From the NCBI GenBank assembly GCA_965208105.1, contig OZ242318.1, positions 3,968,001-4,032,000 on the forward strand: a stretch of DNA of 64,000 nt. The letters run 5' to 3'. Position 1 is the first letter of the stretch, and the number at the start of each line of letters is the position of its first letter. The DNA is from Candidatus Latescibacterota bacterium. GTDB lineage: Bacteria; Latescibacterota; UBA2968; UBA8231. This document shows positions 1 through 64,000 of this stretch, one piece after another. Position numbers and translations under genes: made by a program. The notes under the pieces are model-generated. The model had not been told where the DNA came from. It did no database searches and saw only the letters and a list, made by a program, of their open reading frames with translations.

Positions 1-2
1 AC

Positions 3-380
3 ACCACCTTCTACCTGACCGACAACACACCTGAGCGAGGGAGACTCAGGTTCGTGCGCGACTTTTTCGTCAAGGCGGTTCCCGGGGAAATGCGCCGGCA
101 CATGGGATATACGCATGACCGCGCAAACCCATTCCAGGTGTGGTGCGACGGGCAGGAGCACGTGGATCTACATCCCATGGCAGGGGACGCGGTGGTTTTC
201 TACAGCCACGTTCCGCACCAGGGAGCAAAGACGGGACCGGATGCGCCGGGAAGGATGCGCGCGAATATCGTCCTGCATTACCAGCAAAACCCGATGTACC
301 CGGACATCAGGTTTGTGAGCGACCCCCAGTTCACCTTGAACCAACTGGGGTATGCGGGGACGTTTCCCTTTGCGCAATGA
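3..380 (+). CDS. Phytanoyl-CoA dioxygenase (PhyH)-like 2OG-Fe(II) oxygenase, 5'-partial
   Basis: Frame is open from the window edge. TFYLTD..PERGRLRFV, AGDAVVFYSHVPHQG (distal His) and R.NIVLHY fit the PhyH C-terminal half. Confidence 0.7.
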   Translation, partial: TTFYLTDNTPERGRLRFVRDFFVKAVPGEMRRHMGYTHDRANPFQVWCDGQEHVDLHPMAGDAVVFYSHVPHQGAKTGPDAPGRMRANIVLHYQQNPMYPDIRFVSDPQFTLNQLGYAGTFPFAQ

Positions 381-552
381 ATTTCCCAGTGTCTGCCGGG
401 CTGCTGGTCGAGCCGATTTTTCCGCGGTCTGTTGCTGATCCTTCATCCTCTTTTCATGCGCCTCCGGTTCGAGTCCAGCCGAGTTCCCGCTGGATCTTCG
501 TTTCCGCGTATTTCTCGCATCTGTTTTCAAGACCGGGAGGTATTTCGAGAAG

Positions 553-1659
553 ATGAAAAAAGCAATTCTGTCAATCGTCCTTTTCTGGGGTTTTTCCTTG
601 TGCGGCGCGGAGACATCGGGAGATGCAGAGAACGGTGCGGACCTGATTCTGCGCGCAAAGGTGAAAAAGAAGTTCAAGTTCCGCGGGAATTTCGGTGTCA
701 AGTTCGGCGTTGAGAAAGTGGAAAAGGGGGCCCTACAGGAGGGAGCAATCCAGATTTACTTCGATCCATGGGAAGAAAGGAGAATAGATCTGGAAGAGTT
801 GAAGGGCGGTGACATGTTTACGCTTGAATGCGTCGAATCGGATGAAGTATCCGACACCGACTTCATCGAGATACTGGCAGCCGGCGCCGAGGCCAGGAAA
901 ACGAATTGGAAGGTAATCCGGATCGCAGCATTCATTGCCGATGAGGACAGGGTATATGATTCCTTGCAGGAAGCCCTGGCGAACCGTGAAAGGGTTTATA
1001 TCCTCCACCTGAACAGAGAGGGATTGGACAGATGGCCCGCCAGAGTTGGCAAACTCACCCGTCTGAAAAAGCTCTCTTTAGCCAAGAATAAAATTGCGAG
1101 ATTGCCCCAAAGAATCGGCGAGCTCAGCCACCTGGAACACCTCGATGTCAGCAAGAATGCCCTAGGGGAGGTTCCTCGAGAGCTGTGGAATCTTGCCAAT
1201 CTGGAGTTCCTGTCTCTTGCGGGCAATGAAATTTCGGGACTTCCCCAGGGGATGGCCAAATTGAAGAGGCTGAGAGTACTGCACCTGAACAAAAACTCGT
1301 TCGCGGTGTTGCCGCCTGAAATAGCAGAGCTTGATTCCCTGCGGGAATTGGATTTGCACGGCAACAAGCTCAGCAGCCTCCCGCCCGGGATAAAAAATCT
1401 GAAGAAACTGAGGAAATTGAGCTTGGGGAACCCATTCTACGGTGGTAACGAGTTCAAGACCCTGCCCCTGGAGATAACCGAAATTGAAAGCCTGGAAGAA
1501 CTGGTCCTGAGTAGAAACAGCATCGCCGCACTTCCGCCCGAGATGAAAAAATTGAGAAACCTCAAGAAGCTGTGGGTAAACCAGGACTTTGACACGAAGG
1601 AAGTTCGCAAGGTCAAATCCCTCATACCGAATTTACACGTCTTGCAATTTTCAAAATGA
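553..1659 (+). CDS. Secreted leucine-rich repeat protein
   Basis: N-terminal signal peptide MKKAILSIVLFWGFSLCGA. About 8-9 LRRs of 23-aa period (LxxLxLxxNxlxxLPxxI) in the C-terminal half. Confidence 0.9.
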   Translation: MKKAILSIVLFWGFSLCGAETSGDAENGADLILRAKVKKKFKFRGNFGVKFGVEKVEKGALQEGAIQIYFDPWEERRIDLEELKGGDMFTLECVESDEVSDTDFIEILAAGAEARKTNWKVIRIAAFIADEDRVYDSLQEALANRERVYILHLNREGLDRWPARVGKLTRLKKLSLAKNKIARLPQRIGELSHLEHLDVSKNALGEVPRELWNLANLEFLSLAGNEISGLPQGMAKLKRLRVLHLNKNSFAVLPPEIAELDSLRELDLHGNKLSSLPPGIKNLKKLRKLSLGNPFYGGNEFKTLPLEITEIESLEELVLSRNSIAALPPEMKKLRNLKKLWVNQDFDTKEVRKVKSLIPNLHVLQFSK

Positions 1660-1798
1660 AGATTCGGCCGCGGAGGCAAAATCTGTCTCCATGTGCTCCA
1701 TGATCGCGGTTCCGGTTTCTATTTCGCCCGCTTCACACCGGGTATGGCCATTGCCGGGATCAGATTTCCCACCTGCCACCACCTACAATGAGGGCCAC

Positions 1799-2107
1799 AT
1801 GGCGGGATCCGACAAAGTCACCAGGCTGCAGCGCGTGCCTCTGGACGAGCGGTTCATCGAACTCGTGCTTCCGGAGACCGTTGAGGACCGGATAGAGGCG
1901 CAGGAACTGCGCCAGATTCTGCACAAGGCGCTGCAGAAACTGACCCCGGAGGAGCTCGAAGTCATCGGTCTCCGACACCAGCACAAAAGATCCCCCGGGC
2001 AGGTGGCGGCGAAGTTGGGCGTCAGCCGGGAAGAGGTCGCCAGGCTCGAGGCGAGTGCGCTCGAAAAACTGCGCAAACCTCTGGAAGCCTGGTACCTGGA
2101 GCCCTGA
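1799..2107 (+). CDS. Sigma-70 region 4 HTH-only protein
   Basis: LHKALQKLTPEELEVIGLR...SPGQVAAKLGVSREEVARLEASALEKLR. ATG at 1799 follows GAGGG; no region 2 is present. Confidence 0.75.
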   Translation: MAGSDKVTRLQRVPLDERFIELVLPETVEDRIEAQELRQILHKALQKLTPEELEVIGLRHQHKRSPGQVAAKLGVSREEVARLEASALEKLRKPLEAWYLEP

Positions 2108-3695
2108 ATTGGGCTTCTTCCAGGTCCTCCACAAAGGTCCCTGGTCTCCGCTGCAGCTCGCGGCGGCTGGCAGCATCTCGGGGCTTCTCTTCTGGGCAAG
2201 CATTCCAGGAGCCGACGTCCAGCTGCTGGCCTGGACCTGTTTGATCCCCTGTTTTCTTGGGCTCCGGCACGCAACCCCTGGGGCCCTCTTCGCCATGGGG
2301 ATGACCTCCGGCTTCATCTCCGGCCTGGGCCGCGTCTACTGGATTACCGAAACCCTACAACTCTACGGGGCCCTTCCCCTGCCCCTTGCCCTCGCCTCGA
2401 ATTTCTTCCTCATCCTCTATTTGGCTCTCTACCCGGGGATTTTCTTTTTTGCATGTTCCAGGTTAAATCTTTCGTCCCCGTTCTTTCCCTGGCAAGCCGC
2501 CAGCCTGTGGGTTCTCCTGGAGTGGGTCCAGACCTGGCTCATCAGCGGGTTTCCGTGGATGCTGCTGGGCTATTCCCAGTACCTCAATCTTTCCATCCTG
2601 CAAATTGCCTCCCTTACCGGAGTCTATGGACTCAGCTTCCTGATCGTCCTGGTCAATGCAGGCCTCGCCGGGGTTCTCGTATCCAGGTCAGGCCTGCTGA
2701 CCCGGATCGGACCACCAGCCCTGCTGCTAGTCGGGGTGTTGATCTGGGGTCGGGAGCGCATCGGCGAACTCGATGAGGAATCCGGTGCCGCGTTGAAGGT
2801 GGGGATCGTTCAGGGCAATATCCCTCAGGGAGAAAAGTGGAAAAAGGACAGAATCGCTCGCTCCACTCACCGTTACGTCGAGCTGACCCGCGCCTTTCCA
2901 TCCGACCAGCTCGATCTCATCGTCTTCCCCGAGACGGCCCTGCCCTTTCGCTTCCGGGATCAACACTACCGGACCCATCACCAGCAGATCCTCGAGCTTG
3001 CCCGCCAGCTCCGCACCCCCATGCTCGTAGGCAGCCTGGAAGGCAGCGGGGGAGGGGAGTCGGAGGACCTCTACAACCGCGCATTCCTTTTGGATGAGGG
3101 TGGTGGCGTCCACGACTTCCAGGACAAGGTCCACCTCGTGCCCTTCGGAGAGTATCTTCCCCTCGCCTTTCTGTTTCAATATCTGGAAGGTCTGACTGCC
3201 GAAAGCGGGGTATTTGCCCCGGGGAAGGACCACAAAGTCCTCACCTTGCCGTCGACAAAGCACAGCTTCGGGGTGTTCCTCTGCTACGAGTCGATCTTTC
3301 CATCGATAGCCCGCAATCTGGCAGGCTCCGGAGCGTCCTTTCTGGTCAACACGACGAACGATGCCTGGTTCGGCCTGACGGCAGCGCCTTACCAGCACCT
3401 TGCCATGGCCGTGCTGCGCGCCGTGGAAACCGGGCGCCCCGTGCTGCGGGCCGCCAATACGGGCATCTCCGGAATCATAGATCCGGCGGGGAGGGTCAGG
3501 AGAGAGACGGGCTTGTTCGAGACCGCCGCCTTTACGGTCGAGATCAGGCCGCGGACGGAATCAACGGTCTACGTGCTCTGGGGGGATTCGTTCCTGGCAC
3601 TGTGCGCCCTGTTCCTGGCCGGGGCCTCAGGTCCCGGCGTCCGGCGCTATTTTTCCCGGAACCCTTCCAGGTCGGGAGTTTCACCGGTCAAATAG
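2055..3695 (+). CDS. lnt: Apolipoprotein N-acyltransferase
   Basis: GFPW.LLGYSQ, VQGNIPQ, FPETA (Glu), DKVHLVPFGEY (Lys), LCYESIF (Cys), TNDAWFG, RAANTGIS. True start may be TTG at 2109. Confidence 0.95.
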   Translation: MRSKNCANLWKPGTWSPELGFFQVLHKGPWSPLQLAAAGSISGLLFWASIPGADVQLLAWTCLIPCFLGLRHATPGALFAMGMTSGFISGLGRVYWITETLQLYGALPLPLALASNFFLILYLALYPGIFFFACSRLNLSSPFFPWQAASLWVLLEWVQTWLISGFPWMLLGYSQYLNLSILQIASLTGVYGLSFLIVLVNAGLAGVLVSRSGLLTRIGPPALLLVGVLIWGRERIGELDEESGAALKVGIVQGNIPQGEKWKKDRIARSTHRYVELTRAFPSDQLDLIVFPETALPFRFRDQHYRTHHQQILELARQLRTPMLVGSLEGSGGGESEDLYNRAFLLDEGGGVHDFQDKVHLVPFGEYLPLAFLFQYLEGLTAESGVFAPGKDHKVLTLPSTKHSFGVFLCYESIFPSIARNLAGSGASFLVNTTNDAWFGLTAAPYQHLAMAVLRAVETGRPVLRAANTGISGIIDPAGRVRRETGLFETAAFTVEIRPRTESTVYVLWGDSFLALCALFLAGASGPGVRRYFSRNPSRSGVSPVK

Positions 3696-3699
3696 GGAT

Positions 3700-4806
3700 T
3701 CAGGCATCGCAGCTGGGCACGTCCACCCAGCGCCGCGTCCGCGCCGCGGTAAGGATGGCGTCTGCCACCGCCTGGGCCCGCATGCCGTAATAGAACGAGG
3801 GGACGCACTCCCTGCCCTTGAGAATGGCGCAGGTGAATTCCCAGGCCTGGTCCCAGCGGAAATTCTGCAGCGGATTCCCTTCCCCGGGATTGCGGGGTGA
3901 GCCGGGCAGCCTTAGAAATTTCTCGGGAACCTTGCGGGAGCGGTATGGCTCCCCTCTGCGAGCGAAGAGGATCCGGTCAGCGGGGTCCAACTGGTATGCA
4001 GCAGAGGCTGCGCTGCCGTTGAGCTCGGCTACATCGTGATCGCCGCCCGGTCCCCGTCCCTTGGTCAGCTTGCCCATCTCGAAGACTCCGGTGGCCCCGC
4101 TCCCGAACTCGGCGATCCATGCCACCCAATCCTCCAGGTCCTGGGGAGGACAGGGCTCGCCCGCCTCGGTTCGATCACGTGCCAGCACCTGGCGGGTGGC
4201 GGCGCACACCGACGTGACGGGTCCAAGCAGGTCTTCGGCGAAGTCAATGCGATGGATGCCCATATCTCCCAACTCACCTGAGCCTGCCCGGTCCTTGTAC
4301 TGGCGCCAGCCGATTGAATATTCCCCCCAGTCCTGCAGCCGTTGAAAGCGTGCGTGGCGGATTTCCCCCAATTCCCCCTGCCGCACGAGGTGGCGCAGGT
4401 AGGCCATTCCGGGCGCAAAACGGTAGGTGAAGGCCGTCATGTGCCGCAGGCCGGACTCTTTGGCTGCCCGGTAGATTTCCACCGTCTCGCCGTAGTCCAT
4501 ACCCAGGGGTTTCTCGCACAGCACGTGGCAGCCGGCCTCCAGGGCATTCAGAATGAAACTCCGGTGGAGCACGTTGGGGACGGCGATGACCACGGCGTCG
4601 GGTTCGACCTCGCGCAGGAACCGGTCGAAATCACTGCACCCCACCGCTACGCCCCACTCCTCCTGGCGGCGGGCAAGCAGCTTCGCGTCCACCTCGCAAA
4701 GGCCGGCGATTTCCACCTGCGGAATCCGGCGGAAGCCGGGGTAGTGCACCGCGGCGCAGACTCCACCGAGACCGACCAGGCCAATCCGCAACTTTTCTTC
4801 AGCCAT
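3700..4806 (-). CDS. Gfo/Idh/MocA family oxidoreductase
   Basis: IGLVGLG, HVLCEKP and GELGDMGIHRID motifs. Confidence 0.9.
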   Translation of the reverse strand: MAEEKLRIGLVGLGGVCAAVHYPGFRRIPQVEIAGLCEVDAKLLARRQEEWGVAVGCSDFDRFLREVEPDAVVIAVPNVLHRSFILNALEAGCHVLCEKPLGMDYGETVEIYRAAKESGLRHMTAFTYRFAPGMAYLRHLVRQGELGEIRHARFQRLQDWGEYSIGWRQYKDRAGSGELGDMGIHRIDFAEDLLGPVTSVCAATRQVLARDRTEAGEPCPPQDLEDWVAWIAEFGSGATGVFEMGKLTKGRGPGGDHDVAELNGSAASAAYQLDPADRILFARRGEPYRSRKVPEKFLRLPGSPRNPGEGNPLQNFRWDQAWEFTCAILKGRECVPSFYYGMRAQAVADAILTAARTRRWVDVPSCDA

Positions 4807-4825
4807 CAGCTCTCGACCTTGAAAG

Positions 4826-4957
4826 GGGCCGCCGAGGCGCCCGGCTCACAAGGCGCCTGAGCGAGTCGTACCAGTGGTGTACGGCGAGTGAAGGCAACGC
4901 CGTGAGCCGGGATGGATCGGCGGAATAATGGCGACATATTTCTGCGACGGGACACTA
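4826..4957 (+). mobile_element. MITE copy 1 (left end missing about 32 bp)
   Basis: Near-identical to 10735-10866. Ends TCTGCGACGGGACAC-TA; the CTA at 4955-4957 is the cupin stop codon. Confidence 0.85.
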
Positions 4958-5326
4958 ACGCCAGACCGTTTGGTCAGAGGTTTCCACATACTGGTTGTAG
5001 CGCTGGAGGTAATCCTCGCGAATCGGGGAAAAGATGTCCAGGACTCGTGCAGGCCCCTCCACTACCTCCCCTCCGTGCACCACATTCGACGGCACCATGA
5101 AGGCGTCGCCGGGCTCCATGAGCATCTCCTCCTCTCCGACCCTGAATTTCAGCTTGCCCTCCAGCATCAGTCCGGCCTGCTCGTGGGGGTGGCTGTGGTC
5201 GGGCACTACTCCACCCTGCTCCAGAACCAGGAAGGAGAGCATGAGGCGCTCTCCGGCGATGACGCCGCTGAGGGCACCCGGGAACAATTCCATTTTTGGC
5301 AGATCTTCAGAACGGATAAACGGCAT
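4955..5326 (-). CDS. Cupin domain protein
   Basis: PDHSHPHEQAG...PGDAFMVPSNVVHG, DIFSPIREDY. ATG at 5326 follows GAGGAGG. Confidence 0.9.
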   Translation of the reverse strand: MPFIRSEDLPKMELFPGALSGVIAGERLMLSFLVLEQGGVVPDHSHPHEQAGLMLEGKLKFRVGEEEMLMEPGDAFMVPSNVVHGGEVVEGPARVLDIFSPIREDYLQRYNQYVETSDQTVWR

Positions 5327-5339
5327 AATTGCCTCCTCT

Positions 5340-6674
5340 CTATTTGTCATTGAAGGTCCGCAGCCAGGCCCTTCCGCGGTAGCGGGGCAACAAGGCCAGG
5401 AAGCGTCCGACCATCAGGGTGTCGTAGGCCAGCCAGGCGCCCAGGAGGCCCCAGTCCAGCCAGGCTACGAAAACTACGAGTGCAGGTCCGAAAAATCCGA
5501 ATGCGGCGATGGCGGTGGCTTTGAGCATGTAGCCGACGTCATTTGCGCCGATGAAGATGCCGTCGAAAATATAATCTACGGCATTGAGGGGCTGGACGAG
5601 GGCGATCGCCAAAGCCAGGGAGGCGACCACCTCGACTACTTCCCCATGGTCGGTAAAGGCGCGGGCCAGGTATTCCAGGCCAAAGGCATACAACAGGGTG
5701 AAGCCCGCCCCTATTACCGCGCCCCACCCTATGAGCCGCCTGGCGAAACGCCGCGCCCCCTCGAAGTCCCGGTCGCCGAGATGATTCCCCACGAGGGTTT
5801 CAGCTGCATGGGCAAATCCGTCAACCCCCGAGCTCACCAGGGCCCAGAGCTGCCAGACGATGGCGTTGGCGGCCAGTGGCACCTCGCCCAGCCGGGATGC
5901 GATGGCCAACATGGAAAATTGGGCGGAGAGCAGGCACAGGGTGCGAAGGAAGAGGGTGAGATTGGTCCGCAGGACGAGAAGGAACTGCCGGCGTTCGAAG
6001 AAGCGTCCGATCGGTTCGCGCAGGTAGTCGCCGTACTTCCACAGCAGGATCCCCGCTCCGGTCAAGGCTGCAGCCCCGTTTCCCAGCACCGCCGCCCATG
6101 CCGCCCCCACAACCCCCAGCTCGGGAGCGCCCCACTTGCCAAAGATCAAGGCATAGTCCGCCCCGAGGTTCACCAGGTTGGCTACCAGGGTGATGTACAT
6201 GGGCGCCAGGGCGTTGGCCATCCCGAGAAAGAACCCGTTGAGGGCGAATACGCCCAGGACGAGGGGCATTGCGCAGATCCGCACCTCGAAGTAGCGCTGC
6301 CCCCAGAACTGCACTTCCGGGCTTCCGGCGGCCAGGCGAAAACCGATCCAGGCAATGAAATCCCGCGCCGCCAACATCAGGGCGGCCAGGGCCAGGGCGA
6401 TGGCCAGCGAACGGTACAGGGTGGCAATGCACGCCCGCCGGTCGCCGGCGCCGTGGTACTGGGCGACGAGGGAGGTGGTGCCCATGCGCAAAAACCCCGT
6501 GCTCCAGAACAGAACGTCGAAGATCACGCTTGCGGTGGCCACGGCTCCCAGGTAGGCGACCTTGGGAAGGTGTCCCACCATGGCCGTGTCGGCGATTCCG
6601 ATCAGGGGCACGGAAACAGAGGCGAAGAAATTTGGGACGGCAAGGCGCAGGATGCGCCTGTTCAGCTCGCTCAC
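5340..6674 (-). CDS. MATE family efflux transporter (DinF-like)
   Basis: RLAVP...PLIGIADTAMVGHL, FLRMGTT, DGFAHAAETLVG; about 12 hydrophobic segments. Confidence 0.9.
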   Translation of the reverse strand: MSELNRRILRLAVPNFFASVSVPLIGIADTAMVGHLPKVAYLGAVATASVIFDVLFWSTGFLRMGTTSLVAQYHGAGDRRACIATLYRSLAIALALAALMLAARDFIAWIGFRLAAGSPEVQFWGQRYFEVRICAMPLVLGVFALNGFFLGMANALAPMYITLVANLVNLGADYALIFGKWGAPELGVVGAAWAAVLGNGAAALTGAGILLWKYGDYLREPIGRFFERRQFLLVLRTNLTLFLRTLCLLSAQFSMLAIASRLGEVPLAANAIVWQLWALVSSGVDGFAHAAETLVGNHLGDRDFEGARRFARRLIGWGAVIGAGFTLLYAFGLEYLARAFTDHGEVVEVVASLALAIALVQPLNAVDYIFDGIFIGANDVGYMLKATAIAAFGFFGPALVVFVAWLDWGLLGAWLAYDTLMVGRFLALLPRYRGRAWLRTFNDK

Positions 6675-6973
6675 TCCCCTGGCCGCCAGCGGAAACAGGC
6701 GAGGTCAACCCTGTTGTTTCTGAAGACCACACCCTCCCCTTCCAGCAGATCGTACTGCCACTCGTGGAATCCGTTGTGGACGCGGGGCGAAATCCTGCCA
6801 TGGGCATTGATCACCCGGTGCCAGGGCAAATCCAACTCCTCGGGCATTCCGGCGAGGGCATACCCTACCTGGCGCGCCCGTCCGGGATATCCCGCCAGGG
6901 TGGCGACCTGACCATATGTAGCGACCCGTCCCCGGGGAATCCGCGCCACCACCCTGTAGATGGCACGGCGCAT
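6671..6973 (-). CDS. Alkyltransferase-like (ATL, MGMT family) O6-alkylguanine-binding protein
   Basis: IPRGRVATYGQVA, ARQVGYAL and PWHRV (Trp in place of the MGMT catalytic Cys of PCHRV). Stop overlaps the MATE start (GTGA). Confidence 0.9.
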   Translation of the reverse strand: MRRAIYRVVARIPRGRVATYGQVATLAGYPGRARQVGYALAGMPEELDLPWHRVINAHGRISPRVHNGFHEWQYDLLEGEGVVFRNNRVDLACFRWRPGE

Positions 6974-6980
6974 GGGGTTC

Positions 6981-7226
6981 TCAACAGTTGGGCGCAAGGG
7001 TTCCGTCCCTGCCCTCGAGGAAGTCGAGGGCCTTGGCGTAGCTGCGCTTCTCCAGATAGTGCAGCAGCATGGGCGGCGCCTGCCCTCCGAGCTCCTCCTT
7101 CAGGCGGTCCAGGCGCTGCAGGTGGTCGACCAGCCCCGGACCCTGGTCGGGGGCGGACCGGCCGGCTTCGATAAGCTGCATCATCGCGGAGAGAGTCTGG
7201 TGGAGTTCCCTTTGTATGGTCATCAT
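6981..7226 (-). CDS. Small hypothetical protein
   Basis: Fills the gap in a co-oriented run. Helical sequence ending LLHYLEKRSYAKALDFL; a purine-rich SD-like stretch precedes the ATG. Confidence 0.6.
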   Translation of the reverse strand: MMTIQRELHQTLSAMMQLIEAGRSAPDQGPGLVDHLQRLDRLKEELGGQAPPMLLHYLEKRSYAKALDFLEGRDGTLAPNC

Positions 7227-7252
7227 CGGTCCTTTCCCATTGGGTCCTGACC

Positions 7253-8083
7253 TCATGGCGCCGCCGCTTCCCCGTCGGGGAGTGCGAGAATTCGCCTCAT
7301 CCGTTCCCCCATTTCCACCAGGGTCCGGTGGTCTCCTCCTACCTCGTGGATGAGGGTCGAGTCGTAGTTCGCCCGGCGCAGCTCGCGCATAACCAGCGGC
7401 CAGTCCGTATCCCCGTCCAGAAGGTTGACGAAGCGATGCTCGCCGCGGACGTAGTCCTTCAGGTGGACCCTTTTGATGCGGCTGCCGAGAGACCGGATCC
7501 ACTGCTCCGGATGTCCGTATTCCATCATGTTGGCGGTGTCCAGATAAATCGCCACCCAGGGACTGCCGATCTCGTCAATGAGCTGGCGGGCTTCCCTGGG
7601 GCTCAGAATGAATTTGTTCCACACGTTCTCCAGCGCAATTACCGCCCCGTGGCTCTCGGCAGTTTCCGCCATTCCAACCAGGGCGTCGCGAAGGTCGTTC
7701 CAGGCTTCCTCGTAGGTTCCCTCCGCCGGGAGTGCGCCCGGGTGCAGAAGAACGGCGCCTGCTCCCAGGATTCCGGCGATCTCCAGGGCGCGGCGCAGAC
7801 ACAGGCAGCACTGCTCGCGTTCTGCTGCATTGCGGCTCAAGAGGTTGCCCCTGGCGGCGTAGTGAGCAACCACGCTGCCGATCTCCACACCTGCCTCCGC
7901 GCATTGGTCCCCCACCGCCCGGATTTCGTCCTTGCCCAGACCTATGTCCAGGTCCTTGCCTTCGGCAAAGACCAATTCCACGGCATTGTAGCCGGCCTGC
8001 CGGCACAGGCTCAGGGTATCTGCGAGGGACATTCCACCCAGGACGATCTGGGTAACTCCGATTTTCATTCTCATTTCTCCCAT
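7253..8083 (-). CDS. Sugar phosphate isomerase/epimerase (AP endonuclease 2 TIM barrel)
   Basis: ALENVWNKF, YLDTANM, RVHLKDY, GDTDW motifs. Confidence 0.88.
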   Translation of the reverse strand: MGEMRMKIGVTQIVLGGMSLADTLSLCRQAGYNAVELVFAEGKDLDIGLGKDEIRAVGDQCAEAGVEIGSVVAHYAARGNLLSRNAAEREQCCLCLRRALEIAGILGAGAVLLHPGALPAEGTYEEAWNDLRDALVGMAETAESHGAVIALENVWNKFILSPREARQLIDEIGSPWVAIYLDTANMMEYGHPEQWIRSLGSRIKRVHLKDYVRGEHRFVNLLDGDTDWPLVMRELRRANYDSTLIHEVGGDHRTLVEMGERMRRILALPDGEAAAP

Positions 8084-8454
8084 GCGGAAATCCTATGAAA
8101 ACTAAAGCGGGCAAGGCTCCTCGTCCAGCCGCGCGGCGGGGCTCCGTTGCCAGGCCCAATTGCGGATCCGGGGCTTTGCCTCCATTGAAATTTGCGGAAT
8201 GATTCACGCGCTCCGTCCACCCTGTCCATTCAACTTCATGATCGAGTCCGCCCCTTGAGGAAGGCAGCGACAACCGGGGAAGGCGTGGGTAATCATTCCC
8301 CTGTTGTTGGCAGGGGGAGGGACAGGGGCTGACCTGCCTCGGCAGGCAACCGGGACCAACCAGCGGGGAACCGGCATTTTTTCGGTTGTGGACGCGCTCC
8401 TGTCGCGCTATTTTCATTGACCAAATTTCGTCCACCATTCCCGGGAGTTTCCTC

Positions 8455-9375
8455 ATGGCCAAGAAGAAAGCAGCCTTCAAGATCGGCATCGTCGGCACCG
8501 GCCGCATGGGCGGCAATATCGCCCTCCACCTCAAGGACGTTGGATTCTCGGTGACCTCCGTTTACGATTCTCATGCGCCCACCGCACGCAATTCGGCACG
8601 GCAGTTGGGCCTCAAGCCGGCCAGGACCCTGGCCGAAGTCTCCGCTGCCGCCGATGTAATTATAACCGTGGTCACCGACGACAAGTCCATGAACAGCATC
8701 TTCGCCGAGCGGGGGGACAGCCTGCTGCAGGACGCTGCCGGCAAGGTTTTCATCAACTGCGCCACCGTCTCGCCTGACGCTCACCGGAAAGCCGAGAAGC
8801 GCGCGGCCAAGGTCGGCGCCGCCACCCTGGAAGGGTGCATGGCCAGCAGCATCACCCAGGCGCGCGAAGGAACCCTCTACCTGATGTGCGGCGGCGAAAA
8901 AAAGGTGTTCGACCGGGTTCGTCCAATTCTCGACGCCATGAGCGTCGATCTGCGCTACATCGGCAAAACGGGCCAGGCCGCCGAGGTCAAAGCCCTGGTC
9001 AACATGGTGATGAACATAAACACCGCCGGCCTGGCCGAAGGCCTGGGTCTCGGCAAGGCCCTGAAGCTGGACCTGGAAATGCTGATGGAGGTTTTCTCCC
9101 AGACCGGGGCGAATTCCCGCGTCCTCGAAACCGACGGAGAAGACATGGTTGCCCGCGACCACGAGTGCTACTTTTCGGCCGCCCACGCTGCCAAGGACTC
9201 GGGGATCGCCCTCAAGTTGGCCCGGGAAGCCGGCCTCAATCTGCCCCTGGCTCGGGCCACCAAAGCCCAGTTCAACCGCATGATGGCGATCGGCAAGGGA
9301 GAGCTCGACAAATCCGGCGTTGCCGAGCTGACCTTCCCCGGCCGCTCCGGCACCAGGAGGAAGGCGAAGAGATAG
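8455..9375 (+). CDS. 3-hydroxyisobutyrate dehydrogenase family NAD(P)-dependent oxidoreductase
   Basis: IGIVGTGRMGGNIA, INCATVSP, KALVN (catalytic Lys), KDSGIAL. Confidence 0.9.
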   Translation: MAKKKAAFKIGIVGTGRMGGNIALHLKDVGFSVTSVYDSHAPTARNSARQLGLKPARTLAEVSAAADVIITVVTDDKSMNSIFAERGDSLLQDAAGKVFINCATVSPDAHRKAEKRAAKVGAATLEGCMASSITQAREGTLYLMCGGEKKVFDRVRPILDAMSVDLRYIGKTGQAAEVKALVNMVMNINTAGLAEGLGLGKALKLDLEMLMEVFSQTGANSRVLETDGEDMVARDHECYFSAAHAAKDSGIALKLAREAGLNLPLARATKAQFNRMMAIGKGELDKSGVAELTFPGRSGTRRKAKR

Positions 9376-9408
9376 ATCTCCCGTGGTTTCATCCCGGGAG
9401 CAGCGCTT

Positions 9409-10689
9409 TCAGGAGCCCTTCCTTCGCGGCGGGGATTCCTCGGCGCCGGGGAGTGGTTTTCTTCCCTCCACCCTGCCTACCTGGATGTCCTGCATGGCTT
9501 TCCAGACCCAGGCCGAAACCAGCGCAAAGAGCACGGCGGTGGTGAAGAACGCCGAGCGGAACCCCCACTCGGCTCCGATGTAGGCCCCGGCGACAGGGCC
9601 CAGCGCAAAGCCCAGGGCGCTGGCGCTGGTGGTTATTCCGAAGGCCTTGCCGCGGTCGTCCTGGGGCACCACATCGGCGATGATGACGTTGGTCAGGGGG
9701 CGGATTCCACCGTATGCGAGACCGCCCGCTATGGTCAGGGCGGCCAGCATGGTCACGTTGGTGGCCATACCCTGTGCACCGAGAAAAAGCGCCGTGCCTG
9801 CGAGCGCCCCAAGCATGGTTTTCTTTGGCCCCAGGGAATCGCTCCACCGCCCCATCGCCATCGAAGACAGCGCTCCCACCAGGCCCCTCATGGCGAAGAT
9901 CAGGCCTGCCGTCGATACGATGTTCTCGCCCTCGGCCAGGTATTGCAGAAAGAGGGGCAGTACGGGCATGGTGACTCCGAAGGCGAACTGAATCAGGATC
10001 AGGCTTACAAGCATGAGGAGAAATGGCCTGAGTCCGAGCAGGCGCCTGGTGTCGCGCAGAAACCCACCCGAGGTTTTCCTGCCCCCGTCGTCCTTTCTGT
10101 TGAAATCCTCCTTCACCCACAGCTGTACGGCCACACCGGCAAAAACCAACAGGACTCCGGAGATTATGAAGGTGTCGTGATAGCCCAGGAGATCGATGAG
10201 CGGCCCCCCGAACAGGGGGCCCATGGAGGTGCCCAGCATGAAGGCGCCCTGCATCATTCCCAGGGAATAGCCCAGGCGCGCCTTGGGTACTGTAGTGGAT
10301 ACAAGGGTCACGCAGGCGGTCACCGTGCCGGCCATCGCGCCCTGCAGGATGCGCACGGCTACCAGCTGCTCCACGCTGGTGACCCAGCTCATCAGGAGGA
10401 TGGCGATGCTTCCTCCGAGCATGGCGCGCACAACCATGGGCTTGCGGCCGGAGCGGTCGGCCAGGGCGCCCCAGAACGGGGAGGACAGGGCCATGGCGAG
10501 ACCGCCGAAGGTCCCCATATATCCGGACCATATCAGCGCCTCCGAGAGGTCCTTGACGTCGAATTCCTGAATGTAGTAGGGCAGGAAGGGCTGGACGGAC
10601 TGCAGGCCGATGAGAGCGCAGAGTTCGGCGACCCACAGTGTGTAGAAATTGCGCTTCCATGAAATGGTAGGGCTGGCTTTGTCTGCCAT
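9409..10689 (-). CDS. MFS transporter (DHA1/MdtG-like)
   Basis: WGALADRSGRKPM and GRWSDSLGPK (motif A); about 12 TM segments. Confidence 0.92.
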   Translation of the reverse strand: MADKASPTISWKRNFYTLWVAELCALIGLQSVQPFLPYYIQEFDVKDLSEALIWSGYMGTFGGLAMALSSPFWGALADRSGRKPMVVRAMLGGSIAILLMSWVTSVEQLVAVRILQGAMAGTVTACVTLVSTTVPKARLGYSLGMMQGAFMLGTSMGPLFGGPLIDLLGYHDTFIISGVLLVFAGVAVQLWVKEDFNRKDDGGRKTSGGFLRDTRRLLGLRPFLLMLVSLILIQFAFGVTMPVLPLFLQYLAEGENIVSTAGLIFAMRGLVGALSSMAMGRWSDSLGPKKTMLGALAGTALFLGAQGMATNVTMLAALTIAGGLAYGGIRPLTNVIIADVVPQDDRGKAFGITTSASALGFALGPVAGAYIGAEWGFRSAFFTTAVLFALVSAWVWKAMQDIQVGRVEGRKPLPGAEESPPRRKGS

Positions 10690-10700
10690 TTATCTGACGC

Positions 10701-10866
10701 TAGTGTCCCGTCGCAGAGATAGGTTGACGAAATTGGGCCGCCGAGGCGCCAGGCTCACAAGGCGCCTGAGCGAGTCGTACCAATGGTGTACGGCGAGTGA
10801 AGGCAACGCCGTGAGCCGGGATGGATCGGCGGAATAATGGCGACATATTTCTGCGACGGGATACTA
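10701..10866 (+). mobile_element. MITE copy 2 (full, 162 bp plus flanking TA)
   Basis: TIRs GTGTCCCGTCGCAGAGAT / ATTTCTGCGACGGGATAC with TA on both sides. Reconstructed empty site is C-TA-G. Confidence 0.92.
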
Positions 10867-11078
10867 GTTGAGGGAGGACCCGGGGCAGGTTGACTTGGCA
10901 GGTCGGTTGTTTTCACCAAACCTGTTGCAACTTCATCATCCGGAAGGCCACATTCAAGGTCCCCCGCCGCGGAGGCGGAGATATTGCGCAGCCTTTCAAC
11001 CACCGGACCGTTGGCGCCGCAGAATCCAGTCCACGTGCCACCGCAGGTTTTTCGCTCTCCCGGCCGCCGTCTCCAGCT

Positions 11079-12209
11079 CTATCTCAAGGCCGATACCCCG
11101 CCGCCTTCGAGCGCCCGCTTCACCTCTTTCTCCACATCGCCCTGCGTTACCATGGTCGTGTCCCCAGGGGTTTCCTGCACCAGTATCCCGTGAGCCGCTC
11201 CCCACTGCACCGCGACTTCGGGTCCCCTTCCCTTGAGCAGGGCGGCGATCACGCCCGCGGCGAAGGAGTCGCCGCCCCCCGTCCGGTCGGCGATCTCGAT
11301 GTTCTCGCGCACCACCGCCTGGTGGATGCGGTTCTCCCCCACCTCGTAGAGCACAGCTCCCCAGTTGATCCGGTCAGCGCTGAGCGCTCCCCGCAACTGG
11401 GTGCCGATGTACTTCAGGTTGGGAAAGTCGGCGGATACGGCGCGCAGCATCCCTGTGTAGACGCCCAGCCATTCATCGAAGGGGGCCTCTGCCGAAACTG
11501 ACGGCGCATGGTAGCCCAGGGCGTCGGAAAAGTCGTCCTGATTTCCCACCAGAAAGTCCACATGGGGCAGGATGGCGCGGTTGATCTGCCGCGCCCGCTC
11601 CTTGTCGGGTTCCACCTTGGAGCGATAGTTCAGGTCGAAGGAGCGCCCGGCGCCGTGATCCCCGGCTGTGCGCATCGCCTCCAGTGCCAGGTCCGCCGTC
11701 TTGGCCGAGAGAAGAGTGTAGATCCCCCCGGTGCTGAACCACCGCGTGCCCAGCGTTGCGAAGAGGTGGTCCCAATCCACGTCCCCCGGCCCAACCTCGC
11801 GTATGGGGGCGTGGGCCCTGTAGTACTCGGTTACCGAAGGCAGTACCCCCTTGCCGGCCCAGGTGAAGTTGATGCCGTTGTGCAGAGTGCCCCTGGCATC
11901 GGTGCAGAACCTTCCCTCACCCCTGGTGTTGAACCAGATGATGTGCCTGGTGTCGATACCCGCCTCGCGCAGCTGGTTTTCCATGTTGCGGCCGATGCCG
12001 TCGTCAACCAGGGCGGTAACCACGGCAGTGCGCAGTCCGAAGGCATAGCTCAATCCTTCGGCCACATTGGTCTCGCCCCCTCCGTGCCAGATGCGCGCCG
12101 TTCGCGCCCTGGCCGCCGGAACGTCGCCAGGATCGATGCGCAGCAACACCTCCCCCAGGGAGACGGCGTCATAGAGGGTTTCATCCGCGGACTTGATCTC
12201 CATTGCCAT
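11079..12209 (-). CDS. PfkB family sugar kinase (2-keto-3-deoxygluconate kinase-like)
   Basis: SLGEVLLR, GGGETNVA, SFDLNYR, DRTGGGDSFAAG. The longer ORF call starts inside a MITE. Confidence 0.9.
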   Translation of the reverse strand: MAMEIKSADETLYDAVSLGEVLLRIDPGDVPAARARTARIWHGGGETNVAEGLSYAFGLRTAVVTALVDDGIGRNMENQLREAGIDTRHIIWFNTRGEGRFCTDARGTLHNGINFTWAGKGVLPSVTEYYRAHAPIREVGPGDVDWDHLFATLGTRWFSTGGIYTLLSAKTADLALEAMRTAGDHGAGRSFDLNYRSKVEPDKERARQINRAILPHVDFLVGNQDDFSDALGYHAPSVSAEAPFDEWLGVYTGMLRAVSADFPNLKYIGTQLRGALSADRINWGAVLYEVGENRIHQAVVRENIEIADRTGGGDSFAAGVIAALLKGRGPEVAVQWGAAHGILVQETPGDTTMVTQGDVEKEVKRALEGGGVSALR

Positions 12210-12385
12210 TGGTTTCAGATCCTCCTTTCTCAGTGCCTGCCTCCATTCCCGGAGGGCTCTTCGGGGTGAATCGGAGTTGCGGCAAAGGGAGTCCCCGCGC
12301 CGCTCCTCCCCCCAGCAAAGAACTTCCGGGCCTGCGATGCATTCGGTCCGCAAGGGAACCGGAGCAGGGGAGCAATGCCGGCAGC

Positions 12386-12551
12386 TAGTGTCCCGTCGCG
12401 GAGCTAGGTTGACCAAATTGGGCCGCTGAGGCGCCCGGCTCGCAAGGCGCCTGAGCGAGTCGTCCCGGTGGTGTACGGCGAGTGAAGGCAACGCCCTGAG
12501 CCGGGATGGATCTGCGGAAAGATGGCGACAAATTTCTGCGACGGGACCCTA
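12386..12551 (+). mobile_element. MITE copy 3 (full, most diverged)
   Basis: TA-GTGTCCCGTCGCGGAG...TCTGCGACGGGACCC-TA. The CTA at 12549-12551 is the stop of the adjacent oxidoreductase. Confidence 0.9.
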
Positions 12552-13415
12552 GATGGAAACCCGGACCTTTCGCCTGAGGGCCATGGATTTCTCCAGGGCT
12601 TCGAGCACGGCCACCGGGCCCAGCATGGTCTGCACCGTTTCCCTGGTCCGGCCGCTCCGGAATACCCTGACGAAATCCCTGATTCCCGCAAGGTAGATGC
12701 TCTCGTCGAACTCGATGAACTGGTCGACCCGTCCCTTCGATCCAACCACGCTGAGGTGAAAGGGCGCATCTCCGGCTCCGACGAGGTTCATGGTGGCTAC
12801 CGCGCCATCGCGGAAAAAAAGATGGGCGGCGTGATTTTTCCCGGTTCCGGATACGGACTGGACCTGACCTACCTCGTATCCGGCCAGGCGCAGAACCATA
12901 TCCACCTGGTGAATGCCGTAGAAGAAGATTCCTCCCCACCTGGAGTTGACGTCGCAGGTCCCGGTGGAAACAACCGTGTAAATTCTCCCCAGGCTGCGCA
13001 TCTTCCTTGCAAGGGCGACGAAGGAGGACTGTTTCGGCAGGACCGAGAAGGAGCACACCGGAACTCCAAGTTGGCGCGCCCGGGAAAGGAAACGCTTGCC
13101 CTCGGCCTTGCGATAGCAGAAGGGCTTGTCGATAAACAGAGGCATGCCGGCCTCGAGCAGGGGCCGCGCCGCGGGGAGGTGAAATTTGCCGTGGCGATGG
13201 TCCACTACGGCGGCGTCGACGGAGCCGATCAAATCATCGGGCCTCTCCACCGTGTGGGGAATGCGGCCGGCCGCCGCTACCCGGCGCGCCAGACTCCCCT
13301 TCTCTCCCCACAGGTGAGTCACCCGCACCCCGGCGATCTTCCTCTCCACGTTGAGCACCCTGGCAATGGCTGCGGTGTGGCTGTTCTCCGCCCCGACTAT
13401 TCCCACGTTCAACAT
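12549..13415 (-). CDS. Gfo/Idh/MocA family oxidoreductase
   Basis: VGIVGAENSH, PLFIDKPF, FYGIHQVD. Confidence 0.85.
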   Translation of the reverse strand: MLNVGIVGAENSHTAAIARVLNVERKIAGVRVTHLWGEKGSLARRVAAAGRIPHTVERPDDLIGSVDAAVVDHRHGKFHLPAARPLLEAGMPLFIDKPFCYRKAEGKRFLSRARQLGVPVCSFSVLPKQSSFVALARKMRSLGRIYTVVSTGTCDVNSRWGGIFFYGIHQVDMVLRLAGYEVGQVQSVSGTGKNHAAHLFFRDGAVATMNLVGAGDAPFHLSVVGSKGRVDQFIEFDESIYLAGIRDFVRVFRSGRTRETVQTMLGPVAVLEALEKSMALRRKVRVSI

Positions 13416-13430
13416 ATTTTGTCAGCTGTC

Positions 13431-14264
13431 CTACATGGGTTTCTCTTCGCCGAAGGACCAGAGCCTCAAAACCGTTTTGCACATTACCCACTCCAGGTCC
13501 CCGGGGGCAATGAATTTCATTTCGTCGCGCACCGCCCTCAGGGCCTCCTCGTAGGTCGTGTTCTTGAGGCACACCGGCCAGTCGGTCCCCCACATTATGC
13601 GCCGGGGCCCATAGGCCTGGTACACTTCCTCCACGAGGCCGTGGGTGTCCCTCCAGGGAAATCCTTCATGCGAGAGTCTCCAGGTGTGGCTTATCTTGAC
13701 GTAGACCCGCGGAAACCGGGCCAGGTCCATGAGTATCCGGCGGCCATTGGCGTCTTCGGGATGAACGCTGGCCATGTGATCGATGACCACGTCCAGATCC
13801 GGGTAGTTTTCCAGCCTTCGGGCCAGATCCAACAGCCGGCTTGAGGTGGTCAGGAGCAACAGGGGCACGCCCAATTCCTGGGCCCGCGCAAAGATCGGAT
13901 CCATCAAGGGCCCGGCAAACCAGTCTCCGGCGGCCTGTGGCGACGGACTCAGCCTCATGCCGTGGAGGCCGTGCTCCTCCGTCCACATGCTCAGGTGGTC
14001 CGCCGCCGCGGGGTCCTCGGGATTGATGCGTCCCACCGCCATGAATTTGTCGGGATACTGCCGGATCACGTGGGCGACGTAGCTGTTGTCCCAGCGGTAG
14101 TAGATGGTCTGCACCAGCACCGTCTTCTCCACTCCGTTGGCGTCCATCGACTCCAGCAACATCTCCGCACTGCGGTCCTCGGTGGGAGGACTCTCGTTTT
14201 CCGCCGGCCAGGGAAACGCCGGATCATTCTTCCATACGTGAACGTGGGGATCGATAATGCGCAA
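13431..14264 (-). CDS. Amidohydrolase_2 family (lactonase-like)
   Basis: IIDPHVHVW, VIDHMA, VYVKIS, MWGTDWP. Confidence 0.9.
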   Translation of the reverse strand: MRIIDPHVHVWKNDPAFPWPAENESPPTEDRSAEMLLESMDANGVEKTVLVQTIYYRWDNSYVAHVIRQYPDKFMAVGRINPEDPAAADHLSMWTEEHGLHGMRLSPSPQAAGDWFAGPLMDPIFARAQELGVPLLLLTTSSRLLDLARRLENYPDLDVVIDHMASVHPEDANGRRILMDLARFPRVYVKISHTWRLSHEGFPWRDTHGLVEEVYQAYGPRRIMWGTDWPVCLKNTTYEEALRAVRDEMKFIAPGDLEWVMCKTVLRLWSFGEEKPM

Positions 14265-14424
14265 AATTGTTCTCCTATCTGTTTTCTTCTTCTGTTTTCC
14301 TCCACCGCCGCCCGGTGTTCATGCCTCGCGGCGCGTGGACCCTTTCCTTCCCGTTGAGGACAGGGTGGACTACCGCGGTGCCTGAGGAAATCCGGCCCTT
14401 TCGCGATTGACCGCCGGCCATGTC

Positions 14425-15627
14425 CTATGAGGATCCATGTCCGGTGACGCCCTCCCGGTGCAGGACTTCCAGGTCCTCGGCGGAGAGGTCCAACAGGTCT
14501 TGCAGGACCTCGTCGGTATGCTGGCCCAGGACAGGAGCGGGCAAATTCAATTCGACCGGGGTGGAAGAGAATTTCAGGGGGGAGTTGGGCATGGCCAACT
14601 CCCCGGCCAGCGGATGCGCCAGCTCGACGATCATCCGGCGGTCCTGCACCTGGGGATCGGAAATCAACTGCTCCACATTGTGAATAGGGCCGCAGGGAAC
14701 CCCGGCTGCCGCCAGCAGGTCGGTCCATGCGGCCACGGTCTTTTCCACGAGGGACCGGGAGAGCAGAACCTCCAGGTCGGCGTGGTTTTCAGTGCGTTTC
14801 GCGTTGCTCTGAAAACGCGGGTCGGAAATCAGCTCGGGCAGCCCCAAGGTCTCGCACAGGCGGCCCCACAGTTTGTCGTTGCCGGCGGCAATTACGATGT
14901 AGCCGTCCTGCGCCTCGAAGAATTGGAAAGGGGTGATGGCCGGGTGGCGGGATCCCAGAGGCCCCGGAACCTCGCCGGTGACGAAATAGCGGGCGATGGC
15001 GTTCTCCAGGAGCGCCACCTGACAGTCCAGCATGGAAATGTCGAGGTGCTGTCCCTTTCCGGTTTCCCGGGCGTGAATGAGCGCCGCAAGCAAGCCGATG
15101 TTTCCGAAGAGCGCGGCGTTGAGATCGGCGATTGAGGAGCCCACCCTCACGGGGGGGGACTCCGGGTTACCCGTGATGCTGGCAATTCCCCCCATGGCCT
15201 GGATGACCACGTCATAGGCGGGCAGCCGGGCGTAGGGGCCTGTCTGCCCGAAGCCGGAGATGGAGACGTAGACCAGGCGCGGGCAGAGCGAACGAAGAGT
15301 CCTGTAGTCGAGTCCGAAGCGCTCCATGCTTCCCGGCCGGAAGTTCTCGATGAACACATCGCAGCGGGAGGCCAGCTGTTGTGCCAGCTCCCGGCCCCTG
15401 GACTTGCGAAGGTCGATGGCAACACTCTTCTTTCCCCGATTAATACTCATGAAGTATGCGCTCTCGCCATTGAGAAAGGGACCGAAGTCACGCGCTTCAT
15501 CGCCCTTGCCTGGAAGTTCCACCTTGATGATTTCGGCACCCAGATCGGCCAGGATCATGGAGGCATAGGGGCCGGCCAGGACCCGGGTCAAATCCAGAAC
15601 GCGGACCCCTTCCAGCAATTTTTTCAT
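14425..15627 (-). CDS. Family III CoA transferase (CaiB/BaiF)
   Basis: LEGVRVLDLTRVLAGP, NRGKKS, ENFRPG, SGFGQTGPY, catalytic Asp in SIADL. Confidence 0.95.
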   Translation of the reverse strand: MKKLLEGVRVLDLTRVLAGPYASMILADLGAEIIKVELPGKGDEARDFGPFLNGESAYFMSINRGKKSVAIDLRKSRGRELAQQLASRCDVFIENFRPGSMERFGLDYRTLRSLCPRLVYVSISGFGQTGPYARLPAYDVVIQAMGGIASITGNPESPPVRVGSSIADLNAALFGNIGLLAALIHARETGKGQHLDISMLDCQVALLENAIARYFVTGEVPGPLGSRHPAITPFQFFEAQDGYIVIAAGNDKLWGRLCETLGLPELISDPRFQSNAKRTENHADLEVLLSRSLVEKTVAAWTDLLAAAGVPCGPIHNVEQLISDPQVQDRRMIVELAHPLAGELAMPNSPLKFSSTPVELNLPAPVLGQHTDEVLQDLLDLSAEDLEVLHREGVTGHGSS

Positions 15628-15654
15628 GGGTGAATCCCTCCCTGAATTATCAAA

Positions 15655-17940
15655 CTAAATAACTCCGGACAGCGCCAGGGAAAAGCGCCGCATGGGCCTG
15701 ATTTTGCGCTCGGTCAGGATGTAGTGGTACTGGAGAAGGTTGTCCACCCTGAAATTGACTTGCACCGGTCCCCATCGCCGCCCGACGAAGGCATCCACAA
15801 GGTAGATCGGGCGGTGGTCGCGCCTGCATTCGGGAAAGAGCCCGGAGACGCGCTCGAAACGGCTCAGGTAGCGCAGTGTCGCGCCCATCCGATTGTCTCT
15901 TCCCGCGGCCGCGATACCCGTGGTCAGTTGATGGCGGAAGCGGTAGGGCAAAGGGGCCTGTCCTCCGGGCACCAGATCCTTGCGGCAATAGGGTGGCAGG
16001 ATCTCGTCCTGGGCGAGAAATTCCACCGCGTCGAGGAAGGTGAAGGCAGTGCGCCAGCGCAGACCATGGGGCAGCGCCAACTGTCCCTCCACCTCCAGTC
16101 CTCTGATTCGCGCACGGGATATATTGCGGAAGCTCGTCGCCGCGGAGGCGGCGTCGGGGAGGGGATTCGGCCGGGCCTCTATCAGGTCCTCGAAGGCGTT
16201 CCAGAACAGGGCGAGGTCCAGTGCGGCGAAATCGGCGAGGGACTGCCTGATCCCCAGTTCGCTGGACCAGTTGTGCTCGGCGTGGAGACCAGGGTTGGGA
16301 CAAACCAGAAGCCCCGAGGCGATGGCCTGGGTATGGATTTCAGCCACTGAAGGAGCCCTGAATCCTCGGCCGGCGGAGGCGCGCAAGGCCGTGCCCGATC
16401 CGAAGCGGTATGACATGCCGATCTGGGGACTGAGTTGACGCTGCAGGTCCCGGATGTCCCGGTTGGACGAGGGTGGACATGGCGACTCCGGGGCGGATTG
16501 TTCACCCGGGTCGCGGCGGTGCAGGTCGTAGCGCAGGCCAACCGATATTTCCGCCTGGGGCAGGAGGGAGTAGACTCCGTGAGAGTAGAAGGCCAGATTG
16601 AGGAGAGTGCGGCGGCCGAGGAAATCTCCGGGCGACCTCACTAGATCGAATGCGGCAAAGGTCCCGGCGGTCAGCGCTGCAGGTTCCCACCCGGTGTAGT
16701 CGACTTGAAACTCTCCCCCCGTCTTGTGGCCCACCGACTCGAATCCACCCGCCGACCGGGTGTTGTCGAATGCGGTTCTGTAGTAGAAGCCCTTGAGTCG
16801 ATAGCCGAGGGACCGGTTGAGCAGGCGATAGAACTCGGAGTTGAGGTTCAGGTTCCACGAAACCGTGCTGGCATCCTGGTCCTTTGCGGGGACCTCGAGC
16901 GGTTCCAGGCGATTCTTCCAGCGCAGGAACACTCCGTGATCGTCGACCGACCAGTTCACCAGATTGCTCCAGTAGGTCCCCGGGGCAAAATGGTGAACGC
17001 CTTTGGCGAATAGATGATAGCGCCTGAAGTCGTCGTTTTCGTGATAGCCGCTGGACCGCTTGTACCCTGCCGAAACCAGCGCGCCGGTGCGGCCGATCCG
17101 GCGGCTGTGGCTCCAATCCATTCCGGTAATGTACATGGGACCGTCGGTCCAGCGCCACGATTCGTGGGCAGGCTGGCTGTAGAGCCCTCCCAGCAGGCGG
17201 AAGCGGGTCTGGGGATCGGCGCTGGGCTGGCGGGTTATCACATTGATGACTCCTCCCAGAGCGCCGGTACCGTACAGGGCCGATCCGGAGCCCTTGATCA
17301 CCTCGAGGCGCTCTACCTCCCCAACCGGGATGGCTCTCCACTTGATGTCGCCCAGGTCGGCCGAAAGCATGGGGAATCCGTCCAGGAGCAGGAGGACCCG
17401 GCTCCCGGTGCCGCGGCTGTATCCGCTGGAGCCGCGGATGTTTACCTGGCTGCCCACCATGCTGACCCCCGGCTGGTAGCGCAGGGGCGCCTGCAAGGTA
17501 AAGGAGTTGTGCGCGGCTATGTCACCGGAATTGGCGACGGAAAGGCTGAGCGGAGCCTCTATGAAGGCCTGCCGGCGCCGCGTGGCCGAGACCACCAGGG
17601 GGGGAAGCTCGATGGATGAGCGCCGCAGGGAGATCTGCATTTCCCGGCCGCTGCCTGCTTCTACGTCGTTGAGCTTGAGAGCCTCGTAGCCTACGAAAGA
17701 GACCAGCAGGTCGTAGCTCCCGGGCGGCAGCCCTTGCAGGCAGAAGCGCCCTTCCCCATCCGCAAAAGCGCCGGATTCCGTTCCCAGGACCGCGACGGTG
17801 GCTCCGGGGAGAGCCGTCCCGCCCTGGCGGTCGAGAATCCGGCCGCAAAGCATCGGTGCGGCTGCTTCAGCGGCCTCGACCCAGCTCGTCCAGCAACTCA
17901 GGAGGCAAAGCCCCCAGGCAAGTGGCTTGAGATGCTTCAT
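15655..17940 (-). CDS. TonB-dependent receptor with N-terminal carboxypeptidase-regulatory-like domain
   Basis: Plug motif VERLEVIKGSGSALYGTGALGGVINVIT, GFRAPS, C-terminal VDNLL. Start at 17940 is uncertain because of a 74-nt overlap with the upstream ORF. Confidence 0.9.
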   Translation of the reverse strand: MKHLKPLAWGLCLLSCWTSWVEAAEAAAPMLCGRILDRQGGTALPGATVAVLGTESGAFADGEGRFCLQGLPPGSYDLLVSFVGYEALKLNDVEAGSGREMQISLRRSSIELPPLVVSATRRRQAFIEAPLSLSVANSGDIAAHNSFTLQAPLRYQPGVSMVGSQVNIRGSSGYSRGTGSRVLLLLDGFPMLSADLGDIKWRAIPVGEVERLEVIKGSGSALYGTGALGGVINVITRQPSADPQTRFRLLGGLYSQPAHESWRWTDGPMYITGMDWSHSRRIGRTGALVSAGYKRSSGYHENDDFRRYHLFAKGVHHFAPGTYWSNLVNWSVDDHGVFLRWKNRLEPLEVPAKDQDASTVSWNLNLNSEFYRLLNRSLGYRLKGFYYRTAFDNTRSAGGFESVGHKTGGEFQVDYTGWEPAALTAGTFAAFDLVRSPGDFLGRRTLLNLAFYSHGVYSLLPQAEISVGLRYDLHRRDPGEQSAPESPCPPSSNRDIRDLQRQLSPQIGMSYRFGSGTALRASAGRGFRAPSVAEIHTQAIASGLLVCPNPGLHAEHNWSSELGIRQSLADFAALDLALFWNAFEDLIEARPNPLPDAASAATSFRNISRARIRGLEVEGQLALPHGLRWRTAFTFLDAVEFLAQDEILPPYCRKDLVPGGQAPLPYRFRHQLTTGIAAAGRDNRMGATLRYLSRFERVSGLFPECRRDHRPIYLVDAFVGRRWGPVQVNFRVDNLLQYHYILTERKIRPMRRFSLALSGVI

Positions 17941-18421
17941 CCTCCAGGACCTCGAAGTCGACGCTGATATCGATCCCCCGCGTGATCTCACCCTGAGTTA
18001 CAACTACGGGTGACGGCAGATCATCCCCCGGGATGTGGTAGCATCCCAGCAGGGAATCGAAATTCCAAAAGGCATCCTTGCGGCGCCAGGCCACCACCAC
18101 CCAGCGATATGTGCCTTCCCTGTCAAGGGGAACGAAGTAGGAATATTCCCGGGCCTTGAACTCCACTTCCGTGTCCCACCCGCCAATGGCCCAGAAATCA
18201 CTCAGGGTCTGGGGTGTTTCCCTGTATACGGCCACCGCCACCTGTTCGATGTCATCCGGCCGCTCTCCCGCGAAGGTGATGAGCCCGGAAATGCCCGTGG
18301 GCCCGGGCGGACGGGCTTCCAGGCCGTGGTCGCAGGCGCTGTTCCAGCAAAGGAGAACAGCCCATAGCATGGCCCCAGGCCATGCCCTGACGGGGCCCCG
18401 GTCCACCAGGCTATCCTTCAT
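17867..18421 (-). CDS. Putative lipoprotein upstream of the TonB receptor
   Basis: Hydrophobic stretch then NSA-C-DHGL, resembling a lipobox; beta-rich body. Confidence 0.65.
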   Translation of the reverse strand: MKDSLVDRGPVRAWPGAMLWAVLLCWNSACDHGLEARPPGPTGISGLITFAGERPDDIEQVAVAVYRETPQTLSDFWAIGGWDTEVEFKAREYSYFVPLDREGTYRWVVVAWRRKDAFWNFDSLLGCYHIPGDDLPSPVVVTQGEITRGIDISVDFEVLEDEASQATCLGALPPELLDELGRGR

Positions 18422-18621
18422 TCACTCCGGTGCGATTCTCCAGTGCCGCAGTGAACTCCATGGTCATTTCCGCCTTTTTCTTTCCCCGGACCGAGCTCGA
18501 CGCATCCGGCCTTCCCATCCGGAAGGCGGGCGCAAGCCGCAGGGGAAACGTCACCGCCGTTCCGCAAGGTCAAATATCCCCCATCCACGTGGCTCGCACA
18601 ATAGCCGAGCCTCGGCCGGGG

Positions 18622-19686
18622 TCAAGGAACAAAGCTGATCTTCTCGTCCAGCGACCTGACGAATCCGACGAGCAGCTTCGTTGTATTGTCCAGGTCTTCG
18701 AGGGAGAGCACTTCCGTCGGGGTGTGCATGTAGCGTTGGGGAACGCCGACCAGGCCGGTGGCCACTCCGGAACGGCTCAGCTGCATGGCATTGGCGTCGG
18801 TGCCCGTCCCTCCTGATTCGGCCTGGATCTGGTAGGGGATGCCATTCTCTTTCGCGGTGCGGACCAGCAGGTCGAAGACCACGGGGTTGATGTTTGCTCC
18901 CCGGGCGATCACCGGACCTCCGCCGATGACGGTGGCTCCCGTCTTGCGTTTGTCCACGTCCGGATGGTCCATGGCCCAGGTGACGTCAAGGGCGACGCCC
19001 ACATGCGGATTGATTCCAAAGGTGCTGGTTTTGGCTCCGCGCAGCCCGACCTCCTCCTGCACCGTGGCCACCGCATAGAGCGCGGCTTCGGGATTCCCGT
19101 CCTCCCTGCTGATACAACGCATGGTCTCGGCCACCAGGAAGGCGCCCATCTTGTTGTCGAGACCGCGCGAAACGACGAGATCGCCCCGCAGCACCTCGAA
19201 GTTGGCATCGTAGGTGACGGGGTCGCCGATCTCCACCCGTTTCCTCGTCTCCTTCCCGTCCTTGGCTCCGATATCGATCCACATCTGGTGTTTCTCCGGG
19301 ACCTTGTCGCGCTCGGACGAGGTCATCAGGTGAACGGGCTTCTTGCCGATCACCCCCAACACCGGCCCCTTGCGGGAATGAATCCGCACCTTGCGGCCCG
19401 AAATGGTACTCAGGTCGAAGCCCCCGATCGTATCGAAGTAGATGAAGCCCTCGTCGTCTATGTGGACGATTTGCAGCCCCAGCTCGTCCATGTGGCCGGC
19501 CAGCATGATGCGCGGCTTGCCTTCTTTGTTGTAGACGGCAATGGCATTGCCGTGTACGTCTACCTTGACTTCGTCAGCATATCCCGCCACTTCGTCCTTC
19601 CACACCTTGCGTACGGGTCCCTCGTAGCCGGAGGGGGATGGCGCCCGCAGCAGGGCTTCCAGAAATTTCCGCGATGATTTGCGCAT
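18622..19686 (-). CDS. M42 family metallopeptidase
   Basis: SPSGYE, AGHMDELG, GLDNK, QEEVGLRGA, GTDA, RYMHTPTE. Confidence 0.95.
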   Translation of the reverse strand: MRKSSRKFLEALLRAPSPSGYEGPVRKVWKDEVAGYADEVKVDVHGNAIAVYNKEGKPRIMLAGHMDELGLQIVHIDDEGFIYFDTIGGFDLSTISGRKVRIHSRKGPVLGVIGKKPVHLMTSSERDKVPEKHQMWIDIGAKDGKETRKRVEIGDPVTYDANFEVLRGDLVVSRGLDNKMGAFLVAETMRCISREDGNPEAALYAVATVQEEVGLRGAKTSTFGINPHVGVALDVTWAMDHPDVDKRKTGATVIGGGPVIARGANINPVVFDLLVRTAKENGIPYQIQAESGGTGTDANAMQLSRSGVATGLVGVPQRYMHTPTEVLSLEDLDNTTKLLVGFVRSLDEKISFVP

Positions 19687-19726
19687 GGCCCAGAGCTTTC
19701 CTTTCGCAGTGATGGGACGTGGAGAA

Positions 19727-21208
19727 TCAGCCCTGTTGCCCCGCGGGGTCTGCTTCCCGAGGTGCAATCAGGGTGCCCGCGGCGCACCAGATCAGGTTGA
19801 GGGCAAGGCCGATAACCCCTGCGTGAAATCCCCATACCCTGGGGTGGCCCGCCCAGGTGAGGCCCAGGGCCACGACAAGCCCGGCCACCATGCCCCCCAG
19901 GACGGTGCGGGCGGAGAGCCTTCTCCAGTAGAGTCCCAGGAAGAAGCAGGGGACGATCTGAATGAGGAGCTCGAATTTGAGTTCCAGCAAGCGGATCAAG
20001 GTTTTTTCCGTTCCGATTGCAATCAGAACCAGGAGCGCGATGATGACCCAGGAGCACATCTTCCCCACCAGGGTCAACTCGGACTGGTTGCTCCGGGGTC
20101 TGATGTGAGCCTGGTAAATGTCCCGGGTGATCATGGAAGAGATGGACAGCAGGGCGGAGTCTGCCGTCGACATCAGGGCGGCCAGGATGGCGGCGAAGAC
20201 CACCACCACAAGCCAGTAGCCCAGGGTGGAATGGCTCATGACGAGGGCGCAGAGGCGCGCCAGCACCTGGTCGGTTTCTCCCCGCTCCAGCCCCGGAAGA
20301 ACGACGATGGCCACCATTCCGCAGACCAGGGCGATCAGGGTGGTGGTCAGCGGCATGAAGGCCATCAGGGCCAGAGACCGCTTCAACACTCGCAGGGACC
20401 TGCTGGCGTAGAGGCGCTGAATCGCCTGCGGGTAGATGGCTGCCCCGCAGCCCAGGAGAAAGACGTAGCTTATCCAGGTGTTGCATCCCTCCAGGGAGGG
20501 GACCTCCACCTTGGGGGGTTCGAGCTGGCCGACCTTCTCCACCACCGCGGTCAGTCCTCCTCCCATCGCGGGGATAGTGAAGAGCAGCAGCAGAAATCCG
20601 GTGAGAAGCACGAGGCCCTGTATGACGTCGGTCCACGCCACGCTGCGCATTCCTCCCAGCGTTTCGTAGACCACCATGATGATGGCCAGCCCCACGATTC
20701 CGTACTCGGAAGGCACCATTCCGTCGGTGATGCCCTCTACGGCAGCTCCCATGGCCTTCAGCTGGGCAAGAGTGTAGTTGCCCAGCGCGTAGATCATCAG
20801 GATGGTGCTGAGCAAGGTGAGGACGGGCGATTTGAAACGATGGGATATGTAGTCTCCCGGGGTGATGAAGTCCATCTTGCGCGCCAGCAGGACAAGCCTG
20901 GGAGCGAAGAGCATGTATCCCGCGATGATGGAGAACATGAAGAGGACCGAGACCGTCCATTCAAATCCGATGCGATAGGTCTTGCCCGTGTAGCCGAAGA
21001 GGGTATTGCCGCTGTACTGGGTGGCGTAGAGGGTGAGGAAGAGGACCAGGAAACCCATGGAACGGCCGGCCAGATAGAAATCGGCGAGTGTATTGCTCTT
21101 GCGCTTGAGGCGCCCGATCCAGCCGATGCCCAGCATGGACAGCAAATAGAGGCCAACGAGGACCAGTGCTCCAGTGCCGAAAACAAGTTGATCGGAGGAG
21201 GCTCCCAT
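19727..21208 (-). CDS. Sodium:solute symporter (SSS)
   Basis: DFYLAGRS, ATQYSGNT, GGMRSVAWTDVIQG, AALMSTADS. Confidence 0.93.
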   Translation of the reverse strand: MGASSDQLVFGTGALVLVGLYLLSMLGIGWIGRLKRKSNTLADFYLAGRSMGFLVLFLTLYATQYSGNTLFGYTGKTYRIGFEWTVSVLFMFSIIAGYMLFAPRLVLLARKMDFITPGDYISHRFKSPVLTLLSTILMIYALGNYTLAQLKAMGAAVEGITDGMVPSEYGIVGLAIIMVVYETLGGMRSVAWTDVIQGLVLLTGFLLLLFTIPAMGGGLTAVVEKVGQLEPPKVEVPSLEGCNTWISYVFLLGCGAAIYPQAIQRLYASRSLRVLKRSLALMAFMPLTTTLIALVCGMVAIVVLPGLERGETDQVLARLCALVMSHSTLGYWLVVVVFAAILAALMSTADSALLSISSMITRDIYQAHIRPRSNQSELTLVGKMCSWVIIALLVLIAIGTEKTLIRLLELKFELLIQIVPCFFLGLYWRRLSARTVLGGMVAGLVVALGLTWAGHPRVWGFHAGVIGLALNLIWCAAGTLIAPREADPAGQQG

Positions 21209-21459
21209 CACACCTCTCCTCCCCGGTCCCGCCAGTAGTGGGCGATGACCCAGGCGGTCCAGCAGGCCAGGAGCAGAACCGCGGACAAGGTGACCACCAC
21301 CCAGAGCGGGAATCCGGCTACCAGCGGCCCGCGGTACCCTGCGGGCCAGTACCAGGGGATGGCGATTGCGTAGAGCAGAAGGTAGACCAGCCACACCCAG
21401 CGGACCTTGCGCGGCTCTCTGACGAGCTCTTCGTACTCGTTCTTCATTTGACCGGTCAT
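21208..21459 (-). CDS. Small 2-TM SSS accessory protein (DUF3311-like)
   Basis: IAIPWYWP...GFPLW; two TM segments; stop overlaps the symporter start. Confidence 0.75.
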   Translation of the reverse strand: MTGQMKNEYEELVREPRKVRWVWLVYLLLYAIAIPWYWPAGYRGPLVAGFPLWVVVTLSAVLLLACWTAWVIAHYWRDRGGEV

Positions 21460-21660
21460 GGTAAGTTCTCCTGTCGAAATGGCCGTCCGAAAATTTCCCT
21501 GCCGCAAGGAATTGGAGCCGCAGGCAACCGTTGCAGGCCGCCTGTCTCCGGCCCGAATCCGGCCCAGCCCTTTTCCCCTCGAGACGGCTTCGGGCTCTTC
21601 CCTTGTAATTCCATGGCCCGAATAATTAATTTGGCATTGGATTTCATCCGGACGGGCTTC

Positions 21661-23508
21661 ATGGAAGCAGCTATTCCGCAGAACAGCCTGGTACTCTACA
21701 AAAAACAGCCCGCCTGCGTCAAGCGTTGCCGGGACAAGCTGGAAATCCTGTTGCCGCAGGGGAAGATACTCAGGGTGCGTCCCAAGGACGTGATTCTCCT
21801 GCACCCCGGTCCCGTGTCCAGCCTCGACCAGCTCCAGCCCCGGGCCGGTGAGGTGAAGACAGCCTGGGAGCTTCTCGAGGGCGGCATGACCACTCTGGCC
21901 GATTTGGCCGAGCTGGCCTATGGAGCCTTCACCCCGGCCACGGCCTGGTCGGCATGGCAGCTGCTCGAGGACGGCCTCTACTTCCGCGGGTCTCCCGGGC
22001 GGATCAGGGCATGCACGGCACAGGAGGTGGACCGGGAGGAGGACCGGCGCAGGACCCGCGCCGCCCTGGAGAAAGCCCGCGGCGCATTCCTGGACCGGGT
22101 TCGCGCCGGCAGGATAGTTGCAGCTGATGGGCCCTGCCTCGTAGACGTGGAGCGACTGGCCCTGGGGCGCAGCGGCAAGAGCCGGGTCCTGCGCGAACTG
22201 GGACGCAGGGAAGATCCTGAAAATGCCCACTCCCTGCTGCTGGAATTGAGGTACTGGGACGAAGGAGTCAACCCCTATCCACAACGCTTCGGCCTGCCTT
22301 CGACAGGACCCGAGGTGGAGCTGCCTCTCCTGCCCCGGGAGGAACGCCTGGACCTTACCCACCTGCCGGCCTTCGCGATTGACGACGAGGACAGCCGCCA
22401 CCCGGACGATGCTCTGAGCCTTGAGGGCAACCGTCTCTGGGTCCACGTGGCCGATGTCGCTGCCCTGGTTCGACCGGGCAGTGCGGCGGACCTGGAAGCG
22501 CGCCGGCGAGGCTTCAATCTCTACCTCCCCGAGGAGACCGTGCCCATGCTCCCGCCTCGCGCTGCAGCGGCTGTGGCCCTGGGGTTGGACGCGGTTTCGC
22601 CAGCGCTCTCGTTTGGATTGGACCTGGACTCGCAGGGCCGGGTGGTGGATGTGGAATTGGCTCCGAGCAAGGTGCGGGTCACTCGAATGACTTACGAGCA
22701 GGCCCAGGCCCGAATTGCGCAGGAGCCCCTTCGAAGCCTCCACAGGCTATCGCGGTCCTCCCGGGAACGCCGTCTCTCGAAGAACGCCGTTTTCATCGAG
22801 TGGCCCGAGGTCAGGATTCTCCTGAACGACCACCGGGTGCGCATCCTTCCCATACCGGGTGTGGAGAGCCGGGACATGGTAGCCGAGGCCATGCTCATGG
22901 CCGGGGAGGCTGCAGCCCGCTTCGCCTTGGAACGCGGGATTCCATTTCCGTTCACGACTCAGGATTCGGCCGGGGAGGTGGATGAAATTCCCGACGGGTT
23001 GGCGGGCATGCGGGCCCGCCGCCTCACCCTCAGACGCAGCCGGTTCACGACCTCACCCCTCCCCCATGCAGGTCTCGGCCTGGACGCCTACGCCCAGGCT
23101 ACGAGCCCTCTGCGGCGCTACCTCGATCTTCTGGCGCACCAGCAGTTGCGCGCCTGCCTGAGCGGGGATGGGCCAATGGATGAGCAGGAGGTTTTGGAGC
23201 GCGTCGGCGCAGTCATGGCGGTATCTGACGGCGTGCGCAGGGCCGAGCGGCTCTCCGCCCGCCACTGGACCCTGGTCTTCCTGCTGCAAAACCCCGATTG
23301 GACCGGTGAGGGCATACTGGTTCACAGGCAAAATGGCCGCGGCATGGTGCTCATTCCTCGACTCGGCCTCGAAGTACCTGTTCATGTGAGCCGGGAACTT
23401 CCCCTGAACAGCTCCCTGCCCCTCGCCCTCGAGAGCGTCAATCTTGCCCGCCTCCAGGCCCGCTTCCGGCCGCTGGGCCGGAAAACGAACGGTCCCGGGG
23501 AGGGATAG
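21661..23508 (+). CDS. RNB-domain exoribonuclease (RNase II/R family)
   Basis: AIDDEDSRHPDDALS, VHVADV, HAGLGL..Y.QATSPLRRYLDL. Confidence 0.92.
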   Translation: MEAAIPQNSLVLYKKQPACVKRCRDKLEILLPQGKILRVRPKDVILLHPGPVSSLDQLQPRAGEVKTAWELLEGGMTTLADLAELAYGAFTPATAWSAWQLLEDGLYFRGSPGRIRACTAQEVDREEDRRRTRAALEKARGAFLDRVRAGRIVAADGPCLVDVERLALGRSGKSRVLRELGRREDPENAHSLLLELRYWDEGVNPYPQRFGLPSTGPEVELPLLPREERLDLTHLPAFAIDDEDSRHPDDALSLEGNRLWVHVADVAALVRPGSAADLEARRRGFNLYLPEETVPMLPPRAAAAVALGLDAVSPALSFGLDLDSQGRVVDVELAPSKVRVTRMTYEQAQARIAQEPLRSLHRLSRSSRERRLSKNAVFIEWPEVRILLNDHRVRILPIPGVESRDMVAEAMLMAGEAAARFALERGIPFPFTTQDSAGEVDEIPDGLAGMRARRLTLRRSRFTTSPLPHAGLGLDAYAQATSPLRRYLDLLAHQQLRACLSGDGPMDEQEVLERVGAVMAVSDGVRRAERLSARHWTLVFLLQNPDWTGEGILVHRQNGRGMVLIPRLGLEVPVHVSRELPLNSSLPLALESVNLARLQARFRPLGRKTNGPGEG

Positions 23509-23549
23509 CTCCTGGTGAAGATTTGCTCATCCGTTCCCCGTCTGCAAAC

Positions 23550-23578
23550 TTGATGATTCGCCGGCACGGGGATACTAT
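23550..23578 (+). promoter_or_regulatory. Putative sigma-70 promoter
   Basis: TTGATG-17 nt-TACTAT, 60 nt upstream of the PhyH start. Confidence 0.5.
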
Positions 23579-23637
23579 ATCAGGTGCTGAGGAGATCCAT
23601 TCCTGCGCTCCGCCCCTTGCGCGGGACCGAACTGGTG

Positions 23638-24417
23638 ATGATTGAACCAGAGCAGAAGTCATACTTCGAAACCTTCGGATTCATTCACCTCCCAAGGCAG
23701 TTCTCCGGAGAAGAAATGGAGACTCTCTCGAGCGAAGCCGACCGGCTGTGGCAGGAGGACCGCGGCGGACCATTTGCCGGGAGGACCCACAATATCCAGG
23801 AGTTCGTCGAAAAAAGCCCTGTCCTCACCCGGTTCGTCGTTGACGACAGGATCTGCGGAACGGTCGAGGACCTTCTGGGGTCGCGGTTTCTCTGGAACGG
23901 CTCCGAGGGCAATCAGACCGCCCATCAGGAGCACCGCTGGCACACCGACCGGCCCGGCGAACCTCACGCAACCACCTACAGCTTCCATCTTTACCTGGAC
24001 CCGGTCAGGGCGGATACGGGTTGCCTGCGGGTTATACCTGGATCCCACAGACCCCCAATGTACAATGCTCTCTCCTCCATCAACGCGCAGAAAGCGGACA
24101 GCACCCTGACAACCTATGGGCTCGATGGGACCGCCATGCCGTACCATGCACTGGAGTCCGACCCGGGAGATGTTGTTTTTTTCAACCAGAAGATCTACCA
24201 CGGGGTCTACGGCGGCCGGGCGGGCAGGCGCTTCATCAAGCTCAGGTTCGTCAAGCGTCCACGAACGAGCGAGCAGATCGCCTCGTTGATGCGCTACAAC
24301 AGGAGAAATCGCATCTACCGTGCAGATGATGCATTCCTCAACAGCGAGCACCCGCGAATAAGGGCTATGGTCGACCCATTGCTGGAACTCGAGCAGCATA
24401 CCCGAGGCTGGATTTGA
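23638..24417 (+). CDS. PhyH family dioxygenase
   Basis: FETFGF, WHTD (HxD), GCLRVIPGSH, PGDVVFF...HG. Confidence 0.9.
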   Translation: MIEPEQKSYFETFGFIHLPRQFSGEEMETLSSEADRLWQEDRGGPFAGRTHNIQEFVEKSPVLTRFVVDDRICGTVEDLLGSRFLWNGSEGNQTAHQEHRWHTDRPGEPHATTYSFHLYLDPVRADTGCLRVIPGSHRPPMYNALSSINAQKADSTLTTYGLDGTAMPYHALESDPGDVVFFNQKIYHGVYGGRAGRRFIKLRFVKRPRTSEQIASLMRYNRRNRIYRADDAFLNSEHPRIRAMVDPLLELEQHTRGWI

Positions 24418-24552
24418 TCATGGACCGAGCCGGCGGGGCAGATCTCTCTCCCCATCCGGAGGGCGGGAGATAATTTTATTTTTTGAGTCCAACTATGGGG
24501 GAGGATTGAGTATATTATGTGCAAATCAACCTTAAACCTGGAGACTCCCGCC

Positions 24553-25941
24553 ATGACGATTTCCCGCCGCTACTTCATGCGCACTGCCGCAGCGACATTC
24601 GCAGGGTTTTCCGGCCTTCATCAGCTCGTGACATACGCCTACTCCGAGGCACCCAGCGCAGAGGCTGCAACGGAGGGGTTCGGCCCTCTTAACCTCGATC
24701 CCGATGAGATCCTGGATCTTCCCCCCGGCTTTACCTATCGCGTTGTTTCGCGTGTGGGAGATTCCATGGTGAACGGTCTTCTGGTTCCCGGGGCCCAGGA
24801 CGGCATGGCGGCCTTTCCCGGTCCCCAGGGCAAGACAATTCTGGTCTGCAATCACGAACTCACCACCGGTTCGAACAGGGGACCCTTTGGCGAGGGCAAC
24901 GAGCTGCTCTCGCGGCTCGATCCCGCAATGCTGTACGACTCAGGTGGAGGAGAGGACCCCTGTCACGGAGGCACCACCACCATGGTTTACGACCCCGAAA
25001 CCGGAATGGTCGAAAGACAGTGGTTGAGCCTCGCCGGTACCGTGCGCAACTGCGCCGGCGGACTCACCCCTTGGAACTCATGGATCACCTGTGAAGAGAC
25101 CACCCAGAGGGCAGAGGATTCATTCGAGCAGGACCACGGCTACAATTTCGAGGTTCCGGCCACGCTTCATCCGCCGTCCGTCCCACCCCAAGCTCTCAAA
25201 TCCATGGGCCGCTTCAACCACGAGGCTGTGTCGGTGGATCCGGCCTCCGGAATCGTCTACCAGACGGAGGACCGAGGCGATGGCCTCATCTATCGATTCG
25301 TTCCTCTCAACCCCGGCCGCCTGACCGAAGGAGGCCGGCTCCAGGCCCTCGTGGTCCGCGAGCGCAAGCAACTGGATACCCGCAACTGGACCGAGAGACT
25401 CGTCTCCCCGAACGTGTCCATGGAGGTGGAGTGGATCGATGTCGAAAACGTGGAATCACCCGAGGACGATCTGCGCATACAGGGATTCAGCAACGGAGCC
25501 GCCCGATTTTCCCGCGGCGAGGGCATGTGGTACGGCCGCGGGGCGGTGTACTTCGTATGCACCGATGGAGGAAGTGCGCGCAAGGGCCAAGTCTGGCGCT
25601 ACATCCCGAGTCCGCACGAAGGCCGCCCGGAGGAAGAAAGTTCTCCGGGAAGCTTGGACCTGTTCATCGAGCCCAACGATGGAAACCTGATCGACAATGC
25701 CGACAACCTGACCGTATCGCCCTGGGGCGACCTGATATGCTGCGAGGACGGCCCCGACACCCAGTACATGGCGGGTGTTACCCCCGAAGGCAGGATCTAC
25801 AAGCTCGCGCGCAATGGAATGAACCAGTCCGAGTTCGCCGGCGCCACCTTCTCCGCGGACGGGTCCACCCTGTTCGTCAATATTCAGAACCCGGGCCTGA
25901 CCCTGGCCATCTCGGGACCCTGGCCAGGTGTCGGGGGCTGA
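24553..25941 (+). CDS. PhoX-type alkaline phosphatase (DUF839), Tat-exported
   Basis: SRRYF Tat motif, CNHE, NCAGG.TPW.SWITCEE, GRFNHEA, EDRGDG, DN, CED, EFAG, NIQ.PG. Confidence 0.9.
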   Translation: MTISRRYFMRTAAATFAGFSGLHQLVTYAYSEAPSAEAATEGFGPLNLDPDEILDLPPGFTYRVVSRVGDSMVNGLLVPGAQDGMAAFPGPQGKTILVCNHELTTGSNRGPFGEGNELLSRLDPAMLYDSGGGEDPCHGGTTTMVYDPETGMVERQWLSLAGTVRNCAGGLTPWNSWITCEETTQRAEDSFEQDHGYNFEVPATLHPPSVPPQALKSMGRFNHEAVSVDPASGIVYQTEDRGDGLIYRFVPLNPGRLTEGGRLQALVVRERKQLDTRNWTERLVSPNVSMEVEWIDVENVESPEDDLRIQGFSNGAARFSRGEGMWYGRGAVYFVCTDGGSARKGQVWRYIPSPHEGRPEEESSPGSLDLFIEPNDGNLIDNADNLTVSPWGDLICCEDGPDTQYMAGVTPEGRIYKLARNGMNQSEFAGATFSADGSTLFVNIQNPGLTLAISGPWPGVGG

Positions 25942-25996
25942 TTCAGGCAACGGTTGCGGATTCATTCAAGTTCTCTCCGCGCCACCCGGATACCGA

Positions 25997-26025
25997 TTGA
26001 CAGCCAAAAGGCCATGGAGTATAGT
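25997..26025 (+). promoter_or_regulatory. Sigma-70 promoter
   Basis: TTGACA-17 nt-TATAGT upstream of 26100. Confidence 0.7.
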
Positions 26026-26099
26026 TAGGTCTCTACCATAATCCCCTGAGTCTTTCCCACCTGGGCCTGTTCAACGGCCCTACTCAAAGGAGGACGAAA

Positions 26100-26537
26100 A
26101 TGGCTATTCCCCTGATCAGTTCCGACCTCGCCGGTCCGCTTGGCGCCATCCATCTCCCCCGTCTGTGGTCCAAGGTGCTCCTCAGTGCCAAGGGTCAATT
26201 GGAAGATGGCTACGACGAGTGCGGAATGGGCTTCGACCAGATGGTCCTCGACGGCCTGGGAATCGATCGCGATTCTGCCGTTAGCTACATCAAGGGCAAT
26301 CTGCCTACCTATCCCCAATTTGAAAGTTGGGTTCTGGCGCAGCGCGGCGGCAGCATTCCCCAGGCGGAAATCGACAGCTCCAACGCCGCAATCCGTGGCT
26401 ACAATCACGACGACGATACTCGCGGAAGTATCCTCTCCGCGGCGGGAGTCGACGACGACGGATCGATCCTGGACGCGGTCAATCTCAACAACCTCGACGA
26501 CTGGACCGAACTGCACACTTCGGTAGCTGGTGGCTAG
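26100..26537 (+). CDS. DUF5069-like protein
   Basis: Strong SD AAGGAGG; HLPRLW.K, GFDQMVL..LGID, NLDDW pattern. Confidence 0.65.
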   Translation: MAIPLISSDLAGPLGAIHLPRLWSKVLLSAKGQLEDGYDECGMGFDQMVLDGLGIDRDSAVSYIKGNLPTYPQFESWVLAQRGGSIPQAEIDSSNAAIRGYNHDDDTRGSILSAAGVDDDGSILDAVNLNNLDDWTELHTSVAGG

Positions 26538-26604
26538 TACCGGGACCAGCCCTCAGGGCCTGCCGTGAAATTCCGGTGACAGGCCATTATAGAACCCCCA
26601 TCGC

Positions 26605-26654
26605 AGCCGGTGGAGCCGCCATAGCTCAGCAATTGGGTGGCGGCTCCACCGGCT
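26605..26654. terminator. 17-bp perfect inverted repeat between convergent genes (terminator or REP-like)
   Basis: AGCCGGTGGAGCCGCCA / TGGCGGCTCCACCGGCT with a 16-nt loop; no U-tract. Confidence 0.5.
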
Positions 26655-26900
26655 CGCCGCCATGGCCAGGTTAGGAGAGATGCCCCTCCCGTTTCCCGGG
26701 CAGCCGGGGTCCCTTCTACTGGTTCTGGATGGAACCCACCCTCGCAAGCTGCCTCCTGCCTTCAACTGCACTGGAGATCGCCCCTGTCCTTCCACGGGCA
26801 GGTACCATACCGGTCCCGATTTTTCCGTTGCGAAGCTCGGAACCATCATCGACTGAATTCGCATTCGTCGAGAGACCGGGCAGTACCGGCCGCGAGAAAA

Positions 26901-27935
26901 TCAGTTCCCCTCTTGCCAGACTTCCGTGAAAATGCGCATCCAGTTGCCTCCCAGAACCTTTTCAATGTCCCGGGCAGGATAGCCGCGATCGAGCAGTGCC
27001 TCGGCCAGATGGGGGAATTCGGCGGGGGATGACATTCCTTTCGGCTGGAATGGAAGCTCATCGTAGGGCAGGGAAGGATTGGCGAAGGTGGAGGGGTACT
27101 TGGTGCCCTGCTGGGAAGTGATGTAGTGCCAGAAAGACAGAGGCTGGTCCTGGGTGGAGTCGGTCCCCACCGCCACGTGGTCGATGCCGATGCGCTGCAC
27201 CAGGTCGTCGATGGCGTCGACGAAGTCCTCGACGGTGGATTCGAATTGAGGAGGCAGGAATTGAGCAAAGGAAGTCGCTCCTACCATGCCATCCTTTTCT
27301 GCCAGCGCCTTGAGCACCTCGTCGGTTTTATTGCGGCGGTGGTCGCAGAAGGCGCGCGCGTTGGCATGGGTGATGGCCACCGGCTTGTCCGAGACCTCGA
27401 TGGCCTCCAGTGAGGTCCGGTCGCCCACGTGGGACAGGTCGATCAGGATTCCCAGCTCGTTCATTTGCCGCACCGCATCGACGCCGAAGTTGCTCAGACC
27501 CTCGTCGCGGCGCTCCCAGCAGCCATTGCCCAGGAGATTGCGCTCGTGGTAGGTGAGCTGAATGATGCGAACGCCGAGGGCGTGGAAGAGGGCGAGCCGA
27601 TCGAGGTCGTTCTCGATGGGAGACGCGTTCTGGAAGCTGAGAATAATACCCGTCCTGTCGGTTTCCTTGGCGGCAAGGATATCGGCGGTGTTGTGGATCT
27701 GCATGAAGTCGCCGCGCTCGCGGAATCGGCGTTGCCATGCGGAGAGGTGGTCCATGGTCTCGAGAAAGTTCTCCCAAACCGCGACGGTGGCACTTACCGC
27801 GGTGAGCTTGCCTGCGCGAAGGCTGTCGAAGACGGCCGGGCTGTTCCAGTTGCTCACATTGAGACCGTCGATGACGATGGCCCGGTCGTAAATTCCCCGC
27901 GCTTTTTCCACTACTTCTGAGGCTCGGCGATCCAT
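26901..27935 (-). CDS. Membrane dipeptidase (peptidase M19)
   Basis: VRIIQLTY, GLSNFG, IDLSHVG, THAN, RNKTD, VGTD, LGGNWMR. Confidence 0.92.
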   Translation of the reverse strand: MDRRASEVVEKARGIYDRAIVIDGLNVSNWNSPAVFDSLRAGKLTAVSATVAVWENFLETMDHLSAWQRRFRERGDFMQIHNTADILAAKETDRTGIILSFQNASPIENDLDRLALFHALGVRIIQLTYHERNLLGNGCWERRDEGLSNFGVDAVRQMNELGILIDLSHVGDRTSLEAIEVSDKPVAITHANARAFCDHRRNKTDEVLKALAEKDGMVGATSFAQFLPPQFESTVEDFVDAIDDLVQRIGIDHVAVGTDSTQDQPLSFWHYITSQQGTKYPSTFANPSLPYDELPFQPKGMSSPAEFPHLAEALLDRGYPARDIEKVLGGNWMRIFTEVWQEGN

Positions 27936-28349
27936 AAACTCAACCTTGATTTGGGGGCGGTATGTCGAATTGAAAGGTCCATTCACCGGACCTGGCACGA
28001 GGGGCGGGATCCGGCAGCCGACCGAGTCCCCTGCGCCGGGGTGAACCGGGGAAACCAGGCCGAGGTTCTGCCAGATAACCGGCCCGGTCTCCATCTAAAA
28101 TTTAAACCAATTTCCCATTCAGTCCACGGGCTGGGAGACAACCGCAGGAATTGTCCGGATTCTCCGATGGCCGAATTCCATCTCACCCTGGGAAGGTGCG
28201 CCTTACGGTCGGAGGGTTGACCACTACTGCAGCAATGCCTTAATTCGTTCTGCATGAACATCGGGAGTCCACCAAGATAGACACAGCCACCCTGGTACCT
28301 TCACCTCAACTCACCGCACGTTTTCTCAATACGAGAGACGAGGAATCTC

Positions 28350-29060
28350 ATGCAAGAAGCTCTACTGCAGTTACTGCACCTGCAGGAAGTAGATCTGGAA
28401 CTGAGAGACCTGGAAAAAGCTCGCGACCAGTACCCCGCGGAAATTGATCAGCGCCAAAACGAAATCAAACGCGTCACTTCGACCCTGGAAGGGCTGAAAG
28501 ACAGCGCAGAAGATCTGGCCAAAAAACACCGTCAGCTCGAACGCGAACTGGAAGATTCCAAGACCAGCCTGAAACAACACGAGGAGCGGTTTGCCGTCGT
28601 TACGACCAACAAGGAATACGATGCCTTGCAGCTCGAGATCGAAGCCTGCAAGGCGGGAATTTCCGTGCGTGAGACCCAGATCCTCGAAATAATCGAAACT
28701 GCGGAAGACCTGCAGGAACAGATCGAGGCGGAAAAGCAGGGTGTTGAAGAGGTATGCCAGGAACAACAGTCCCGAATCGATGAACTCCAATCGACCCTGG
28801 GAACTCTTCAGCAGGAAATCGATGGTGTAATGGCGCGGCGCGAAGCTACGAGCCGGGACATCGGTGCCGACTTGTTGAGGGTTTACAACCGCCGCCGCAA
28901 GAGCACCGGGGTGAGCGTAGCCGCCGTCAGGAAGGGAGCCTGCGGCGCTTGTTTCATGCAGATGCCTGCGCAGCAGAAGACCAATGTCCGGCGCAACGAT
29001 CGGATCAACTTTTGCGAGAACTGCGGATCGATTCTGGTCTGGGATGACAAATCGGATTAA
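28350..29060 (+). CDS. Coiled-coil protein with C4 zinc ribbon (zf-RING_7/CT398-like)
   Basis: LQEVD, long coiled coil, TNKEY, CGAC...CENCG.IL. This family often lies next to rnpB. Confidence 0.9.
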   Translation: MQEALLQLLHLQEVDLELRDLEKARDQYPAEIDQRQNEIKRVTSTLEGLKDSAEDLAKKHRQLERELEDSKTSLKQHEERFAVVTTNKEYDALQLEIEACKAGISVRETQILEIIETAEDLQEQIEAEKQGVEEVCQEQQSRIDELQSTLGTLQQEIDGVMARREATSRDIGADLLRVYNRRRKSTGVSVAAVRKGACGACFMQMPAQQKTNVRRNDRINFCENCGSILVWDDKSD

Positions 29061-29229
29061 TGTCTGCAGACTCCTGGTCAGGCTCGAATGGAGGATTCAG
29101 GAGCCTTCTGGTCTCGAGCGCGCCTCCGCCAGGGTTGCCGGCCGGGCAAGCCGGTTCTGGGGAGCCGGAATGGCGAGACCGCCCGATCGATTATGACCTG
29201 GCGCGCAGGCACAGGCTCTGAGCCAGTCG

Positions 29230-29603
29230 GGAGTGGGTCGGGCGATCGCGCCATCCGGCCATTTCATGGCCGGAGGTGAGGAAAGTCCGAGCTCCAAAGG
29301 ACGGGATGCTGGGTAATTCCCAGGAGGGGCGACCCTACAGAGAGTGCCACAGAAAACACACCGCCCGGGTCTTCAGACCTGGGTAAGGGTGAAAAGGCGA
29401 GGTAAGAGCTCACCGCGTTTCCGGCGACGGAAACGGCATGGTAAACCTCATCCGGAGCAAGGCCAAATAGGGGAAGAGAGGTGGTCCGCCTCGATATTAT
29501 TCCCGGGTAGGCCGCAAGGAGGCATGCGGGCAACCGCTGCCCAAGATGAATGATCGCCCCGCACGATAGCTCGCGGACAGAACTCGGCTTACAGACCCAC
29601 TCC
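29230..29603 (+). ncRNA. rnpB: RNase P RNA (type A)
   Basis: GAGGAAAGTCCGAGCTC, AGTGCCACAGAAA, GGTAAAC, GAGCAAGGCCAAATAG, ACAGAACTCGGCTTA; P1 helix GGAGTGGGTC/GACCCACTCC. Confidence 0.97.
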
Positions 29604-29702
29604 TTCTTTCTTTTCTCGAAGTTTCCTCACCATATACTGCAGTACTGCGGGACTTCTACTGCAGGCGGCCATCTCAAGACTGGGGTTCATGGAGGTTCTG
29701 TA

Positions 29703-30725
29703 ATGCTCCGCTCTCTCATGGTTCTGGCCATTTCAGCCGCAATGACAGGTCTCCTCGGAGCCCTGGACATCGAGGAGCAGTTGAGCCTGGAAAGAGAGCA
29801 GGACCTGGTCATCGAAGGCCGTGTCGACTGGGGAGAAAACCTGCTCATCGCCTACGGAGAAAGTGCTGCGACCGAGGCGTTGACCGATCCGGTACAGCGG
29901 CGCTTGATGGGGTTTCGCGCCGCCAAAGCGGCGGCTTACCGCAATCTGCTGGTGCTTGCCGGGGAGGTGCAGATTGACGCAGGGACCAAGGCAGGGGCGG
30001 CGATGGCGGGCAACGACACCCTGCGCTCGCGCATTGCCGCAATTGTCCGGGCTGCCCGTGTGAAACCCGGAAGCAATCGCGAAGTCGACGGAGCCTATCG
30101 CCTTGCCCTGCAACTCAATCTTCTCGACGATTTTGCCGATGCCGTGCTGTCCGTCCTGACATCCGACCCGCATGGATGGGCATTCGCATCAGGCTTGGCT
30201 GACACCCTGGCACCGTATATTCCGGCAGCGCCCTATAGCGGCCTGCTGGTCGATGCGCGCGGCCTCGCCGTGAGGCCCTGCATGGCACCGCGCATCCTTG
30301 GGAAGAACGGCGGTGTCCTCTACAGCGCCGGATCGGTCGAACGCCACCAGGCTACTCGCATGGGCGTGGTAGGATACTACGATGACATGGAGGAGGCTGC
30401 TTCCAGTGACCGCCTGGGAGGGGAGGAAGCAGATCCCCTGATTGTCAAAGCCGAGGAAGTAGCGGGATTATTCAACGGCGATGTGGTACTGGGCGACGAA
30501 GATGCCCTTCGCCTATACCTGGCCAGCGAAGAATCCAACTTGCTGGGCGGATGCCGGGTCGCTCTCGTTATTGGTCCGGAGCCGGTATCGATTGATTCAA
30601 CTTTGGCCGATTCCACCTTGCTGGACTCCACTCTTCTCGACTCCACCCTGCAGATTTTCCCTCACTTGGAGGAGAACATCCATGACCTTCCAGGAGAAGC
30701 TGGCGCAGGCAGTTGCCCGGAATAA
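29703..30725 (+). CDS. Exported protein (LPP20-like N-terminal region)
   Basis: Signal peptide; GRVDW, RAAK.AAYRNL, YSGLLVDARGL..RP.MAPRI; C-terminal DSTLx repeats. Confidence 0.7.
   Translation: MLRSLMVLAISAAMTGLLGALDIEEQLSLEREQDLVIEGRVDWGENLLIAYGESAATEALTDPVQRRLMGFRAAKAAAYRNLLVLAGEVQIDAGTKAGAAMAGNDTLRSRIAAIVRAARVKPGSNREVDGAYRLALQLNLLDDFADAVLSVLTSDPHGWAFASGLADTLAPYIPAAPYSGLLVDARGLAVRPCMAPRILGKNGGVLYSAGSVERHQATRMGVVGYYDDMEEAASSDRLGGEEADPLIVKAEEVAGLFNGDVVLGDEDALRLYLASEESNLLGGCRVALVIGPEPVSIDSTLADSTLLDSTLLDSTLQIFPHLEENIHDLPGEAGAGSCPE
30594..30653 (+). repeat. Four degenerate 15-bp tandem repeats encoding DSTLA-DSTLL-DSTLL-DSTLQ
   Basis: gattcaactttggcc gattccaccttgctg gactccactcttctc gactccaccctgcag. 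Confidence 0.85.
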
Positions 30726-31536
30726 CTCGCTGCTCTGCATCGGGCTGGACCCGGACCCGCGACAACTGCCGCAAAGGGCGCAAACCGAGGAGAATCCCGT
30801 CCTCTACTTCAATCGCCGGATTATAGAGGCCACCTCCGACCTGGTTTGCGCATACAAACCCAATTTCGCCTTCTATGGTGCTCTCGGGTCAGAGGGCTGG
30901 CCCACCCTGCGAGCGACCCTGTCCCATGTGCCTCCTTCCATTCCCATCGTCATCGACGCCAAGGTGGGAGATATCGGCTATACTGCGGAAAAGTACGCCA
31001 CCATGTTCTTCCATGAGCTCGGCGCCGATGCCGTGACGGCAAACCCCTACATGGGCGGGGACGCGGTAGCTCCCCTGCTGCAGTATGCGGACAAAGGCGT
31101 CTTTCTCCTCTGCCTGACTTCCAACGATGGAGCCCGGGACTTCGAAACGCTGTCGCTGGGGGACCGTCCACTCTACGAACATGTCGCCCTCAAGGCGGGA
31201 TCGTGGAATCGGAACGGCAACTGCGGATTGGTGGTTGGCGCCACCCGGTCAGATGCCATGGAGAAAATTCGCTCCCTGGCTCCAGATCTGCCTTTTCTCG
31301 TTCCTGGAGTTGGAGCTCAGGGCGGCGACCTGACGACTGCCGTGTCCTGCGGCCAGGATGGAGCCGGAGGTGGAGTGCTGATCAACGCTTCACGTTCCGT
31401 TCTCTACGCCGGGAATGGTGACGACTTCGCCATGCTTGCGCGCCAGGCGGCCTGCAAGTTGCGCGACGAGATAAACCGCTGTCGCACCCGAGTTGGGGAG
31501 GGGCTTGCGACCACGAGGATTGGTGTGTCAGGATGA
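30682..31536 (+). CDS. pyrF: Orotidine-5'-phosphate decarboxylase
   Basis: LCIGLDP, YKPNFAFY, DAKVGDIG.T (DxKxxD), LVVGAT, PGVGAQGG, NASRS. Confidence 0.96.
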   Translation: MTFQEKLAQAVARNNSLLCIGLDPDPRQLPQRAQTEENPVLYFNRRIIEATSDLVCAYKPNFAFYGALGSEGWPTLRATLSHVPPSIPIVIDAKVGDIGYTAEKYATMFFHELGADAVTANPYMGGDAVAPLLQYADKGVFLLCLTSNDGARDFETLSLGDRPLYEHVALKAGSWNRNGNCGLVVGATRSDAMEKIRSLAPDLPFLVPGVGAQGGDLTTAVSCGQDGAGGGVLINASRSVLYAGNGDDFAMLARQAACKLRDEINRCRTRVGEGLATTRIGVSG

Positions 31537-31560
31537 GCCCATCCCCGGTCGAGGAGCCGG

Positions 31561-31609
31561 AGGCCGGTTTCCATCTGTTCCGGGTGCGTCGTGGAGCGGC
31601 CTCGGTCTA
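31561..31609 (-). other. Distal part of an orphan IS1111-type non-coding (bridge RNA-like) scaffold
   Basis: Reverse complement TAGACCGAGGCCGCTCCACGACGCACCCGGAACAG aligns to the IS non-coding region from 32989 (TAGATTGAGGCCGCTCCGCGACGCACCCAGGACAG). Confidence 0.8.
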
Positions 31610-31723
31610 GACCTTATGTATTGACGGAGATATGAAAGACCTCCTCCGACTCGGTTGTCGGGGGTTATCTTTGGGAAAACGGAGTTCACCCAAAGACCTA
31701 TCCCCAGCGAGAAGGAGGAGGCC

Positions 31724-32863
31724 ATGCGTAAATCTACGAAATTCGTCGCCTTGGACATACATAAAGATTCGATCACCGTCGCCCTGGCCGGTGAAGGCCG
31801 AAAAGGGCCAGACCTGTATGGAACGATACCGTCTACGGGCGCCGCGTTGTCCAAGCTGGCGGGCCAACTGGCCCGTGGTGGGACCTCGTTGCGGTTTTGC
31901 TACGAGGCCGGACCCTGCGGCTACGGCGTCTACCGTCAGCTCACAGCCCTGGGGCACGCCTGCACGGTGGTGGCGCCCTCGCTGATCCCGCGTCGGCCGG
32001 GCGACCGCATCAAGACCGACCGCCGCGATGCTGTGTCTCTGGTGCGGCTTTTCCAACACGGCGAGTTGACCCCCGTGTGGGTGCCCGACGAAGCGCAGGA
32101 GGCGATGCGCGATCTGGAGCGCTGCCGGGAAGACTTCAAGCACGCCGAGCGCCGCGTGCGCCAGCGGCTGAACAGCTTCTTGCAGCGCCACGGCCGGATC
32201 TACTCCGGGCGCAGTCGCTGGACCCAAGCCCACTTTCGCTGGCTGCAGACCCAGCGCTTCGATCATCCGGCCCAGCAGATCGTCTTTCAGGAATACGTGG
32301 ACGCGGTACAGGAAGCCCAAGGTCGGATCCAGGGGTTGGACCAGGCCCTGCAGCAGGCGCTGGAGGGATGGTCTTTGGAAGGGGAGACGCGGGCTATGAG
32401 GGCGCTGCGCGGGGTAGACACGCTCACCGCGGTTACGACCCTGGCCGAGTTGGGGGACCTCACCCGCTTTGACTCGCCGCGCCAACTGATGGCCTTCGTC
32501 GGTCTGGTCCCCAGCGAGCATTCCAGCGGCTCCCGCCAAAAGCGAGGGGCGATCACCAAGGCGGGCAACGCCCACGTGCGGCGCGTGCTGGTGGAAGCCG
32601 CCTGGTGCTATCGCTTTCCCGCCCGCAAGACGGCCGCCTTGCAACGACGCGCCGAACAGACCGCACCCCCCATACAGGCCATCGCCTGGAAGGCACAGAA
32701 ACGCCTGTGTGGGCGCTATCGACGGCTGAGTGGGCGAGGGATGCCGAAAAACAAAGTCTGCACCGCGATCGCGCGGGAGCTTTTGGGTTTCATCTGGGCC
32801 ATCGCCTGGGAGCAGAAACGCCCCGGCCGCCTCGTGGCCAGGAGGCCTCGGATCGCCGCCTGA
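31724..32863 (+). CDS. IS110 family DEDD transposase/recombinase
   Basis: ALDIHK, CYEAG, KTDRRDA (DEDD) and GLVPSEHSSG (catalytic Ser); SD AAGGAGGAGG. Confidence 0.97.
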   Translation: MRKSTKFVALDIHKDSITVALAGEGRKGPDLYGTIPSTGAALSKLAGQLARGGTSLRFCYEAGPCGYGVYRQLTALGHACTVVAPSLIPRRPGDRIKTDRRDAVSLVRLFQHGELTPVWVPDEAQEAMRDLERCREDFKHAERRVRQRLNSFLQRHGRIYSGRSRWTQAHFRWLQTQRFDHPAQQIVFQEYVDAVQEAQGRIQGLDQALQQALEGWSLEGETRAMRALRGVDTLTAVTTLAELGDLTRFDSPRQLMAFVGLVPSEHSSGSRQKRGAITKAGNAHVRRVLVEAAWCYRFPARKTAALQRRAEQTAPPIQAIAWKAQKRLCGRYRRLSGRGMPKNKVCTAIARELLGFIWAIAWEQKRPGRLVARRPRIAA

Positions 32864-32916
32864 TAAGCTCATCGTCTCAGAAGCCGGCATAGGACCTTTG
32901 CTCATGTAAATCGAAA

Positions 32917-33086
32917 CGGGACAGAAGGGACCGGTCAGGAGAATCCTCGAAGACACTATGAGGCGCCTATCAGGCTGACCCTCGACTCTAGATTGAGGCC
33001 GCTCCGCGACGCACCCAGGACAGGCGGTAACCAACCCGCGAATATCAGTCGGATCAACCGTCGCTACAGCGTCCCTTCTGTTCCCG
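32917..33086 (+). ncRNA. Predicted bridge RNA/seekRNA of the IS1111 element
   Basis: Closing helix CGGGACAGAAGGGA/TCCCTTCTGTTCCCG. Loop 1 closed by CCTCGA/TTGAGG holds GACACT and TCTAG; loop 2 closed by GCGACG/CGTCGC holds ATATCAG. Ends are approximate. Confidence 0.75.
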
Positions 33087-33134
33087 AACAAACTCATGCA
33101 AAGATAACACCCGAAATGACCACCCCGGAGGGGG

Positions 33135-33140
33135 TTGACA
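33135..33140 (+). promoter_or_regulatory. Outward-facing -35 box at the IS right end (circle-junction promoter)
   Basis: TTGACA just inside the right IR. In the circle a weak -10 (GACCTT) falls at 17-nt spacing. Confidence 0.55.
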
Positions 33141-33157
33141 ACCGTCAATACATATCA

Positions 33158-33321
33158 GTGTCCCGTCGCAGAAATATGTCGCCATTTTTCCGCCGATCCA
33201 TCCCGGCTCACGGCGTTGCCTTCACTCGCCGTACACCACTGGTACGACTCGCTCAGGCGCCTTGTGAGCCGGGCGCCTCGGCGGCCCAATTGGGTCAACC
33301 TATCTCTGCGACGGGACACTA
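33158..33321 (-). mobile_element. MITE copy 4 (full, inverted); outer CTAG split by the IS1111
   Basis: GTGTCCCGTCGCAGAAAT...ATCTCTGCGACGGGACAC-TA. Removing the IS restores CTAGTGTCCCG. Confidence 0.92.
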
Positions 33322-33432
33322 ACTTCGAAGGTCAGCCTGAAGGGCGCCTCATAGTGCAGTCGAGGATTCTCCTGACCGGTCCCTTCTGTTCTCCTTCGAT
33401 CTACATGTTCAAGGTCCTATGCCTGGTTCTGA
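33320..33432 (-). other. Proximal part of the orphan bridge RNA-like scaffold
   Basis: Reverse complement shares ACAGAAGGGACCGGTCAGGAGAATCCTCGA, ATGAGGCGCC and TCAGGCTGACC with 32877-32990. Confidence 0.85.
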
Positions 33433-33567
33433 TCGGCTTGATGGGCCGCGCCGAGGCCCGGGAAATCGTGGGTCGCAACGCAACCGCCGGCAAGTTGGTG
33501 GTCGAGGTTCCATAAACGACCGGGTCTCACTGGTGATCTTTACACACTCCAACAAAGCAGGCAAACC

Positions 33568-34407
33568 ATGACTGAAGAAGAGTTGTACCTGTTCGATACG
33601 CTCGGTTTTCTCCGGGTGGAAAACGTGCTCGACGAGGAGACCGTTGCCCAAGCCCAAAGGGGGGCGCAGAAGATCGTTGACGACTGCGGGCACCTCCTGG
33701 AACAACCGCCGGGATCCGGCTACGGGGACAAGTACAAAAACGCGATTGTCCACGACAAGGTGTTGGAGCGGATCGCCTATTCGCCGGTCATGCTGGATTA
33801 CGCCTGCCACCTGACCAACAATATGCCGCGCCTCCTGGACGGCACCATGATGGTCCAGAATTCCGACCACGGGTTCCACAACTTCCATCTGCGCAAGGAT
33901 ATCCTCAGTGAAATGCACGAGGACGCCCCGCGCTTTTATACCGACGTGGTTCACCGCCGGATTTATTGTGACTGGGCCACCTTCTTCGTCTACCTGACCG
34001 ACGTGCGCCCGGGGGACGGGGGCCTGCTGGTGGTGCCCGGAGCCCACAGGGCCAGCTTCATCTATCCCCCCGAGCTGTTCTATGCGAAAGACGCCTATCC
34101 GGTGGACCCGGAAGAGCGTCAAAAACTGGGATTCATCAACGTCACCGCCAACGCGGGGGACATGATCATCATGCCGCTGCGCCTGAACCACGCGGCCCTG
34201 CCCTGGCTTCCGGTGGACCGGGACCGGATCTTGATGTTCTACACCTACCGGCCCCAGTTCTACTGCTCCGAGCCTACCGACCAATGGTTGGCCGCCGCCG
34301 CCGCCGCCGGCATCCAGCTGGATGCCGAGACCATCGAGCTGGCCTCGATGAAGGAGAAGGGAGAGCTGAAGGATATCGTCAAGAGCCACCTCGGCATCGA
34401 CGCATGA
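33568..34407 (+). CDS. PhyH family dioxygenase-like protein
   Basis: YLFDTLGFLRVENVL, YLTDV.PGDGGL.VVPGAH, AGDMIIM...HA, R.LMFY.Y. Confidence 0.85.
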   Translation: MTEEELYLFDTLGFLRVENVLDEETVAQAQRGAQKIVDDCGHLLEQPPGSGYGDKYKNAIVHDKVLERIAYSPVMLDYACHLTNNMPRLLDGTMMVQNSDHGFHNFHLRKDILSEMHEDAPRFYTDVVHRRIYCDWATFFVYLTDVRPGDGGLLVVPGAHRASFIYPPELFYAKDAYPVDPEERQKLGFINVTANAGDMIIMPLRLNHAALPWLPVDRDRILMFYTYRPQFYCSEPTDQWLAAAAAAGIQLDAETIELASMKEKGELKDIVKSHLGIDA

Positions 34408-34610
34408 GCCGGACGAAGGGCCCTTGGATCTTTCCGCGCGCCTGTGACAGCCATCCCGGCAACCCCTGCTCCTCCCGCTTCCGTCCGGCGGTCAACCGCA
34501 GGTGGGCGGCCATCAAGAAACAGATGTCCGCTATCGACGCCGCCTTCCTGCTCCACGGCGGCGGCCTGACCCGCGACGGCGAGACGCGCAAATGCGAATT
34601 CCGGTGGCTT
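34404..34610 (+). pseudogene. Truncated metallophosphoesterase-like fragment
   Basis: ATGA-coupled to the PhyH stop. CDSH (DxH) and LLHGGGLTRDG (degenerate GGDL), then similarity is lost; end approximate. Confidence 0.5.
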
Positions 34611-34702
34611 CGACGCACCTGTTCCGCTGAGCTGATCGTCAGACCGTGCCGTCTTCCAGATCGACCCGGGGACTCCCCCCAGCAACCACCTGCGGCGCCG
34701 GA

Positions 34703-36679
34703 ATGAAGCTGGAACCGAACCGGGATGAGACCCCTCGCATCACCCTGCGGGGGTTGGTTCTGGGCCTCCTGACCATTGCCGCCACCTTCTACTTTTACAT
34801 CGGCGAGATTCAGGGAACGGGGATGCTGGGCCATGCAGTGAGCTCCCAGCTTCCGGTGGTGGTGTACGTTCCCTTCGTCCTGTGGCTCTTCCTGAACGTA
34901 GTGGCGAAACATCTGTGTCCCCGGCTGGCGCTGCGCCGGGGGGAATTGCTGACCATCTTCGGGATGCTCTGGGTGGTGGGCACGATTCCGGGCTACGGCT
35001 GGATGGGGTACTGGGTGCTCACGCTGGCGGCGCCGGCGTTCTACGATTCCGCCGAAAATCAGTGGACTGAGATCCTTTTCGACTTCCTGCCCTGGCACGT
35101 CTTTCCCGACCCCTCGGCGCGGGTCATCGACACCTTCTGGCTCGGCCTGCCGGAAGGTGCGCCGGTGCCCTGGGACGGTTGGATCGGGGCGACGGGGCAG
35201 TGGTTGAGTGTTTCGGTGGCCATGGTTGGGTTCGGCCTCTGCATGGTTGTTCTGCTGCAAAGGCAATGGGAAGCCGGGGAGAAGTTGACCTTTCCCCTGG
35301 CGCAGCTCCCGTTGGACCTGACCGCCGGATTCGACGGCCCCCGCCGGATGCCGGCGATCTTCCACTCGCGTCTGTTCTGGATCGGATTCGCCGCTGTTTT
35401 CCTCCCCGTCCTGTACAACATCGCCACTTACTTCATGGCCGGCCTGCCGCGGATCGGCATCTACTGGGATCTCTACAACATCCGCCTGGGAGAGGGATTC
35501 CCGACTCTGCACTTTCGCATCATGCCGCTGGTGGTAGCGGTAACCTACCTCTGTCCCCTCGATATTCTGGCCAGCATGTTCCTCTTTCACCTCCTGGCGA
35601 TTCTCAAGGGGGCGGCCATGACGCGCATCGGCTTTACCGTCGGCACCTCCGGGGAGCCGCTGCATTGGAACGAGATCCTGCACCTGGAAAGTTATGGCGC
35701 CCTCATCTTCATTGGGCTCTGGACCATCTGGCTGGCCCGAGGGCATTTGCGCGCCGTCTGGCGGCAAGTGCGATCGGGCGCCGGCAGAGGTGCAGAGGTC
35801 TCCCGCTACCGCTGGGCGCTGTCCGGTTTGGCGATCAGCGGCGGCTATGTGCTGATCTGGATGGTGGCGATCGGCATTAGCCTGAAGGCGGCCCTGCTGA
35901 TTTTTTCCATAGCGGTCCTCACCTACCTGGTGGTAGTCAAACTGATCGCCGCAACCGGCTGCGCCTATCTGCTCACCGACCCCGGGCATATCAAGGGAAT
36001 CACCTTCGTAGACCAGCTGTTGGGCACCGCCCTCCTGTCCCCTCGCAGCTATGTCGGCTTCCGCCTGTTCAGCAGCACCACCTTTTTCGGCAACCTGCGC
36101 ATTCCTGCCTGGCCTTCCCTCCCCCACCTGCTGCGCATATTCTCCATGAAGCGACAACCGGGATGGATCACGGCACTGGTATTGGCCGCTTTCCCGGTGG
36201 GCTTTCTGGTGGCCGCATGGGCGACCCTGGAGATCGCCTACACCGAGCAGGCCCTGGTCTTCTTTTCCGACAGCGTCGCACCGGGATACAGCGAGACCGC
36301 GCGCAACCTGAACAACCCGAAAACATCCGATCTCGGACGGTGGCTCGTATTCCTCGCCGGCGTCGCGGAGTCGGCGGTGCTGGCCCTGTTGCGGGCGCGC
36401 TTCCACTGGTTTCCGTTGCACCCGCTCGGGGTCGCATTTCAGTACACCATCGTCGGCATCGTATTCTGGTTCAGCCTGTTTCTGGTTTGGGCGGTGAAGG
36501 TGTCGCTGTTGCGCTACGGAGGCAAAGCGGCCTACCTCGCCGGCAAGCCGTTCTTTTACGGCCTGGCGGTGGGGTACGTGAGCGGGATCATCCTCTCGGT
36601 CGGGGTCGACTTCATCTGGTTCCCCGCCGCCGGCCACAACGTCCATTCCTGGTTCGTCGAGATCAAGCCGTTGATCTAG
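34703..36679 (+). CDS. DUF6785/DUF6784-type polytopic membrane protein (putative transporter)
   Basis: ITLRGLVLG, L.RGELL, RQW...EKLTFPLAQLP, RF.WFPLHPLG, K..LLRYGG...Y...KPFF.GL. Confidence 0.8.
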   Translation: MKLEPNRDETPRITLRGLVLGLLTIAATFYFYIGEIQGTGMLGHAVSSQLPVVVYVPFVLWLFLNVVAKHLCPRLALRRGELLTIFGMLWVVGTIPGYGWMGYWVLTLAAPAFYDSAENQWTEILFDFLPWHVFPDPSARVIDTFWLGLPEGAPVPWDGWIGATGQWLSVSVAMVGFGLCMVVLLQRQWEAGEKLTFPLAQLPLDLTAGFDGPRRMPAIFHSRLFWIGFAAVFLPVLYNIATYFMAGLPRIGIYWDLYNIRLGEGFPTLHFRIMPLVVAVTYLCPLDILASMFLFHLLAILKGAAMTRIGFTVGTSGEPLHWNEILHLESYGALIFIGLWTIWLARGHLRAVWRQVRSGAGRGAEVSRYRWALSGLAISGGYVLIWMVAIGISLKAALLIFSIAVLTYLVVVKLIAATGCAYLLTDPGHIKGITFVDQLLGTALLSPRSYVGFRLFSSTTFFGNLRIPAWPSLPHLLRIFSMKRQPGWITALVLAAFPVGFLVAAWATLEIAYTEQALVFFSDSVAPGYSETARNLNNPKTSDLGRWLVFLAGVAESAVLALLRARFHWFPLHPLGVAFQYTIVGIVFWFSLFLVWAVKVSLLRYGGKAAYLAGKPFFYGLAVGYVSGIILSVGVDFIWFPAAGHNVHSWFVEIKPLI

Positions 36680-36753
36680 TGTCGCTTTGCTGTTTAGTTT
36701 TGTTGCGGTTGAGTCAAGTGCAACGCCAAACGCCATATGGAGGTGGCGCCAAA

Positions 36754-37815
36754 ATGGATGAAAACAGATACCCACTGCGCGCCATACCCGGTTATTACGC
36801 CGACCACCCAGGGATCCAGATTGGGACCTATGTCGTCCCCGACAGCGGCGACGACGAGTTGCGGCTGTTGCGGCAACTGGGAGTCGACTGGGCCATGGTC
36901 ACCCCCTACGACCGGAACAAACAATCCCTATCCCACTATCGCGCCTTCAAGGAACGGCTTGCCGACCACGGCCTCAAGATCTACCGCATCCACAACGAAA
37001 GTGTGCACAACTCCCCCGAAATCACCTTGAATCTGCCCGGCCGCGATGAAAAGGTCGAAGAGTTCATTCAATTTATCCGCGACATCGCCGCAGTGGGCAT
37101 CTATTACAACACCTACGCCCACATGGCGAACGGCACATGGAATTCCGGCGTCACCACCGGTCGTGGCGGCGTCGAGGCCCGCCACTTTGACCTGAAGGAC
37201 GCCCGGGGCAGTTGGGACGGCGTAGCCTACGAGGGTCCGTTTTCCCACGGCCGGGAGTACAGCGAGGAGGAGATCTGGGACAATTACGAGTACTTCATCC
37301 GCAAGATCGCTCCCGTGGCCGAACAGGAGGGCGTCTATATCGGCATCCACCCCGACGACCCGCCCATCTATCCGCTGGGAGGCGTGCCCCGGTGTATCTT
37401 CGGTGGGTTCGAGGGGTACAAGCGGGCTTTGGAGATCGCCGACAGCCCAAACATCGGTGTCTGCTTGTGCGTCGGCTGCTGGTTGGAGGGGGGAGCGGAG
37501 GCGATGGGAGCCAGCGTCGAAGAGGCGATTCGGTTCTTCGGCGGTCAGGGCAAGTTGTTCAAGGTCCACTTTCGCAACGTCTCCAACCCGCTGCCGGAGC
37601 CGTGGCGGGAGACCTTTATCGACGACGGCTATTACGACATGTATCGGGTCATGCAGGCCCTGCGGGACGTGGGCTTCGACGGGTGCGTCATTCCGGATCA
37701 CATCCCGGCCATGGTGGGCGGCCCGAGCGTCGGACTGGCCTATTCCATCGCCTACCTGCGCGCACTCGTGCAGGCGGCCCAGGGCGAGCGCGGTGAGGCG
37801 GCGGAAAGGGCCTGA
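36754..37815 (+). CDS. Mannonate dehydratase (UxuA) family
   Basis: IWDNYEYF...IAPVAE, IHPDDPP, KVHFRNV, ETFIDDG, PDH.P; SD GGAGGT. Confidence 0.88.
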   Translation: MDENRYPLRAIPGYYADHPGIQIGTYVVPDSGDDELRLLRQLGVDWAMVTPYDRNKQSLSHYRAFKERLADHGLKIYRIHNESVHNSPEITLNLPGRDEKVEEFIQFIRDIAAVGIYYNTYAHMANGTWNSGVTTGRGGVEARHFDLKDARGSWDGVAYEGPFSHGREYSEEEIWDNYEYFIRKIAPVAEQEGVYIGIHPDDPPIYPLGGVPRCIFGGFEGYKRALEIADSPNIGVCLCVGCWLEGGAEAMGASVEEAIRFFGGQGKLFKVHFRNVSNPLPEPWRETFIDDGYYDMYRVMQALRDVGFDGCVIPDHIPAMVGGPSVGLAYSIAYLRALVQAAQGERGEAAERA

Positions 37816-37886
37816 TGCCGGAGCCGATGAAGGATTGGGACCGACCGCACTTCAAGCTCCTCGACGCCACACGGGGAGCTGGGACC

Positions 37887-39020
37887 CTAATCGTCCCAGC
37901 TCTTGATGAAGTCCTCCACCCCGAAGTTCTCCGGCATCTCGTAGAAGTGATACATCATCGCAGCGTTTTGAAACAGCGACTCGTACTGCTCCGTATCCGC
38001 CTTTAGGACGTCGTCCAGAGTTCCGAATCGATCCCATAGCTGATCCAACTCGTTTGCGGCGAAGCGAGCAGCAAGCTCCATAACCGCGTCGGTGCGTTGC
38101 CAATCGTCCGAATCCGAATCCTTGTACTTGCGAATCGTGTAGGCAATCTTCGATAACACGATCAAGGACGTCATTCGCGCCTGCTCACTCGGATGCAGCG
38201 TCTCGAACGCCTGCATGAACCCCACGCGGTCTTTCTTTATGATGGCCTTGTAGGTTGCAACGATCTCGTCCTGCCTTTGCGCATGCAGTTTCGCGAACTG
38301 TTTGCACTGTTCGGCACCTGGTGGCGAAAGATGTTCGATGAAATCAACGCCTAAGGGGTTTGCAAAGTAGTGGGTGAATCCCTTGTTCCCGAAAGCGTCG
38401 TATCCCATGATCAACGTGCGCCGCTTGGTCTCTCCGTTGGGCATCGAACTGTGGAGGCAGTTGTTGAGGTAAACCACCGCATCGCCGGCCTTCAACTCAA
38501 CCGTCATCGCTCCGGGCAATGGTACGACCCCCATTCGACGCTCGATCTTGCGCTCCTCGGCATTGTTCCGCCGCAGGTGGCTTCCCGGAATGAAATGCAG
38601 AAAGCTGTCGTCATAGAGAGGGACGTTCCACTGCAGGTAGCAGGGACCGTTGAGCTTGAGATCCTCCTGCAATCCATCCAGAGGAGCCATATCGATCGGG
38701 TGAATGTCGCGATGCCAGCCCGTTCCTGAAGCACATAGCACGAACATTCCCAGTGGGGTCACGGCGGGCACATCCATCAACTGTCGACTGAAGCCAAGGG
38801 TGCGCTCTTCGAAACAGAATTCAACCGCGTCGGCGGTCGACTCATCTACCCAATCGGTCATGGTGAACCGACTCTTCAGACAGGACTCCGGAGCCCGTTC
38901 GGCCATGAGATCGACGCTTTTACGCAGCTGTGGGAGTTCGTCGGGATGAATCAGGTCACGGACTAGGATATAACCCGACTCCATAAGCTGTGTTCTCTGT
39001 TTGTCGATGGTCGCCTTCAT
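37887..39020 (-). CDS. PhyH family dioxygenase with C-terminal extension
   Basis: WHRD, LQWNVPLYDD, IPGSH, AGDAVVY...LH, RRTL. Confidence 0.85.
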   Translation of the reverse strand: MKATIDKQRTQLMESGYILVRDLIHPDELPQLRKSVDLMAERAPESCLKSRFTMTDWVDESTADAVEFCFEERTLGFSRQLMDVPAVTPLGMFVLCASGTGWHRDIHPIDMAPLDGLQEDLKLNGPCYLQWNVPLYDDSFLHFIPGSHLRRNNAEERKIERRMGVVPLPGAMTVELKAGDAVVYLNNCLHSSMPNGETKRRTLIMGYDAFGNKGFTHYFANPLGVDFIEHLSPPGAEQCKQFAKLHAQRQDEIVATYKAIIKKDRVGFMQAFETLHPSEQARMTSLIVLSKIAYTIRKYKDSDSDDWQRTDAVMELAARFAANELDQLWDRFGTLDDVLKADTEQYESLFQNAAMMYHFYEMPENFGVEDFIKSWDD

Positions 39021-39237
39021 AGTTCCTCACTTCCCTCAGAGTTCCTGGCTGGTAAGTAGGATATTTCGCTGAGATGGCGCGCCAAGCCCTGGGGCCGGCG
39101 CAGGAGACGGTCGAGTAGGACCTCAGGCGGCGAGCTCGAACAGCGGCTGGGGGAGTGCCCTCGCCGGCGCCATCGACGGGGGCGGGCAGGCCTACCCTCT
39201 CCAGATAGAGAAGGATCAGAGGATTGGACCGAGGGCC

Positions 39238-40104
39238 CTATTCCTGTATGCCGATGCCGTTGGCGGCCGCGATGCGGCGGATGTTCGCGCTGGCGACGGG
39301 AATCTGCTCCATCGACAGATGCTCGATCAGGCCGTAGCCCTCGGGGTGAAGTGCGTCGAAGCGGCGGAGCATGAGCGCCAGGTCCAGTTCCCCCTCTCCG
39401 GGGATTTCCTGGTCGATGTGGAGAACCAGGCCGTCTGAAATCTTGAGATCCTTGAGGTGGGCGAGGGGCGCCAGAGGGCCGATGATGTCGAACAGGTGGT
39501 TGAGGAAGTCGGCGCTGTTGTAGACCTCGTGCAAACCTGGGAAGTGGTTGACGGCATCCATGACCAGTCGCAGGTTGTCGGAGCCGACGGCCTCGACTAC
39601 GTAGCGGCACTTCTCGGGAGGGTCCATGATGGAGACGACATGGGTCTCCAGCGCCAGGGTCACTCCCTCCAGCTCCGCCTTGCGCGCGATCGGCCTGAGC
39701 GTCTCGATCAGGCGCTCCCTGTTTTCGGGTAGATGGTTGTCCCGGTGCGGCATCCAGGGGCCGTTGGGGCTCATGCTGCCAGGCCGCAGCAGGAAGGTCT
39801 GCGCCTGGAGCTGGGCCGAGATCTCCGTGCCCCGGTTGATCTTCGCCGTCACCGCCTCTCTGACGGCGATGTCGGGGTGAAAGAGGCATTCGTCGTAGGT
39901 GATGGCGAACTGGGCCAGATCCAGATTCCGGGATGCCATGAACTCGTTGTAGCGTTCGCATTCCTGCGCGGTTACCTCGAATACCCGTTCGCCGTCGAAG
40001 TGGAACCCGAAACCGGTGAATTCCAGATCACGGATCGCCTCCATGTGCGCCGGAGTGAAGGTTCGGAAGTCGGCCGGCAGCATGCCGACGATGCCCAGTT
40101 TCAT
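39238..40104 (-). CDS. Sugar phosphate isomerase/epimerase
   Basis: LALETH, MDAVN, AHLKD, PGEGELD, LIEH. Confidence 0.88.
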   Translation of the reverse strand: MKLGIVGMLPADFRTFTPAHMEAIRDLEFTGFGFHFDGERVFEVTAQECERYNEFMASRNLDLAQFAITYDECLFHPDIAVREAVTAKINRGTEISAQLQAQTFLLRPGSMSPNGPWMPHRDNHLPENRERLIETLRPIARKAELEGVTLALETHVVSIMDPPEKCRYVVEAVGSDNLRLVMDAVNHFPGLHEVYNSADFLNHLFDIIGPLAPLAHLKDLKISDGLVLHIDQEIPGEGELDLALMLRRFDALHPEGYGLIEHLSMEQIPVASANIRRIAAANGIGIQE

Positions 40105-40188
40105 GGTGTTCTCCGCGGTATCGGATGTGCGCCCATCAGCTCCCGGACAGGTCGTGCGTCATCAGGTGGTCGAACACGAACTTCTGCG

Positions 40189-41550
40189 TCAGTACGGAGC
40201 CGGTCCGTCACCGGACGGTATCATTGCCCTGAAATGGTCGCCAGTTTCTTGGCACCATTCCCGAAGATAGAATCGCATGCTCGCCAGCAGAGGCGCAAAG
40301 CGCGAGCTGGCCGCGAGATTCACCATCTCCCCCGGGTCTGCCCTCAAGTCGAATAGCTGCTCGCGATACCGGCCCCAGTCGTAGATGACATACTTGTACT
40401 GTCCATTGTAGACCGCCCGGCCGATCAGATTCTTGCCTCCGTGCTTACCCATCTGCATGCCCGGTTGATGGCGAGGAGCCCGGTCGACCTCAATCACCAG
40501 GTGTTCACGCCAGGAGGCGGGGACCATCGCGCTCGATCTTTCCTCTACCACGGGACGAAGTGAGCGGCCGCGCAGGCCTGCTGGCGGATCGATCGCGGCG
40601 TAGTCGCAGAAGGTCGGCATGAGGTCGAGTCCGGTATGGGCCGGCGCCGGTGAAACCATCGGCGCGAAACTTCCAGCCGCCTTCGGGGGTTTGACGATCA
40701 ACGGCACCTTCACCGCCTCTTCGTAGAGCACGAGCTTCTGCTTCAACTTGTGCGCCCCCTGGCCGTCGCCGTGGTCGCTGACGAAAACGACGAGCGTATC
40801 GTCGTAGAGCCCGCTGCCGCGAAGCCCCTCCACGACGATCCCGATATGGCTGTCGACCAATTCGATCAGCCGGAAGTACGCGCTGCGGTATCGCCTCCAC
40901 CAGTTGGGATCGTCGGTTTGATGATCTGTGGAGAAAGCGGATGGATGGGTCGCGGTAAAAGAACGGATGGCCTCCGGTTCGAACGGACCGATTTCGTAGT
41001 TGGCCGGCAGCACCGGGCAGTCGGGTATTTGGCGCTCCTCGATCCGCCCGAGGTAGGTATCCTGCTCGCGTGCCCACTGGCATATGTTGTGGGGATTGAT
41101 GAAGGAGGCGACGAGGAAGAATGGGGCGCTTCCCCTGCTCTGGCCGCGATCCAGGAGAAACTGGCGGCAGTGGGCGGCCATATCGGCGTCGAGGGCATCC
41201 GAAAGCGGTTCGAACCCGCATATCTCCTGTTCTTCGCTCAGCGCCAGGGAGCGATTGCCGGCGTAGTAGCAGTCGTAGCCGGACGCCGCCAGGATTCGTC
41301 CAAGCGTCGCTTCTGGATTCTCAATCTTGCCATCGGCGAACGATAATTCATGCGGAAGCGTGCCGGTGATGATGCTGTTGCGCGCCGGCGCGCACGACGG
41401 AGTGGCGCAGTACGCGCGCTCGAAGCGCACGCCATCCGCGGCAAGGCCGTCCATCATCGGTGTCGAAAGCTCGACATTCCCTGCGCAGCTCATGGTATTC
41501 GCCGACTGTTGGTCCGTGAAGATGAGCAGGATGTTCGGTCGTGAACTCAT
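40189..41550 (-). CDS. Sulfatase-like hydrolase (paralog A)
   Basis: RPNILLIFTDQ, CAPAR (CxPxR), NPH, SDHG, YEE..KVP, LFDL..DPGE..NL. Confidence 0.9.
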   Translation of the reverse strand: MSSRPNILLIFTDQQSANTMSCAGNVELSTPMMDGLAADGVRFERAYCATPSCAPARNSIITGTLPHELSFADGKIENPEATLGRILAASGYDCYYAGNRSLALSEEQEICGFEPLSDALDADMAAHCRQFLLDRGQSRGSAPFFLVASFINPHNICQWAREQDTYLGRIEERQIPDCPVLPANYEIGPFEPEAIRSFTATHPSAFSTDHQTDDPNWWRRYRSAYFRLIELVDSHIGIVVEGLRGSGLYDDTLVVFVSDHGDGQGAHKLKQKLVLYEEAVKVPLIVKPPKAAGSFAPMVSPAPAHTGLDLMPTFCDYAAIDPPAGLRGRSLRPVVEERSSAMVPASWREHLVIEVDRAPRHQPGMQMGKHGGKNLIGRAVYNGQYKYVIYDWGRYREQLFDLRADPGEMVNLAASSRFAPLLASMRFYLREWCQETGDHFRAMIPSGDGPAPY

Positions 41551-41600
41551 AAAACCATTCCCAACAGAGGCATCAATGCGCAGTCCCCTGATTTTCATCG

Positions 41601-41750
41601 ATGGCTGACGTGAAACCCCGCGTCGCCATGACCGGCGCCGCCGGCAATGTTGGCACGACCCTGTGGCGTGCGTGGGAGGAAGAGGGCCGATACGAGCCGA
41701 CCCTGGCCGATCTGCAGCCGCTCTCCGTATCAGACACCCGATCAGTTCAA
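41601..41750 (+). pseudogene. N-terminal fragment of an NAD-dependent epimerase/dehydratase
   Basis: RVAMTGAAGNVG...TLAD Rossmann start only; the ORF ends at 77 aa with unrelated sequence. Confidence 0.6.
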
Positions 41751-41987
41751 TCCCGGCAGCTGGTGCGGCGCCATGCAAGGGATGGCGGTGATCGGCGGTC
41801 GACATCCTCGGATACAAACCGAAGGACAACATAATTCAGTCCCGCAGCCGCTTCAAGGATTGACCGGCATATCACAGCTGCGCCGGGCCCGGAGGATGGA
41901 GGAGCTGTGATCATCGACGCTCCAGTAGCCGATCCATTCGATTCCGGCATCCGCGGCCCTGCGGCCCAGTGCTGATCTACCGCCGAG

Positions 41988-42983
41988 CTATCTAATTCGG
42001 GATTGCGCACTCGAGCGCCAGAGGTCGGCGTTTGCGCCCAGTTTCTCTTTGACCTGACGGGTAATCTCGTCCAATGCCCGCAGCGTCCGGGCGTCCAGGA
42101 CCAATTCCGCCCCCCGTGCGTCCTCCCGCACTTCCTCGGGAGTGCGAGCGCCGGTAAGCAGGGCGGTTACGCCGGCTTGTTGGCTCACCCAGGCCAGCGC
42201 TACAGCGGCCATGGAGGTCTCCAGATCGCGGGCGATTGCGCCGATCCTTCGGAGGGCGGCAAAAACTTCGGTCTCACACCCCTCCTCACCGTGGCGGGCG
42301 CCCGCCCGTCCGCTGGCGAAGTGCCGGCTGATCGCCCGCGGCGCCGGTACCTGGGCGACGTTGGCGTAGCGGCCGGTGAGCAGCCCCTGGGCGAGCGGGG
42401 TGTAACAGATGATGCCGATGTCCCGCTCTATGCAATGGGCCTGGATCTCGAATTCGATGGCGCGGGTGAGGAGGCTGTAGGGCACCTGGTTCGCGGCGCA
42501 ATGGCCGACTTCCGCCAACGCGGCAAGATCCCGTGCCCCGAAATTGCAAACGCCGACGGCGCGAATCTTGCCCTGCCGCTTTAGCCTTTCGAAAGCGCTC
42601 AGGGTCTCCTCCAGAGGGGTCTCCCGGAAGGGCCAGTGGATCTGATAGAGATCGATGTAGTCGGTCTCCAGCTGCTGGAGGCTGCGGGCGCAGGCAGCCT
42701 CCACCTCGGCGGCGCTGCCCCCGCCATGGCTGCACTTTGTGGCGATGACGGCTTGGTGGCGACGACCTTTGAGAGCCCGGCCCAGCACGCGTTCGGAGTG
42801 GCCGCTTCCGTAGCCTTCGGCGGTGTCGAAGAAGTTCACTCCCTCGTCCAGGGCCGCGTGCACCGAAGCAATCGAATCCCGGTCGTCTTGCGGTCCCCAA
42901 TACTCGTCCCCGGCGAACGCCCAGCAACCCAGCGCGACCACCGAAACCTCCGTGCCGGTGTCTGCAAGTTTTCGGTATTCCAC
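41988..42983 (-). CDS. Aldo/keto reductase
   Basis: FFDTAEGYG.G.SE, IATK, DYIDLYQIHWP, GKIRAVGVCN, PLAQGLLTG. GTG start at 42983. Confidence 0.95.
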   Translation of the reverse strand: MEYRKLADTGTEVSVVALGCWAFAGDEYWGPQDDRDSIASVHAALDEGVNFFDTAEGYGSGHSERVLGRALKGRRHQAVIATKCSHGGGSAAEVEAACARSLQQLETDYIDLYQIHWPFRETPLEETLSAFERLKRQGKIRAVGVCNFGARDLAALAEVGHCAANQVPYSLLTRAIEFEIQAHCIERDIGIICYTPLAQGLLTGRYANVAQVPAPRAISRHFASGRAGARHGEEGCETEVFAALRRIGAIARDLETSMAAVALAWVSQQAGVTALLTGARTPEEVREDARGAELVLDARTLRALDEITRQVKEKLGANADLWRSSAQSRIR

Positions 42984-43009
42984 GGACCTCTCATCCCTGT
43001 TTTGGGGAG

Positions 43010-43834
43010 CTACCCGCGCCGCTGCGCACGGCATCCCCGATGGCATCCACCGCTTGGGCTGCGCTTGCCGGTGACAGTATGGCGCGGAGAACGGCTTGGA
43101 CGCCGAAGGACCAGATTGTGCAGCAGGATCTCCTCCCGTCCTTCGCGGTTCGCCGTTGCCAACACGCTTCCGTCGCGATCGTAGACGACGCTGCCGCCGT
43201 TGCAGCGGTTGACCCAGGACATGCCGACGCGGTTGGCAACGAGCATGGGTGAATCCAGTTCGCGAGCCAGCGCTCCCAGTTCGCCAAGCTCGGGCATGGA
43301 ACGGCGGTTATTCGGATAGAACACGACCTCGGGATGAAGGTCCCGAGCGCGGGCGACACAGCGGGGCGCTTCCCCGTCGGAGCATATGAAACAAGTGGCG
43401 CGAACGCCGTCGACTTCGAACGCTTCGGGTCCGGTGCCCGGGTCGTAGCGCGCCCATTCGTTGCGGAATCCCCGATCGCTCGGCTCGGTCCAGATCCAGG
43501 TCTTGCGATAGCGATGGAGCAGACCTTGCGGTCCTGCGAAAACCTGCGAGATGAAATAGCGGTCGTTTTCGACCTCGGAGAGGCCGAATGAAATGATGCA
43601 GTCCAGCTCGCGCGCCAGTTTGGTGAAGGAGGCAGTGGATTCTCCTCCAGGGACCGTTTCAGCAAACCGATCGATGCGCTGGGAATAGTCGCTGATGGCG
43701 CTTTCGTGGAACAGGATCCACCGAGCCCCGGATTCTCGTGCCCGGCGGGCAAGCTCCACCATTTTGTCGCGATTTCCGGCAACATTCTCCGGCTTCGCGT
43801 CGAACTGCACCACCGCAACGCTTACGGACGGCAT
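43010..43834 (-). CDS. Carbon-nitrogen hydrolase (nitrilase family)
   Basis: Catalytic triad in LFHE, YRK, FICSD. Confidence 0.9.
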   Translation of the reverse strand: MPSVSVAVVQFDAKPENVAGNRDKMVELARRARESGARWILFHESAISDYSQRIDRFAETVPGGESTASFTKLARELDCIISFGLSEVENDRYFISQVFAGPQGLLHRYRKTWIWTEPSDRGFRNEWARYDPGTGPEAFEVDGVRATCFICSDGEAPRCVARARDLHPEVVFYPNNRRSMPELGELGALARELDSPMLVANRVGMSWVNRCNGGSVVYDRDGSVLATANREGREEILLHNLVLRRPSRSPRHTVTGKRSPSGGCHRGCRAQRRG

Positions 43835-43991
43835 GATTTCGCTCACTGAGAATTAAAGGGGTCATCTGGAATTACTGTGGGTAGACCCCAGATCAGGAAG
43901 AATAAGAGGCGTTTTCTATCACCGTCAAGACCCTGAGAGTGCACCGGGCCCTGCGGCCGGCGTAGGAGGCGGTCGAGGAGGAACCAACAGC

Positions 43992-44051
43992 CCGTCGATC
44001 CATCCCTGCTCACGGCCCAATTGCGTCAAACTGTCTCTGCGACGGGACACT
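43992..44051 (-). mobile_element. MITE copy 5 (relic with internal deletion)
   Basis: CGATCCATCCCTGCTCACGGC is fused through CGGC directly to CCAATT...TCTCTGCGACGGGACACT. Confidence 0.75.
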
Positions 44052-44242
44052 GGCGCTTTTTGTATTCAAAATGGCGTTGTATGTTCGTTCTGAATGCGGT
44101 AAAATATCAAATAGGCCCATACTCGACACGCGTTCATCGCTCGCCTGTAAATAGACCGAAAGAGGTCGTGATCCGAGAAGCCTGGCCAGATCCCACCAAC
44201 CTCCCGTTCCCCAGCTCGACGATCTTGGGAAAGGAGTAACCA

Positions 44243-46036
44243 TTGATGCCAAACAAGATTTCCGACGCTTATCGACGGATCCAGCGCATGATTGCGGAAG
44301 AGGAGTGTGTAATCCTGGATGGCGGCGGTACCACGGAGTTGGAGCGCGTCGGGCTGAAGGACTATCGCATCAGCGATAAGGGGATGTGGGGAACCTGGAC
44401 CCTCTATCACGCCCCGTACGCAGCTCTCGAGGTTCATCGCCGCTACGTCGCCACCGGCTGTCATCTCATCTCGACCATGACCTGGTCGATTATCACTCCG
44501 CCGGAGAATGAAGCACGCCAAATGGTGGCGGATACAGCCCCTGGACACTGGATGGATGTGGCGCGGCTGGGCTTGAGGCTCCCTCGACAGGCGATTGACG
44601 AAAGTGGGAGAGCGGGGCAGTGTGCCGTGGCGTTCAGCATCAATGGCGACATAAATACGCCGCAACAACTGGATCGAATGCAGTTGCTCGCACGGGTGTT
44701 TGAAGAAACGCCTCCCGACCTGATCATTATGGAGACCATGTCGCTCATCCGCGATGAGCTGACCTTTCCGGCTGTGGAAATTGTGCTGCGGACAGGGGTT
44801 CCGGTCTGGCTCAGTTTTCGGCGTTGCCGCCATGGCGTTTGCGGCGTCTACGGCCAGCACTGGGGTGGACCGGAAGGCGACTTTTTCGGGCGGATGGCGA
44901 GCAAATTCGAAGAAATGGGCGTCGGCGCCCTGCTCATCAACTGCCTGCCGATAGACCATGTGCCGGGGATGGTCGCGTGGCTGCGCGATTTTACCGATAT
45001 GCCGCTCGGTGTCTATCCGAATCTGGGGCGTTATCTCGACCCCGGATGGCAGTTTGACGACCAGATCGACCCGCAAGGGTACGCAAGGCTTGCCGGCCAG
45101 TGGCGGGAAGAAGGGGCACAGATCATTGGTGGCTGTTGCGGCGTCACACCGGAACATATCGCCGCTGTGCGAGAGAAAATGGCGGGAACGAAGCCCGGTC
45201 GGAGGCATGGACGCACTGCTCCCCACATGGAAGCTGCGGTGAAGACTGAGACCCGTTCAGATCGAACATCGCACGCACTCCAGCCCTGGGTTGATGGGCA
45301 GGAGCGGATGCTGTACCCCTTGCCCTTTCCCGAAATCGTCTGTGATCCCGAGGTTTTTCGCCCGACGCAAGGCAGTTTCCTCGTCTGGAAGCATCTATTT
45401 CGATCCGGTGCGGGCAAAGGGAAACGATGTCTGGATGTGGGTTGCGGAACGGGGCTCTTAACGGTTCAACTGGCGTTGAATGGGGCTGAACGCGTTAAGG
45501 CGATCGACATCCAACGCGAAGCTGTGGCCAATACGATGACGAATAGTTTTCGGAACGGGGTTTCGGATCAGGTCAGTGGGGAGGCGGTTGATCTCTATAC
45601 CTATCTACCGCATGAGAAATACGACCTGGTAGTCGCAAGCCTGCATCAGATGCCGGTCGACCCGATGGGAGAGACAACCAGCCATCGTCCCGCAGATTTC
45701 TGGGGGCGAAACATGCTCGACCATCTGATTTCCCTCTTGCCCGATCTGCTCGAAGAGGGTGGAACTGCCTACCTGATGCAGATTTCCGCCCTGAGTCGGC
45801 TTCGCACAGCCGAGCTGCTGGAAGCGGCTGGATTCGACGGCACCGTGATTGATTTCAGCTTTTTTCAATTCAGTCCGGTGTTTTACCAGAATATTGGGCA
45901 AATCCGGCGCGTCGAAGAACTGTCGGACGCATACCATTTGGCTTTCGGTGACGACCAGGTAATGGTGATCTACCTGCTTGAAGTCGCGCATCGGAAATCG
46001 TCTGCAGAATTGGGCGATGTTCCAGGTAAAACTTGA
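44243..46036 (+). CDS. Homocysteine S-methyltransferase domain fused to a class I SAM methyltransferase
   Basis: ILDGG.TTEL, METMS, INC, GVYPN, IIGGCCGVTPEHI, then VFRP, LDVGCGTG, AIDI, YDLVV. Confidence 0.88.
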   Translation: MMPNKISDAYRRIQRMIAEEECVILDGGGTTELERVGLKDYRISDKGMWGTWTLYHAPYAALEVHRRYVATGCHLISTMTWSIITPPENEARQMVADTAPGHWMDVARLGLRLPRQAIDESGRAGQCAVAFSINGDINTPQQLDRMQLLARVFEETPPDLIIMETMSLIRDELTFPAVEIVLRTGVPVWLSFRRCRHGVCGVYGQHWGGPEGDFFGRMASKFEEMGVGALLINCLPIDHVPGMVAWLRDFTDMPLGVYPNLGRYLDPGWQFDDQIDPQGYARLAGQWREEGAQIIGGCCGVTPEHIAAVREKMAGTKPGRRHGRTAPHMEAAVKTETRSDRTSHALQPWVDGQERMLYPLPFPEIVCDPEVFRPTQGSFLVWKHLFRSGAGKGKRCLDVGCGTGLLTVQLALNGAERVKAIDIQREAVANTMTNSFRNGVSDQVSGEAVDLYTYLPHEKYDLVVASLHQMPVDPMGETTSHRPADFWGRNMLDHLISLLPDLLEEGGTAYLMQISALSRLRTAELLEAAGFDGTVIDFSFFQFSPVFYQNIGQIRRVEELSDAYHLAFGDDQVMVIYLLEVAHRKSSAELGDVPGKT

Positions 46037-46088
46037 TGAGGCCCCCGGAATCCCGTATGGCATACAGGTCTGCAAGGAGAGAACCGCC

Positions 46089-46946
46089 ATGAAACAGATG
46101 CGGGAAATGGCCGTGGCTCTGGCCGCCGGGTTGCTTGCAGGGTCTGTGGAGGCGGGTGAGGAAATTGCGGTGGAGCTTCCTGGCGGGGCCACCATGGAGT
46201 TCGTGTGGATCGAGCCGGGCTCCTTCCTCATGGGCAGTCCTTTCGAAGCACCCGAATACCGATATGCTTCGGAGCGACCGCAGCACCCTGTGGCGATCAC
46301 CAAGGGGTTCTACCTGGGCAAGTACGAGATCACCCAGGCGCAATGGACGGCGGTCATGGGCCGCAATCCCAGCTATCGCCAGGGTCCCGATCGGCCGGTG
46401 GAGCTGGTCACTTGGGAGGCGGTGCAGGCCTTCGTGGGCCGGCTCAACGAGGCTGTGGACGACTCCGTCTATCGACTGCCCACCGAAGCCGAATGGGAAT
46501 TCGCGGCGCGGGCGGGCACGACGACGCGGTGGCCCTTCGGCGACGACGAGAGTCTGTTGGACGACCACGCGTGGTATGTGCGCAACAACGATCCGGAGGG
46601 GCCCAAGGAGGTGGGGCTCAAGCGGCCCAATCCCTGGGGGTTGCACGATATGCACGGCAATGTGTGGGAGTGGGTGGAGGACTGGCACGGTCCGTACAGC
46701 AGCGCCAGCCAGGTAGATCCCGCCGGCCCCGCCTCGGGCACCCACCGCGTCGTGCGCGGCGGTATTTTCAACGGCCACGGCCGGCACCTGCGCTCGGCCT
46801 TCCGCGGCTTGCTGGGGCCCCATTTGGGCCGCACCGGCATTGGCGCGCGTCTGGTCCTGGAAACCTCCCTCTCCGTCCGACGGGGATCGGAAGCCACGTC
46901 CTTGACTCGAGAAAGTTGGGGACGGATCAAGGCGGGCGAACGCTGA
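46089..46946 (+). CDS. Secreted FGE-sulfatase (SUMF1-like) domain protein
   Basis: Signal peptide; F.MGS, KYEITQAQW, RLPTEAEWEFAAR, PNPWGLHDMHGNVWEW, RVVRGG. Confidence 0.92.
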   Translation: MKQMREMAVALAAGLLAGSVEAGEEIAVELPGGATMEFVWIEPGSFLMGSPFEAPEYRYASERPQHPVAITKGFYLGKYEITQAQWTAVMGRNPSYRQGPDRPVELVTWEAVQAFVGRLNEAVDDSVYRLPTEAEWEFAARAGTTTRWPFGDDESLLDDHAWYVRNNDPEGPKEVGLKRPNPWGLHDMHGNVWEWVEDWHGPYSSASQVDPAGPASGTHRVVRGGIFNGHGRHLRSAFRGLLGPHLGRTGIGARLVLETSLSVRRGSEATSLTRESWGRIKAGER

Positions 46947-47050
46947 TCTACCGGTCCGCCGCGTTGATCGCGTTCCGGCTGTAGCATAGGTTTACGCGTT
47001 GAGCATCGCGCCACTTTCGGCGCATAACACGCGATCAGAAGGAAACGATC

Positions 47051-48358
47051 ATGCCCAACCGACCCAACATTCTTTTGATCTTCACCGACGAACAATCCGC
47101 CGACGCCATGAGCTGCGCTGGCAACGTCGAGATATCCACGCCAGCCATGGACCGCCTCGCGGCGGACGGCGTCCGCTTCGAGCGCGCCTATTGCGCCGCG
47201 CCGTCCTGCGCGCCGGCGCGCAACAGCCTCCACACCGGCCGGATGCCCCATCAGGTCGAATTCGGCGAGAATGGCAAGATCGCCAAACCGGAAGAGACCC
47301 TCGGCCGCATACTGGCCGGCGCTGGCTATGACTGCAATTACGCCGGCAACCGCGCTTTTTCGTTGAGCGAAGACCCCGGCATCTGCGGGTATCAGCCGCT
47401 CTCCCCCAAGGGGGACGCCATCACCGCCCAGCGCTCCGCCGAGTTCCTGCAAGAGCGCGGGCGCGGTCAGAACGACAACCCGTTCTTTCTGGTCTCATCC
47501 TTCATCAACCCGCACAACATCTATCAGTGGGCGCGGGACCAGGACACCTACCTCGGCGCTGTCGAAGATCGCCCCATCCACGAATGCCCGATCCTGCCGG
47601 CCAACCACCATATGGCCCCGTTCACGCCCCAATGCATCAAGGCGTATCTGGGTGGACATTCGCCGGCCTACCAGGCACCCCAACCGATTGACGATCCGAA
47701 CTGGTGGAGGCGCTACCGCAACGCCTACTTCCGCATGATCGAGATGGTGGATGCGCAGATCGGCATCGTGCTCGACTCCTTGCGTGATTCCGGACTGTAC
47801 GACGACACCCTCGTGCTCTTCATCAGCGACCACGGTGACTGCGCCGGCGCGCATCAGTGGCTGTGGAAGAATGTGCTCTACGAGGAAGCATTGAAGGTGC
47901 CGTTCATCCTGAAACCTCCTTCAGGCAGCGCGGCCGGCCTTTCCAGCGCCTTTGTTTCCACCGGGCTCGACATCCTGCCGACCTTCTGTGATTACGCCGA
48001 GGCCGATCTACCAGGTGGTTTGCAAGGCCGCTCCCTCCGGCCGTTGGTGGAGGGATCCAAAGATGCGGAGGAATCCTGGCGCAAGCAGCTGGTGGTGGTC
48101 ACGGACCGCCACGATTACGGCATGGTCGGACGCGCCGCGTTCGAGGGGAATACGAAATACGTGATCTACGAATGGGGCCGTTATCGCGAACAGCTGTTCG
48201 ACCTGGAAGCCGATCCCGGTGAGATGGTGAATGTCGCATCCAGTGCCCGGTTCACGCCCGACCTGGTCAGAATGCGATCCTTCCTGCGCGACTGGTGCGC
48301 CGAGACCGGAGATTATTTCAAGTCCGTTCCAAAAGGCGAGAACCCCGCGCCGTACTGA
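47051..48358 (+). CDS. Sulfatase-like hydrolase (paralog B)
   Basis: RPNILLIFTDEQ, CAPAR, NPH, SDHG; colinear with 40189-41550. Confidence 0.9.
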   Translation: MPNRPNILLIFTDEQSADAMSCAGNVEISTPAMDRLAADGVRFERAYCAAPSCAPARNSLHTGRMPHQVEFGENGKIAKPEETLGRILAGAGYDCNYAGNRAFSLSEDPGICGYQPLSPKGDAITAQRSAEFLQERGRGQNDNPFFLVSSFINPHNIYQWARDQDTYLGAVEDRPIHECPILPANHHMAPFTPQCIKAYLGGHSPAYQAPQPIDDPNWWRRYRNAYFRMIEMVDAQIGIVLDSLRDSGLYDDTLVLFISDHGDCAGAHQWLWKNVLYEEALKVPFILKPPSGSAAGLSSAFVSTGLDILPTFCDYAEADLPGGLQGRSLRPLVEGSKDAEESWRKQLVVVTDRHDYGMVGRAAFEGNTKYVIYEWGRYREQLFDLEADPGEMVNVASSARFTPDLVRMRSFLRDWCAETGDYFKSVPKGENPAPY

Positions 48359-48496
48359 GGTCAACTCGCGGCAGGCCGTCCGGGTCGCGGCGCTCCTGAG
48401 CGCGCGATGCCCCAAGGTCTCAGCGCCGAGCTGTCCGGCGACCTGCGGTGATCGGGACCGCCGCGATCGGTCGTCACCACGAGGGCAATCGCTGCG

Positions 48497-49717
48497 ATGT
48501 ACGGCCCGCACTGGACAGTCAATCGGTTTCCCAAAGTGACGCTCGAAACAACACTCCCGGAAGCAGCCGGCTTCTCCGCCGACCGACTCGAAGCCGCCGT
48601 AGACTACCTCCACACCGCCGTCGACCTCGGCGCCATCCCTCTGGTCGAAATCCTCGTCGCCCGCGGCTCTAAGATCGTCCTCCACGACCGCCGTCTGCAC
48701 CCCAGGATAGTTGCCCAGGGTTTCGAACTTACCGCCGACACCATCTTCGAAGTCGCCTCGGTCACCAAGCCGCTCTGCGGCTCCGTCGTCATGCGCCAGG
48801 TCGAGATGGGCTATCTCTCCCTGGACATCCCGGTGGCCGAATATCTCCCCGAGTTTGGCAAAGCCGGCAAGGGCTCGGTCACGGCGCGCCACCTGCTGTC
48901 CCATTCGTCCGGTTTGGGCGATCTGATCAACGGTCCGCACCCGGCGTCGACGGAAGAGCTGTTGGAGCGGATCTACGACCTGCCCCTGGGGTTCGAGCCG
49001 GGCACGCGATCGAGTTATTCCACGCTTGGCTTCGAGGTGGTGGCGGAGCTGGTGCGGCGGGTGAGCGGCAAGGAGCTGGCGGAGCTGGGGGACGAGCTGT
49101 TCAGGTCCCTGGGGATGGGGCAGACCCATTTCCGCGCCCGCGATGAGTTCGATTCGCCGCGGGAGTGGCGCGCCCATGCGCTGCCGCTGTTCGACCGGGA
49201 TTTGCGCGCCCATGCGGACCCGTTCGACGGGGAGATGGAGGACCATCCGCATTTCAACTACATCACGGGTGGGGGTCGCGGTTGTTCGAGCGCGATGGAT
49301 CTGGCGGTGTTTGCGCAGATGATGCTGAACAAGGGCAGCTATGGGGACACCCGGGTGCTGTCGCCCGCCTCGGTGGAGCGGATGGTGGAACCGCAGTTCG
49401 CCTGGTCGGATACGCCCGAGCACCGGACCCGTGCGGACCGCTACATGTACCTTAGCAAGGCGCTGGGGTGGATGGTCCGAGGGGATGCGTTTTTCTTTGG
49501 CGGCGATCTGATGAGTCCGCGGGCGTACTTTCACGGCGGCGCCTACGGATCGCGGGTGCTGATGGATCCGGAGTACGATCTGGCGTTGGTGTTTTTGACG
49601 AGTACGTGGCAGCATCCGGTGACCGGTGAGGAAGCGATCCAGGTGCCGGAGTACATGAACAGCTTTATCAAGATTCAGCAGGTGTTTGCGAATATGGTGT
49701 ACGGGGCGCTGTGTTGA
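48497..49717 (+). CDS. Serine hydrolase, beta-lactamase (class C-like) family
   Basis: ASVTK (SxxK), LLSHSSGL, FEPG...YS, HGG. Confidence 0.9.
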   Translation: MYGPHWTVNRFPKVTLETTLPEAAGFSADRLEAAVDYLHTAVDLGAIPLVEILVARGSKIVLHDRRLHPRIVAQGFELTADTIFEVASVTKPLCGSVVMRQVEMGYLSLDIPVAEYLPEFGKAGKGSVTARHLLSHSSGLGDLINGPHPASTEELLERIYDLPLGFEPGTRSSYSTLGFEVVAELVRRVSGKELAELGDELFRSLGMGQTHFRARDEFDSPREWRAHALPLFDRDLRAHADPFDGEMEDHPHFNYITGGGRGCSSAMDLAVFAQMMLNKGSYGDTRVLSPASVERMVEPQFAWSDTPEHRTRADRYMYLSKALGWMVRGDAFFFGGDLMSPRAYFHGGAYGSRVLMDPEYDLALVFLTSTWQHPVTGEEAIQVPEYMNSFIKIQQVFANMVYGALC

Positions 49718-49905
49718 GGGACAGCCCCCGGGCATTCCCATCGCTCCGGTCCACTGGCTTTGCCTATGCTGCTTTTGGATCTGTGCCGACTGCCTACTCA
49801 CGTTGCCGATCACAGCACAATTTGATATAATTCTCCGTGAAACCCACCACACCGCTTCGGGCAGGCGGTCCCCTCACTGCCTCGGCCAGACATTGCAATC
49901 GCGGG

Positions 49906-51420
49906 ATGGGGATGTCGCGTTTCCGATTGGAAATAATCGTTTTCATCGCTGGGGCGGTAATAATGATATTCGAGCTCGTGGGTTCGCGTGTCATGGCGCC
50001 GTACCTTGGGAGTTCGCTCTACGTATGGACCAGCCTCATCGGGGTCATTCTGGGTAGTCTCAGTTTCGGATACTGGTACGGGGGACGGCTTGCTGACAGG
50101 CGGCCCGAGCACGCAGTCCTTTCAAAGATACTCTTCGCAGCCGCGATTCTTGTAGCGGCAGTTTCGTATTTCGATTACCTCACCTTGAAATTCGTGCGGG
50201 GCTTGCTACCCGACCTGCGCGCTGCCTCCTTCGCTGGTGCAGTTATTCTGTTTGCTCCCGCGAGTGTGCTCTTGGGAATGGTGGCGCCTTTTGCCGTGCG
50301 CCTGCGGTTGAGCGACATCGAAGAAACTGGCAAAGTTGTCGGCCGCCTGTACGCGATTTCCACGGTTGGAAGCATTAGCGGGACGTTTCTCGCCGGATTT
50401 TTTCTCATTGCCTTTTTCGGAACGACGCAAATCCTTTTGGTGCTGTCTGTTCTTCTGCTGGCAACGTCGTTTCTCGGGTTCAGAATAAAAAGGGTGGAGC
50501 CCCGGGTAGTAGCCGGCCTTCTTCTCTTAGTTGCGGTATCTTTCCGCGCATATCTACATCACAGCTCCGATACCGGGCGAATCGATATTGACACAGATTA
50601 TAACCGAGTGTGGATCGATGATGCAGTCTTGGGGGAATCGAAGCGACCGGCGCGCCTACTTCGAATCGATGGCCTATTCGCGCAAGCGGCGGTCTACCTC
50701 GACAATCTCAACGAACTGTATCCGAACTACACGCGATTTTACCGCCTCGCAGAACATTTTCGTCCGGACGCACGTGCTGCGCTGGCCATCGGCGGCGGCG
50801 GCTATACCTTTCCTCGGGACTATCTTCGGCGAAATGCAGATGTAGCGATTGACGCTGTGGAAATAGATCCGGAGCTTACGGAATTGTCGCGTCAATATTT
50901 CGCTCTCCGCGATCATCCGCGGATGAAGATTTATCACGAAGACGGCCGCATGTTCGTCGCCCGGACGAAGAAAGAGTACGATGTTGTGTTCTTGGATGCT
51001 TTTAACTCAGCAGCGACCATTCCGTTTCACCTTACAACGGTCGAATTTACCAGAGAGCTCGCGGGCCTGCTCGGGCCGGGCGGCGTTCTTATTACCAATG
51101 TCGTATCTGCGGTTGAAGGTGACCACGGACGGATGCTTCGCGCTTTGTATGCAGTGTACCAGAAGGTGTTCCCTCAGGTGCACCTGTTCCCGGTCGATAA
51201 TCCGAGCCAGGGTACAACGCCGCAGAGCGTAATAGTCGTTGCTATTAAATCGCCCGATTCGGTTGAGCTCAGCAGCGAGAATGAAGAATACCAGGGATAT
51301 CTCGCCAATCGATGGACGTCTGCGGTCACGGACGATGTTGCAGCATTTACAGATAATCATGCTCCCGTAGAGCAGTATTCGAAGGGCGTACTTCAGTACT
51401 ACTATAAGATGTGGTTTTGA
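49906..51420 (+). CDS. Fused MFS/spermidine synthase-like protein
   Basis: ELVGSR..APYLGSS..VWT, GRLYAISTVGSI.G, IGGGG, VEIDP, EDGR, LDAF, TDNHAP. Confidence 0.9.
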   Translation: MGMSRFRLEIIVFIAGAVIMIFELVGSRVMAPYLGSSLYVWTSLIGVILGSLSFGYWYGGRLADRRPEHAVLSKILFAAAILVAAVSYFDYLTLKFVRGLLPDLRAASFAGAVILFAPASVLLGMVAPFAVRLRLSDIEETGKVVGRLYAISTVGSISGTFLAGFFLIAFFGTTQILLVLSVLLLATSFLGFRIKRVEPRVVAGLLLLVAVSFRAYLHHSSDTGRIDIDTDYNRVWIDDAVLGESKRPARLLRIDGLFAQAAVYLDNLNELYPNYTRFYRLAEHFRPDARAALAIGGGGYTFPRDYLRRNADVAIDAVEIDPELTELSRQYFALRDHPRMKIYHEDGRMFVARTKKEYDVVFLDAFNSAATIPFHLTTVEFTRELAGLLGPGGVLITNVVSAVEGDHGRMLRALYAVYQKVFPQVHLFPVDNPSQGTTPQSVIVVAIKSPDSVELSSENEEYQGYLANRWTSAVTDDVAAFTDNHAPVEQYSKGVLQYYYKMWF

Positions 51421-51791
51421 ATAAAAAGTTGAGCGTGAATACTTGCTTCAGCCTCCGAATGCGGCGGCGTTCAAAGGCGCCCGTTCGCGCTTCTGAGGCG
51501 ATCAGCTTTCCTCGCACTCGCCGCGTGCGCCTTTGGGCATGAAGGCGGGATAGTCGAGGAGCACGCTGCGCTTCCAAGGACGTACGCAACAGGACATGCC
51601 TTGCACCTTGTGCACGCCGGCGAGAACGAACTCACGAGCTACTTTGAGGTCGAGCTCGAGCAGCGCTCCACGTACCTGTGGACCAAGTTGACTCAGACGT
51701 TGTCGGTGGGAACGACAGAGTTGGAGTGAAGGAGGAGGAGCGGAAGAGCGGCCAGTTGGTGTTAGCTCCGGACTTTCTCGAGCACTAATAC

Positions 51792-51830
51792 AAAAAATAC
51801 AGGGGCAGATCGTTTCAATCTGCCCCTGTA
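51792..51830 (-). terminator. Rho-independent terminator
   Basis: 13-bp stem TACAGGGGCAGAT/ATCTGCCCCTGTA followed by a T6 tract on the minus strand. Confidence 0.88.
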
Positions 51831-51855
51831 CGGTTACGGATCGATCAGATCGGGA

Positions 51856-53802
51856 CTATTTCAGCAGGGTCATGGAGTGGGTAGCTGAAAAATCGCCGGC
51901 CTCCATCCGGTAGAAATAGGTCCCGCTGGACACGGCCTGACCGCTCTGATCGCGGCCCTCCCACACCGTCTTGTAGGCCCCCGCACTCAAGGTCTCTTCC
52001 ACAAGCTTCGCCACCTGCTGGCCCGCCGTGTTGTACACCTCGATCTTCACGAGCCCATCGGCACCGGACGGAACGGTGAACTCGATCGTGGTCGCGGGGT
52101 TGAACGGGTTGGGGTAGGCCTGGTTCAACGAGTAGCTGTCGGGCGTGCCCGCGCTTTCGACCTCTTCGACCACGGTCGCCCCAGCGCCCAGCCTGCGGCT
52201 CTGAATGTCGAAGGGCAAGTGCATCAGCATGCCCGGAGGAAACAAGTCACCAGAGTCGCTGAGTCTCCTGTGGCCATCCAGACCTATATTACCATTGACA
52301 TACAGGCCGTCCCACGGTCCCGGCTGGCCCGCATTCCTGCCCTCATAGGGCTGGCCGCCGGCTGTGGACCTGTTGTTCTGGACGAACCGGCACCACCACG
52401 AACCAGCCCTGTGAAACGGACCTTGGGTTTTGTTCAAAAAGACACGGAACATCCCGAAGCCATCCCGGGAATATCCGTCGAAGTTGTGGTCCAATATGCT
52501 GAACCTTGTAGAGGTCAAGGTGAGCTTCCCGCTCAGGTCGACCGCATGCCTGGCTGATGCGGCGAATATGCCATGCGGAAGTCCAAACTGCGCGGCCAGC
52601 TCATCGGGGATCACGTCGCCGTAAAAGTCGCCCGGGCCATTCGCCCAGATGGGATTCCCGTCGTGGTCGATCTTGACAAACCACTGGGCCCCATGTCCGT
52701 GCACGACGATCCCGCTCTCGTCAACCACCAACTGGTCCGGTCCCCGGAGGTTCTGTGTCATATTGCCGTTCTCATCAACTCCGAGCATTTGGTGGAACTC
52801 TGTTACGTCAAACTCCTGGAGGAAGGCGCCGCTGGTCTTGTCCCAGGTCTGGACCGAGGCCACCGGCGGGTCGGTTTTGCCTTGGTTCCCGGTATAGATT
52901 TTACCCCGCCAGATTTCAGCCCCGTTCAGACGGATATCCTCCTTGCGCTCAGGCCACGTGACACCATTCTCGCCCCAATCCGTGACCAGGTCCCACGTCT
53001 TGGCCGCGCGATTGATTCTCAGCTTCAAAATGGCCGGAGCCGGTTCAGGCCTCGTTATGACCGACCAAAAGATTTCCTCATCGTCGGGATCCGGACGGAT
53101 ACCGCCATTGGTTTTTTTCTCACCTTCCCAGGGGATGTTCTGGTAGAAGTTCCAGCGTTCCCAGGCATTGGGATCGGCAATGAGGTCCGTGCCAAACACT
53201 ACGCGCGCCACATTGCCAACCTCCAGACCGAACAACGGTTCGTCGACCTCCGTGGTCCAGTTCTCGGGAGGATCCTTGCGCATATCAATGACAGGGTCGA
53301 TGAAGCCCGTGCGAGCGACTGCTCCCATCAGCACAGCCTGATCGAGAGTGTTTATCCCGATCACGTCGAATTCGTAGTTGCCGGAGCCGACCGCATTACC
53401 TTGCCAATCCATGCCGTCCCAGGTTATCACGTTATTGCCCGCTTCCAGCACGGCTCCGGACTCATTCGGAACGACGTTCAGGAACAGGTCCTGCGGCTGA
53501 AAGCGGTTCACGGTGTTGTTGGGCCCGGTGAGTCCCGTCACGTTACTGCCGATCTCGTACACCCCGATCCACACCCTGGCGCGCTGGCTGAGGGTGACCG
53601 GAATGTCCACCGAGCCACTCCCGTTCCATGGCACGTCCGAGACGGATATGCGCAGGGGGTTCGGAGTCCCTGAGAGCTGGGGCTTTTCAAAAGTCTGTTC
53701 CTCGTCGGTCAACTCAGGGAAGGGATAGGCTGCGAATGTGGAGCCGCCGGCCACGAGGACTACGGCGAACGCGGCTGCCAACACAAATTGTAGTTTCTGC
53801 AT
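51856..53802 (-). CDS. Secreted protein with FlgD-Ig / T9SS type A-like C-terminal domain
   Basis: Signal peptide MQKLQFVLAAAFAVVLVAGGSTFA; C-terminal YPNPFNP.TTI.F...YN.AGQ.V...W.GRD..G..VSSG.YFY.M...MTLLK. Confidence 0.88.
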   Translation of the reverse strand: MQKLQFVLAAAFAVVLVAGGSTFAAYPFPELTDEEQTFEKPQLSGTPNPLRISVSDVPWNGSGSVDIPVTLSQRARVWIGVYEIGSNVTGLTGPNNTVNRFQPQDLFLNVVPNESGAVLEAGNNVITWDGMDWQGNAVGSGNYEFDVIGINTLDQAVLMGAVARTGFIDPVIDMRKDPPENWTTEVDEPLFGLEVGNVARVVFGTDLIADPNAWERWNFYQNIPWEGEKKTNGGIRPDPDDEEIFWSVITRPEPAPAILKLRINRAAKTWDLVTDWGENGVTWPERKEDIRLNGAEIWRGKIYTGNQGKTDPPVASVQTWDKTSGAFLQEFDVTEFHQMLGVDENGNMTQNLRGPDQLVVDESGIVVHGHGAQWFVKIDHDGNPIWANGPGDFYGDVIPDELAAQFGLPHGIFAASARHAVDLSGKLTLTSTRFSILDHNFDGYSRDGFGMFRVFLNKTQGPFHRAGSWWCRFVQNNRSTAGGQPYEGRNAGQPGPWDGLYVNGNIGLDGHRRLSDSGDLFPPGMLMHLPFDIQSRRLGAGATVVEEVESAGTPDSYSLNQAYPNPFNPATTIEFTVPSGADGLVKIEVYNTAGQQVAKLVEETLSAGAYKTVWEGRDQSGQAVSSGTYFYRMEAGDFSATHSMTLLK

Positions 53803-53947
53803 GTCGGTTCCTCCTGATCTTTTGAGTACTGTCTGAAAATCAGCTTTCCACAACAATGAAGCACCTTGTGAAGACTCGAATCGGTACTGGCGACGTTTTA
53901 AACGCGCTGTCTACCCACCATGGGCACCACCTCCTTCGGTCGACGCC

Positions 53948-53985
53948 AACAAAAGACCGCACCTACCTATCTTCGGCAGTGCGGC
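53948..53985 (-). terminator. Terminator-like hairpin inside the 5' leader of 53802
   Basis: Minus strand GCCGCAC-TGCCGAAGATAGGTAG-GTGCGGT followed by CTTTTGTT. Confidence 0.55.
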
Positions 53986-54108
53986 TATCCTTAGGTGATC
54001 GGCATTCCCTCTCTACTCCCAACTCTACCCCGTCGGTCAGATGAGGACCGGTACCTTTGCGTCCTACGCTTTCACGTAGTTTGCCTTTGTCAAGTTTGTC
54101 AAGTATAC

Positions 54109-54137
54109 ATTGTAGCTCCATTTTTAATGATTGTCAA
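54109..54137 (-). promoter_or_regulatory. Sigma-70 promoter
   Basis: TTGACA-17 nt-TACAAT on the minus strand; further TTGACA hexamers at 54088-93 and 54097-102. Confidence 0.7.
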
Positions 54138-54196
54138 CATTTATTTGTAACGGTCAACTTTATTATTTGCACTGTCGTGACTGGCTGTCGAGGCCT

Positions 54197-56185
54197 TCAC
54201 TGCGGCCATCCGTGGACGTAATGTCCGGCGGTGGGAAACCAGACGAAATCGACTGCGGTGGATAGTATCACCCCCAGCACGTAGCCGATCCCCAATCCAT
54301 AGAAGAAGGGTTTTCCCGCCAGGTAGGCTCGAACTCCGCCGTAGTGCAGCAGGGTCAGTTTGATAAGCCAGACCGCGAAGATATTTGCTCCGTACCACCA
54401 GGTGGCATGGGTGTACTGGAAGATCAGACCGATGGGATGGATCGGAAACCAGTGAAACCTGGCGCGCAGGAAGGTGATGGACGCGGCCTCGAAAAAGCCG
54501 CTCCACCAGATGGCCCACTTGCCCCAGTGGGGCGTGATCGGATTTTCGAGCAGGTGGACGATCCCATCGTAGAAGAACACAGGGCTGCGGCTGCGGTCCG
54601 TACCGTCCGCATAGGAAAGCTCGAGGACCCCCCACACGGCCACGCCGAAGCCGACCACAAACGAGATGAAGACAGCGGACGTGACCCAGGCGGGTTGGAA
54701 CCTGAAGGAGAAGATCCGCAGGTGGTGGGCGATCGCCGGCCACGCTGGAATGCAGAACCCTCCGAAAAAAGCGTAACTGGTGAACATCTTGTACGGCACC
54801 AATTTCTCGGTCGACACGTAGACAGAGCCCATCAGCTCCAGGAAGAACGACTCCCCCTTCAGATAGGACCGGTTGGGATAGATGTAGGCGATGCCGCTGG
54901 CGGCCACCAGTTTTACCGCGACAAAGTACACCAGGGTCATCAGCGCAAAGCTCCCCAATGCCAGGGAGAGGCTCACCCCCAGATGCATGGCCCATGCGAT
55001 GACGTAGACCGCCGCCAGGACCATGCCGACCACGGCCAGGCGGTAGCTCCGGACCTCGCGGGGATCGCCCGCGCCGCTCTTCACCTGGCGCCACACCTGC
55101 CGCAGATAGCTGCGGGCGATCCAGATCGACCACAGCCCCACAAAGATTATAGCCCCGTTGCTCTCGGTGTGAAGGATCATCTGACTGTCGAGAAACTTCC
55201 ACCCGGAGAAGTCCAGGCTCGGAGTGCCGAAGCGCTTCATCAGCCCCAACTTGATAGTGGCGATCCAGTGGAAGAGCACCATGCTGCCCAGAATATCCAC
55301 CGGGCACAGGTAGATGACCATCATCATCAGCGGCATCAGGCGGATATATCCCACAATGAAACCGTCGCCGAGATTGTAGACATAGTGGGTCCAGAACAGG
55401 CCGATCGACGGCAGCCCCGTGATGAAATAGGTGCCAATGTTGTAGAGTTGGAGCAGAAACACCACGCCGAAACCGATCCAGAAGAGCCGTTTGTAGAAGA
55501 TGTCCGGAAAGCGGCGCTTGCTGTCGAAACCTTCGGTCACGTCTACGGGCAGTTGTGCCAGCGGAAAGGTAAGCTTTTCGGCGTCCTGCCATTGGCGCTG
55601 GAAAACCACTAGAAGACAGTAGCCGAACACCATCATGGCTACCGAGACTCCCATCCAGCTCGCGATCGGCTCCAGCCACCCGTCCCAGGGAATGGCCATG
55701 CCCTCGGGCAGGCCGTACCAGAAATAGTCGATCACCCGCGAGGTCGTGGGGGGCAGGACGTGCCAGGGCAGGTAGTCGAAGAAGCTCTCGGCCCAGCGAT
55801 TTTCAGCGTTGGCAAAATGGGCCGGGGTCGCCAGGATCGAGGCCAGGGACGGGATCCACACCGGAATTGCGGCCACCACCCAGGTCATGGAGAAGAGGGT
55901 CAGCATTTCACCCCGCCGCAGTGCCGTGCGCGGCCGAACGAGCTTGAGTGCCGCGTTGGCTACGAGCCAGAGTACGAAGGGCATGAACGCCGCGATGGGG
56001 TACTGCGATTGAACGTACCGACCTGAACCCTGGCGTTGGGCGATTAGAATGATGTAGAAGAACATCGCCGCAATGGTCAACACGCCCAGGACCACCGCGC
56101 GGAGGGTAATCAGGGGCGGGCCGGACCGAGCGGACCCCTTTATTTCTTCCGAAGTCTCCAACGCGGGCTGTCGCCTTCGAACCAT
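54197..56185 (-). CDS. DUF6785/DUF6784-type membrane protein (paralog of 34703)
   Basis: Same motifs: ITLRAVVLG, RQW...EKLTFPLAQLP, RFHWFPIHPIG, YLAGKPFFYGL. Confidence 0.8.
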   Translation of the reverse strand: MVRRRQPALETSEEIKGSARSGPPLITLRAVVLGVLTIAAMFFYIILIAQRQGSGRYVQSQYPIAAFMPFVLWLVANAALKLVRPRTALRRGEMLTLFSMTWVVAAIPVWIPSLASILATPAHFANAENRWAESFFDYLPWHVLPPTTSRVIDYFWYGLPEGMAIPWDGWLEPIASWMGVSVAMMVFGYCLLVVFQRQWQDAEKLTFPLAQLPVDVTEGFDSKRRFPDIFYKRLFWIGFGVVFLLQLYNIGTYFITGLPSIGLFWTHYVYNLGDGFIVGYIRLMPLMMMVIYLCPVDILGSMVLFHWIATIKLGLMKRFGTPSLDFSGWKFLDSQMILHTESNGAIIFVGLWSIWIARSYLRQVWRQVKSGAGDPREVRSYRLAVVGMVLAAVYVIAWAMHLGVSLSLALGSFALMTLVYFVAVKLVAASGIAYIYPNRSYLKGESFFLELMGSVYVSTEKLVPYKMFTSYAFFGGFCIPAWPAIAHHLRIFSFRFQPAWVTSAVFISFVVGFGVAVWGVLELSYADGTDRSRSPVFFYDGIVHLLENPITPHWGKWAIWWSGFFEAASITFLRARFHWFPIHPIGLIFQYTHATWWYGANIFAVWLIKLTLLHYGGVRAYLAGKPFFYGLGIGYVLGVILSTAVDFVWFPTAGHYVHGWPQ

Positions 56186-56263
56186 GACGCGCAACTCAAG
56201 TTTGATTAATCCGGTTTGTGGACATTCTTGCAGGCCGGTTCATTGCCAGCTAAATTAGCGTTC

Positions 56264-57358
56264 ATGGCGATGCTACTTTCTGTAGTGATGATATGCTGCT
56301 TCCTGGGTTCTGCTCAATGCTCCAGGGAGTCGAACCAAAAAGGCTCCCACTACACCGGCAAGGGCCCACGCTTCGACCTCAAAACGGCCGCGGCGTACTA
56401 CGAACTCGGCAAAAGGCTCAACTCTCAGGGCGATGTTGCCGGCGCCCTGAGAGCCTTCCAGCAGGCCGTTCGTATGGATCCTGAGTACGCCCCTGGCTAC
56501 TACGGAGTGGGTACGATCTTCTACAACGGCCGCGAGTTCGATCGCGCCATCGAGGCGTATCGCCAGGCCATAAGCGTCGACCCCACCCACATCAATGCCC
56601 ATTACAACCTGGGGCACGCCCTTAAGGAAAAGGATGACCTGGACGGCGCAAAATGGGCCTTTCGCCAGACCATTCGCCTGGATCCAAAATTTACCCGCGC
56701 GCGCAACAGTCTGGGTTCAATTTTTCTCGAGCAGGGCCGCAAGGACAGCGCCGTGCATGAATTTCGGGAAGGGCTCCGCTACGATCCCGATAATGCCAGC
56801 CTCCACACAAACCTGGGTGTCGCGCTGTGGCAGGAGCGCGATCTGGACGGCGCGGCGGAGGTGCTGGGTGCAGCCATTCGCCTCGATTCCAACCATGGCA
56901 GGGCCCACTACGTGCTGGGCAACATCCTGAAAGAGCAGAACGACCTGGAGGGGGCTATTGTGCATTACCGTGCAGCCATCAGGCTGGCCCCCGCGCACTC
57001 CGCCAATGCCCACTACCACCTCGCCCTGGCACTTAGAAAGAAGGGAGAAGTAGACGAGGCAATCCGTAGCTTCCGCCACGTCGTCCGGCTCGATCCCGGT
57101 CACAGCCGCGCCTACAACAATCTGGCCGCGACCCTTTATCAGCAGGGGAACAGCAAGGCGGCAGCCCGCGAGTACCGACAAGCCATCCACATCAAGCCCG
57201 ATTTCGCCGGTGCCCGTCTTGGTCTGGCGACCATCCTCATAGAACAGGGAGAGAGGGACGCCGCCATAGAACAGTACCGCGAAATCGTTCGCACAGGCGA
57301 CGACCAATACCTGCAGGACATGAGCGCAAAGATCCTCCTCTCCCTGGGCGAGCTGTGA
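56264..57358 (+). CDS. Tetratricopeptide repeat protein, probably exported
   Basis: About nine 34-aa repeats (AHYNLG, AYNNLA, A...F..A...DP); hydrophobic N-terminus. Confidence 0.92.
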   Translation: MAMLLSVVMICCFLGSAQCSRESNQKGSHYTGKGPRFDLKTAAAYYELGKRLNSQGDVAGALRAFQQAVRMDPEYAPGYYGVGTIFYNGREFDRAIEAYRQAISVDPTHINAHYNLGHALKEKDDLDGAKWAFRQTIRLDPKFTRARNSLGSIFLEQGRKDSAVHEFREGLRYDPDNASLHTNLGVALWQERDLDGAAEVLGAAIRLDSNHGRAHYVLGNILKEQNDLEGAIVHYRAAIRLAPAHSANAHYHLALALRKKGEVDEAIRSFRHVVRLDPGHSRAYNNLAATLYQQGNSKAAAREYRQAIHIKPDFAGARLGLATILIEQGERDAAIEQYREIVRTGDDQYLQDMSAKILLSLGEL

Positions 57359-57529
57359 GTAAGTCTCAGGGCTTGGACTAACGGCGGGAATTTCCGTATA
57401 GGCTCTTATCCTTGGCAATATCGCCGGCTTCGTGGATCCTGATCGCTGTCATTATTCGTCCACGTTCCTGTGTCCGGGAACGCGGTCCCGAGTGCACTTC
57501 GGCCTGCGCACCTGGGCCTTAGGCTCACG

Positions 57530-60502
57530 CTAAAGCAGAGTGCCGAAATTGGGGAAACCTATGAGCGCTCTAACGAAGAACGACATCCCATCCAACCCCT
57601 CTGTTCGCCTCAGGCGATCGTCGAAGTTCGTCTCGTCGCGAACAAAACCGATTATCGTCGTTAGATCGTAGCCGAAAAAGCGCGACCGGTTGGTCACGGT
57701 GAAAATGGCCGTTCGTCGGTCATAACTCCCGGATGGGTGCGCACGGTCCTCCAGCCGATACGGCAATGGTCCAATGCCCTGTATTCCTGCACCCAGGGTC
57801 GTGCGGGGCAGCAGTGGATAGCTTAGTTGCACGATTGGGATCGTCTCGAACTCCCAGCGAATGGTCAGGTCCCGCTGCTGGTCGACGAAGCGCAGGAGCT
57901 GAAATTTGAATTTCGGCTGCACGCTCAACGCCCCCAGCCTCCATGTGTAATCCACCCGGCTGACCGTGGTCCAGTGATCCAACCGGCTACCTCGCTGGAA
58001 GAGTCCTCCGGGCAGGTGCCCGCCCTGCTGCCAGTTGAGCCGCAGGCGCAGCTTCTGCACTACATTGAAGGTCGACCAGGGCCGTAGTCTTCCTTCGAGG
58101 TATGTCTCGTTGACAAAACTATCCTTGTAGAACAGCGGATCCGCCCGCATCCGGCCCGGAAACGCCGGCAAATCGGTGAGGAGACCGCCACCGCGTACGT
58201 ATTGGGTGTGCAGAGTTCGAGTAAAATTGCGTCGCTCCACGATCGCGTTGTATGCATCCGGGATATCGTCCTGGACCCGGCGAAGGTGGTTCTCGAAAAA
58301 CAGACGTCGGACGCGATGAACCCCGTCTCTGCGGTAGATCAAAATCGCGTAGGTGGATTTGTTGCGCCCTGCGCCGGCGATCTCTTCAACCGCATATCGC
58401 CCGGCGGCCAGGGACCAGTGACGGCTTAAATCCATCTGCCCAAAGAGATGAAATCCGCGCTGGTCCGAGTCATACGGATAGTCGGGGTCCAGGTCGTCTT
58501 CGCGGTGATCGGGCTCATTGTTGTTGTTGCGATCCAGGCCGTAGACGTACTCGTTCGGCTCCACATAATACATCAGAAACGGCTCGTCATAGTCCGGTTG
58601 CAGGTTGTGGTTGCGGTTGGTATCGGGAATACCGTCGCCGTCCTCATCCTGGCTCAGATAGACCCCGTCCGGATCGACGCCGCGCGTGTCGTATATGGAG
58701 GAGGTGAGGATGTTGCCGATCCTCTTGTCGGGGAACCCGTCGCCATCCTCGTTGTCCTGTGACAGATCCCAGTAGATCGTATTGTTGACCACGCCATTTA
58801 TGGGGCTCAGGGGATGCAGGTCCCCTCCATCCGGCCGCAGGAAACTGCGCATCGAGGTCCGGTAGGTCGGGTTCATGGAGAAGTACTCGCCGCCCAGCCG
58901 CCAACGTCCGAACCATCGCGTCGCATTGATGAAATAGGCCGAGCCGCGATCGGCAAAGCGCGGACTCTCATCGAACAGGGGCTCCCCTGCCCTCTGCGCC
59001 GGATAGCGGGCGTAGAGGGCCGAGCGCGCGTACTCGCCGTTGATCTCCAGTCCCGCCAGTCGCAAGTTGAAATCCGTGCCGTAGATGAAGATTGCGGTGT
59101 TCTCACCCACCTTGAAGCGCACCGTTTTCAGGTTCGACATGTCCTGCACATTCCCTTCGGCGCGCTCGCCGGTGGCATAGAAGGTGCTATTGAATCGCCC
59201 CACATAGTCAGTGGCGTGCGGATTTGCCATGCTCAGGGTCGCCGTCTCCACCCGGTAATCATTGCCCACGACAGCCTCCACCTCTACTTCTTCGACGTGG
59301 TGTTCCTGCGACACGTCGAAGAGGTAGACCAGTTGGTCGTCTCCGTCAGCGCGCAGTACCGCCTCGGGTGATTCCAGTGCAAAATTTGCCACCAGTCCTT
59401 CGAGATTCGTCTGGTTGCTTACGTCGATCCCGTTGGCGTGATCCAGGCGGTAGAGATAGTCGGCAAACACTGGAATCTCGTCCCGACCCCGGAAGAAGAG
59501 AGGTTGTGGAATTACGCCGCCGCCCTTATAAGCGTAGTTGACCCTTTCGTAGCCGCTCGCAGCAAATTCTCCGGTCAGCCGTGAAAGCTTACCCACCTGG
59601 GATGGTACCCTGGCAATATGCCGTACGACCTGGGCTCGGATATCCGGCCGCACCTGGCCATTGATCACCAGCTGCACCTGCTGCACTACAGCACCGCCTC
59701 TGCCATCTGCAGGCGAGTCGTCCACAAAGCGCACAATGACCCACTCGATCAAAGGCTGGTCAGGCCGCAGCCGGCCCTTGAGACTGTTGCCCGGCTGCGT
59801 GCTATTGTACACATGCAGGTTCACTCCGTTGACACCCACGCGAAGCCCACCAACCTCAGTCTGCAAGCGGCCGCCCAGGAGGAGGCTGGAATCCTCGGCG
59901 AACTGGGTTTGCCACTGGTGCCACTGAGCGTTCGGCGAGACGTTGTGAGGTAAAGTGAAATGGGGCCTTTCGATGCGGGATGCCAGGGCGGTGAACTCTA
60001 GCTGGGGAAGGGCCCCATCCAGGCGCATTCCCTTGAAATCGGTCATCGACAGGGTCAGAGGCGTAAAGCGCGCCGTGAGCGCATCCCCTACCATTAGACT
60101 ATAGTTCCAACTACCGTACCCGTCATGCCCTACTGCGACGTACCCGAACACCTCGCTCCAGCTAAGCTCTTCTTTGAAGATCTGGCTTCCATAGTTTTGA
60201 CCATGCCTGCGGTGCTCAAGCCAGCTGTACAGGTCGTATCCCGTGGTGAGATACTCCCCGGTATGGCCATAGAAGGCCTTGGGAGTATCTTCATAGGGAG
60301 CTGTGTGGTTTGGGTAGTTTTCGAACGGTTGGAAAGCGTAGTTGCGGTAAGGCGGCAGGTTCCGCCGCAGAAAGGTCTGCGCCGGCTCAATTTCACGTAC
60401 GGATAAACGCGGCTGCTCCCCTGGGCTGCTCTCTGATTCGACGATCCAGGTTGCGAGCAGGAAGAGGCATCCCAAAATCGTACGGACCGGGAAAGGTGCC
60501 AT
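57530..60502 (-). CDS. Large exported hypothetical protein (possible outer-membrane beta-barrel)
   Basis: Signal peptide, alternating-hydrophobic beta-strand C-terminal region, internal DxDGDG/DxNxN Ca-binding-like repeats. Confidence 0.75.
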   Translation of the reverse strand: MAPFPVRTILGCLFLLATWIVESESSPGEQPRLSVREIEPAQTFLRRNLPPYRNYAFQPFENYPNHTAPYEDTPKAFYGHTGEYLTTGYDLYSWLEHRRHGQNYGSQIFKEELSWSEVFGYVAVGHDGYGSWNYSLMVGDALTARFTPLTLSMTDFKGMRLDGALPQLEFTALASRIERPHFTLPHNVSPNAQWHQWQTQFAEDSSLLLGGRLQTEVGGLRVGVNGVNLHVYNSTQPGNSLKGRLRPDQPLIEWVIVRFVDDSPADGRGGAVVQQVQLVINGQVRPDIRAQVVRHIARVPSQVGKLSRLTGEFAASGYERVNYAYKGGGVIPQPLFFRGRDEIPVFADYLYRLDHANGIDVSNQTNLEGLVANFALESPEAVLRADGDDQLVYLFDVSQEHHVEEVEVEAVVGNDYRVETATLSMANPHATDYVGRFNSTFYATGERAEGNVQDMSNLKTVRFKVGENTAIFIYGTDFNLRLAGLEINGEYARSALYARYPAQRAGEPLFDESPRFADRGSAYFINATRWFGRWRLGGEYFSMNPTYRTSMRSFLRPDGGDLHPLSPINGVVNNTIYWDLSQDNEDGDGFPDKRIGNILTSSIYDTRGVDPDGVYLSQDEDGDGIPDTNRNHNLQPDYDEPFLMYYVEPNEYVYGLDRNNNNEPDHREDDLDPDYPYDSDQRGFHLFGQMDLSRHWSLAAGRYAVEEIAGAGRNKSTYAILIYRRDGVHRVRRLFFENHLRRVQDDIPDAYNAIVERRNFTRTLHTQYVRGGGLLTDLPAFPGRMRADPLFYKDSFVNETYLEGRLRPWSTFNVVQKLRLRLNWQQGGHLPGGLFQRGSRLDHWTTVSRVDYTWRLGALSVQPKFKFQLLRFVDQQRDLTIRWEFETIPIVQLSYPLLPRTTLGAGIQGIGPLPYRLEDRAHPSGSYDRRTAIFTVTNRSRFFGYDLTTIIGFVRDETNFDDRLRRTEGLDGMSFFVRALIGFPNFGTLL

Positions 60503-60701
60503 AGTCCCAATCCTCTACAGGCGGAACCTCAGGTCCTGGCGAATGTATCCTGTGGCTTCTCCGGAAGAACTAAACGACCCTCGCCTATAAGGCGAGGGGT
60601 TTCCACCACCTCGAGCAAGAAACTAATGCAATTTGCAGCTTGTTGTTTTTCGAACTATCGATTCTGAGGCGGGCACCCTATGCGCGGATTCTTAAACGGC
60701 G

Positions 60702-60730
60702 AATATAGTGACCAGGGGTTGCATTGTCAA
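60702..60730 (-). promoter_or_regulatory. Sigma-70 promoter
   Basis: TTGACA-17 nt-TATATT on the minus strand, about 200 nt upstream of 60502. Confidence 0.65.
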
Positions 60731-60890
60731 CTCAGCTTGTCCGGTGCCATTCACGATAAGGATAGGGAATGTCCCACGCGGTGCCATGCATGGAAAAAGG
60801 CGCCACCACTACTTGACCGGCTGCGAAAAGGCCCTTAATAATTTCTGTGTTCCGACCTGAGCCGCGCCGGACCGCGACTGGACCGATCCG

Positions 60891-62384
60891 ATGGACCATC
60901 AACTCATAGAACCGCATAAACATCGCCAGCTGTTCGCGGACGACGCCGCCCTGGAGACGGGGGCCGGCGCCCAGAACCACGGGTGGGCTCGAACCATGCA
61001 CCGGCCCAAAAAGTGCGGGCCCGTGATCCGCCCCGACCGCGCGCGGGGCCAGCGCTCCCTGCAGAGCCGGAGCGCTCCCCAGTGGAACCCGGACAAGGGC
61101 ATCTGGGAATGGTGGTACTTTGGCGACCACGTCTACTACGCCACCTCCACCGACGGCGAAACCTGGGAGCGGCCGCCGCTTGGACGCTACGAGTGGAACG
61201 GCTCCAGGGACAACAACATTGCCGACGATCCGGAGGCGGGTGAACGGCAACGCCTGACACACGTCATTCGCGACGCGGCAGACCCCGACCCGCGCCGTCG
61301 CTACAAGGCCCTGTTCACCCGCCGGGCGGTGATCAACGCCAGCTCCCGTTTCCTGGCGACCTCGCCCGATGGTTTCGACTGGACTTTGCTGGACAGACCG
61401 CCCATTCCCAGCAGCGACGAATGCCACTTCACCTACGATGAGTTCGGCGCTCAATACCTGGCCATGGTGAAGCACGGCACCGAGTGGGGGCGCTCGGTAT
61501 TTCTCTCCACCAGCAAGGACTTCGAACAGTTCACCGATCCACAGCTCATCTTTCACTCGGACGAAATCGATCGCGAGAACTGCCGGCGGCGGGTCCGGAA
61601 GGTGGTGGAGAATCCGGCCTATATCACGCCGCCGATCGTCGATGAGATGGACTATATCGCCGAGGTCTACCAGATGGCGGTGATGCCGTACGAAGGATGC
61701 TACTTCGGATTTCCCGGCTTGTTCAATCCGTTTGGGGCGATCCCCCCGCCGGAGAAGAACTTCACGCGCATCAACCAGGTGGAGCTCGCCTTCTCCCGCG
61801 ACCTGTACCACTGGGACCGGGTGGCCAACCGGGCGCCGTTTATCGGCATCGAACCGTGGGACGGCGAGCGCTACGACACCAGCCAGGTGCTCTTGACCGG
61901 ACGGCCCGCGGTGCGGCCGGACCTGGGGGAGATCTGGATCTACTACAACGCCCTGCGCCTGCCCGGCGACCGGGAAAATTACCGGGAATATAACCGCAAT
62001 CGGGAACTCTTCCGGCTGAACGTGGATCCCGACCTCTTCGAGGACAGGGGCGCCCTGTCGCTGGCCAAACTGCGGCTGGACGGCTTTCTCTCTCTCGACG
62101 GCGGCGAGGCGGCGACCATCACGACCAAACCGTTTCTGCTGCGGGGAGAGGAGGTCTACCTCAACGTCGACGCCAAATGGGGGGCGGTCTACGCCGAGAT
62201 CGTCGACGGAGAGACCCTGAAGCGCTTTCCCGGCTTCACCATGATCGGGCAACCGGTCAGCGGCGACCACCTGCGCGCCCGAATCGTCTGGAACGGAGAC
62301 CGCGAGCGGGTCTTCGAGCGGCCGGTCCGCCTCATATTCGACCTGCACCAGGCCAGGCTTTATTCTTTCTGGCTGGAAAAGTGA
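60891..62384 (+). CDS. Beta-propeller protein, GH32/GH43-like fold
   Basis: RQLFADD, YATSTDGETW, ATSPDGFDW, STSKDF, FSRDLYHW (Asp-box-like), LRLDGF, LYSFW. Confidence 0.75.
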   Translation: MDHQLIEPHKHRQLFADDAALETGAGAQNHGWARTMHRPKKCGPVIRPDRARGQRSLQSRSAPQWNPDKGIWEWWYFGDHVYYATSTDGETWERPPLGRYEWNGSRDNNIADDPEAGERQRLTHVIRDAADPDPRRRYKALFTRRAVINASSRFLATSPDGFDWTLLDRPPIPSSDECHFTYDEFGAQYLAMVKHGTEWGRSVFLSTSKDFEQFTDPQLIFHSDEIDRENCRRRVRKVVENPAYITPPIVDEMDYIAEVYQMAVMPYEGCYFGFPGLFNPFGAIPPPEKNFTRINQVELAFSRDLYHWDRVANRAPFIGIEPWDGERYDTSQVLLTGRPAVRPDLGEIWIYYNALRLPGDRENYREYNRNRELFRLNVDPDLFEDRGALSLAKLRLDGFLSLDGGEAATITTKPFLLRGEEVYLNVDAKWGAVYAEIVDGETLKRFPGFTMIGQPVSGDHLRARIVWNGDRERVFERPVRLIFDLHQARLYSFWLEK

Positions 62385-62552
62385 TACGAGCGCAGGGGAA
62401 CGGGTGATTCGAGCTCGGATTGCGGATCTTCCCGGCCGGCGGCGGGACCGGCGGTGAAGGCGATTCTTCCGTCGAAGACCAGCGGTACCGTTTCGAACCG
62501 GAGCATCGGAAGTGGTGCAGGCAGCGACTCAAGTGCTTGAAATAGCGTCAGA

Positions 62553-62595
62553 TAACACAAGCCCCCGAAGAACACGTCCTCGGAGGCTTGTGTTA
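62553..62595. terminator. Hairpin between the convergent CDS and tRNA
   Basis: TAACACAAGCC.CCGA / TCGG.GGCTTGTGTTA. Confidence 0.6.
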
Positions 62596-62630
62596 AATAA
62601 CTGACCGCCTGGAGTTCGCGGCTGATCTTC

Positions 62631-62707
62631 TGGTAGCGGTGGAGGGACTCGAACCCCCGACACGTGGATTATGATTCCACTGCTCTAACCAGCTGAGCTA
62701 CACCGCC
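62631..62707 (-). tRNA. tRNA-Met (CAT), elongator type
   Basis: GGCGGTG acceptor, TAGCTCAGCTGGTTAGAGC D-arm, GTGGA-ATCATAA-TCCAC anticodon arm, GGTTCGAGTCC T-arm, encoded CCA. tRNA-Ile2 is not fully excluded. Confidence 0.93.
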
Positions 62708-62728
62708 AAACCCAATTCCTCTTGGCAA

Positions 62729-62757
62729 AAGCTAGTTCCAAGGATGATTCCTGTCAA
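62729..62757 (-). promoter_or_regulatory. tRNA promoter
   Basis: TTGACA-17 nt-TAGCTT on the minus strand. Confidence 0.6.
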
Positions 62758-62770
62758 CAAAATCCCCGCC

Positions 62771-62936
62771 TAGTGTCCCGTCGCAGAGATAGGTTGACGA
62801 AATTAGGCCGCCGAGGCGGCAGGCTCACAAGGCGCCTGAGCGAGTCGTACCAGTAGTGTACGGCGAGTGAAGGCAACGCCGTGAGCCGGAATGGATCGGC
62901 GGAATAATGGTGACATATTTCTGCGGCGGGACACTA
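62771..62936 (+). mobile_element. MITE copy 6 (full)
   Basis: TA-GTGTCCCGTCGCAGAGAT...TCTGCGGCGGGACAC-TA. The CTA at 62934-62936 is the M16 peptidase stop. Confidence 0.92.
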
Positions 62937-64000
62937 GAACCCAAATATGTCCTCCAGGTCCAACTCGACGATGCTCCCGTGTCGGGCCAGGTCCTCCAGG
63001 TCGATCTTGCTCCTGTCTCCCACGATGGAAATCAGCCGGGGGCGGTTCCGGATATGGTCGCGGTGGAATCCCAGCATCGCTTCCAGCGAAGATCGCTGAA
63101 GTTCCTCGAAGCGCTTGGCACGCGGGTCGATCGGGACCTCCTGGCGCTCCCAGGTGCGCACCGCGCCCAGGACCTGGCGAAACCCGAGGCGAGAGGTGCG
63201 GTAGTCGTTTAGCAGGGCTTGCCGGGCGGCCTCGAAGCGCTCTTCGGAGACCGGGGGGTGATCGAGGAGGTCGAGAAAAACCTCCACGGCCTCCATGGTC
63301 TTGTCCGCCTGGCAGCCTACGACTCCGACCATGAGGCCGGGCTCCGCCTTGCGCTTGCCGTGAAGGTAGCGCGCTCCGGCAGAGTAGGCCAGGGCGCGCG
63401 CTTCGCGAAGTTCCTGAAATACCACTCCGGCCATGCCGCCCGCAAAGTACTCGTTGTAGAGTTGTATGAACGGGCGCAGACCCTCCTCGTAGGGACCGTC
63501 TCCGGATTCGATCCGCACCAGGGCCTGGGCCATCTCCTTGTCGAAGAAATAGGTTTCGTTTGCCGCGGGCAGGCGGGTATTCAGGACCTGGTAGGGAGGA
63601 GGCGGTTGCAATTCTCCTTCCATCCTGTAACTCTGTTCAAGGTGGTCGAGGAGCTCGTTCAGGGTCAGGGACCCGGTATAGCTCAGGGCGTGCTCGAAGG
63701 TCAGAAGGCCGCCGATCAACCGGTGGAGTTCCTGCCCGCGCAGCTCCTGAAGTTCAGCATTGGAGAGGATGCGGCGGAAGTAGGACTGATCGCCCCAGCG
63801 GTTGAACTGGTAGAGTGCCCGGCTGATGGTGCGATTGTCCTTTCGGGCGTCGGCTCGTTCCTTGAGGATGATGCTGACCAGTTCTTCGAATACAGCCTCC
63901 TCGGCCGCCGGCCGCTGCAGGAATTCCATCAGCAGGGCGAGAGAAGCTCCAAAGTTTTCGTCGAGCCCGGCGATGGTGACGGTCGTTTCGTGGTCGCCGA
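62934..64000 (-). CDS. M16 (insulinase) family peptidase, C-terminal part (5'-partial)
   Basis: YNEYFAGGM.GVVFQELREARALAYSA, QADKT; frame continues past the window edge. Confidence 0.88.
   Translation of the reverse strand, partial: GDHETTVTIAGLDENFGASLALLMEFLQRPAAEEAVFEELVSIILKERADARKDNRTISRALYQFNRWGDQSYFRRILSNAELQELRGQELHRLIGGLLTFEHALSYTGSLTLNELLDHLEQSYRMEGELQPPPPYQVLNTRLPAANETYFFDKEMAQALVRIESGDGPYEEGLRPFIQLYNEYFAGGMAGVVFQELREARALAYSAGARYLHGKRKAEPGLMVGVVGCQADKTMEAVEVFLDLLDHPPVSEERFEAARQALLNDYRTSRLGFRQVLGAVRTWERQEVPIDPRAKRFEELQRSSLEAMLGFHRDHIRNRPRLISIVGDRSKIDLEDLARHGSIVELDLEDIFGF

Follow-up and report, generated by a model that had tools for sequence, protein, structure and literature searches.

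An IS1111-type insertion sequence with a predicted guide RNA matched to the terminus of a TA-inserting MITE

Mobile elements of the IS1111 family are known to use the ends of other transposons as landing sites: members that target transposon terminal inverted repeats are known, and IS4321 and IS5075 target the inverted repeats of Tn21. The prey of these two is a large Tn3-family transposon. In IS621, the core dinucleotide is CT. Siddiquee et al. 2024 (PMC11187229) describe IS1111 elements guided by seekRNAs, with terminal extensions that as a rule measure 7 bp (left) and 3 bp (right), and Durrant et al. 2024 (PMC11208160) report that 93% of IS1111-group elements have a bridge RNA predicted in their right end. 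A further close case is the Coxiella burnetii IS1111, found in the MITE QMITE2 (Wachter et al. 2018, PMC5896051).

Here, we analyse a window of 64,000 nucleotides from a Candidatus Latescibacterota bacterium (assembly GCA_965208105.1, contig OZ242318.1), in which a complete IS1111-type insertion sequence adjoins a MITE. Coordinates refer to this window, and features lie on the plus strand unless another strand is given. With a probability of about 0.9, we take the locus to be an active-looking IS1111-family element in which the 293 bp following the gene give rise to an RNA that guides the DEDD recombinase. One mobile element here clearly lives on another, a situation for which there are precedents.

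The element and its predicted guide RNA

The insertion sequence occupies 31609-33156 (1548 bp, one copy of the AG core being counted at its left end). It begins with a 7-bp left terminal extension, AGACCTT (31609-31615), of which AG is the core, followed by the left subterminal inverted repeat ATGTATTGACGG (31616-31627), which is kept in homologs and is the perfect reverse complement of the 12-bp right repeat CCGTCAATACAT (33142-33153). The 3-bp right extension ATC (33154-33156) closes the element. The left target flank is TCT (31606-31608), in which T 31608 is the first base of a MITE TA duplication split by the IS. On the right, the core AG and the target flank TGTC follow (33157-33162); A 33157 completes the split TA, and the MITE starts at G 33158. 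Insertion is site- and orientation-specific and creates no true target duplication, since one AG belongs to the IS, as is typical of IS1111. The AG that the sequence-only reading noticed at both junctions is present (31609-31610, the first two IS bases, and 33157-33158), and excision of 31609-33156, as proposed there, leaves TCT (31606-31608)-AG-TGTC (33159-33162) followed by CCG, which is the common vacant MITE terminus.

The gene at 31724-32863 encodes a DEDD transposase/recombinase of 379 aa that matches the Pfam families PF01548 (49.4 bits, cut-off 29) and PF02371 (80 bits, cut-off 21.3) and the NCBIfam model NF033542, "IS110 family RNA-guided transposase" (263.4 bits, cut-off 140). Its translation carries GLVPSEHSSG, an instance of the C-terminal family motif GL-P----S(t)G, and the 379-aa frame is intact in 10 of the 12 genomic copies. 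The protein exceeds the 330-350 aa usual in the family; the collected homologs are of similar length, and we read this as a probable subgroup trait that gives no ground for exclusion from IS1111. Non-coding DNA amounts to 293 bp downstream of the gene (32864-33156) versus 115 bp upstream (31609-31723), where a consensus scan places a terminator-like hairpin and T-rich tail (31643-31664) 5' of the gene. Together with the profile matches, the 12-bp subterminal repeats, the 7/3-bp extensions and this downstream non-coding region bear out the membership in IS1111 that had been claimed from the letters of the window.

The downstream region contains a predicted seekRNA or bridge RNA (32917-33086) composed of an outer stem around two arms, each of which holds an internal loop; its minimum-free-energy fold reaches -65.1 kcal/mol (z -2.43), and the scaffold is kept in 78 homologous loci. 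In the first arm, CCTCGA (32945-32950) pairs with TTGAGG (32993-32998) and closes a symmetric 8+8 internal loop, in which the two putative guides of the sequence-only reading, GACACT (32952-32957) and TCTAG (32987-32991), are both unpaired rather than buried in stems. The 5' side of this target loop, AGACACTA (32951-32958), contains GACACT, complementary to AG-TGTC of the top strand, and A 32958, complementary to T at position -1; its first base, A 32951, predicts a T where the MITE has C. The 3' side, ACTCTAGA (32985-32992), contains TCTAG, which equals left flank plus core and has variants within the genome. The internal loop of the second arm includes a predicted donor guide, ATATCAG (33042-33048), identical, as had been pointed out, to the right end plus core at 33152-33158. 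An Rfam scan of 31000-34000 with E up to 1 gave no match, i.e. no curated family for the RNA at that threshold, and a sigma-70 scan of 31500-33450 gave no promoter-like site.

If these loops were guides, they should follow the flanks from one homolog to the next. Among 80 homologous loci, an nhmmer profile found the conserved RNA scaffold in 78; the homologs used for covariation share 57-85% amino-acid identity, and their IS ends were anchored by motif. The control consisted of 2000 shuffled pairings, which disregard kinship among the homologs. In 19 homologs, pairing in the scaffold helices reaches 97-99%, and some base pairs have changed in a compensatory way. On this constant background, 184/235 positions of the right flank agree with the 5' side of the target loop in 47 distinct pairs (shuffles, 69.4 +/- 7.5; maximum 95 in 2000), and 158/228 positions of the left flank agree with the 3' side in 57 pairs (shuffles, 89.8 +/- 5.9), the latter comparison being informative at -1 to -3. 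At each of the right-flank positions +1 to +4, the guide specifies the base in 37-42 of the 47 homolog pairs. The covariation that the sequence-only reading had named as a check is thus observed while the scaffold stays conserved, and, with the MITE-end location of 10 of the 12 genomic copies, it upholds the view that the guide is programmed against a MITE terminus.

The donor loop behaves in a similar manner. In 17 of 20 distinct rows, its 3' side repeats the right end and core of the same locus (mismatches in loci L036, L052 and L058), and variant right ends are matched by changed donor loops: ATAAC in L013, and ATACC in L022, L031 and L076. For the opposite side, where the sequence-only reading could find no convincing second donor guide, a candidate can be proposed in AGGACA (33017-33022), which is complementary to the left end AGACCTT at 4/7 positions, and the family as a whole gives a signal, 127/196 positions of the 5' side pairing with the left end (shuffles, 112.1 +/- 2.8; 0/2000 reach 127). 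The same segment may also serve the fold: GAC (33019-33021) is able to pair with GUC (33048-33050) within the RNA, RNA pair 117/147 is U-A in 13 sequences and A-U in five, and one position of the candidate guide covaries with a base inside the RNA and not with the left end.

Recognition by the recombinase alone, which would read the MITE inverted repeat or the CTAG junction while the loop matches were incidental, is one alternative. It could be defended on the grounds that the guide-bearing RNA is known here from sequence alone and that the guide variant CCATAG, in the copies at genome positions 2701795 and 2923418, mismatches its own flank at -2. For these two copies, RNA guidance would require either tolerance of the mismatch or guidance in trans by the RNA of another copy. 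Against it, the loops change with the flanks across homologs whose scaffold is near-invariant and whose proteins are related, and the published IS1111 relatives require RNA for movement, according to the account in PMC11187229. Loop-flank covariation and the need for RNA in these relatives lead us to reject protein-only recognition as very improbable. We infer RNA guidance from the covariation; the RNA would be made, bind the recombinase and pair with DNA.

Copies, vacant sites and a relic

The adjoining MITE is 162 bp long (33158-33319, no strand assigned), has terminal inverted repeats GTGTCCCGTCGCAGA and is followed by TA at 33320-33321. In the genome, 134 intervals are homologous to it, and 98 of these are close to full length. 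The insertion of this MITE at TA, proposed from the single window, is supported by the flank consensus C-TA-terminus, with C at -3 in 149/198 termini and TA in 140/198. It thus shows the TA target duplication with CTAG preference expected of an IS630/Tc1-mariner-type MITE; IS630 itself prefers CTAG. In the genome, we found no autonomous element that combines these inverted repeats with a DDE_3 transposase and no pair of these MITE termini at transposon-length spacing, and the 13 DDE_3 matches all lie in elements with other termini.

Twelve copies of the IS are present, 95.5-100% identical and with identical ends; for seven of them, identity to the copy in the window is 99.48% or higher. The flanks read ..T/AG-IS-ATC/AGTG.. 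in 12/12 copies, and a MITE terminus adjoins 10 of them at YCT/AG/TGTC, seven at one MITE end and three at the other. In all ten, the right end of the IS faces the MITE, while the left flank differs in every copy. The other two copies sit at imperfect non-MITE sites, CTAGTGGT and CTAGTGTT, that share only CTAGTG. Tabulating the flanks of other copies, a check suggested beforehand, therefore returns the same MITE junction in 10 of 12. Vacant sites are plentiful: CTAGTGTC occurs 87 times, 72 times at MITE intervals, where it marks vacant MITE ends, and 15 times elsewhere; NCTAGTGTCCCG is unoccupied 65 times; and CTAGTG is found 242 times outside MITE intervals. Both vacant 9-mers previously located in the window exist, the one at 62930-62938 (minus strand) being a MITE end and the one at 36675-36683 lying outside any MITE.

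Occupied and vacant sites differ at position -3, which is a pyrimidine in 10/10 occupied MITE-associated sites, whereas the 65 vacant NCTAGTGTCCCG sites have 34 pyrimidines and 31 purines there (one-sided Fisher p = 0.003). Three copies have C at guide position -3, and all three flanks are also C. A U at this guide position would accept either T or C in the target through U-A or U-G pairing.

The window also contains the relic of a related 3' non-coding region, on the minus strand. Its first half (33325-33432) is 85% identical to IS positions 1269-1377, and its second half (31566-31608) resumes at IS position 1379 and ends early inside the second arm. The relic's own target loop is CTGCACTA, and the MITE has split this guide region exactly at the TA of its CTAG/TTAG. 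Once the IS has been taken out, and the MITE after it, the halves meet at consecutive positions (1377, 1379), which shows two separate insertions.

This history is difficult to reconcile with a composite unit, in which IS and MITE would move as one and their adjacency would be inherited rather than chosen at each insertion. Such a unit would account for an IS that always lies directly beside a MITE terminus in a fixed orientation. Yet both MITE ends are used (7 versus 3), the adjoining MITEs are only ~94.6-98% identical to the window MITE although seven IS copies reach at least 99.48%, 72 MITE ends with the target word stand vacant, and the relic rejoins after stepwise removal; on these four grounds the composite unit, an extremely unlikely explanation, is rejected. 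Selection after insertion, by which the IS would enter CTAG-like sites of any kind but last longer next to MITEs because it is harmless there, finds some support in the two non-MITE copies sharing only CTAGTG and in the 242 CTAGTG words outside MITE intervals, but we reject it as hardly credible because the pattern is absent at all 15 non-MITE CTAGTGTC sites and at hundreds of other CTAG sites, the guide specifies the right flank at +1 to +4, and near-identical copies speak for recent insertion and against long-term filtering.

Four of 24 public sequencing runs (X1, X5, X7 and X15) were compared with the IS, all as contigs, which drop rare forms. In run X1, the depth over the IS is 125.6 versus 9.5-11.6 over the flanks, which fits about 12 copies. 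Run X7, from another study, yields one IS contig with 10 differences and a different left flank, in which the 30 bases past the IS right end match the window MITE. In the metatranscriptome X15, contigs of the RNA library cover 32867-32968 and parts of the gene; these may derive from DNA. In the four runs, no contig skips the IS and none joins 33156 to 31609; rare forms are invisible in contigs.

A proposed mechanism and its possible reach

Based on the above data, we propose that RNA guidance would operate as follows. The loop of the first arm would read the target: T-AG-TGTC of the top strand would be paired by its 5' side, and the bottom-strand bases opposite TCT-AG by its 3' side. In the second arm, the loop would read the joined IS ends, ATATCAG corresponding to right end plus core and the weaker segment at 33017-33022 complementing the left end, and movement would proceed via a circle. 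The 9-bp target TCT/CCT-AG-TGTC would arise upon insertion of the ~162-bp MITE into a CTAG site, which it prefers, with duplication of TA: the site preference of the MITE would supply the C, the duplication TA and the MITE inverted repeat GTGTC. The IS would then part the T from the A, its right end toward the MITE. As the target is made at the MITE junction, each MITE insertion would usually offer two landing sites.

A wider pattern is possible. Thirteen homologous loci in nine other genomes lie at TA-flanked termini of short inverted-repeat elements or, once, of a full IS630-type element, the 1179-bp prey of locus L001, which has HTH and DDE_3 domains. These loci may belong to a clade of IS1111-type elements, spread over several phyla, that is specialised on the TA-flanked termini of IS630-type transposons and MITEs, a reading for which we see roughly even odds. 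In such a clade, the bottom-strand guide would stay near xCTAG, the insertion-site preference common to all such prey, and only the top-strand guide would be rewritten to switch MITE family. The relation might run both ways, for the guide gene itself holds CTAG or TTAG, the landing site of the prey, and the relic in the window is such a guide region, split there by a MITE. If true, two classes of mobile elements would be in conflict in both directions, by way of a programmable RNA.

The locus appears useful beyond its natural history. A programmable recombinase would here have found a harmless and self-renewing target, in that another mobile element creates the site at each move. Since a single genome combines three guide variants with near-identical target sites, 10 of which are occupied and 72 vacant, it forms a natural test bed for questions that can be read from genomes, such as the tolerance of U-G at -3 and the number of positions that count on each side. 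The conserved scaffold and the 47 and 57 natural guide/flank pairs also constitute a panel for the engineering of IS1111-type systems.

Relation to described systems

Like the IS1111 elements that target terminal inverted repeats, this element lands, in one orientation, at an inverted repeat that belongs to a different transposon; here, a TA-duplicating MITE takes the place of the large Tn3-family transposon. The sequence-only reading had presented this as a new specificity, a claim that proves too strong, since such members are known and IS1111 insertion into QMITE2 is published. In Coxiella burnetii, 20/21 copies are described in the MITE, compared with 10/12 here (PMC5896051). The target described there is a palindrome (GTAG REP) inside the MITE, whereas here it consists of the outermost MITE bases, the TA duplication and the preceding C, so that the site exists only once the MITE has inserted. 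Our literature search for IS1111 or IS110 elements targeting IS630-type or MITE termini returned only the QMITE2 case, although this or a similar target may figure among the target logos of more than 300 IS in Siddiquee et al. or in Supplementary Table 5 of Durrant et al.

The predicted RNA resembles the bridge RNAs of IS621 and the IS110 group in having two loops, one for the target and one for the joined ends, with the 2-nt core in both (as described in PMC11208160). It differs from them in being encoded 3', in the reversed order of guides within a loop, in the long subterminal repeats and in the AG core.

Closely comparable are also the seekRNA elements ISEc11, ISPa11, ISKpn4 and ISPst6, as described by Siddiquee et al. 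(PMC11187229). With these, the window element shares a DEDD transposase with the GL-P----SG motif, subterminal repeats (11-13 bp in that group), 7/3-bp extensions and a long downstream non-coding region. The loop is laid out in the same way, with the top-strand complement 5' of the bottom-strand match, and natural retargeting likewise occurs through changes confined to the loop. It departs from that description in its longer protein (379 aa versus 330-350 aa) in being known solely through its sequence, and in its target, which lies where a MITE terminus meets the TA duplication of that MITE.

The insertion sequence and its predicted guide RNA

The IS1111-type element is a complete insertion sequence (IS) of 1548 bp (31609-33156), which opens with a 7-bp extension, AGACCTT, and the repeat ATGTATTGACGG (31616-27) and closes with the perfect reverse complement of that repeat, CCGTCAATACAT (33142-53), followed by ATC. 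Its 379-aa transposase frame (31724-32863) matches Pfam PF01548 (DEDD_Tnp_IS110) and PF02371 together with the NCBIfam model NF033542, 'IS110 family RNA-guided transposase' (263 bits vs a cut-off of 140), and contains GLVPSEHSSG, which fits the motif GL-P----S(t)G described for IS1111 transposases (PMC11187229). Non-coding DNA extends over 293 bp 3' of the gene against 115 bp 5' of it. The same source lists as hallmarks subterminal repeats 11-13 bp long, terminal extensions of 7 and 3 bp, and non-coding DNA downstream of the gene; the element departs from its family in one trait, a transposase of 379 aa as opposed to the 330-350 aa quoted. IS and MITE are intergenic, lying between two long plus-strand open frames (30481-31536 and 33568-34407).

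As the sequence-only reading had stated, the AG core is repeated at both junctions (31609-10 and 33157-58), and removal of the IS restores TCT-AG-TGTC-CCG. The minimum-free-energy fold of 32905-33090 (-65.1 kcal/mol, z -2.43; 2 of 200 shuffles fold as well) consists of an outer stem (32917-33 with 33069-86) enclosing two arms. In the first, CCUCGA/UUGAGG close a symmetric 8+8 internal loop in which both target-matching segments, GACACT (32952-57) and TCTAG (32987-91), are unpaired, at the positions assigned to them from the sequence. In the second, GCGACG/CGUCGC close a large internal loop containing ATATCAG (33042-48), which is duplicated at the right IS end (33152-58). Folded by itself, the first arm does not exceed shuffled sequence in stability (z 0.10), so that the structure is supported by conservation and not by energy. 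Across 19 aligned non-coding regions the scaffold is nearly invariant, interrupted by short variable blocks that coincide exactly with the loop segments, and RNAalifold recovers both arms from this alignment, with compensatory changes in 7 of 32 pairs. When the window fold is imposed on homologs, five inner helices are 82-99% paired (97-99% for each of GGAG/CUCC, UGAGG/CCUCG, GCGACG/CGUCGC and GCGG/CCGC; 82.5% for CCUCGA/UUGAGG), against 35-45% in slid controls. A profile derived from the 19-sequence alignment matches the region in 78 of the 80 homologous loci described below and also an incomplete minus-strand copy in the window.

Occupied and vacant MITE termini in the source genome

The census was carried out on the source genome (G000), in which the window lies within a single 4.85-Mb contig. 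BLAST returned 12 IS copies at 95.5-100% identity, plus fragments; the full 379-aa frame is kept in 10, one copy being shortened to 254 aa and one internally deleted. Tabulation of the flanks places 10 of the 12 at a MITE terminus, in the arrangement YCT / AG..IS..ATC / AGTGTCCCGTCGCAG, seven at one MITE end and three at the other. In all ten the right IS end adjoins the MITE, and the left flanks are all different. The two remaining copies are located at GCT-AG-TGGT and CCT-AG-TGTT.

The MITE itself is 162 bp long in the window (33158-33319) and is represented by 134 homologous intervals genome-wide, of which 98 are close to full length. TA precedes 140 of 198 termini and a C stands before the TA in 149 of 198, which indicates that the MITE inserts at CTAG and duplicates TA, a known habit of IS630 elements; this preference explains why most MITE ends carry CTAGTGTC. 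Vacant copies of CTAGTGTC number 87, with 72 at MITE intervals and 15 elsewhere. The vacant 9-mers TCTAGTGTC reported in the window were correctly located, one (36675-83) outside any MITE and the other (62930-38, minus strand) forming a MITE end. Three more copies of the MITE lie in the window (10701-10865, 12386-12550 and 62771-62935), the last with this vacant perfect 9-mer on its end.

The TCTAG guide predicts T at position -3, counted leftward from the core. Occupied MITE sites carry T in four cases, C in six and a purine in none, as compared with 34 pyrimidines and 31 purines at 65 vacant NCTAGTGTCCCG sites (one-sided Fisher p = 0.003). Such a restriction to pyrimidines fits an RNA guide whose U would pair as U-A or U-G with the bottom strand. 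Three IS copies differ in having C at position -3 of the guide, and the flank of each has C as well. In two of these (genome positions 2701795 and 2923418), the guide CCATAG faces its own flank CCT-AG with a mismatch at -2, which could reflect either tolerance at this position or movement by RNA from a different copy; for ISEc11, seekRNA has been shown to act when supplied in trans (PMC11187229).

The window site is nested. A relic on the minus strand, in two parts (33432-33325, 85% identical to IS positions 1269-1377; 31611-31566, 83% identical to positions 1379-1424), represents a related IS1111-type 3' non-coding region without gene or ends that stops inside the second arm. The MITE interrupted the relic's bottom-strand guide (AAGTTAG) precisely at its TA, and the IS then entered the new MITE junction, the TC at -3 and -2 deriving from the relic. 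This layout gives the order relic, MITE, IS, and excludes, for this site, a composite IS-MITE unit. The relic's top-strand guide, CTGCACTA, predicts the target TAGTGCAG, similar to TAGTGC, the six bases that open the termini of a 1162-bp IS630-like element of the same genome.

Other IS sequences were also encountered. A copy just upstream of the window (3964227-3966518) has mixed flanks, with an internal part of an IS630-like element, cut off there, on the right and unrelated unique DNA on the left, and has the look of an off-target event or an inter-copy rearrangement, not of a simple insertion. A degenerate right-end fragment (3931346-3931506, 91% identical) is followed by AGTGCC and has apparently lost the bottom-strand guide by deletion; a solitary left-end fragment of 41 bp lies at 2949481-2949521. 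Several studies of sponge and coral-reef metagenomes have runs whose contigs contain near-identical IS sequence; in a contig from one public sponge run, the IS has a different left flank and the 30 bases past its right end match the window MITE.

Covariation of guides and flanks among relatives

Scanning a single genome of each species yielded 80 loci encoding proteins 57-85% identical, in metagenome-assembled genomes whose labels include Gemmatimonadota, Latescibacterota, Gammaproteobacteria, Nitrospiraceae and Bryobacterales. Conserved motifs served to position the IS ends before the loop segments were compared with the flanks, and the counts include poorly matching rows (on the right side, e.g. 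L004, L029, L030, L058 and L065). The reverse complement of the 5' side of the target loop matches the first five bases past the core at 184 of 235 positions over 47 distinct pairs (42, 39, 41, 37 and 25 of 47 from +1 to +5), as against 69.4 +/- 7.5 for shuffled pairings (maximum 95 in 2000), which ignore shared ancestry. Its 3' side matches the four bases before the core at 158 of 228 positions over 57 distinct pairs (17, 35, 50 and 56 of 57 from -4 to -1), the shuffled value, again ignoring shared ancestry, being 89.8 +/- 5.9. The per-position matches indicate an effective target of about 3 + 2 + 4 or 5 bases, in agreement with the proposed TCT-AG-TGTC.

In 17 of 20 distinct rows, the 3' side of the second, or donor, loop includes the right end plus core of its own locus, and it follows variant ends (ATAACAG in L013; ATACCAG in L022, L031 and L076); in L036, L052 and L058 it is off by one base. 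The sequence-only reading had seen no convincing second donor guide. A candidate can be proposed, AGGACA (33017-22), directly 5' of the distal stem, and in the window it pairs with the left end at only 4 of 7 positions. Most relatives have xxGUCA in this block, which complements the left end AGACxxx. In the 28 distinct rows compared, 127 of 196 pairs are Watson-Crick (shuffles 112.1 +/- 2.8), and at the variable left-end positions 5-7 the figure is 46 of 84 (33.1 +/- 2.7); neither value was reached in 2000 shuffles. The clearest switches are those of L080 (left end AGAG, guide CUCU) and the window clade (left end CC, guide GG). Position 33020 covaries instead with 33049 inside the RNA (U-A in 13 sequences, A-U in 5), so that part of the block would form a short helix in the free RNA. 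A second donor guide at this block is probable for the family, its exact extent being tentative.

The right flank recurs as an inverted copy downstream in 16 of the 67 loci with enough sequence, window included, and TA comes directly after the far copy in 14 of them (the window and 13 homologs from nine genomes); the remaining 51 have no such repeat within ~1.1 kb at ≤2 mismatches. The elements so delimited are mostly 66-164 bp long, reaching 445 bp at L041 and 1179 bp at L001, where helix-turn-helix and DDE_3 domains identify a full IS630-type transposon. They have at least six different terminal sequences, each matched by the top-strand guide of its IS, a pattern suggesting that the clade as a whole prefers the TA-flanked ends of IS630-type elements.

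In one Longimicrobiales genome, four homologous IS copies (L053, L054, L056 and L057) have the same surroundings to left and right (..ggaacgggta / IS / agggcaaacggtcg..); the insertion target may be repetitive, or else the IS belongs to a larger repeated unit. The 1162-bp IS630-like element of G000 (DDE_3 domain; nine full copies, e.g. 1133588-1134749, outside the window) has the termini CTAGTGC(T/G)CTGTTAA, which diverge from those of the MITE after the first few bases, so that it is not an obvious parent of the MITE. Two of its copies (391766 and 756789) directly adjoin a MITE end. Beside one IS630-like copy there is a long stretch of internal repeats (~1135357-1139793) with ~700-bp units 74-81% alike.

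Comparison with known systems

Anatomy, census and covariation together support the original interpretation of an RNA-guided IS aimed at a MITE terminus, and we put the probability of this predicted mechanism at roughly nine in ten. The IS and its MITEs constitute a clean natural data set with a plausible clade-level story, which will not surprise specialists. There is a hint that the whole clade does likewise to IS630-type elements, which would be new; we found no published case of such clade-level targeting in the literature, where supplementary target tables may contain one.

IS4321 and IS5075 reportedly target the inverted repeats of the Tn21 family. That IS1111 and IS110 elements choose their targets by RNA guidance is established (PMC11187229, PMC11208160), as is natural retargeting through loop changes (PMC11187229); for 93% of IS1111-group elements a bridge RNA is predicted at the right end (PMC11208160), and 20 of 21 copies of Coxiella burnetii IS1111 lie within the MITE QMITE2 (PMC5896051). 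The use of a mobile element as landing target is common to the present IS, Coxiella IS1111 with QMITE2, and IS4321/IS5075. What is new is this particular target, which straddles the MITE terminus, the TA duplication and the preceding C, and the site therefore exists only once the MITE has inserted.

Follow-up and report, generated by a model that had tools for sequence, protein, structure and literature searches.

In Candidatus Latescibacterota bacterium, a resident IS and a MITE together interrupt a second, partial copy of an IS guide RNA, hereafter the orphan, within the 64,000-nt stretch that we refer to as the window (contig OZ242318.1, positions 3,968,001 to 4,032,000). We put the probability at about 85% that the orphan is a dead remnant from the interior of a second IS of the IS1111 group (IS110 family), related but not identical to the resident element. 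What survives would be the RNA leader, the full target-binding arm, the 5′ half of the donor-binding arm and, perhaps, ~20 nt from the end of the transposase gene, and the relic probably has no present function. The locus lies between a gene of the OMP-decarboxylase family (30481..31536, plus strand; Pfam PF00215, E 7.8e-31) and a PhyH-family dioxygenase gene that is divergent from the orphan (33568..34407, plus strand; Pfam PF05721, E 6.2e-13).

The resident IS (31611..33156, plus strand; core AG at 31609-31610 and 33157-33158) is an IS1111-group element of the IS110 family. Its 379-aa transposase/recombinase (gene at 31724..32863, plus strand) contains DEDD_Tnp_IS110 (PF01548, E 6.4e-13) and Transposase_20 (PF02371, E 1.9e-22) domains and scores 263 bits against NCBIfam NF033542, the model for IS110 family RNA-guided transposases, where the cutoff is 140. 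The marks of the IS1111 group, a downstream non-coding region and sub-terminal repeats, were taken from section 12 of PMC11208160 and the abstract of PMC11187229; here the non-coding stretch runs for 293 nt from the stop codon (32863) to the element end (33156), and 12-nt sub-terminal inverted repeats, ATGTATTGACGG and CCGTCAATACAT, lie at 31616-31627 and 33142-33153. The genome holds 12 copies with 95.6-100% identity (BLAST), all of them inserted between a left-hand CTAG and a right-hand AGTG and 10 of them at the MITE end TGTCCCG. A model search detected the lineage in 11 of the 132 genomes from its class, and among annotated plasmid-borne recombinases even the nearest reach only about 60% identity with the resident one.

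The intact bridge/seek RNA of this IS (32918..33080, plus strand) fits a consensus fold, built from 10 family members, of two arms with internal loops and 40 pairs, in which stem covariation is weak (compensatory changes in 2 of the 40 pairs). Its target guides, AGACACT (32951-32957, plus strand) and ACTCTAG (32985-32991, plus strand), correspond respectively to the reverse complement of AGTGTCT and to the left flank plus core, and the same guide-to-flank rule holds in the relatives L013, G042, and G016. The donor guide ATATCAG (33042-33048, plus strand) is the 3′ segment of the donor loop and in all 10 members is identical to the final 5 nt of the right end followed by the core; for the donor 5′ segment, inspected by eye, pairing to the left end is seen at only about 4 of the 7 positions. 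A scan of 30000-35000 against Rfam, with E up to 1, gave no match, so no curated family covers this RNA.

The original prediction held that the two flanks of the MITE and IS block join across a TA into one continuous homolog of the IS non-coding region, and they do. A scripted join that kept one TA (33432-33320 followed by 31607-31566, minus strand) gave a single BLAST alignment in ungapped register, 156 nt long at 82.7% identity, to the 3′ non-coding region of eight resident IS copies; five further copies aligned over 147-148 nt at 83.8-84.5%. Aligned singly, the flanks fell on adjacent IS positions, 1266-1374 (85%) and 1376-1421 (82.6%). The left part (33320..33432, minus strand; covariance-model match of 40.1 bits, E 7.8e-6) comprises the leader, the outer and second stems, the 5′ guide CTGCACT (33353-33359, minus strand), the inner hairpin, and the 3′ guide up to the TA (AAGTTA at 33320-33325, minus strand, completed by a G). 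The right part (31566..31607, minus strand) completes the target-binding arm with its 3′ strands (GACCGAGG..GCTCC) and continues into the donor-binding arm, of which it keeps the 5′ half; in both BLAST and the family alignment it stops in the hairpin loop of that arm (..GGAAACC). The donor loop is thus truncated, as had been proposed: homology ends at ~31566-31571, and the 3′ half of the arm and the right end are missing.

Once rejoined, the target-binding arm of the orphan is complete: every stem is present and all of its family-invariant columns are unchanged. In the present-day genome it is split by 1,712 bp. The orphan departs from the family at 2 of 54 invariant columns, which both lie in what remains of the donor arm; intact members range from 0 to 7. 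Point-mutation decay in the relic is thus slight, an observation that runs against debris. The claim that scaffold was kept while guides changed, in a copy lacking a transposase, agrees with these alignments, as does the claim that substitutions cluster in the guides: in the 68-nt target-binding arm the orphan and the intact IS differ at 11 positions, 6 of which fall within the 14 guide positions (hypergeometric P = 0.007).

The guide motifs that the original prediction quoted are present in both RNAs. The orphan pair, CTGCACT and AAGTTAG, replaces AGACACT and ACTCTAG of the resident IS, at positions that are the variable columns of the family RNA and that vary along with the flanks. The parent of the orphan would therefore have inserted at AAGTT-AG-TGCAG-like sites, unlike the resident element with its CTAG-TGTCC junction. 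This is the target already predicted, ..TT-AG-TGCAG, and it follows the rule seen in the 12 resident copies and their relatives. The reading of the guides is sound because a metagenome IS, L013, that has the same 5′ guide, CTGCACT, adjoins AG-TGCAG on its right; its 3′ guide is ATGCTAG and its left flank cTGCTAG.

Searches for uninterrupted alleles, standalone copies, and the parent IS had also been suggested. A whole-genome covariance-model search returned 12 full matches (191-199 bits), one other fragment (77.5 bits), the orphan (40.1 bits), and no more, so that the orphan is single-copy in this genome. An exact scan for the 19-nt word around its 5′ guide gave no match in genome contigs or viral contigs and two in metagenome contigs, L013 and L014; the latter proved to be a chance match within unrelated sequence, as did L015, the sole genome-contig match to a 19-nt pattern around the 3′ guide. 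These exact-word scans, which diverged parents escape, turned up no element that combines the two orphan guides.

The MITE (33158..33319) is 162 bp long, with 14-nt terminal inverted repeats (GTGTCCCGTCGCAG), and it may be of the IS630/Tc1-mariner type. IS630 elements prefer CTAG. The present MITE is bracketed by a TA duplication, at 33320-33321 and, beyond the IS, at 31608-31609. Of the genome's 81 complete copies, 42 are flanked by TA at both ends, and the reconstructed target is CTAG in 34 and TTAG in five (together 39 of 81). A search for an autonomous partner found no pair of the inverted repeats 600-3000 bp apart in the genome, except for one at 2,837 bp. With ~4,800 CTAG/TTAG/CTAA sites, about 120 pairs of MITE ends, and about 14 guide sites, ~0.35 insertions into a guide are expected by chance; a single such event is therefore unremarkable, and the possibility that it reflects more than chance was discarded.

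The TA duplication, the AG cores, and the inverted repeats of the MITE make the proposed three-layer nest real at the level of sequence. The relic's loss of its transposase and right end would have come first; a MITE that duplicates TA and prefers CTAG or TTAG may then have entered the TTAG of the relic's 3′ guide, creating a CTAG-TGTCC junction at which the resident IS, led by its own RNA, would have inserted. This order, relic, then MITE, then IS, is the one originally proposed, and is consistent with the duplications and with the relative divergence of the layers.

That the nest is instead an assembly artefact, with repeats misjoined, is extremely unlikely. All three layers are repeats or repeat-like, and the nest is only partly verified, as no contig or long read spans the whole of it; however, the genome is a single 4.85-Mb contig, and the TA and AG duplications are exactly those that real nested insertions predict. 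In run X15, Logan contigs extend 57 nt across the orphan/MITE junction and, at the other junction, enter the IS by 23 nt, where the threshold for bridging is 31 nt. X15 is probably the source sample and hence not independent. The depth of the IS is about 12 times that of the flanks, in line with its 12 copies. In runs X1 and X3, at about 3x coverage, the flanks show no differences and contigs end at 31597 and at 33395 or 33421.

In relatives, the locus has taken other forms. Homology to the window in G001, the sister species, ends at 33421 and restarts at 31572, with ~1 kb of other debris between. The relic's left edge, and perhaps its right one, seem to be common to G001, which suggests that the truncated relic outlived a speciation. 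A 3,129-nt contig from run X19 joins 31555 to 33382, and the 14 letters between them are 33368-33381. This allele is a deletion bounded by 8-bp direct repeats (GTCGAGGA, plus strand; 31548..31555 and 33359-33366), which takes out the guides and everything downstream. Fragments lacking a transposase are common in the clade: nine of 19 loci examined among the model hits had none, and at a tenth, the orphan's own, the only transposase is that of the nested IS.

The original prediction named an eroded transposase directly upstream as the mark of plain IS debris, and the searches for one divided. Similarity to the transposase was absent from 33320-33620 and 31500-31611 (tblastn, best E 0.34 over 13 aa), and the score of an unanchored Smith-Waterman search upstream of the orphan was reached by 67 of 200 shuffles. 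An anchored alignment of the last 45 nt of a candidate transposase tail scored 15.0, against 5.1 +/- 1.8 for shuffles, and none of 500 shuffles reached it; the -70..-26 part taken alone was not significant (120 of 500 shuffles). The sequence at 33433..33459 (minus strand; GGGCCTCGG..CGC.GCC) may therefore preserve, directly upstream of the orphan, a weak colinear trace of the spacer together with the final ~20 nt of a transposase gene. This hint is suggestive only, and the candidate vestige, by that first standard, would point to plain IS debris.

The most far-reaching part of the original prediction was that orphans of this kind might be guide cassettes retargeting a recombinase in trans. Before the MITE arrived, the orphan would on this account have been a working cassette without a transposase, acting like a seekRNA to send a resident IS110-family recombinase to AAGTT-AG-TGCAG sites, which we regard as quite improbable. 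The target-binding arm is intact at every family-invariant position, the truncated edges are possibly common to the sister species, and comparable RNAs work elsewhere: according to sections 9 and 10 of PMC11187229, a short seekRNA suffices in ISEc11 and is tolerated across diverged transposases, and split TBL and DBL RNAs function for IS621 in vitro (PMC11208158). However, the relic is now interrupted and single-copy. A promoter scan of both strands of 31400-33700 detected no site, although this crude scan also missed the promoter of the neighbouring gene and is thus insensitive in G+C-rich DNA. The genome contains no predicted target of 12 or 11 nt, and shorter ones are rarer than chance (one at 10 nt where 7 are expected, four at 9 nt where 23 are expected); none of the 12 resident IS copies sits at such a site. 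The arm has been destroyed in two relatives as well as here, three ways in three lineages, so there is no sign of selection for keeping it. The claim of a trans-acting cassette is therefore not upheld. Very improbable, too, is the general form of the idea, that IS relics reduced to a target loop can act as free-standing guide genes, here as a second specificity of the resident IS before the MITE landed. Were it true, guide genes would be built-in landing pads for the very MITE on which the IS preys, since the 3′ guide copies the junction hunted by the IS (CTAG/TTAG), and prey and predator would disrupt each other.

The orphan could also be the remnant of a non-autonomous mini-element consisting of a left end, a guide-RNA gene, and a right end, comparable to a ~260-bp element in the genome G056. 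That genome holds three copies of a short unit without a transposase, 94-96% identical to the reference copy and each inserted in a high-copy repeat, in which the RNA leader and target-binding arm come straight after an IS left end (AG-ACCTTATGTATTGAG). A left-end-like stretch (AGGACCTT..ATGTA, 32891-32914) also occurs in the leader of the resident IS, just where clear homology to the orphan starts. However, the orphan's homology reaches at least 12-22 nt upstream of the left-end-like AG, into the sequence between stop codon and leader of a full IS; the left flank (GGCAT-AG) mismatches the orphan's own 3′ guide, and a right end is absent. An origin as a mini-element is accordingly quite improbable, and a fragment of a full-length second IS is the preferred reading.

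The locus does not suggest a new mechanism. Natural re-direction of seekRNAs, RNA acting in trans, and stand-alone RNA modules of the IS110 family have all been published. The resident IS shares with ISEc11, ISKpn4, and ISPa11 (PMC11187229) and with the IS1111 group as described in PMC11208160 its DEDD and Transposase_20 recombinase, a long RNA-encoding non-coding right end with sub-terminal inverted repeats, an RNA that places its top-strand match 5′ to its bottom-strand match, and site-specific insertion beside a repeat end, bracketed by AG. The orphan has the RNA scaffold in common with that group but no recombinase and no element ends, keeps half a donor arm, and is interrupted. The original prediction of a natural reprogramming pair stands as to its reality and falls as to its novelty, since section 10 of PMC11187229 describes ISEc11 and ISXne4 as a natural re-direction pair: there, too, two related RNAs conserve their stems, their target-matching segments are replaced, and each fits a different flank. 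Both of those are complete IS copies, whereas here one partner is a fragment whose target is inferred through L013. In Pseudomonas putida, MITEPpu9/ssr9 of ISPpu9 is likewise a small-RNA module of the IS110 family, without a transposase and stand-alone in the chromosome; PMC12288879 describes it as having functional end-like boxes, forming minicircles, being multi-copy, and being dispensable for transposition, whereas the orphan, present once, lacks ends and itself contains the target-guide loop. IS621 resembles the present system in its two internal loops, its modular target and donor guides, and their common core dinucleotide, and its bridge RNA works in trans and, with the loops split, in vitro (PMC11208160, PMC11208158). 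Its RNA, however, lies upstream in the left end and its core is CT, whereas the resident IS has a downstream RNA and the core AG. Truncation of a donor arm, as in the orphan, need not abolish function, and ISEc11 and IS621 provide the precedents: section 10 of PMC11187229 reports that an 82-nt short seekRNA alone supported movement of ISEc11 in trans, and for IS621 the separate TBL and DBL RNAs were functional in vitro (PMC11208158).

If a trans-acting orphan did exist, it would bear on how such elements diversify their targets; nothing here favours it. Read as a relic, the locus is a compact natural record of RNA-guided site choice by an IS, in which three layers sit where the specificity of the next element predicts and the differences between two related guide RNAs lie mainly in the guide letters. 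For annotation, it supplies a clean rule that links guides to flanks in a poorly described lineage of the IS1111 group, one that targets the junction of a TA and a MITE end.

The resident element at 31611-33156 (+) is assigned to the IS1111 group of the IS110 family by its domains, model score, non-coding end and inverted repeats, a layout that matches the one given for that group in PMC11208160 (section 12) and in PMC11187229. Its 379-aa transposase (31724-32863, +) carries DEDD_Tnp_IS110 and Transposase_20 domains and scores 263 bits against the NCBIfam 'IS110 family RNA-guided transposase' model; 293 nt without coding follow the stop codon, and the 12-nt sub-terminal inverted repeats lie at 31616-31627 and 33142-33153. 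The genome, one contig of 4.85 Mb, contains 12 copies of the IS that are 95.6-100% identical, one of them internally deleted, and a right-end fragment of 166 nt. Directly to the right lies a 162-bp MITE with 14-nt terminal inverted repeats (33158-33319), of which repeat pairing counted 81 complete genome copies; 42 of these have TA on both sides, and reconstruction of the target gave CTAG for 34 copies and TTAG for five. Elsewhere in the window this MITE recurs, as copies or fragments, at 4826-4955, 10703-10864, 12388-12549 and 62773-62934, with partial copies near 36035 and at 44013-44051; a large gene with DUF6785 and DUF6784 occupies 34646-36679 (+), downstream of a PhyH-family gene. Of the words sampled from the 2.45-kb stretch, about half or more were present in marine, coral-reef and sponge metagenome runs from several studies, a share close to the portion occupied by the resident IS, so this IS, or the host that carries it, may have a wide distribution in these habitats.

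Ten distinct members were aligned, of which one is the window IS, eight come from the genomes of seven relatives and one from a metagenomic contig; their consensus fold has two stem-loop arms and a closing long-range stem, 40 pairs in total. Stem covariation is thin, with compensatory changes in two pairs, because the family is conserved; the predicted two-arm structure is therefore called mainly on energy and guide logic. Sequence varies most at two segments of 7 nt, both within the first arm's internal loop; in the resident IS these hold the target guides AGACACT and ACTCTAG. In all 12 IS copies the left flank reads ..CT-AG and the right flank AG-TG.., and in 10 of them the right flank is the MITE end TGTCCCG. 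Comparing these flanks with the guide letters, we read the first guide as the reverse complement of core plus right flank, and the second as left flank plus core, a rule that also holds in relatives. The guide order is that of IS1111-type seekRNAs, in which the top-strand match lies 5′ of the bottom-strand match (PMC11187229, section 9). Variant 3′ guides occur in three copies of the genome (ACCATAG in two, ACCCTAG in one). In the second arm, ATATCAG equals right end plus core in 10/10 members, and the match between the other donor segment and the left end is partial. The two copies without a MITE end (2089785-2091334 and 3964966-3966515 of the same contig) have TGttgtgtcc and TGgtcgctg as right flanks; the ACCCTAG guide is carried by one copy, and both look like off-target or alternative-target insertions. 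A stretch similar to the IS left end (AGGACCTT..ATGTA..) lies at 32891-32914 (+), inside the RNA leader of the resident IS. Possibly the remains of an internal end resembling the A' box of ISPpu9, this stretch could account for the origin of RNA-only modules.

Two minus-strand segments, 33432-33320 and 31607-31566, show homology to neighbouring parts of the IS non-coding region. Rejoined by script across one TA, they give a single 156-nt alignment to that region at 82.7%, which bears out the original prediction of one continuous homolog, and the motifs quoted for it were all found in place. Within the family alignment this orphan comprises the leader, all of the target-binding arm and the second arm's 5′ half, ending in the hairpin loop, so that the donor loop is truncated as had been proposed. 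Of the 54 columns invariant in the family, the orphan departs at two, both within what remains of the donor arm; intact members depart at 0-7. Substitutions do cluster in the guide segments: six of the 11 differences from the resident IS in the 68-nt arm fall within 14 guide positions (P = 0.007). The orphan guides, CTGCACT and AAGTTAG, predict the target AAGTT-AG-TGCAG. An exact-word scan recovered one real relative sharing the first guide, a full IS, 77% identical, on a 1.7-kb metagenomic contig; its right flank reads AG-TGCAG, and its second guide, ATGCTAG, adjoins the left flank cTGCTAG. Since the guides of this relative match its flanks, the earlier reading of the orphan segments as guides for a different target is well founded. 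Exact-word searches found no element carrying both orphan guides.

The TA at 33320-33321 and at 31608-31609 is the MITE target duplication, and the AG at 31609-31610 and at 33157-33158 is the IS core. In the simplest history, a relic reading ..AAGTTAGACC.. would have been present first, the MITE would have entered its TTAG, and the resident IS would then have inserted at the MITE junction, CTAG-TGTCC on the plus strand. This is the order originally proposed, and it fits both the duplications and the divergence ranks, as identity is mostly 99.5-100% among IS copies, about 88-99% among MITEs, and 83-88% between the relic and any IS. The 3′ guide of the family necessarily contains CTAG or TTAG, the preferred site of the MITE, which gives a mechanistic reason for a hit in the guide; by a rough count (about 0.35 hits expected), such an insertion would also not be improbable by chance.

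We consider the orphan to be debris rather than a working cassette, with a probability of about 85%. A whole-genome model search found the orphan only once and, at 3931301-3931510, one other transposase-less fragment (77.5 bits). In this second fragment the target arm is degenerate, the donor arm is intact and a right end is present; 166 nt of it are 91.6% identical to the resident IS. That fragment, about 37 kb upstream of the window start, begins directly after a gene's stop codon, with part of a MITE about 60 nt downstream. No transposase similarity was found in the orphan flanks, in line with the original prediction for the upstream side. Anchoring the alignment where the homology begins gave a hint, suggestive only, that the homology may continue for about 45 nt further up, into the would-be last transposase codons. 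No promoter-like sites were found at the orphan, and predicted target sites in the 4.85 Mb (none of 12 or 11 nt, one of 10 nt, four of 9 nt) are all under expectation. The single copy, the lack of a flanking transposase and of a promoter-like site, the possible transposase-gene remnant and the scarcity of targets argue against function. Counted in favor are the target-binding arm, which has no point-mutation decay, and reports that a short seekRNA alone suffices for ISEc11 (PMC11187229) and that split loops of IS621 are functional in vitro (PMC11208158). The proposal that transposase-less guide cassettes retarget IS110 recombinases in trans is still low-probability speculation.

The most telling evidence against function is the different decay of the same intergenic spot in relatives. 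In the sister species (flanks 98% and 87%), homology ends at 33421 and restarts at 31572; the roughly 1 kb in between is made up of unrelated fragments, among them a MITE and a piece of an IS right end. A 3.1-kb contig from sequencing run X19, with flanks 93-97% identical, keeps the relic leader and jumps from 33367 to 31555 via an 8-bp direct repeat, deleting both guides. Transposase-less fragments of this IS family are also common in the clade: a transposase match is absent at 9 of 19 model-hit loci (10 further full copies of this genome being excluded as redundant), and the orphan's own locus has only that of the nested IS. Two loci of one relative, G042, share breakpoints with the orphan. 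A 5′-truncated IS (L028, 1500-1670) starts exactly after the 3′-guide CTAG, the orphan's split point, and a fragment (L031, 1501-1560) terminates where the orphan does in the donor-arm hairpin loop (..GGTAACC); these coincidences may point to hot spots within the guide-RNA gene. In another relative, G056, a transposase-less fragment (L052, about 1520-1640, minus) has the leader and a complete target arm with guides CGAAAACT and ACGCTTGG but only about the first 10 nt of the donor arm, an overall shape like the orphan's.

G056 also carries three copies (94-96% identical) of a unit of about 260 bp, at about 1274-1653 of L029, L032 and L034, in which the IS left end is followed directly by leader and target arm and then by a right-end-like terminus. 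Each lies inside a high-copy repeat, and the transposase of this genome survives as fragments only. The 3′ guide is split by a copy of the same repeat in 3/3, and the 5′ guide has no match to the flanks; the unit therefore looks like a deletion derivative mobilised via its ends, not a guide donor. That the orphan derives from a unit of this type through a cut at the left-end-like site was excluded because the orphan homology continues further upstream.

For both the IS1111 and the IS110 groups, target choice guided by RNA has already been published, as has the supply of the RNA in trans. Published work also describes natural re-direction by guide replacement in ISEc11/ISXne4 (PMC11187229) and stand-alone IS110-family RNA modules, MITEPpu9/ssr9 (PMC12288879). 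Literature searches by title and abstract found no paper describing trans action by orphan genes for bridge or seek RNA. The orphan locus is a correctly read and instructive fossil of a kind of system that is already known.

Follow-up and report, generated by a model that had tools for sequence, protein, structure and literature searches.

For insertion sequences of the IS1111 and IS110 groups, a mechanism in which a recombinase is guided by a seekRNA or bridge RNA is already published, and so is the targeting of repeats such as the Tn21 inverted repeats (IRs), REPs, attC sites and the MITE QMITE2. In the Tn21 case the target lies inside the 38-bp IR of a large Tn3-family transposon. The comparison made here draws on excerpts of three studies (Wachter et al., 2018, PMC5896051; Durrant et al., 2024, PMC11208160; Siddiquee et al., 2024, PMC11187229), and statements on the systems described in them are confined to these excerpts. 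As a mark of the IS1111 family, the C-terminal transposase domain is stated to contain the motif GL-P----S(T)G (PMC11187229), and in Coxiella burnetii 20 of the 21 copies of IS1111 were found inside the MITE QMITE2 (PMC5896051). An earlier note on the locus described below had presented its target choice as a new RNA-guided specificity; this novelty was overstated, as publications already cover RNA guidance as well as insertion into repeats and into transposon ends, including IS1111 in QMITE2 (PMC5896051). The element is a new example of the known RNA-guided IS1111 mechanism and reveals no new one.

The locus lies in the window, i.e., the whole stretch of 64,000 nucleotides that was analysed. 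It is very probably an active or recently active insertion sequence (IS) of the IS1111 family, in which an RNA encoded in the 3′ non-coding region (NCR) directs the recombinase to a site found at MITE ends. The complete IS comprises 1548 bp on the plus strand (31609..33156, one core AG counted at the left end), and its boundaries are fixed by the vacant sites together with the identical ends of all 12 genomic copies. The left junction reads ggtct|AGACCTT with the IS starting at 31609, and the right junction reads CATATC|AGTGTCCCG with the IS ending at 33156. The core dinucleotide AG is present at both junctions, i.e., at 31609..31610 (+) and at 33157-33158, where it consists of the A of the MITE's flanking TA and the first G of the MITE's terminal inverted repeat (TIR). 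The subterminal inverted repeats ATGTATTGACGG (31616..31627, +; 7 nt in from the left end) and CCGTCAATACAT (33142..33153, +; 3 nt in from the right end) match at 12 of 12 bp, and the terminal extensions are asymmetric (left, AGACCTT; right, ATC). A left NCR of 115 nt is followed by the transposase gene (31724..32863, +; 379 aa) and, downstream of it, by a 3′ NCR of 293 nt (32864..33156, +) encoding the predicted guide RNA. The transposase has a DEDD/RuvC-like N-terminal domain and a PF02371 C-terminal domain, with Pfam matches to PF01548 (E 5.6e-13) and PF02371 (E 1.7e-22), and scores 263 bits against NCBIfam NF033542, "IS110 family RNA-guided transposase" (cut-off 140). Its C-terminal domain contains GLVPSEHSSG, i.e., the family motif, and it is in this domain alone that remote similarity to the solved recombinases 8wt6 (IS621) and 9t56 (ISCro4) was detected (E 1.7e-8 and 2.2e-5). 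The assignment to IS1111 made in the earlier note is borne out by Pfam, NCBIfam, the 12-bp subterminal repeats, the 7/3-nt extensions and the 3′ NCR, and direct reading of the sequence showed all its coordinates to be right.

Upstream of the transposase gene, the left end contains a terminator-like site (31643..31664, +), i.e., a hairpin followed by a T-rich tail, which is possibly a barrier to read-through transcription. The right end carries TTGACA as putative -35 box (33135..33140, +) and the left end the -10-like CCTTAT (31612-31617), which are separated by a 19-nt spacer once the ends are abutted. Joining the ends in silico results in TTGACA-N19-CCTTAT in the IS and in TTGACA-N17-CATNAT in most relatives, suggesting that the abutted ends of a presumed circular intermediate would form a promoter absent in the linear IS. 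The public assembled contigs (X1, X5, X7, X15) break at 31607 and 33157, as repeats should, and they contain neither a circle-junction nor an empty-site joint; assembled contigs are uninformative on activity. In X15, a metatranscriptome library, contigs match parts of the IS, among them 32867-32968, possibly due to DNA carry-over.

The MITE hosting the IS is about 168 bp long, TA-flanked and without coding capacity, carries the TIR GTGTCCCGTCGCAG and is present in the genome in 81 complete copies (160-180 bp) with 228 ends in total. TA is found on both sides of 42 of the 81 copies and the context CTA|TAG in 31 of them. IS630 elements prefer CTAG for insertion, and the MITE (TIR GTGTCCCG...) appears to be IS630-like. 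The copy whose terminus was hit by the IS lies on the minus strand (33159..33319; GTGTCCCGTCGCAG...CTGCGACGGGACAC), flanked by the TA at 31608 and 33157, which is split by the IS, and by the TA at 33320-33321. An autonomous partner with the MITE's TIR was not found among the 13 DDE_3 matches in the genome and the TIR-to-TIR intervals. A multicopy 1162-bp IS630-like element was rejected as such a partner, its ends CTAGTGCGCTGTTAA sharing only TAGTG with the MITE, and the sole TIR-to-TIR interval of 2.8 kb holds host genes (FtsW/RodA, TPR).

The MITE itself sits in the remnant of a related IS. The 5′ part of this remnant 3′ NCR (33322..33432, minus strand) is homologous to positions 32877-32985 of the IS and contains the 5′ loop CUGCACUA, its 3′ part (31566..31608, minus strand) is homologous to positions 32988-33032, and the remnant's 3′ loop AGUUAGAC contains the TA into which the MITE was inserted. 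A repeat family fitting the remnant's guides (GTT-AG-TGCAG) was considered and rejected, as TAGTGCAG occurs 82 times in unrelated contexts with about 118 occurrences expected by a hand estimate from base frequencies. The locus thus presents layered parasitism in an uncultured lineage, a remnant IS having been entered by a MITE and the MITE by an IS.

Excision of 31609-33156 in silico leaves GGTCT-AG-TGTCCCG, i.e., a normal MITE end C-TA-GTGTCCCGTCGCAG. Such ends occur vacant in the window at 10698, 12384 and 62770 and, reverse-complemented, at 62938, in agreement with the restored MITE end proposed earlier. The two vacant 9-mers TCTAGTGTC that had been pointed out at 36675-36683 and 62930-62938 are both present, but only the one at 62938, read on the minus strand, is a MITE end, whereas the one at 36675 (+) lies outside a MITE. 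In the genome, 12 copies of the IS were identified, of which 11 are full-length, 10 have an intact 379-aa frame and seven are nearly identical. All of them are flanked by xCT|AG...ATATC|AGTG in a single orientation, none is inserted at an unrelated site, and the core AG occurs once in vacant sites, showing that the target is not duplicated. Ten of the 12 copies are located in MITE termini, seven at the ...AGAAATATG end and three at the ...AGAGATAGG end, and since the left flank is unique to each copy, these ten represent independent events. The remaining two lie outside MITEs, at CT-AG-TGG and CT-AG-TGTT. Conversely, 74 of the 87 vacant CTAGTGTC sites of the genome are MITE ends, and the specificity TCT-AG-TGTC for a TA-flanked MITE, as suggested in the earlier note, agrees with both the occupied and the vacant sites. 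It is very improbable that the association arises from the IS and the MITE moving or recombining as a unit, or from homologous recombination between MITEs, and not from target choice. The same repeat follows ten of the 12 copies and the MITEs are abundant, as such an explanation would have it, but to the left of the IS only the T of the TA is found before unique DNA starts, so a unit would offer the MITE transposase no left TIR. Moreover, the IS occurs at both types of MITE end and twice outside MITEs, and relatives with other guides are inserted at other sequences that match their guides.

The guide of the IS itself is predicted in the 3′ NCR, where the segment 32917..33086 (+) folds into an outer stem with two arms (minimum free energy (MFE) -64 kcal/mol; z -2.5; 2 of 200 shuffled sequences as stable). 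In the MFE fold both target-matching segments are placed on opposite sides of one internal loop of arm 1, which is closed by CCTCGA (32945-50) and TTGAGG (32993-98), so that the guide segments lie in loops and not in stems. The 5′ strand of this target loop, AGACACUA (32951..32958, +; GACACT at 32952-57), contains GACACUA, which complements the top strand T-AG-TGTC, i.e., position -1, the core and positions +1 to +4. The 3′ strand, ACUCUAGA (32985..32992, +; TCTAG at 32987-91), contains UCUAG, which equals the left flank from -3 to -1 plus the core and complements the bottom strand. GACACUA lies 5′ of UCUAG in the RNA and both overlap on TAG. Position -3 holds a pyrimidine in all ten occupied MITE sites but in 39 of the 74 vacant MITE sites (hypergeometric test, P = 0.003), which fits a guide U pairing with A or G. 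Two copies, c8 and c11, carry the 3′-loop variant CCAUAG and mismatch their own flanks (CCCTAG and TCCTAG) at position -2, which needs either mobilisation in trans by the RNA of other copies or mutation after insertion. A scan of 31000-34000 against Rfam 15 at E <= 1 matched no family. In a consensus of 40 sequences, 26 pairs were obtained, 11 of them with compensatory changes on both sides, and the closing stems stay paired.

In other genomes, 39 relatives (235 relatives found, 80 kept) share the architecture of the IS and have different targets. Comparing the right flank from +1 to +6 with the guide, 157 of 216 positions match, compared with 63.1±7.3 for shuffled targets, and for the left flank from -5 to -1, 94 of 150 positions match, compared with 51.2±4.3; none of 10,000 permutations reached either value, for 36 (right) and 30 (left) guide/target pairs whose independence is overstated since the relatives are kin. 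Examples of guide and flank matching each other are AGGCUCCUA/TAGGAGCCT, AGACUCCUA/TAGGAGTCT, AGCCUCCUA/TAGGAGGCT and GUUUGCCCUU/AAGGGCAAAC. Half-matching sites occur as well, L083 and L094 mismatching the 5′ loop and L085 and L038 the 3′ loop. The core is AG in all relatives for which ends were found, except for L116/L117 and L069, which have AA; in L116/L117 the guides are altered to match, whereas L069 with unaltered guides is probably a mutated copy. As all 12 genomic copies share their junctions and loops and flanks covary in the relatives, the loop matches are far above chance, and the target guide GACACU/UCUAG that had been proposed from the IS alone is confirmed by homology to, and covariation among, relatives that use other targets. 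That the recombinase protein alone reads the site and the loops match by chance can hardly be maintained. Segments of only 7 nt and 5 nt in a 293-nt NCR would favour such an explanation, but it is contradicted by the permutation tests, by a conserved structure in which the segments occupy homologous positions and by the published experiments on members of the family (PMC11187229; PMC11208160).

The second arm of the RNA contains AUAUCAG as 3′ strand of a donor loop (33042..33048, +), identical to the right end of the IS plus the core (33152-58), and the MFE fold leaves AUAUCA unpaired in this arm. The match, which had been noticed before, covaries with the right end in three lineages: AUACCAG is found with a right end ATACC-AG in L056/62/97/110, AUAACAG with ATAAC-AG in L044 and AUAUCAA with ATATC-AA in L116. 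L083 is the one exception, its arm 2 reading AUACCAG and its own right end ATATC-AG. For the 5′ strand of arm 2, which reads GUC in relatives and GGAC in the IS, little covariation with the left end was seen, a compensatory change being present in L102 alone (CUCU; left end AGAG). Its candidate in the IS, AGGAC (33023..33027, +), is homologous to the NGUCA of relatives and pairs with G-ACCU of the left end at four of five positions, leaving an A·A mismatch, in line with the earlier statement that no convincing second donor guide could be found. Two further pairings were examined and rejected. A "handshake" extending arm 2 to bases of the right flank (AUAUCAG-U; CAUAUCAG-CAG in L064-70) is due to chance, as the next three bases do not follow the flank across relatives, and pairing of a left-end CGYGGGTTA (at about +35) with AACCCRCG of the RNA does not covary (own pairs 6.9/10, cross pairs 6.6).

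Alternatively, the RNA might act as a single-loop seekRNA, in which arm 1 picks the target and arm 2 serves for structure or protein binding. AUAUCAG would then resemble the right end for another reason, e.g., because both segments share an ancestor or a motif bound by protein, and recognition of the donor ends would be achieved by the protein via the subterminal repeats, together with the target halves that flank these ends. This is unlikely for the IS, even if it would account for the near absence of left-end covariation in the 5′ strand of arm 2 and for the mismatch in L083. In the excerpts on ISEc11, an 82-nt seekRNA with the target matches was enough for movement, and reprogramming needed changes in the donor flanks (PMC11187229), as expected for a single loop. 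However, arm 2 and the right end changed together three times independently (ATACC, ATAAC, core AA), the stems on either side of the internal loop containing AUAUCAG show compensatory changes, and donor-matching loops were reported in IS1111 members, too (PMC11208160).

With arm 2 taken as reading the donor, the following mechanism is proposed. An RNA made from the 3′ NCR would be bound by the DEDD recombinase and direct it. The internal loop of arm 1, between CCUCGA/UUGAGG and the inner hairpin, would present two strands, of which the 5′ strand GACACUA would pair with the top strand T-AG-TGTC and the 3′ strand UCUAG with the bottom strand of TCT-AG, so that the two jointly would cover TCT-AG-TGTC, with the core AG as the point of strand exchange. 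In the donor, which is presumably the circle junction CATATC-AG-ACCTT, the right end and the core would be read by the 3′ strand AUAUCAG of arm 2. For the left end, no more than a very short strand (GUC in relatives, GGAC in the IS) would take part in reading, and recognition would probably depend mainly on the protein and the subterminal repeats. The 9-nt target would arise whenever the IS630-like MITE enters its preferred CTAG and duplicates the TA, and a target made in this way by MITE integration would explain why the IS lands almost only at MITE termini.

Beyond this genome, the IS may belong to a widespread clade of RNA-guided "hyperparasites" spanning several phyla and specialised on the termini of TA-duplicating elements, a reading put forward tentatively. 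Such a clade would have conserved ends AGACAT...ATATC and a core AG made of the A of the host's TA duplication and the first G of the TIR, while the two loop strands would drift along with the MITE or IS family that a genome happens to harbour. The site would exist only after integration of the host element, and the guide would read a transposition scar, a sequence of neither partner alone. In other phyla, relatives were found at the termini of TA-flanked GGAGnCTGTCGGA elements of about 160 bp (eight loci in six MAG records labelled Gammaproteobacteria, Desulfobulbaceae and Halomonas) and at TA-flanked GCGCAGGGCTCG elements of about 94 bp (six loci in one MAG labelled Bryobacterales). One relative adjoins a DDE_Tnp_1_4 transposase gene and another an rve-domain frame; many other relatives adjoin ordinary genes. 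For the IS itself, the locus is a clean natural example of an RNA-guided recombinase using a safe, multicopy and self-spreading landing site, i.e., the junction between target site duplication (TSD) and TIR of a MITE. Furthermore, the orthologous elements, more than 30 in number, have donor ends and core in common but differ in their guides, and their natural targets are known. Comparison of these elements is by itself enough to define the window that is read, i.e., -3 to -1, the core AG and +1 to +5. This set suggests tolerance of U·G at -3, shows natural half-matching insertions and could help to choose and program IS1111-type recombinases as tools.

Compared with the closest described elements, i.e., ISEc11, ISKpn4/ISPst6 and ISPa11 as presented in the excerpts of Siddiquee et al. 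(2024, PMC11187229), the IS shares the DEDD transposase with the GL-P----SG motif, subterminal repeats (11-13 bp there) with 7/3-nt extensions, an NCR downstream of tnp, a top-strand match located 5′ of the bottom-strand match with overlap at the insertion point, the lack of target duplication, the fixed orientation and close relatives that are naturally reprogrammed. It differs in that its transposase has 379 aa compared with the 330-350 aa quoted there for the IS1111 family, and in its target, the TA/TIR junction of an IS630-like MITE in place of attC, REP or a short linear site (PMC11187229). Moreover, a clear donor-matching strand in its second arm is backed by covariation. With the bridge RNA of IS621 and the IS110 group, as far as covered in the excerpts of Durrant et al. 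(2024, PMC11208160), the RNA has in common two internal loops and a target loop reading one strand per side of a core shared by donor and target, whereas the order of the target-loop strands is reversed. The RNA of the IS lies 3′ of the recombinase, as in the IS1111 group, whereas the IS621-type RNA lies in the left end, 5′ of the recombinase. IS621 has the core CT, whereas the IS has AG, and only one donor strand is convincing in the IS, whereas an IS621-type donor loop has two guide strands around the core. Like the Tn21-IR-targeting member of the IS1111 family, the IS parasitises the terminal inverted repeat of another transposon, here at the TSD/TIR junction of a 168-bp non-autonomous element. 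Finally, its near confinement to MITE copies (10 of 12) resembles that of the IS1111-family element in QMITE2 (20 of 21), but the target described there is an internal GTAG REP-like palindrome, whereas the IS uses the extreme MITE terminus together with the flanking C-TA (PMC5896051). As this C-TA stems from MITE integration, half of the site read by the IS is not MITE sequence.

The insertion sequence (1548 bp; window 31609-33156, + strand) is composed of a left end of 115 nt, a transposase gene of 379 aa (31724-32863) and a 3' non-coding region of 293 nt directly after the gene, all on the + strand. The transposase is matched by the Pfam profiles PF01548 (DEDD_Tnp_IS110) and PF02371 and by NCBIfam NF033542, 'IS110 family RNA-guided transposase' (263 bits; cut-off 140), and it contains the GLVPSEHSSG motif. 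The closest solved structures are the transposases of ISCro4 (E 1.7e-8) and IS621 (E 2.2e-5), a remote likeness limited to the C-terminal domain. Subterminal inverted repeats of 12 bp, ATGTATTGACGG and CCGTCAATACAT, are separated from the left and right ends by 7 and 3 nt, respectively, the geometry that PMC11187229 gives for IS1111-family elements. The left end also holds a hairpin with a T-rich tail (window 31643-31664, +). The junctions read ggtct|AGACCTT on the left and CATATC|AGTGTCCCG on the right, and removal of the element in silico yields GGTCT-AG-TGTCCCG, which is how a repeat present elsewhere in the window normally ends, as claimed in an earlier note whose coordinates, read directly in the sequence, were right throughout. 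The two vacant 9-mers it listed exist as well, the one at 36675 (+) outside any repeat, the one at 62938 (-) being a repeat end.

The genome is a single 4.85-Mb contig (G000:C1) with 12 copies of the element; 11 of these are full-length, and the twelfth lacks 120 bp internally. The 379-aa frame is intact in 10 copies and frameshifted in one, and 7 copies are nearly identical, so that the burst in this genome is a recent one. All 12 copies show the flanks xCT|AG...ATATC|AGTG in one orientation, and 10 of them, which lie at repeat ends, are directly followed by AGTGTCCCGT(c/a/g)GCAG. The other two lie outside the repeat at gCT-AG-TGGTCG and cCT-AG-TGTTGT; the former copy (G000:C1:3964970-3966518, -), 1.5 kb ahead of the window start, adjoins a DDE_3 fragment at 3964391-3964651. 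The left flanks are each different and both repeat-end types are occupied (7 and 3); the insertions are independent events and did not arise by multiplication of a single unit of element plus repeat.

Complete copies of the repeat, 160-180 bp long, number 81 in the genome, and 228 ends have at most 2 mismatches to GTGTCCCGTCGCAG. TA is found on both sides of 42/81 complete copies and the context CTA|TAG in 31/81. IS630-type elements insert into CTAG and duplicate the TA, and the flanks of the repeat, a MITE, show this insertion habit. The target of the insertion sequence is accordingly composed of the C of the integration preference, the TA of the duplication and the GTGTC of the repeat; the core AG consists of the A of this TA and the first G of the repeat. 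MITE ends account for 74 of the 87 vacant CTAGTGTC sites in the genome. A lone MITE end (CGGCCCAATTGCGTCAAACTGTCTCTGCGACGGGACACTGG) at window 44013-44055 is followed by TG instead of TA. No autonomous partner with the same inverted repeat was found among the 13 DDE_3 matches of the genome: a multicopy IS630-like element (DDE_3) of 1162 bp (G000:C1:301596-302757 and at least 8 further places), bounded by CTAGTGCGCTGTTAA...TTAACAGAGCACTAG, was rejected as its ends are CTAGTGCGCTGTTAA, and the sole long TIR-to-TIR interval as it contains host genes. The ends of the 1162-bp element have TAGTG in common with the target of the insertion sequence, none of them being occupied by it, and one copy at about G000:C1:392,757 adjoins a MITE, with TA in common.

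At the element itself the insertions are layered. The MITE splits what remains of a related non-coding region, with neither transposase gene nor ends, into one half at window 33322-33432 (-; ~85% identical to 32877-32985 of the element) and another at 31566-31608 (-; ~83% identical to 32988-33032). The loop strands of this remnant, CUGCACUA and AGUUAGAC, are unlike those of the insertion sequence, and a search for a repeat matching these guides found none. The MITE is located in the TA of the remnant's 3' strand, i.e., in guide-coding DNA; its insertion made the perfect site GGTCTAG|TGTCCC, which was later taken by the insertion sequence. Elsewhere in the window, 40542-41541 and 47060-48053 hold five inverted-repeat pairs (I2, I6, I7, I9, I10) of 80-209 nt with 75-81% complementarity; they probably reflect a pair of paralogous genes that have diverged and lie in opposite orientations.

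Minimum-free-energy prediction gives window 32917-33086 (-64 kcal/mol, z -2.5) a two-arm structure on an outer stem. Arm 1, which would read the target, is built of GGAG/CUCC, CCUCGA/UUGAGG, an internal loop whose 5' side carries AGACACUA and whose 3' side carries ACUCUAGA, and an inner hairpin; arm 2, which matches the donor, of GCGACG/CGUCGC, a large internal loop with AUAUCAG on the 3' side and the hairpin GCGG/CCGC. With one genome scanned per species, 235 relatives were detected; 80 loci (numbered L) were kept, with transposases 56-85% identical and records labelled with many phyla. Common to them are the left end AGACAT-N-ATG(T/G)ATTGACCTG, the right end CAGGTCAAT(A/C)CATATC, the core AG and a two-arm RNA. 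The right end was located in 71 of the 80 loci and the window's own copy taken together, giving 61 distinct non-coding regions; L072, L075, L084 and L093 were left out as they had no sequence anchors, L064, L065, L069, L099, L101, L104 and L106 were excluded because one of their arms carries long insertions, and the near-duplicates L073, L103, L109 and L114 were kept from the aligner, so that the final alignment comprised 39 relatives and the element itself. RNAalifold returned 26 pairs, 11 of them kept by two-sided changes, with compensation in the loop-closing stems of arm 1 (UA↔CG in 6 sequences, CG↔UA in 7) and at the base of arm 2 (GC↔AU in 16), and the guide segments are placed in loops. 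A pairing of the conserved CGYGGGTTA at about +35 of the relatives' left ends with the complementary AACCCRCG of the RNA was discarded for lack of covariation, the mean match being 6.9/10 in own pairs and 6.6/10 in cross pairs. L058 and L059 of a gammaproteobacterial MAG have a doubled right end: a second CAGGTCAATACATATC follows 77 bp downstream, and this outer copy adjoins the target. L099-L114 (MAG labelled Bryobacterales) carry GACGGCCGACAGGGA-like tandem repeats upstream of the RNA in the non-coding region, the inner arm-1 hairpin is doubled in several copies and the elements measure 1.75-1.85 kb.

In every relative, the arm-1 loop matches the relative's own site, the 5' strand being reverse-complementary to [-1, AG, right flank] and the 3' strand identical to [left flank, AG]. 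With 36 distinct pairs of guide and target, 157/216 positions match at +1 to +6 (63.1±7.3 when targets were shuffled among lineages), and over 30 pairs 94/150 match at -5 to -1 (51.2±4.3); 0 of 10,000 shuffles reached the observed value on either side, whereby the column-based count lowers the observed score, some relatives being one base out of register, and the test, the lineages being kin, overstates their independence. Half-matching sites occur at L083 and L094 (5' loop) and at L085 and L038 (3' loop). Despite this kinship, the variety of targets that each come with a matching guide (GAGCCT, GAGTCT, GAGGCT, TCAAGT, GGCAAA, TGTGGC, CTTCAT and others) is not explained by common descent. Identity is 0.86, 0.78, 0.83, 0.83, 0.64 and 0.42 from +1 to +6 and 1.0, 0.9, 0.7, 0.33 and 0.2 from -1 to -5, which indicates a read window of about -3 to +5, for the insertion sequence exactly the predicted TCT-AG-TGTC. 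Position -3 is T in 4 and C in 6 of the 10 occupied MITE sites compared to T12/C27/A12/G23 at vacant sites (P = 0.003), a bias that a guide U pairing with A or G would give. Counting against this simple picture, copies c8 (G000:C1:2701795-2703344) and c11 (2923418-2924965) have the 3' loop CCAUAG at their own sites CCCTAG and TCCTAG, the guide variant CCAUAGAC being mismatched to their left flank at -2. The variant would fit ATAG-TGTC sites, which are few in the genome (6 MITE ends after ATA); either RNA from other copies mobilised both, or mutation followed their insertion.

On the donor side, AUAUCAG of arm 2 is identical to the right end together with the core, a match pointed out before and now accompanied by joint changes in three lineages: AUACCAG with ATACC-AG (L056/L062/L097/L110), AUAACAG with ATAAC-AG (L044) and AUAUCAA with ATATC-AA (L116, whose arm-1 strand reads an AA core, too), L083 being the exception. 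The opposite strand of arm 2 conserves in most relatives only GUC, the complement of the left-end G-AC, and the next base is unconstrained; L102 has CUCU there and the left end AGAG. In the insertion sequence and the two relatives closest to it, GGAC comes with the left end AGACCT, where 4/5 positions pair on either side of an A·A mismatch; the minimum-free-energy fold pairs the GAC with GUC of the other strand instead. Accordingly, no second donor guide can be regarded as established, in agreement with the earlier note. Abutting ends would form a predicted junction promoter, TTGACA-N17-CATNAT in most relatives and TTGACA-N19-CCTTAT in the insertion sequence, and constraint on left-end positions 4-9 may stem from its -10 box.

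Beyond this genome, GAG(C/T/G)CT or CAGTCT is the target set by the guides of 8 loci in 6 MAG records; each of these loci lies at one end of a ~160-bp element (159-163 bp in seven cases, 65 bp for L059) with inverted repeats GGAGnCTGTCGGA (L040: GCAGTCTGTCGGA) and flanks C-TA...TA-G. Six loci of one MAG lie at ~94-bp elements with GCGCAGGGCTCG repeats, TA being next in 5/6. One relative adjoins a DDE_Tnp_1_4 transposase gene, another an rve-domain frame, and most other flanks tested contain ordinary genes. Judged by the cases checked, the clade may habitually choose TA/TIR junctions of small transposons as targets. At ≥90% likeness the insertion sequence was also seen in assembled contigs of public runs from other studies; in record 25 of one run (X7) a MITE end again follows it after a different left flank, and fragments occur among contigs of a metatranscriptome library. 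Neither a circle nor an empty-site joint was found among the assembled public contigs.

As a summary, the observation of the earlier note is confirmed by the flanks, the fold and the covariation, and its interpretation is supported: the specificity it proposed is new, the mechanism was already known. An incomplete literature search on IS110/IS1111 and MITEs found no guide described as set to a MITE TSD/TIR junction. RNA guidance of IS1111/IS110 recombinases is established, according to PMC11187229 and PMC11208160, and so is their targeting of repeats (REP, attC, Tn21 inverted repeats). The present case is valuable for its natural covariation series, which is unusually clear, and for mobile elements parasitising one another in layers, not for a new mechanism. 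The insertion sequence is a known kind of element with a new specificity: according to PMC5896051, IS1111 itself lies inside the MITE QMITE2 in 20/21 copies at an internal palindrome, whereas the target here is the TSD/TIR junction of the MITE.
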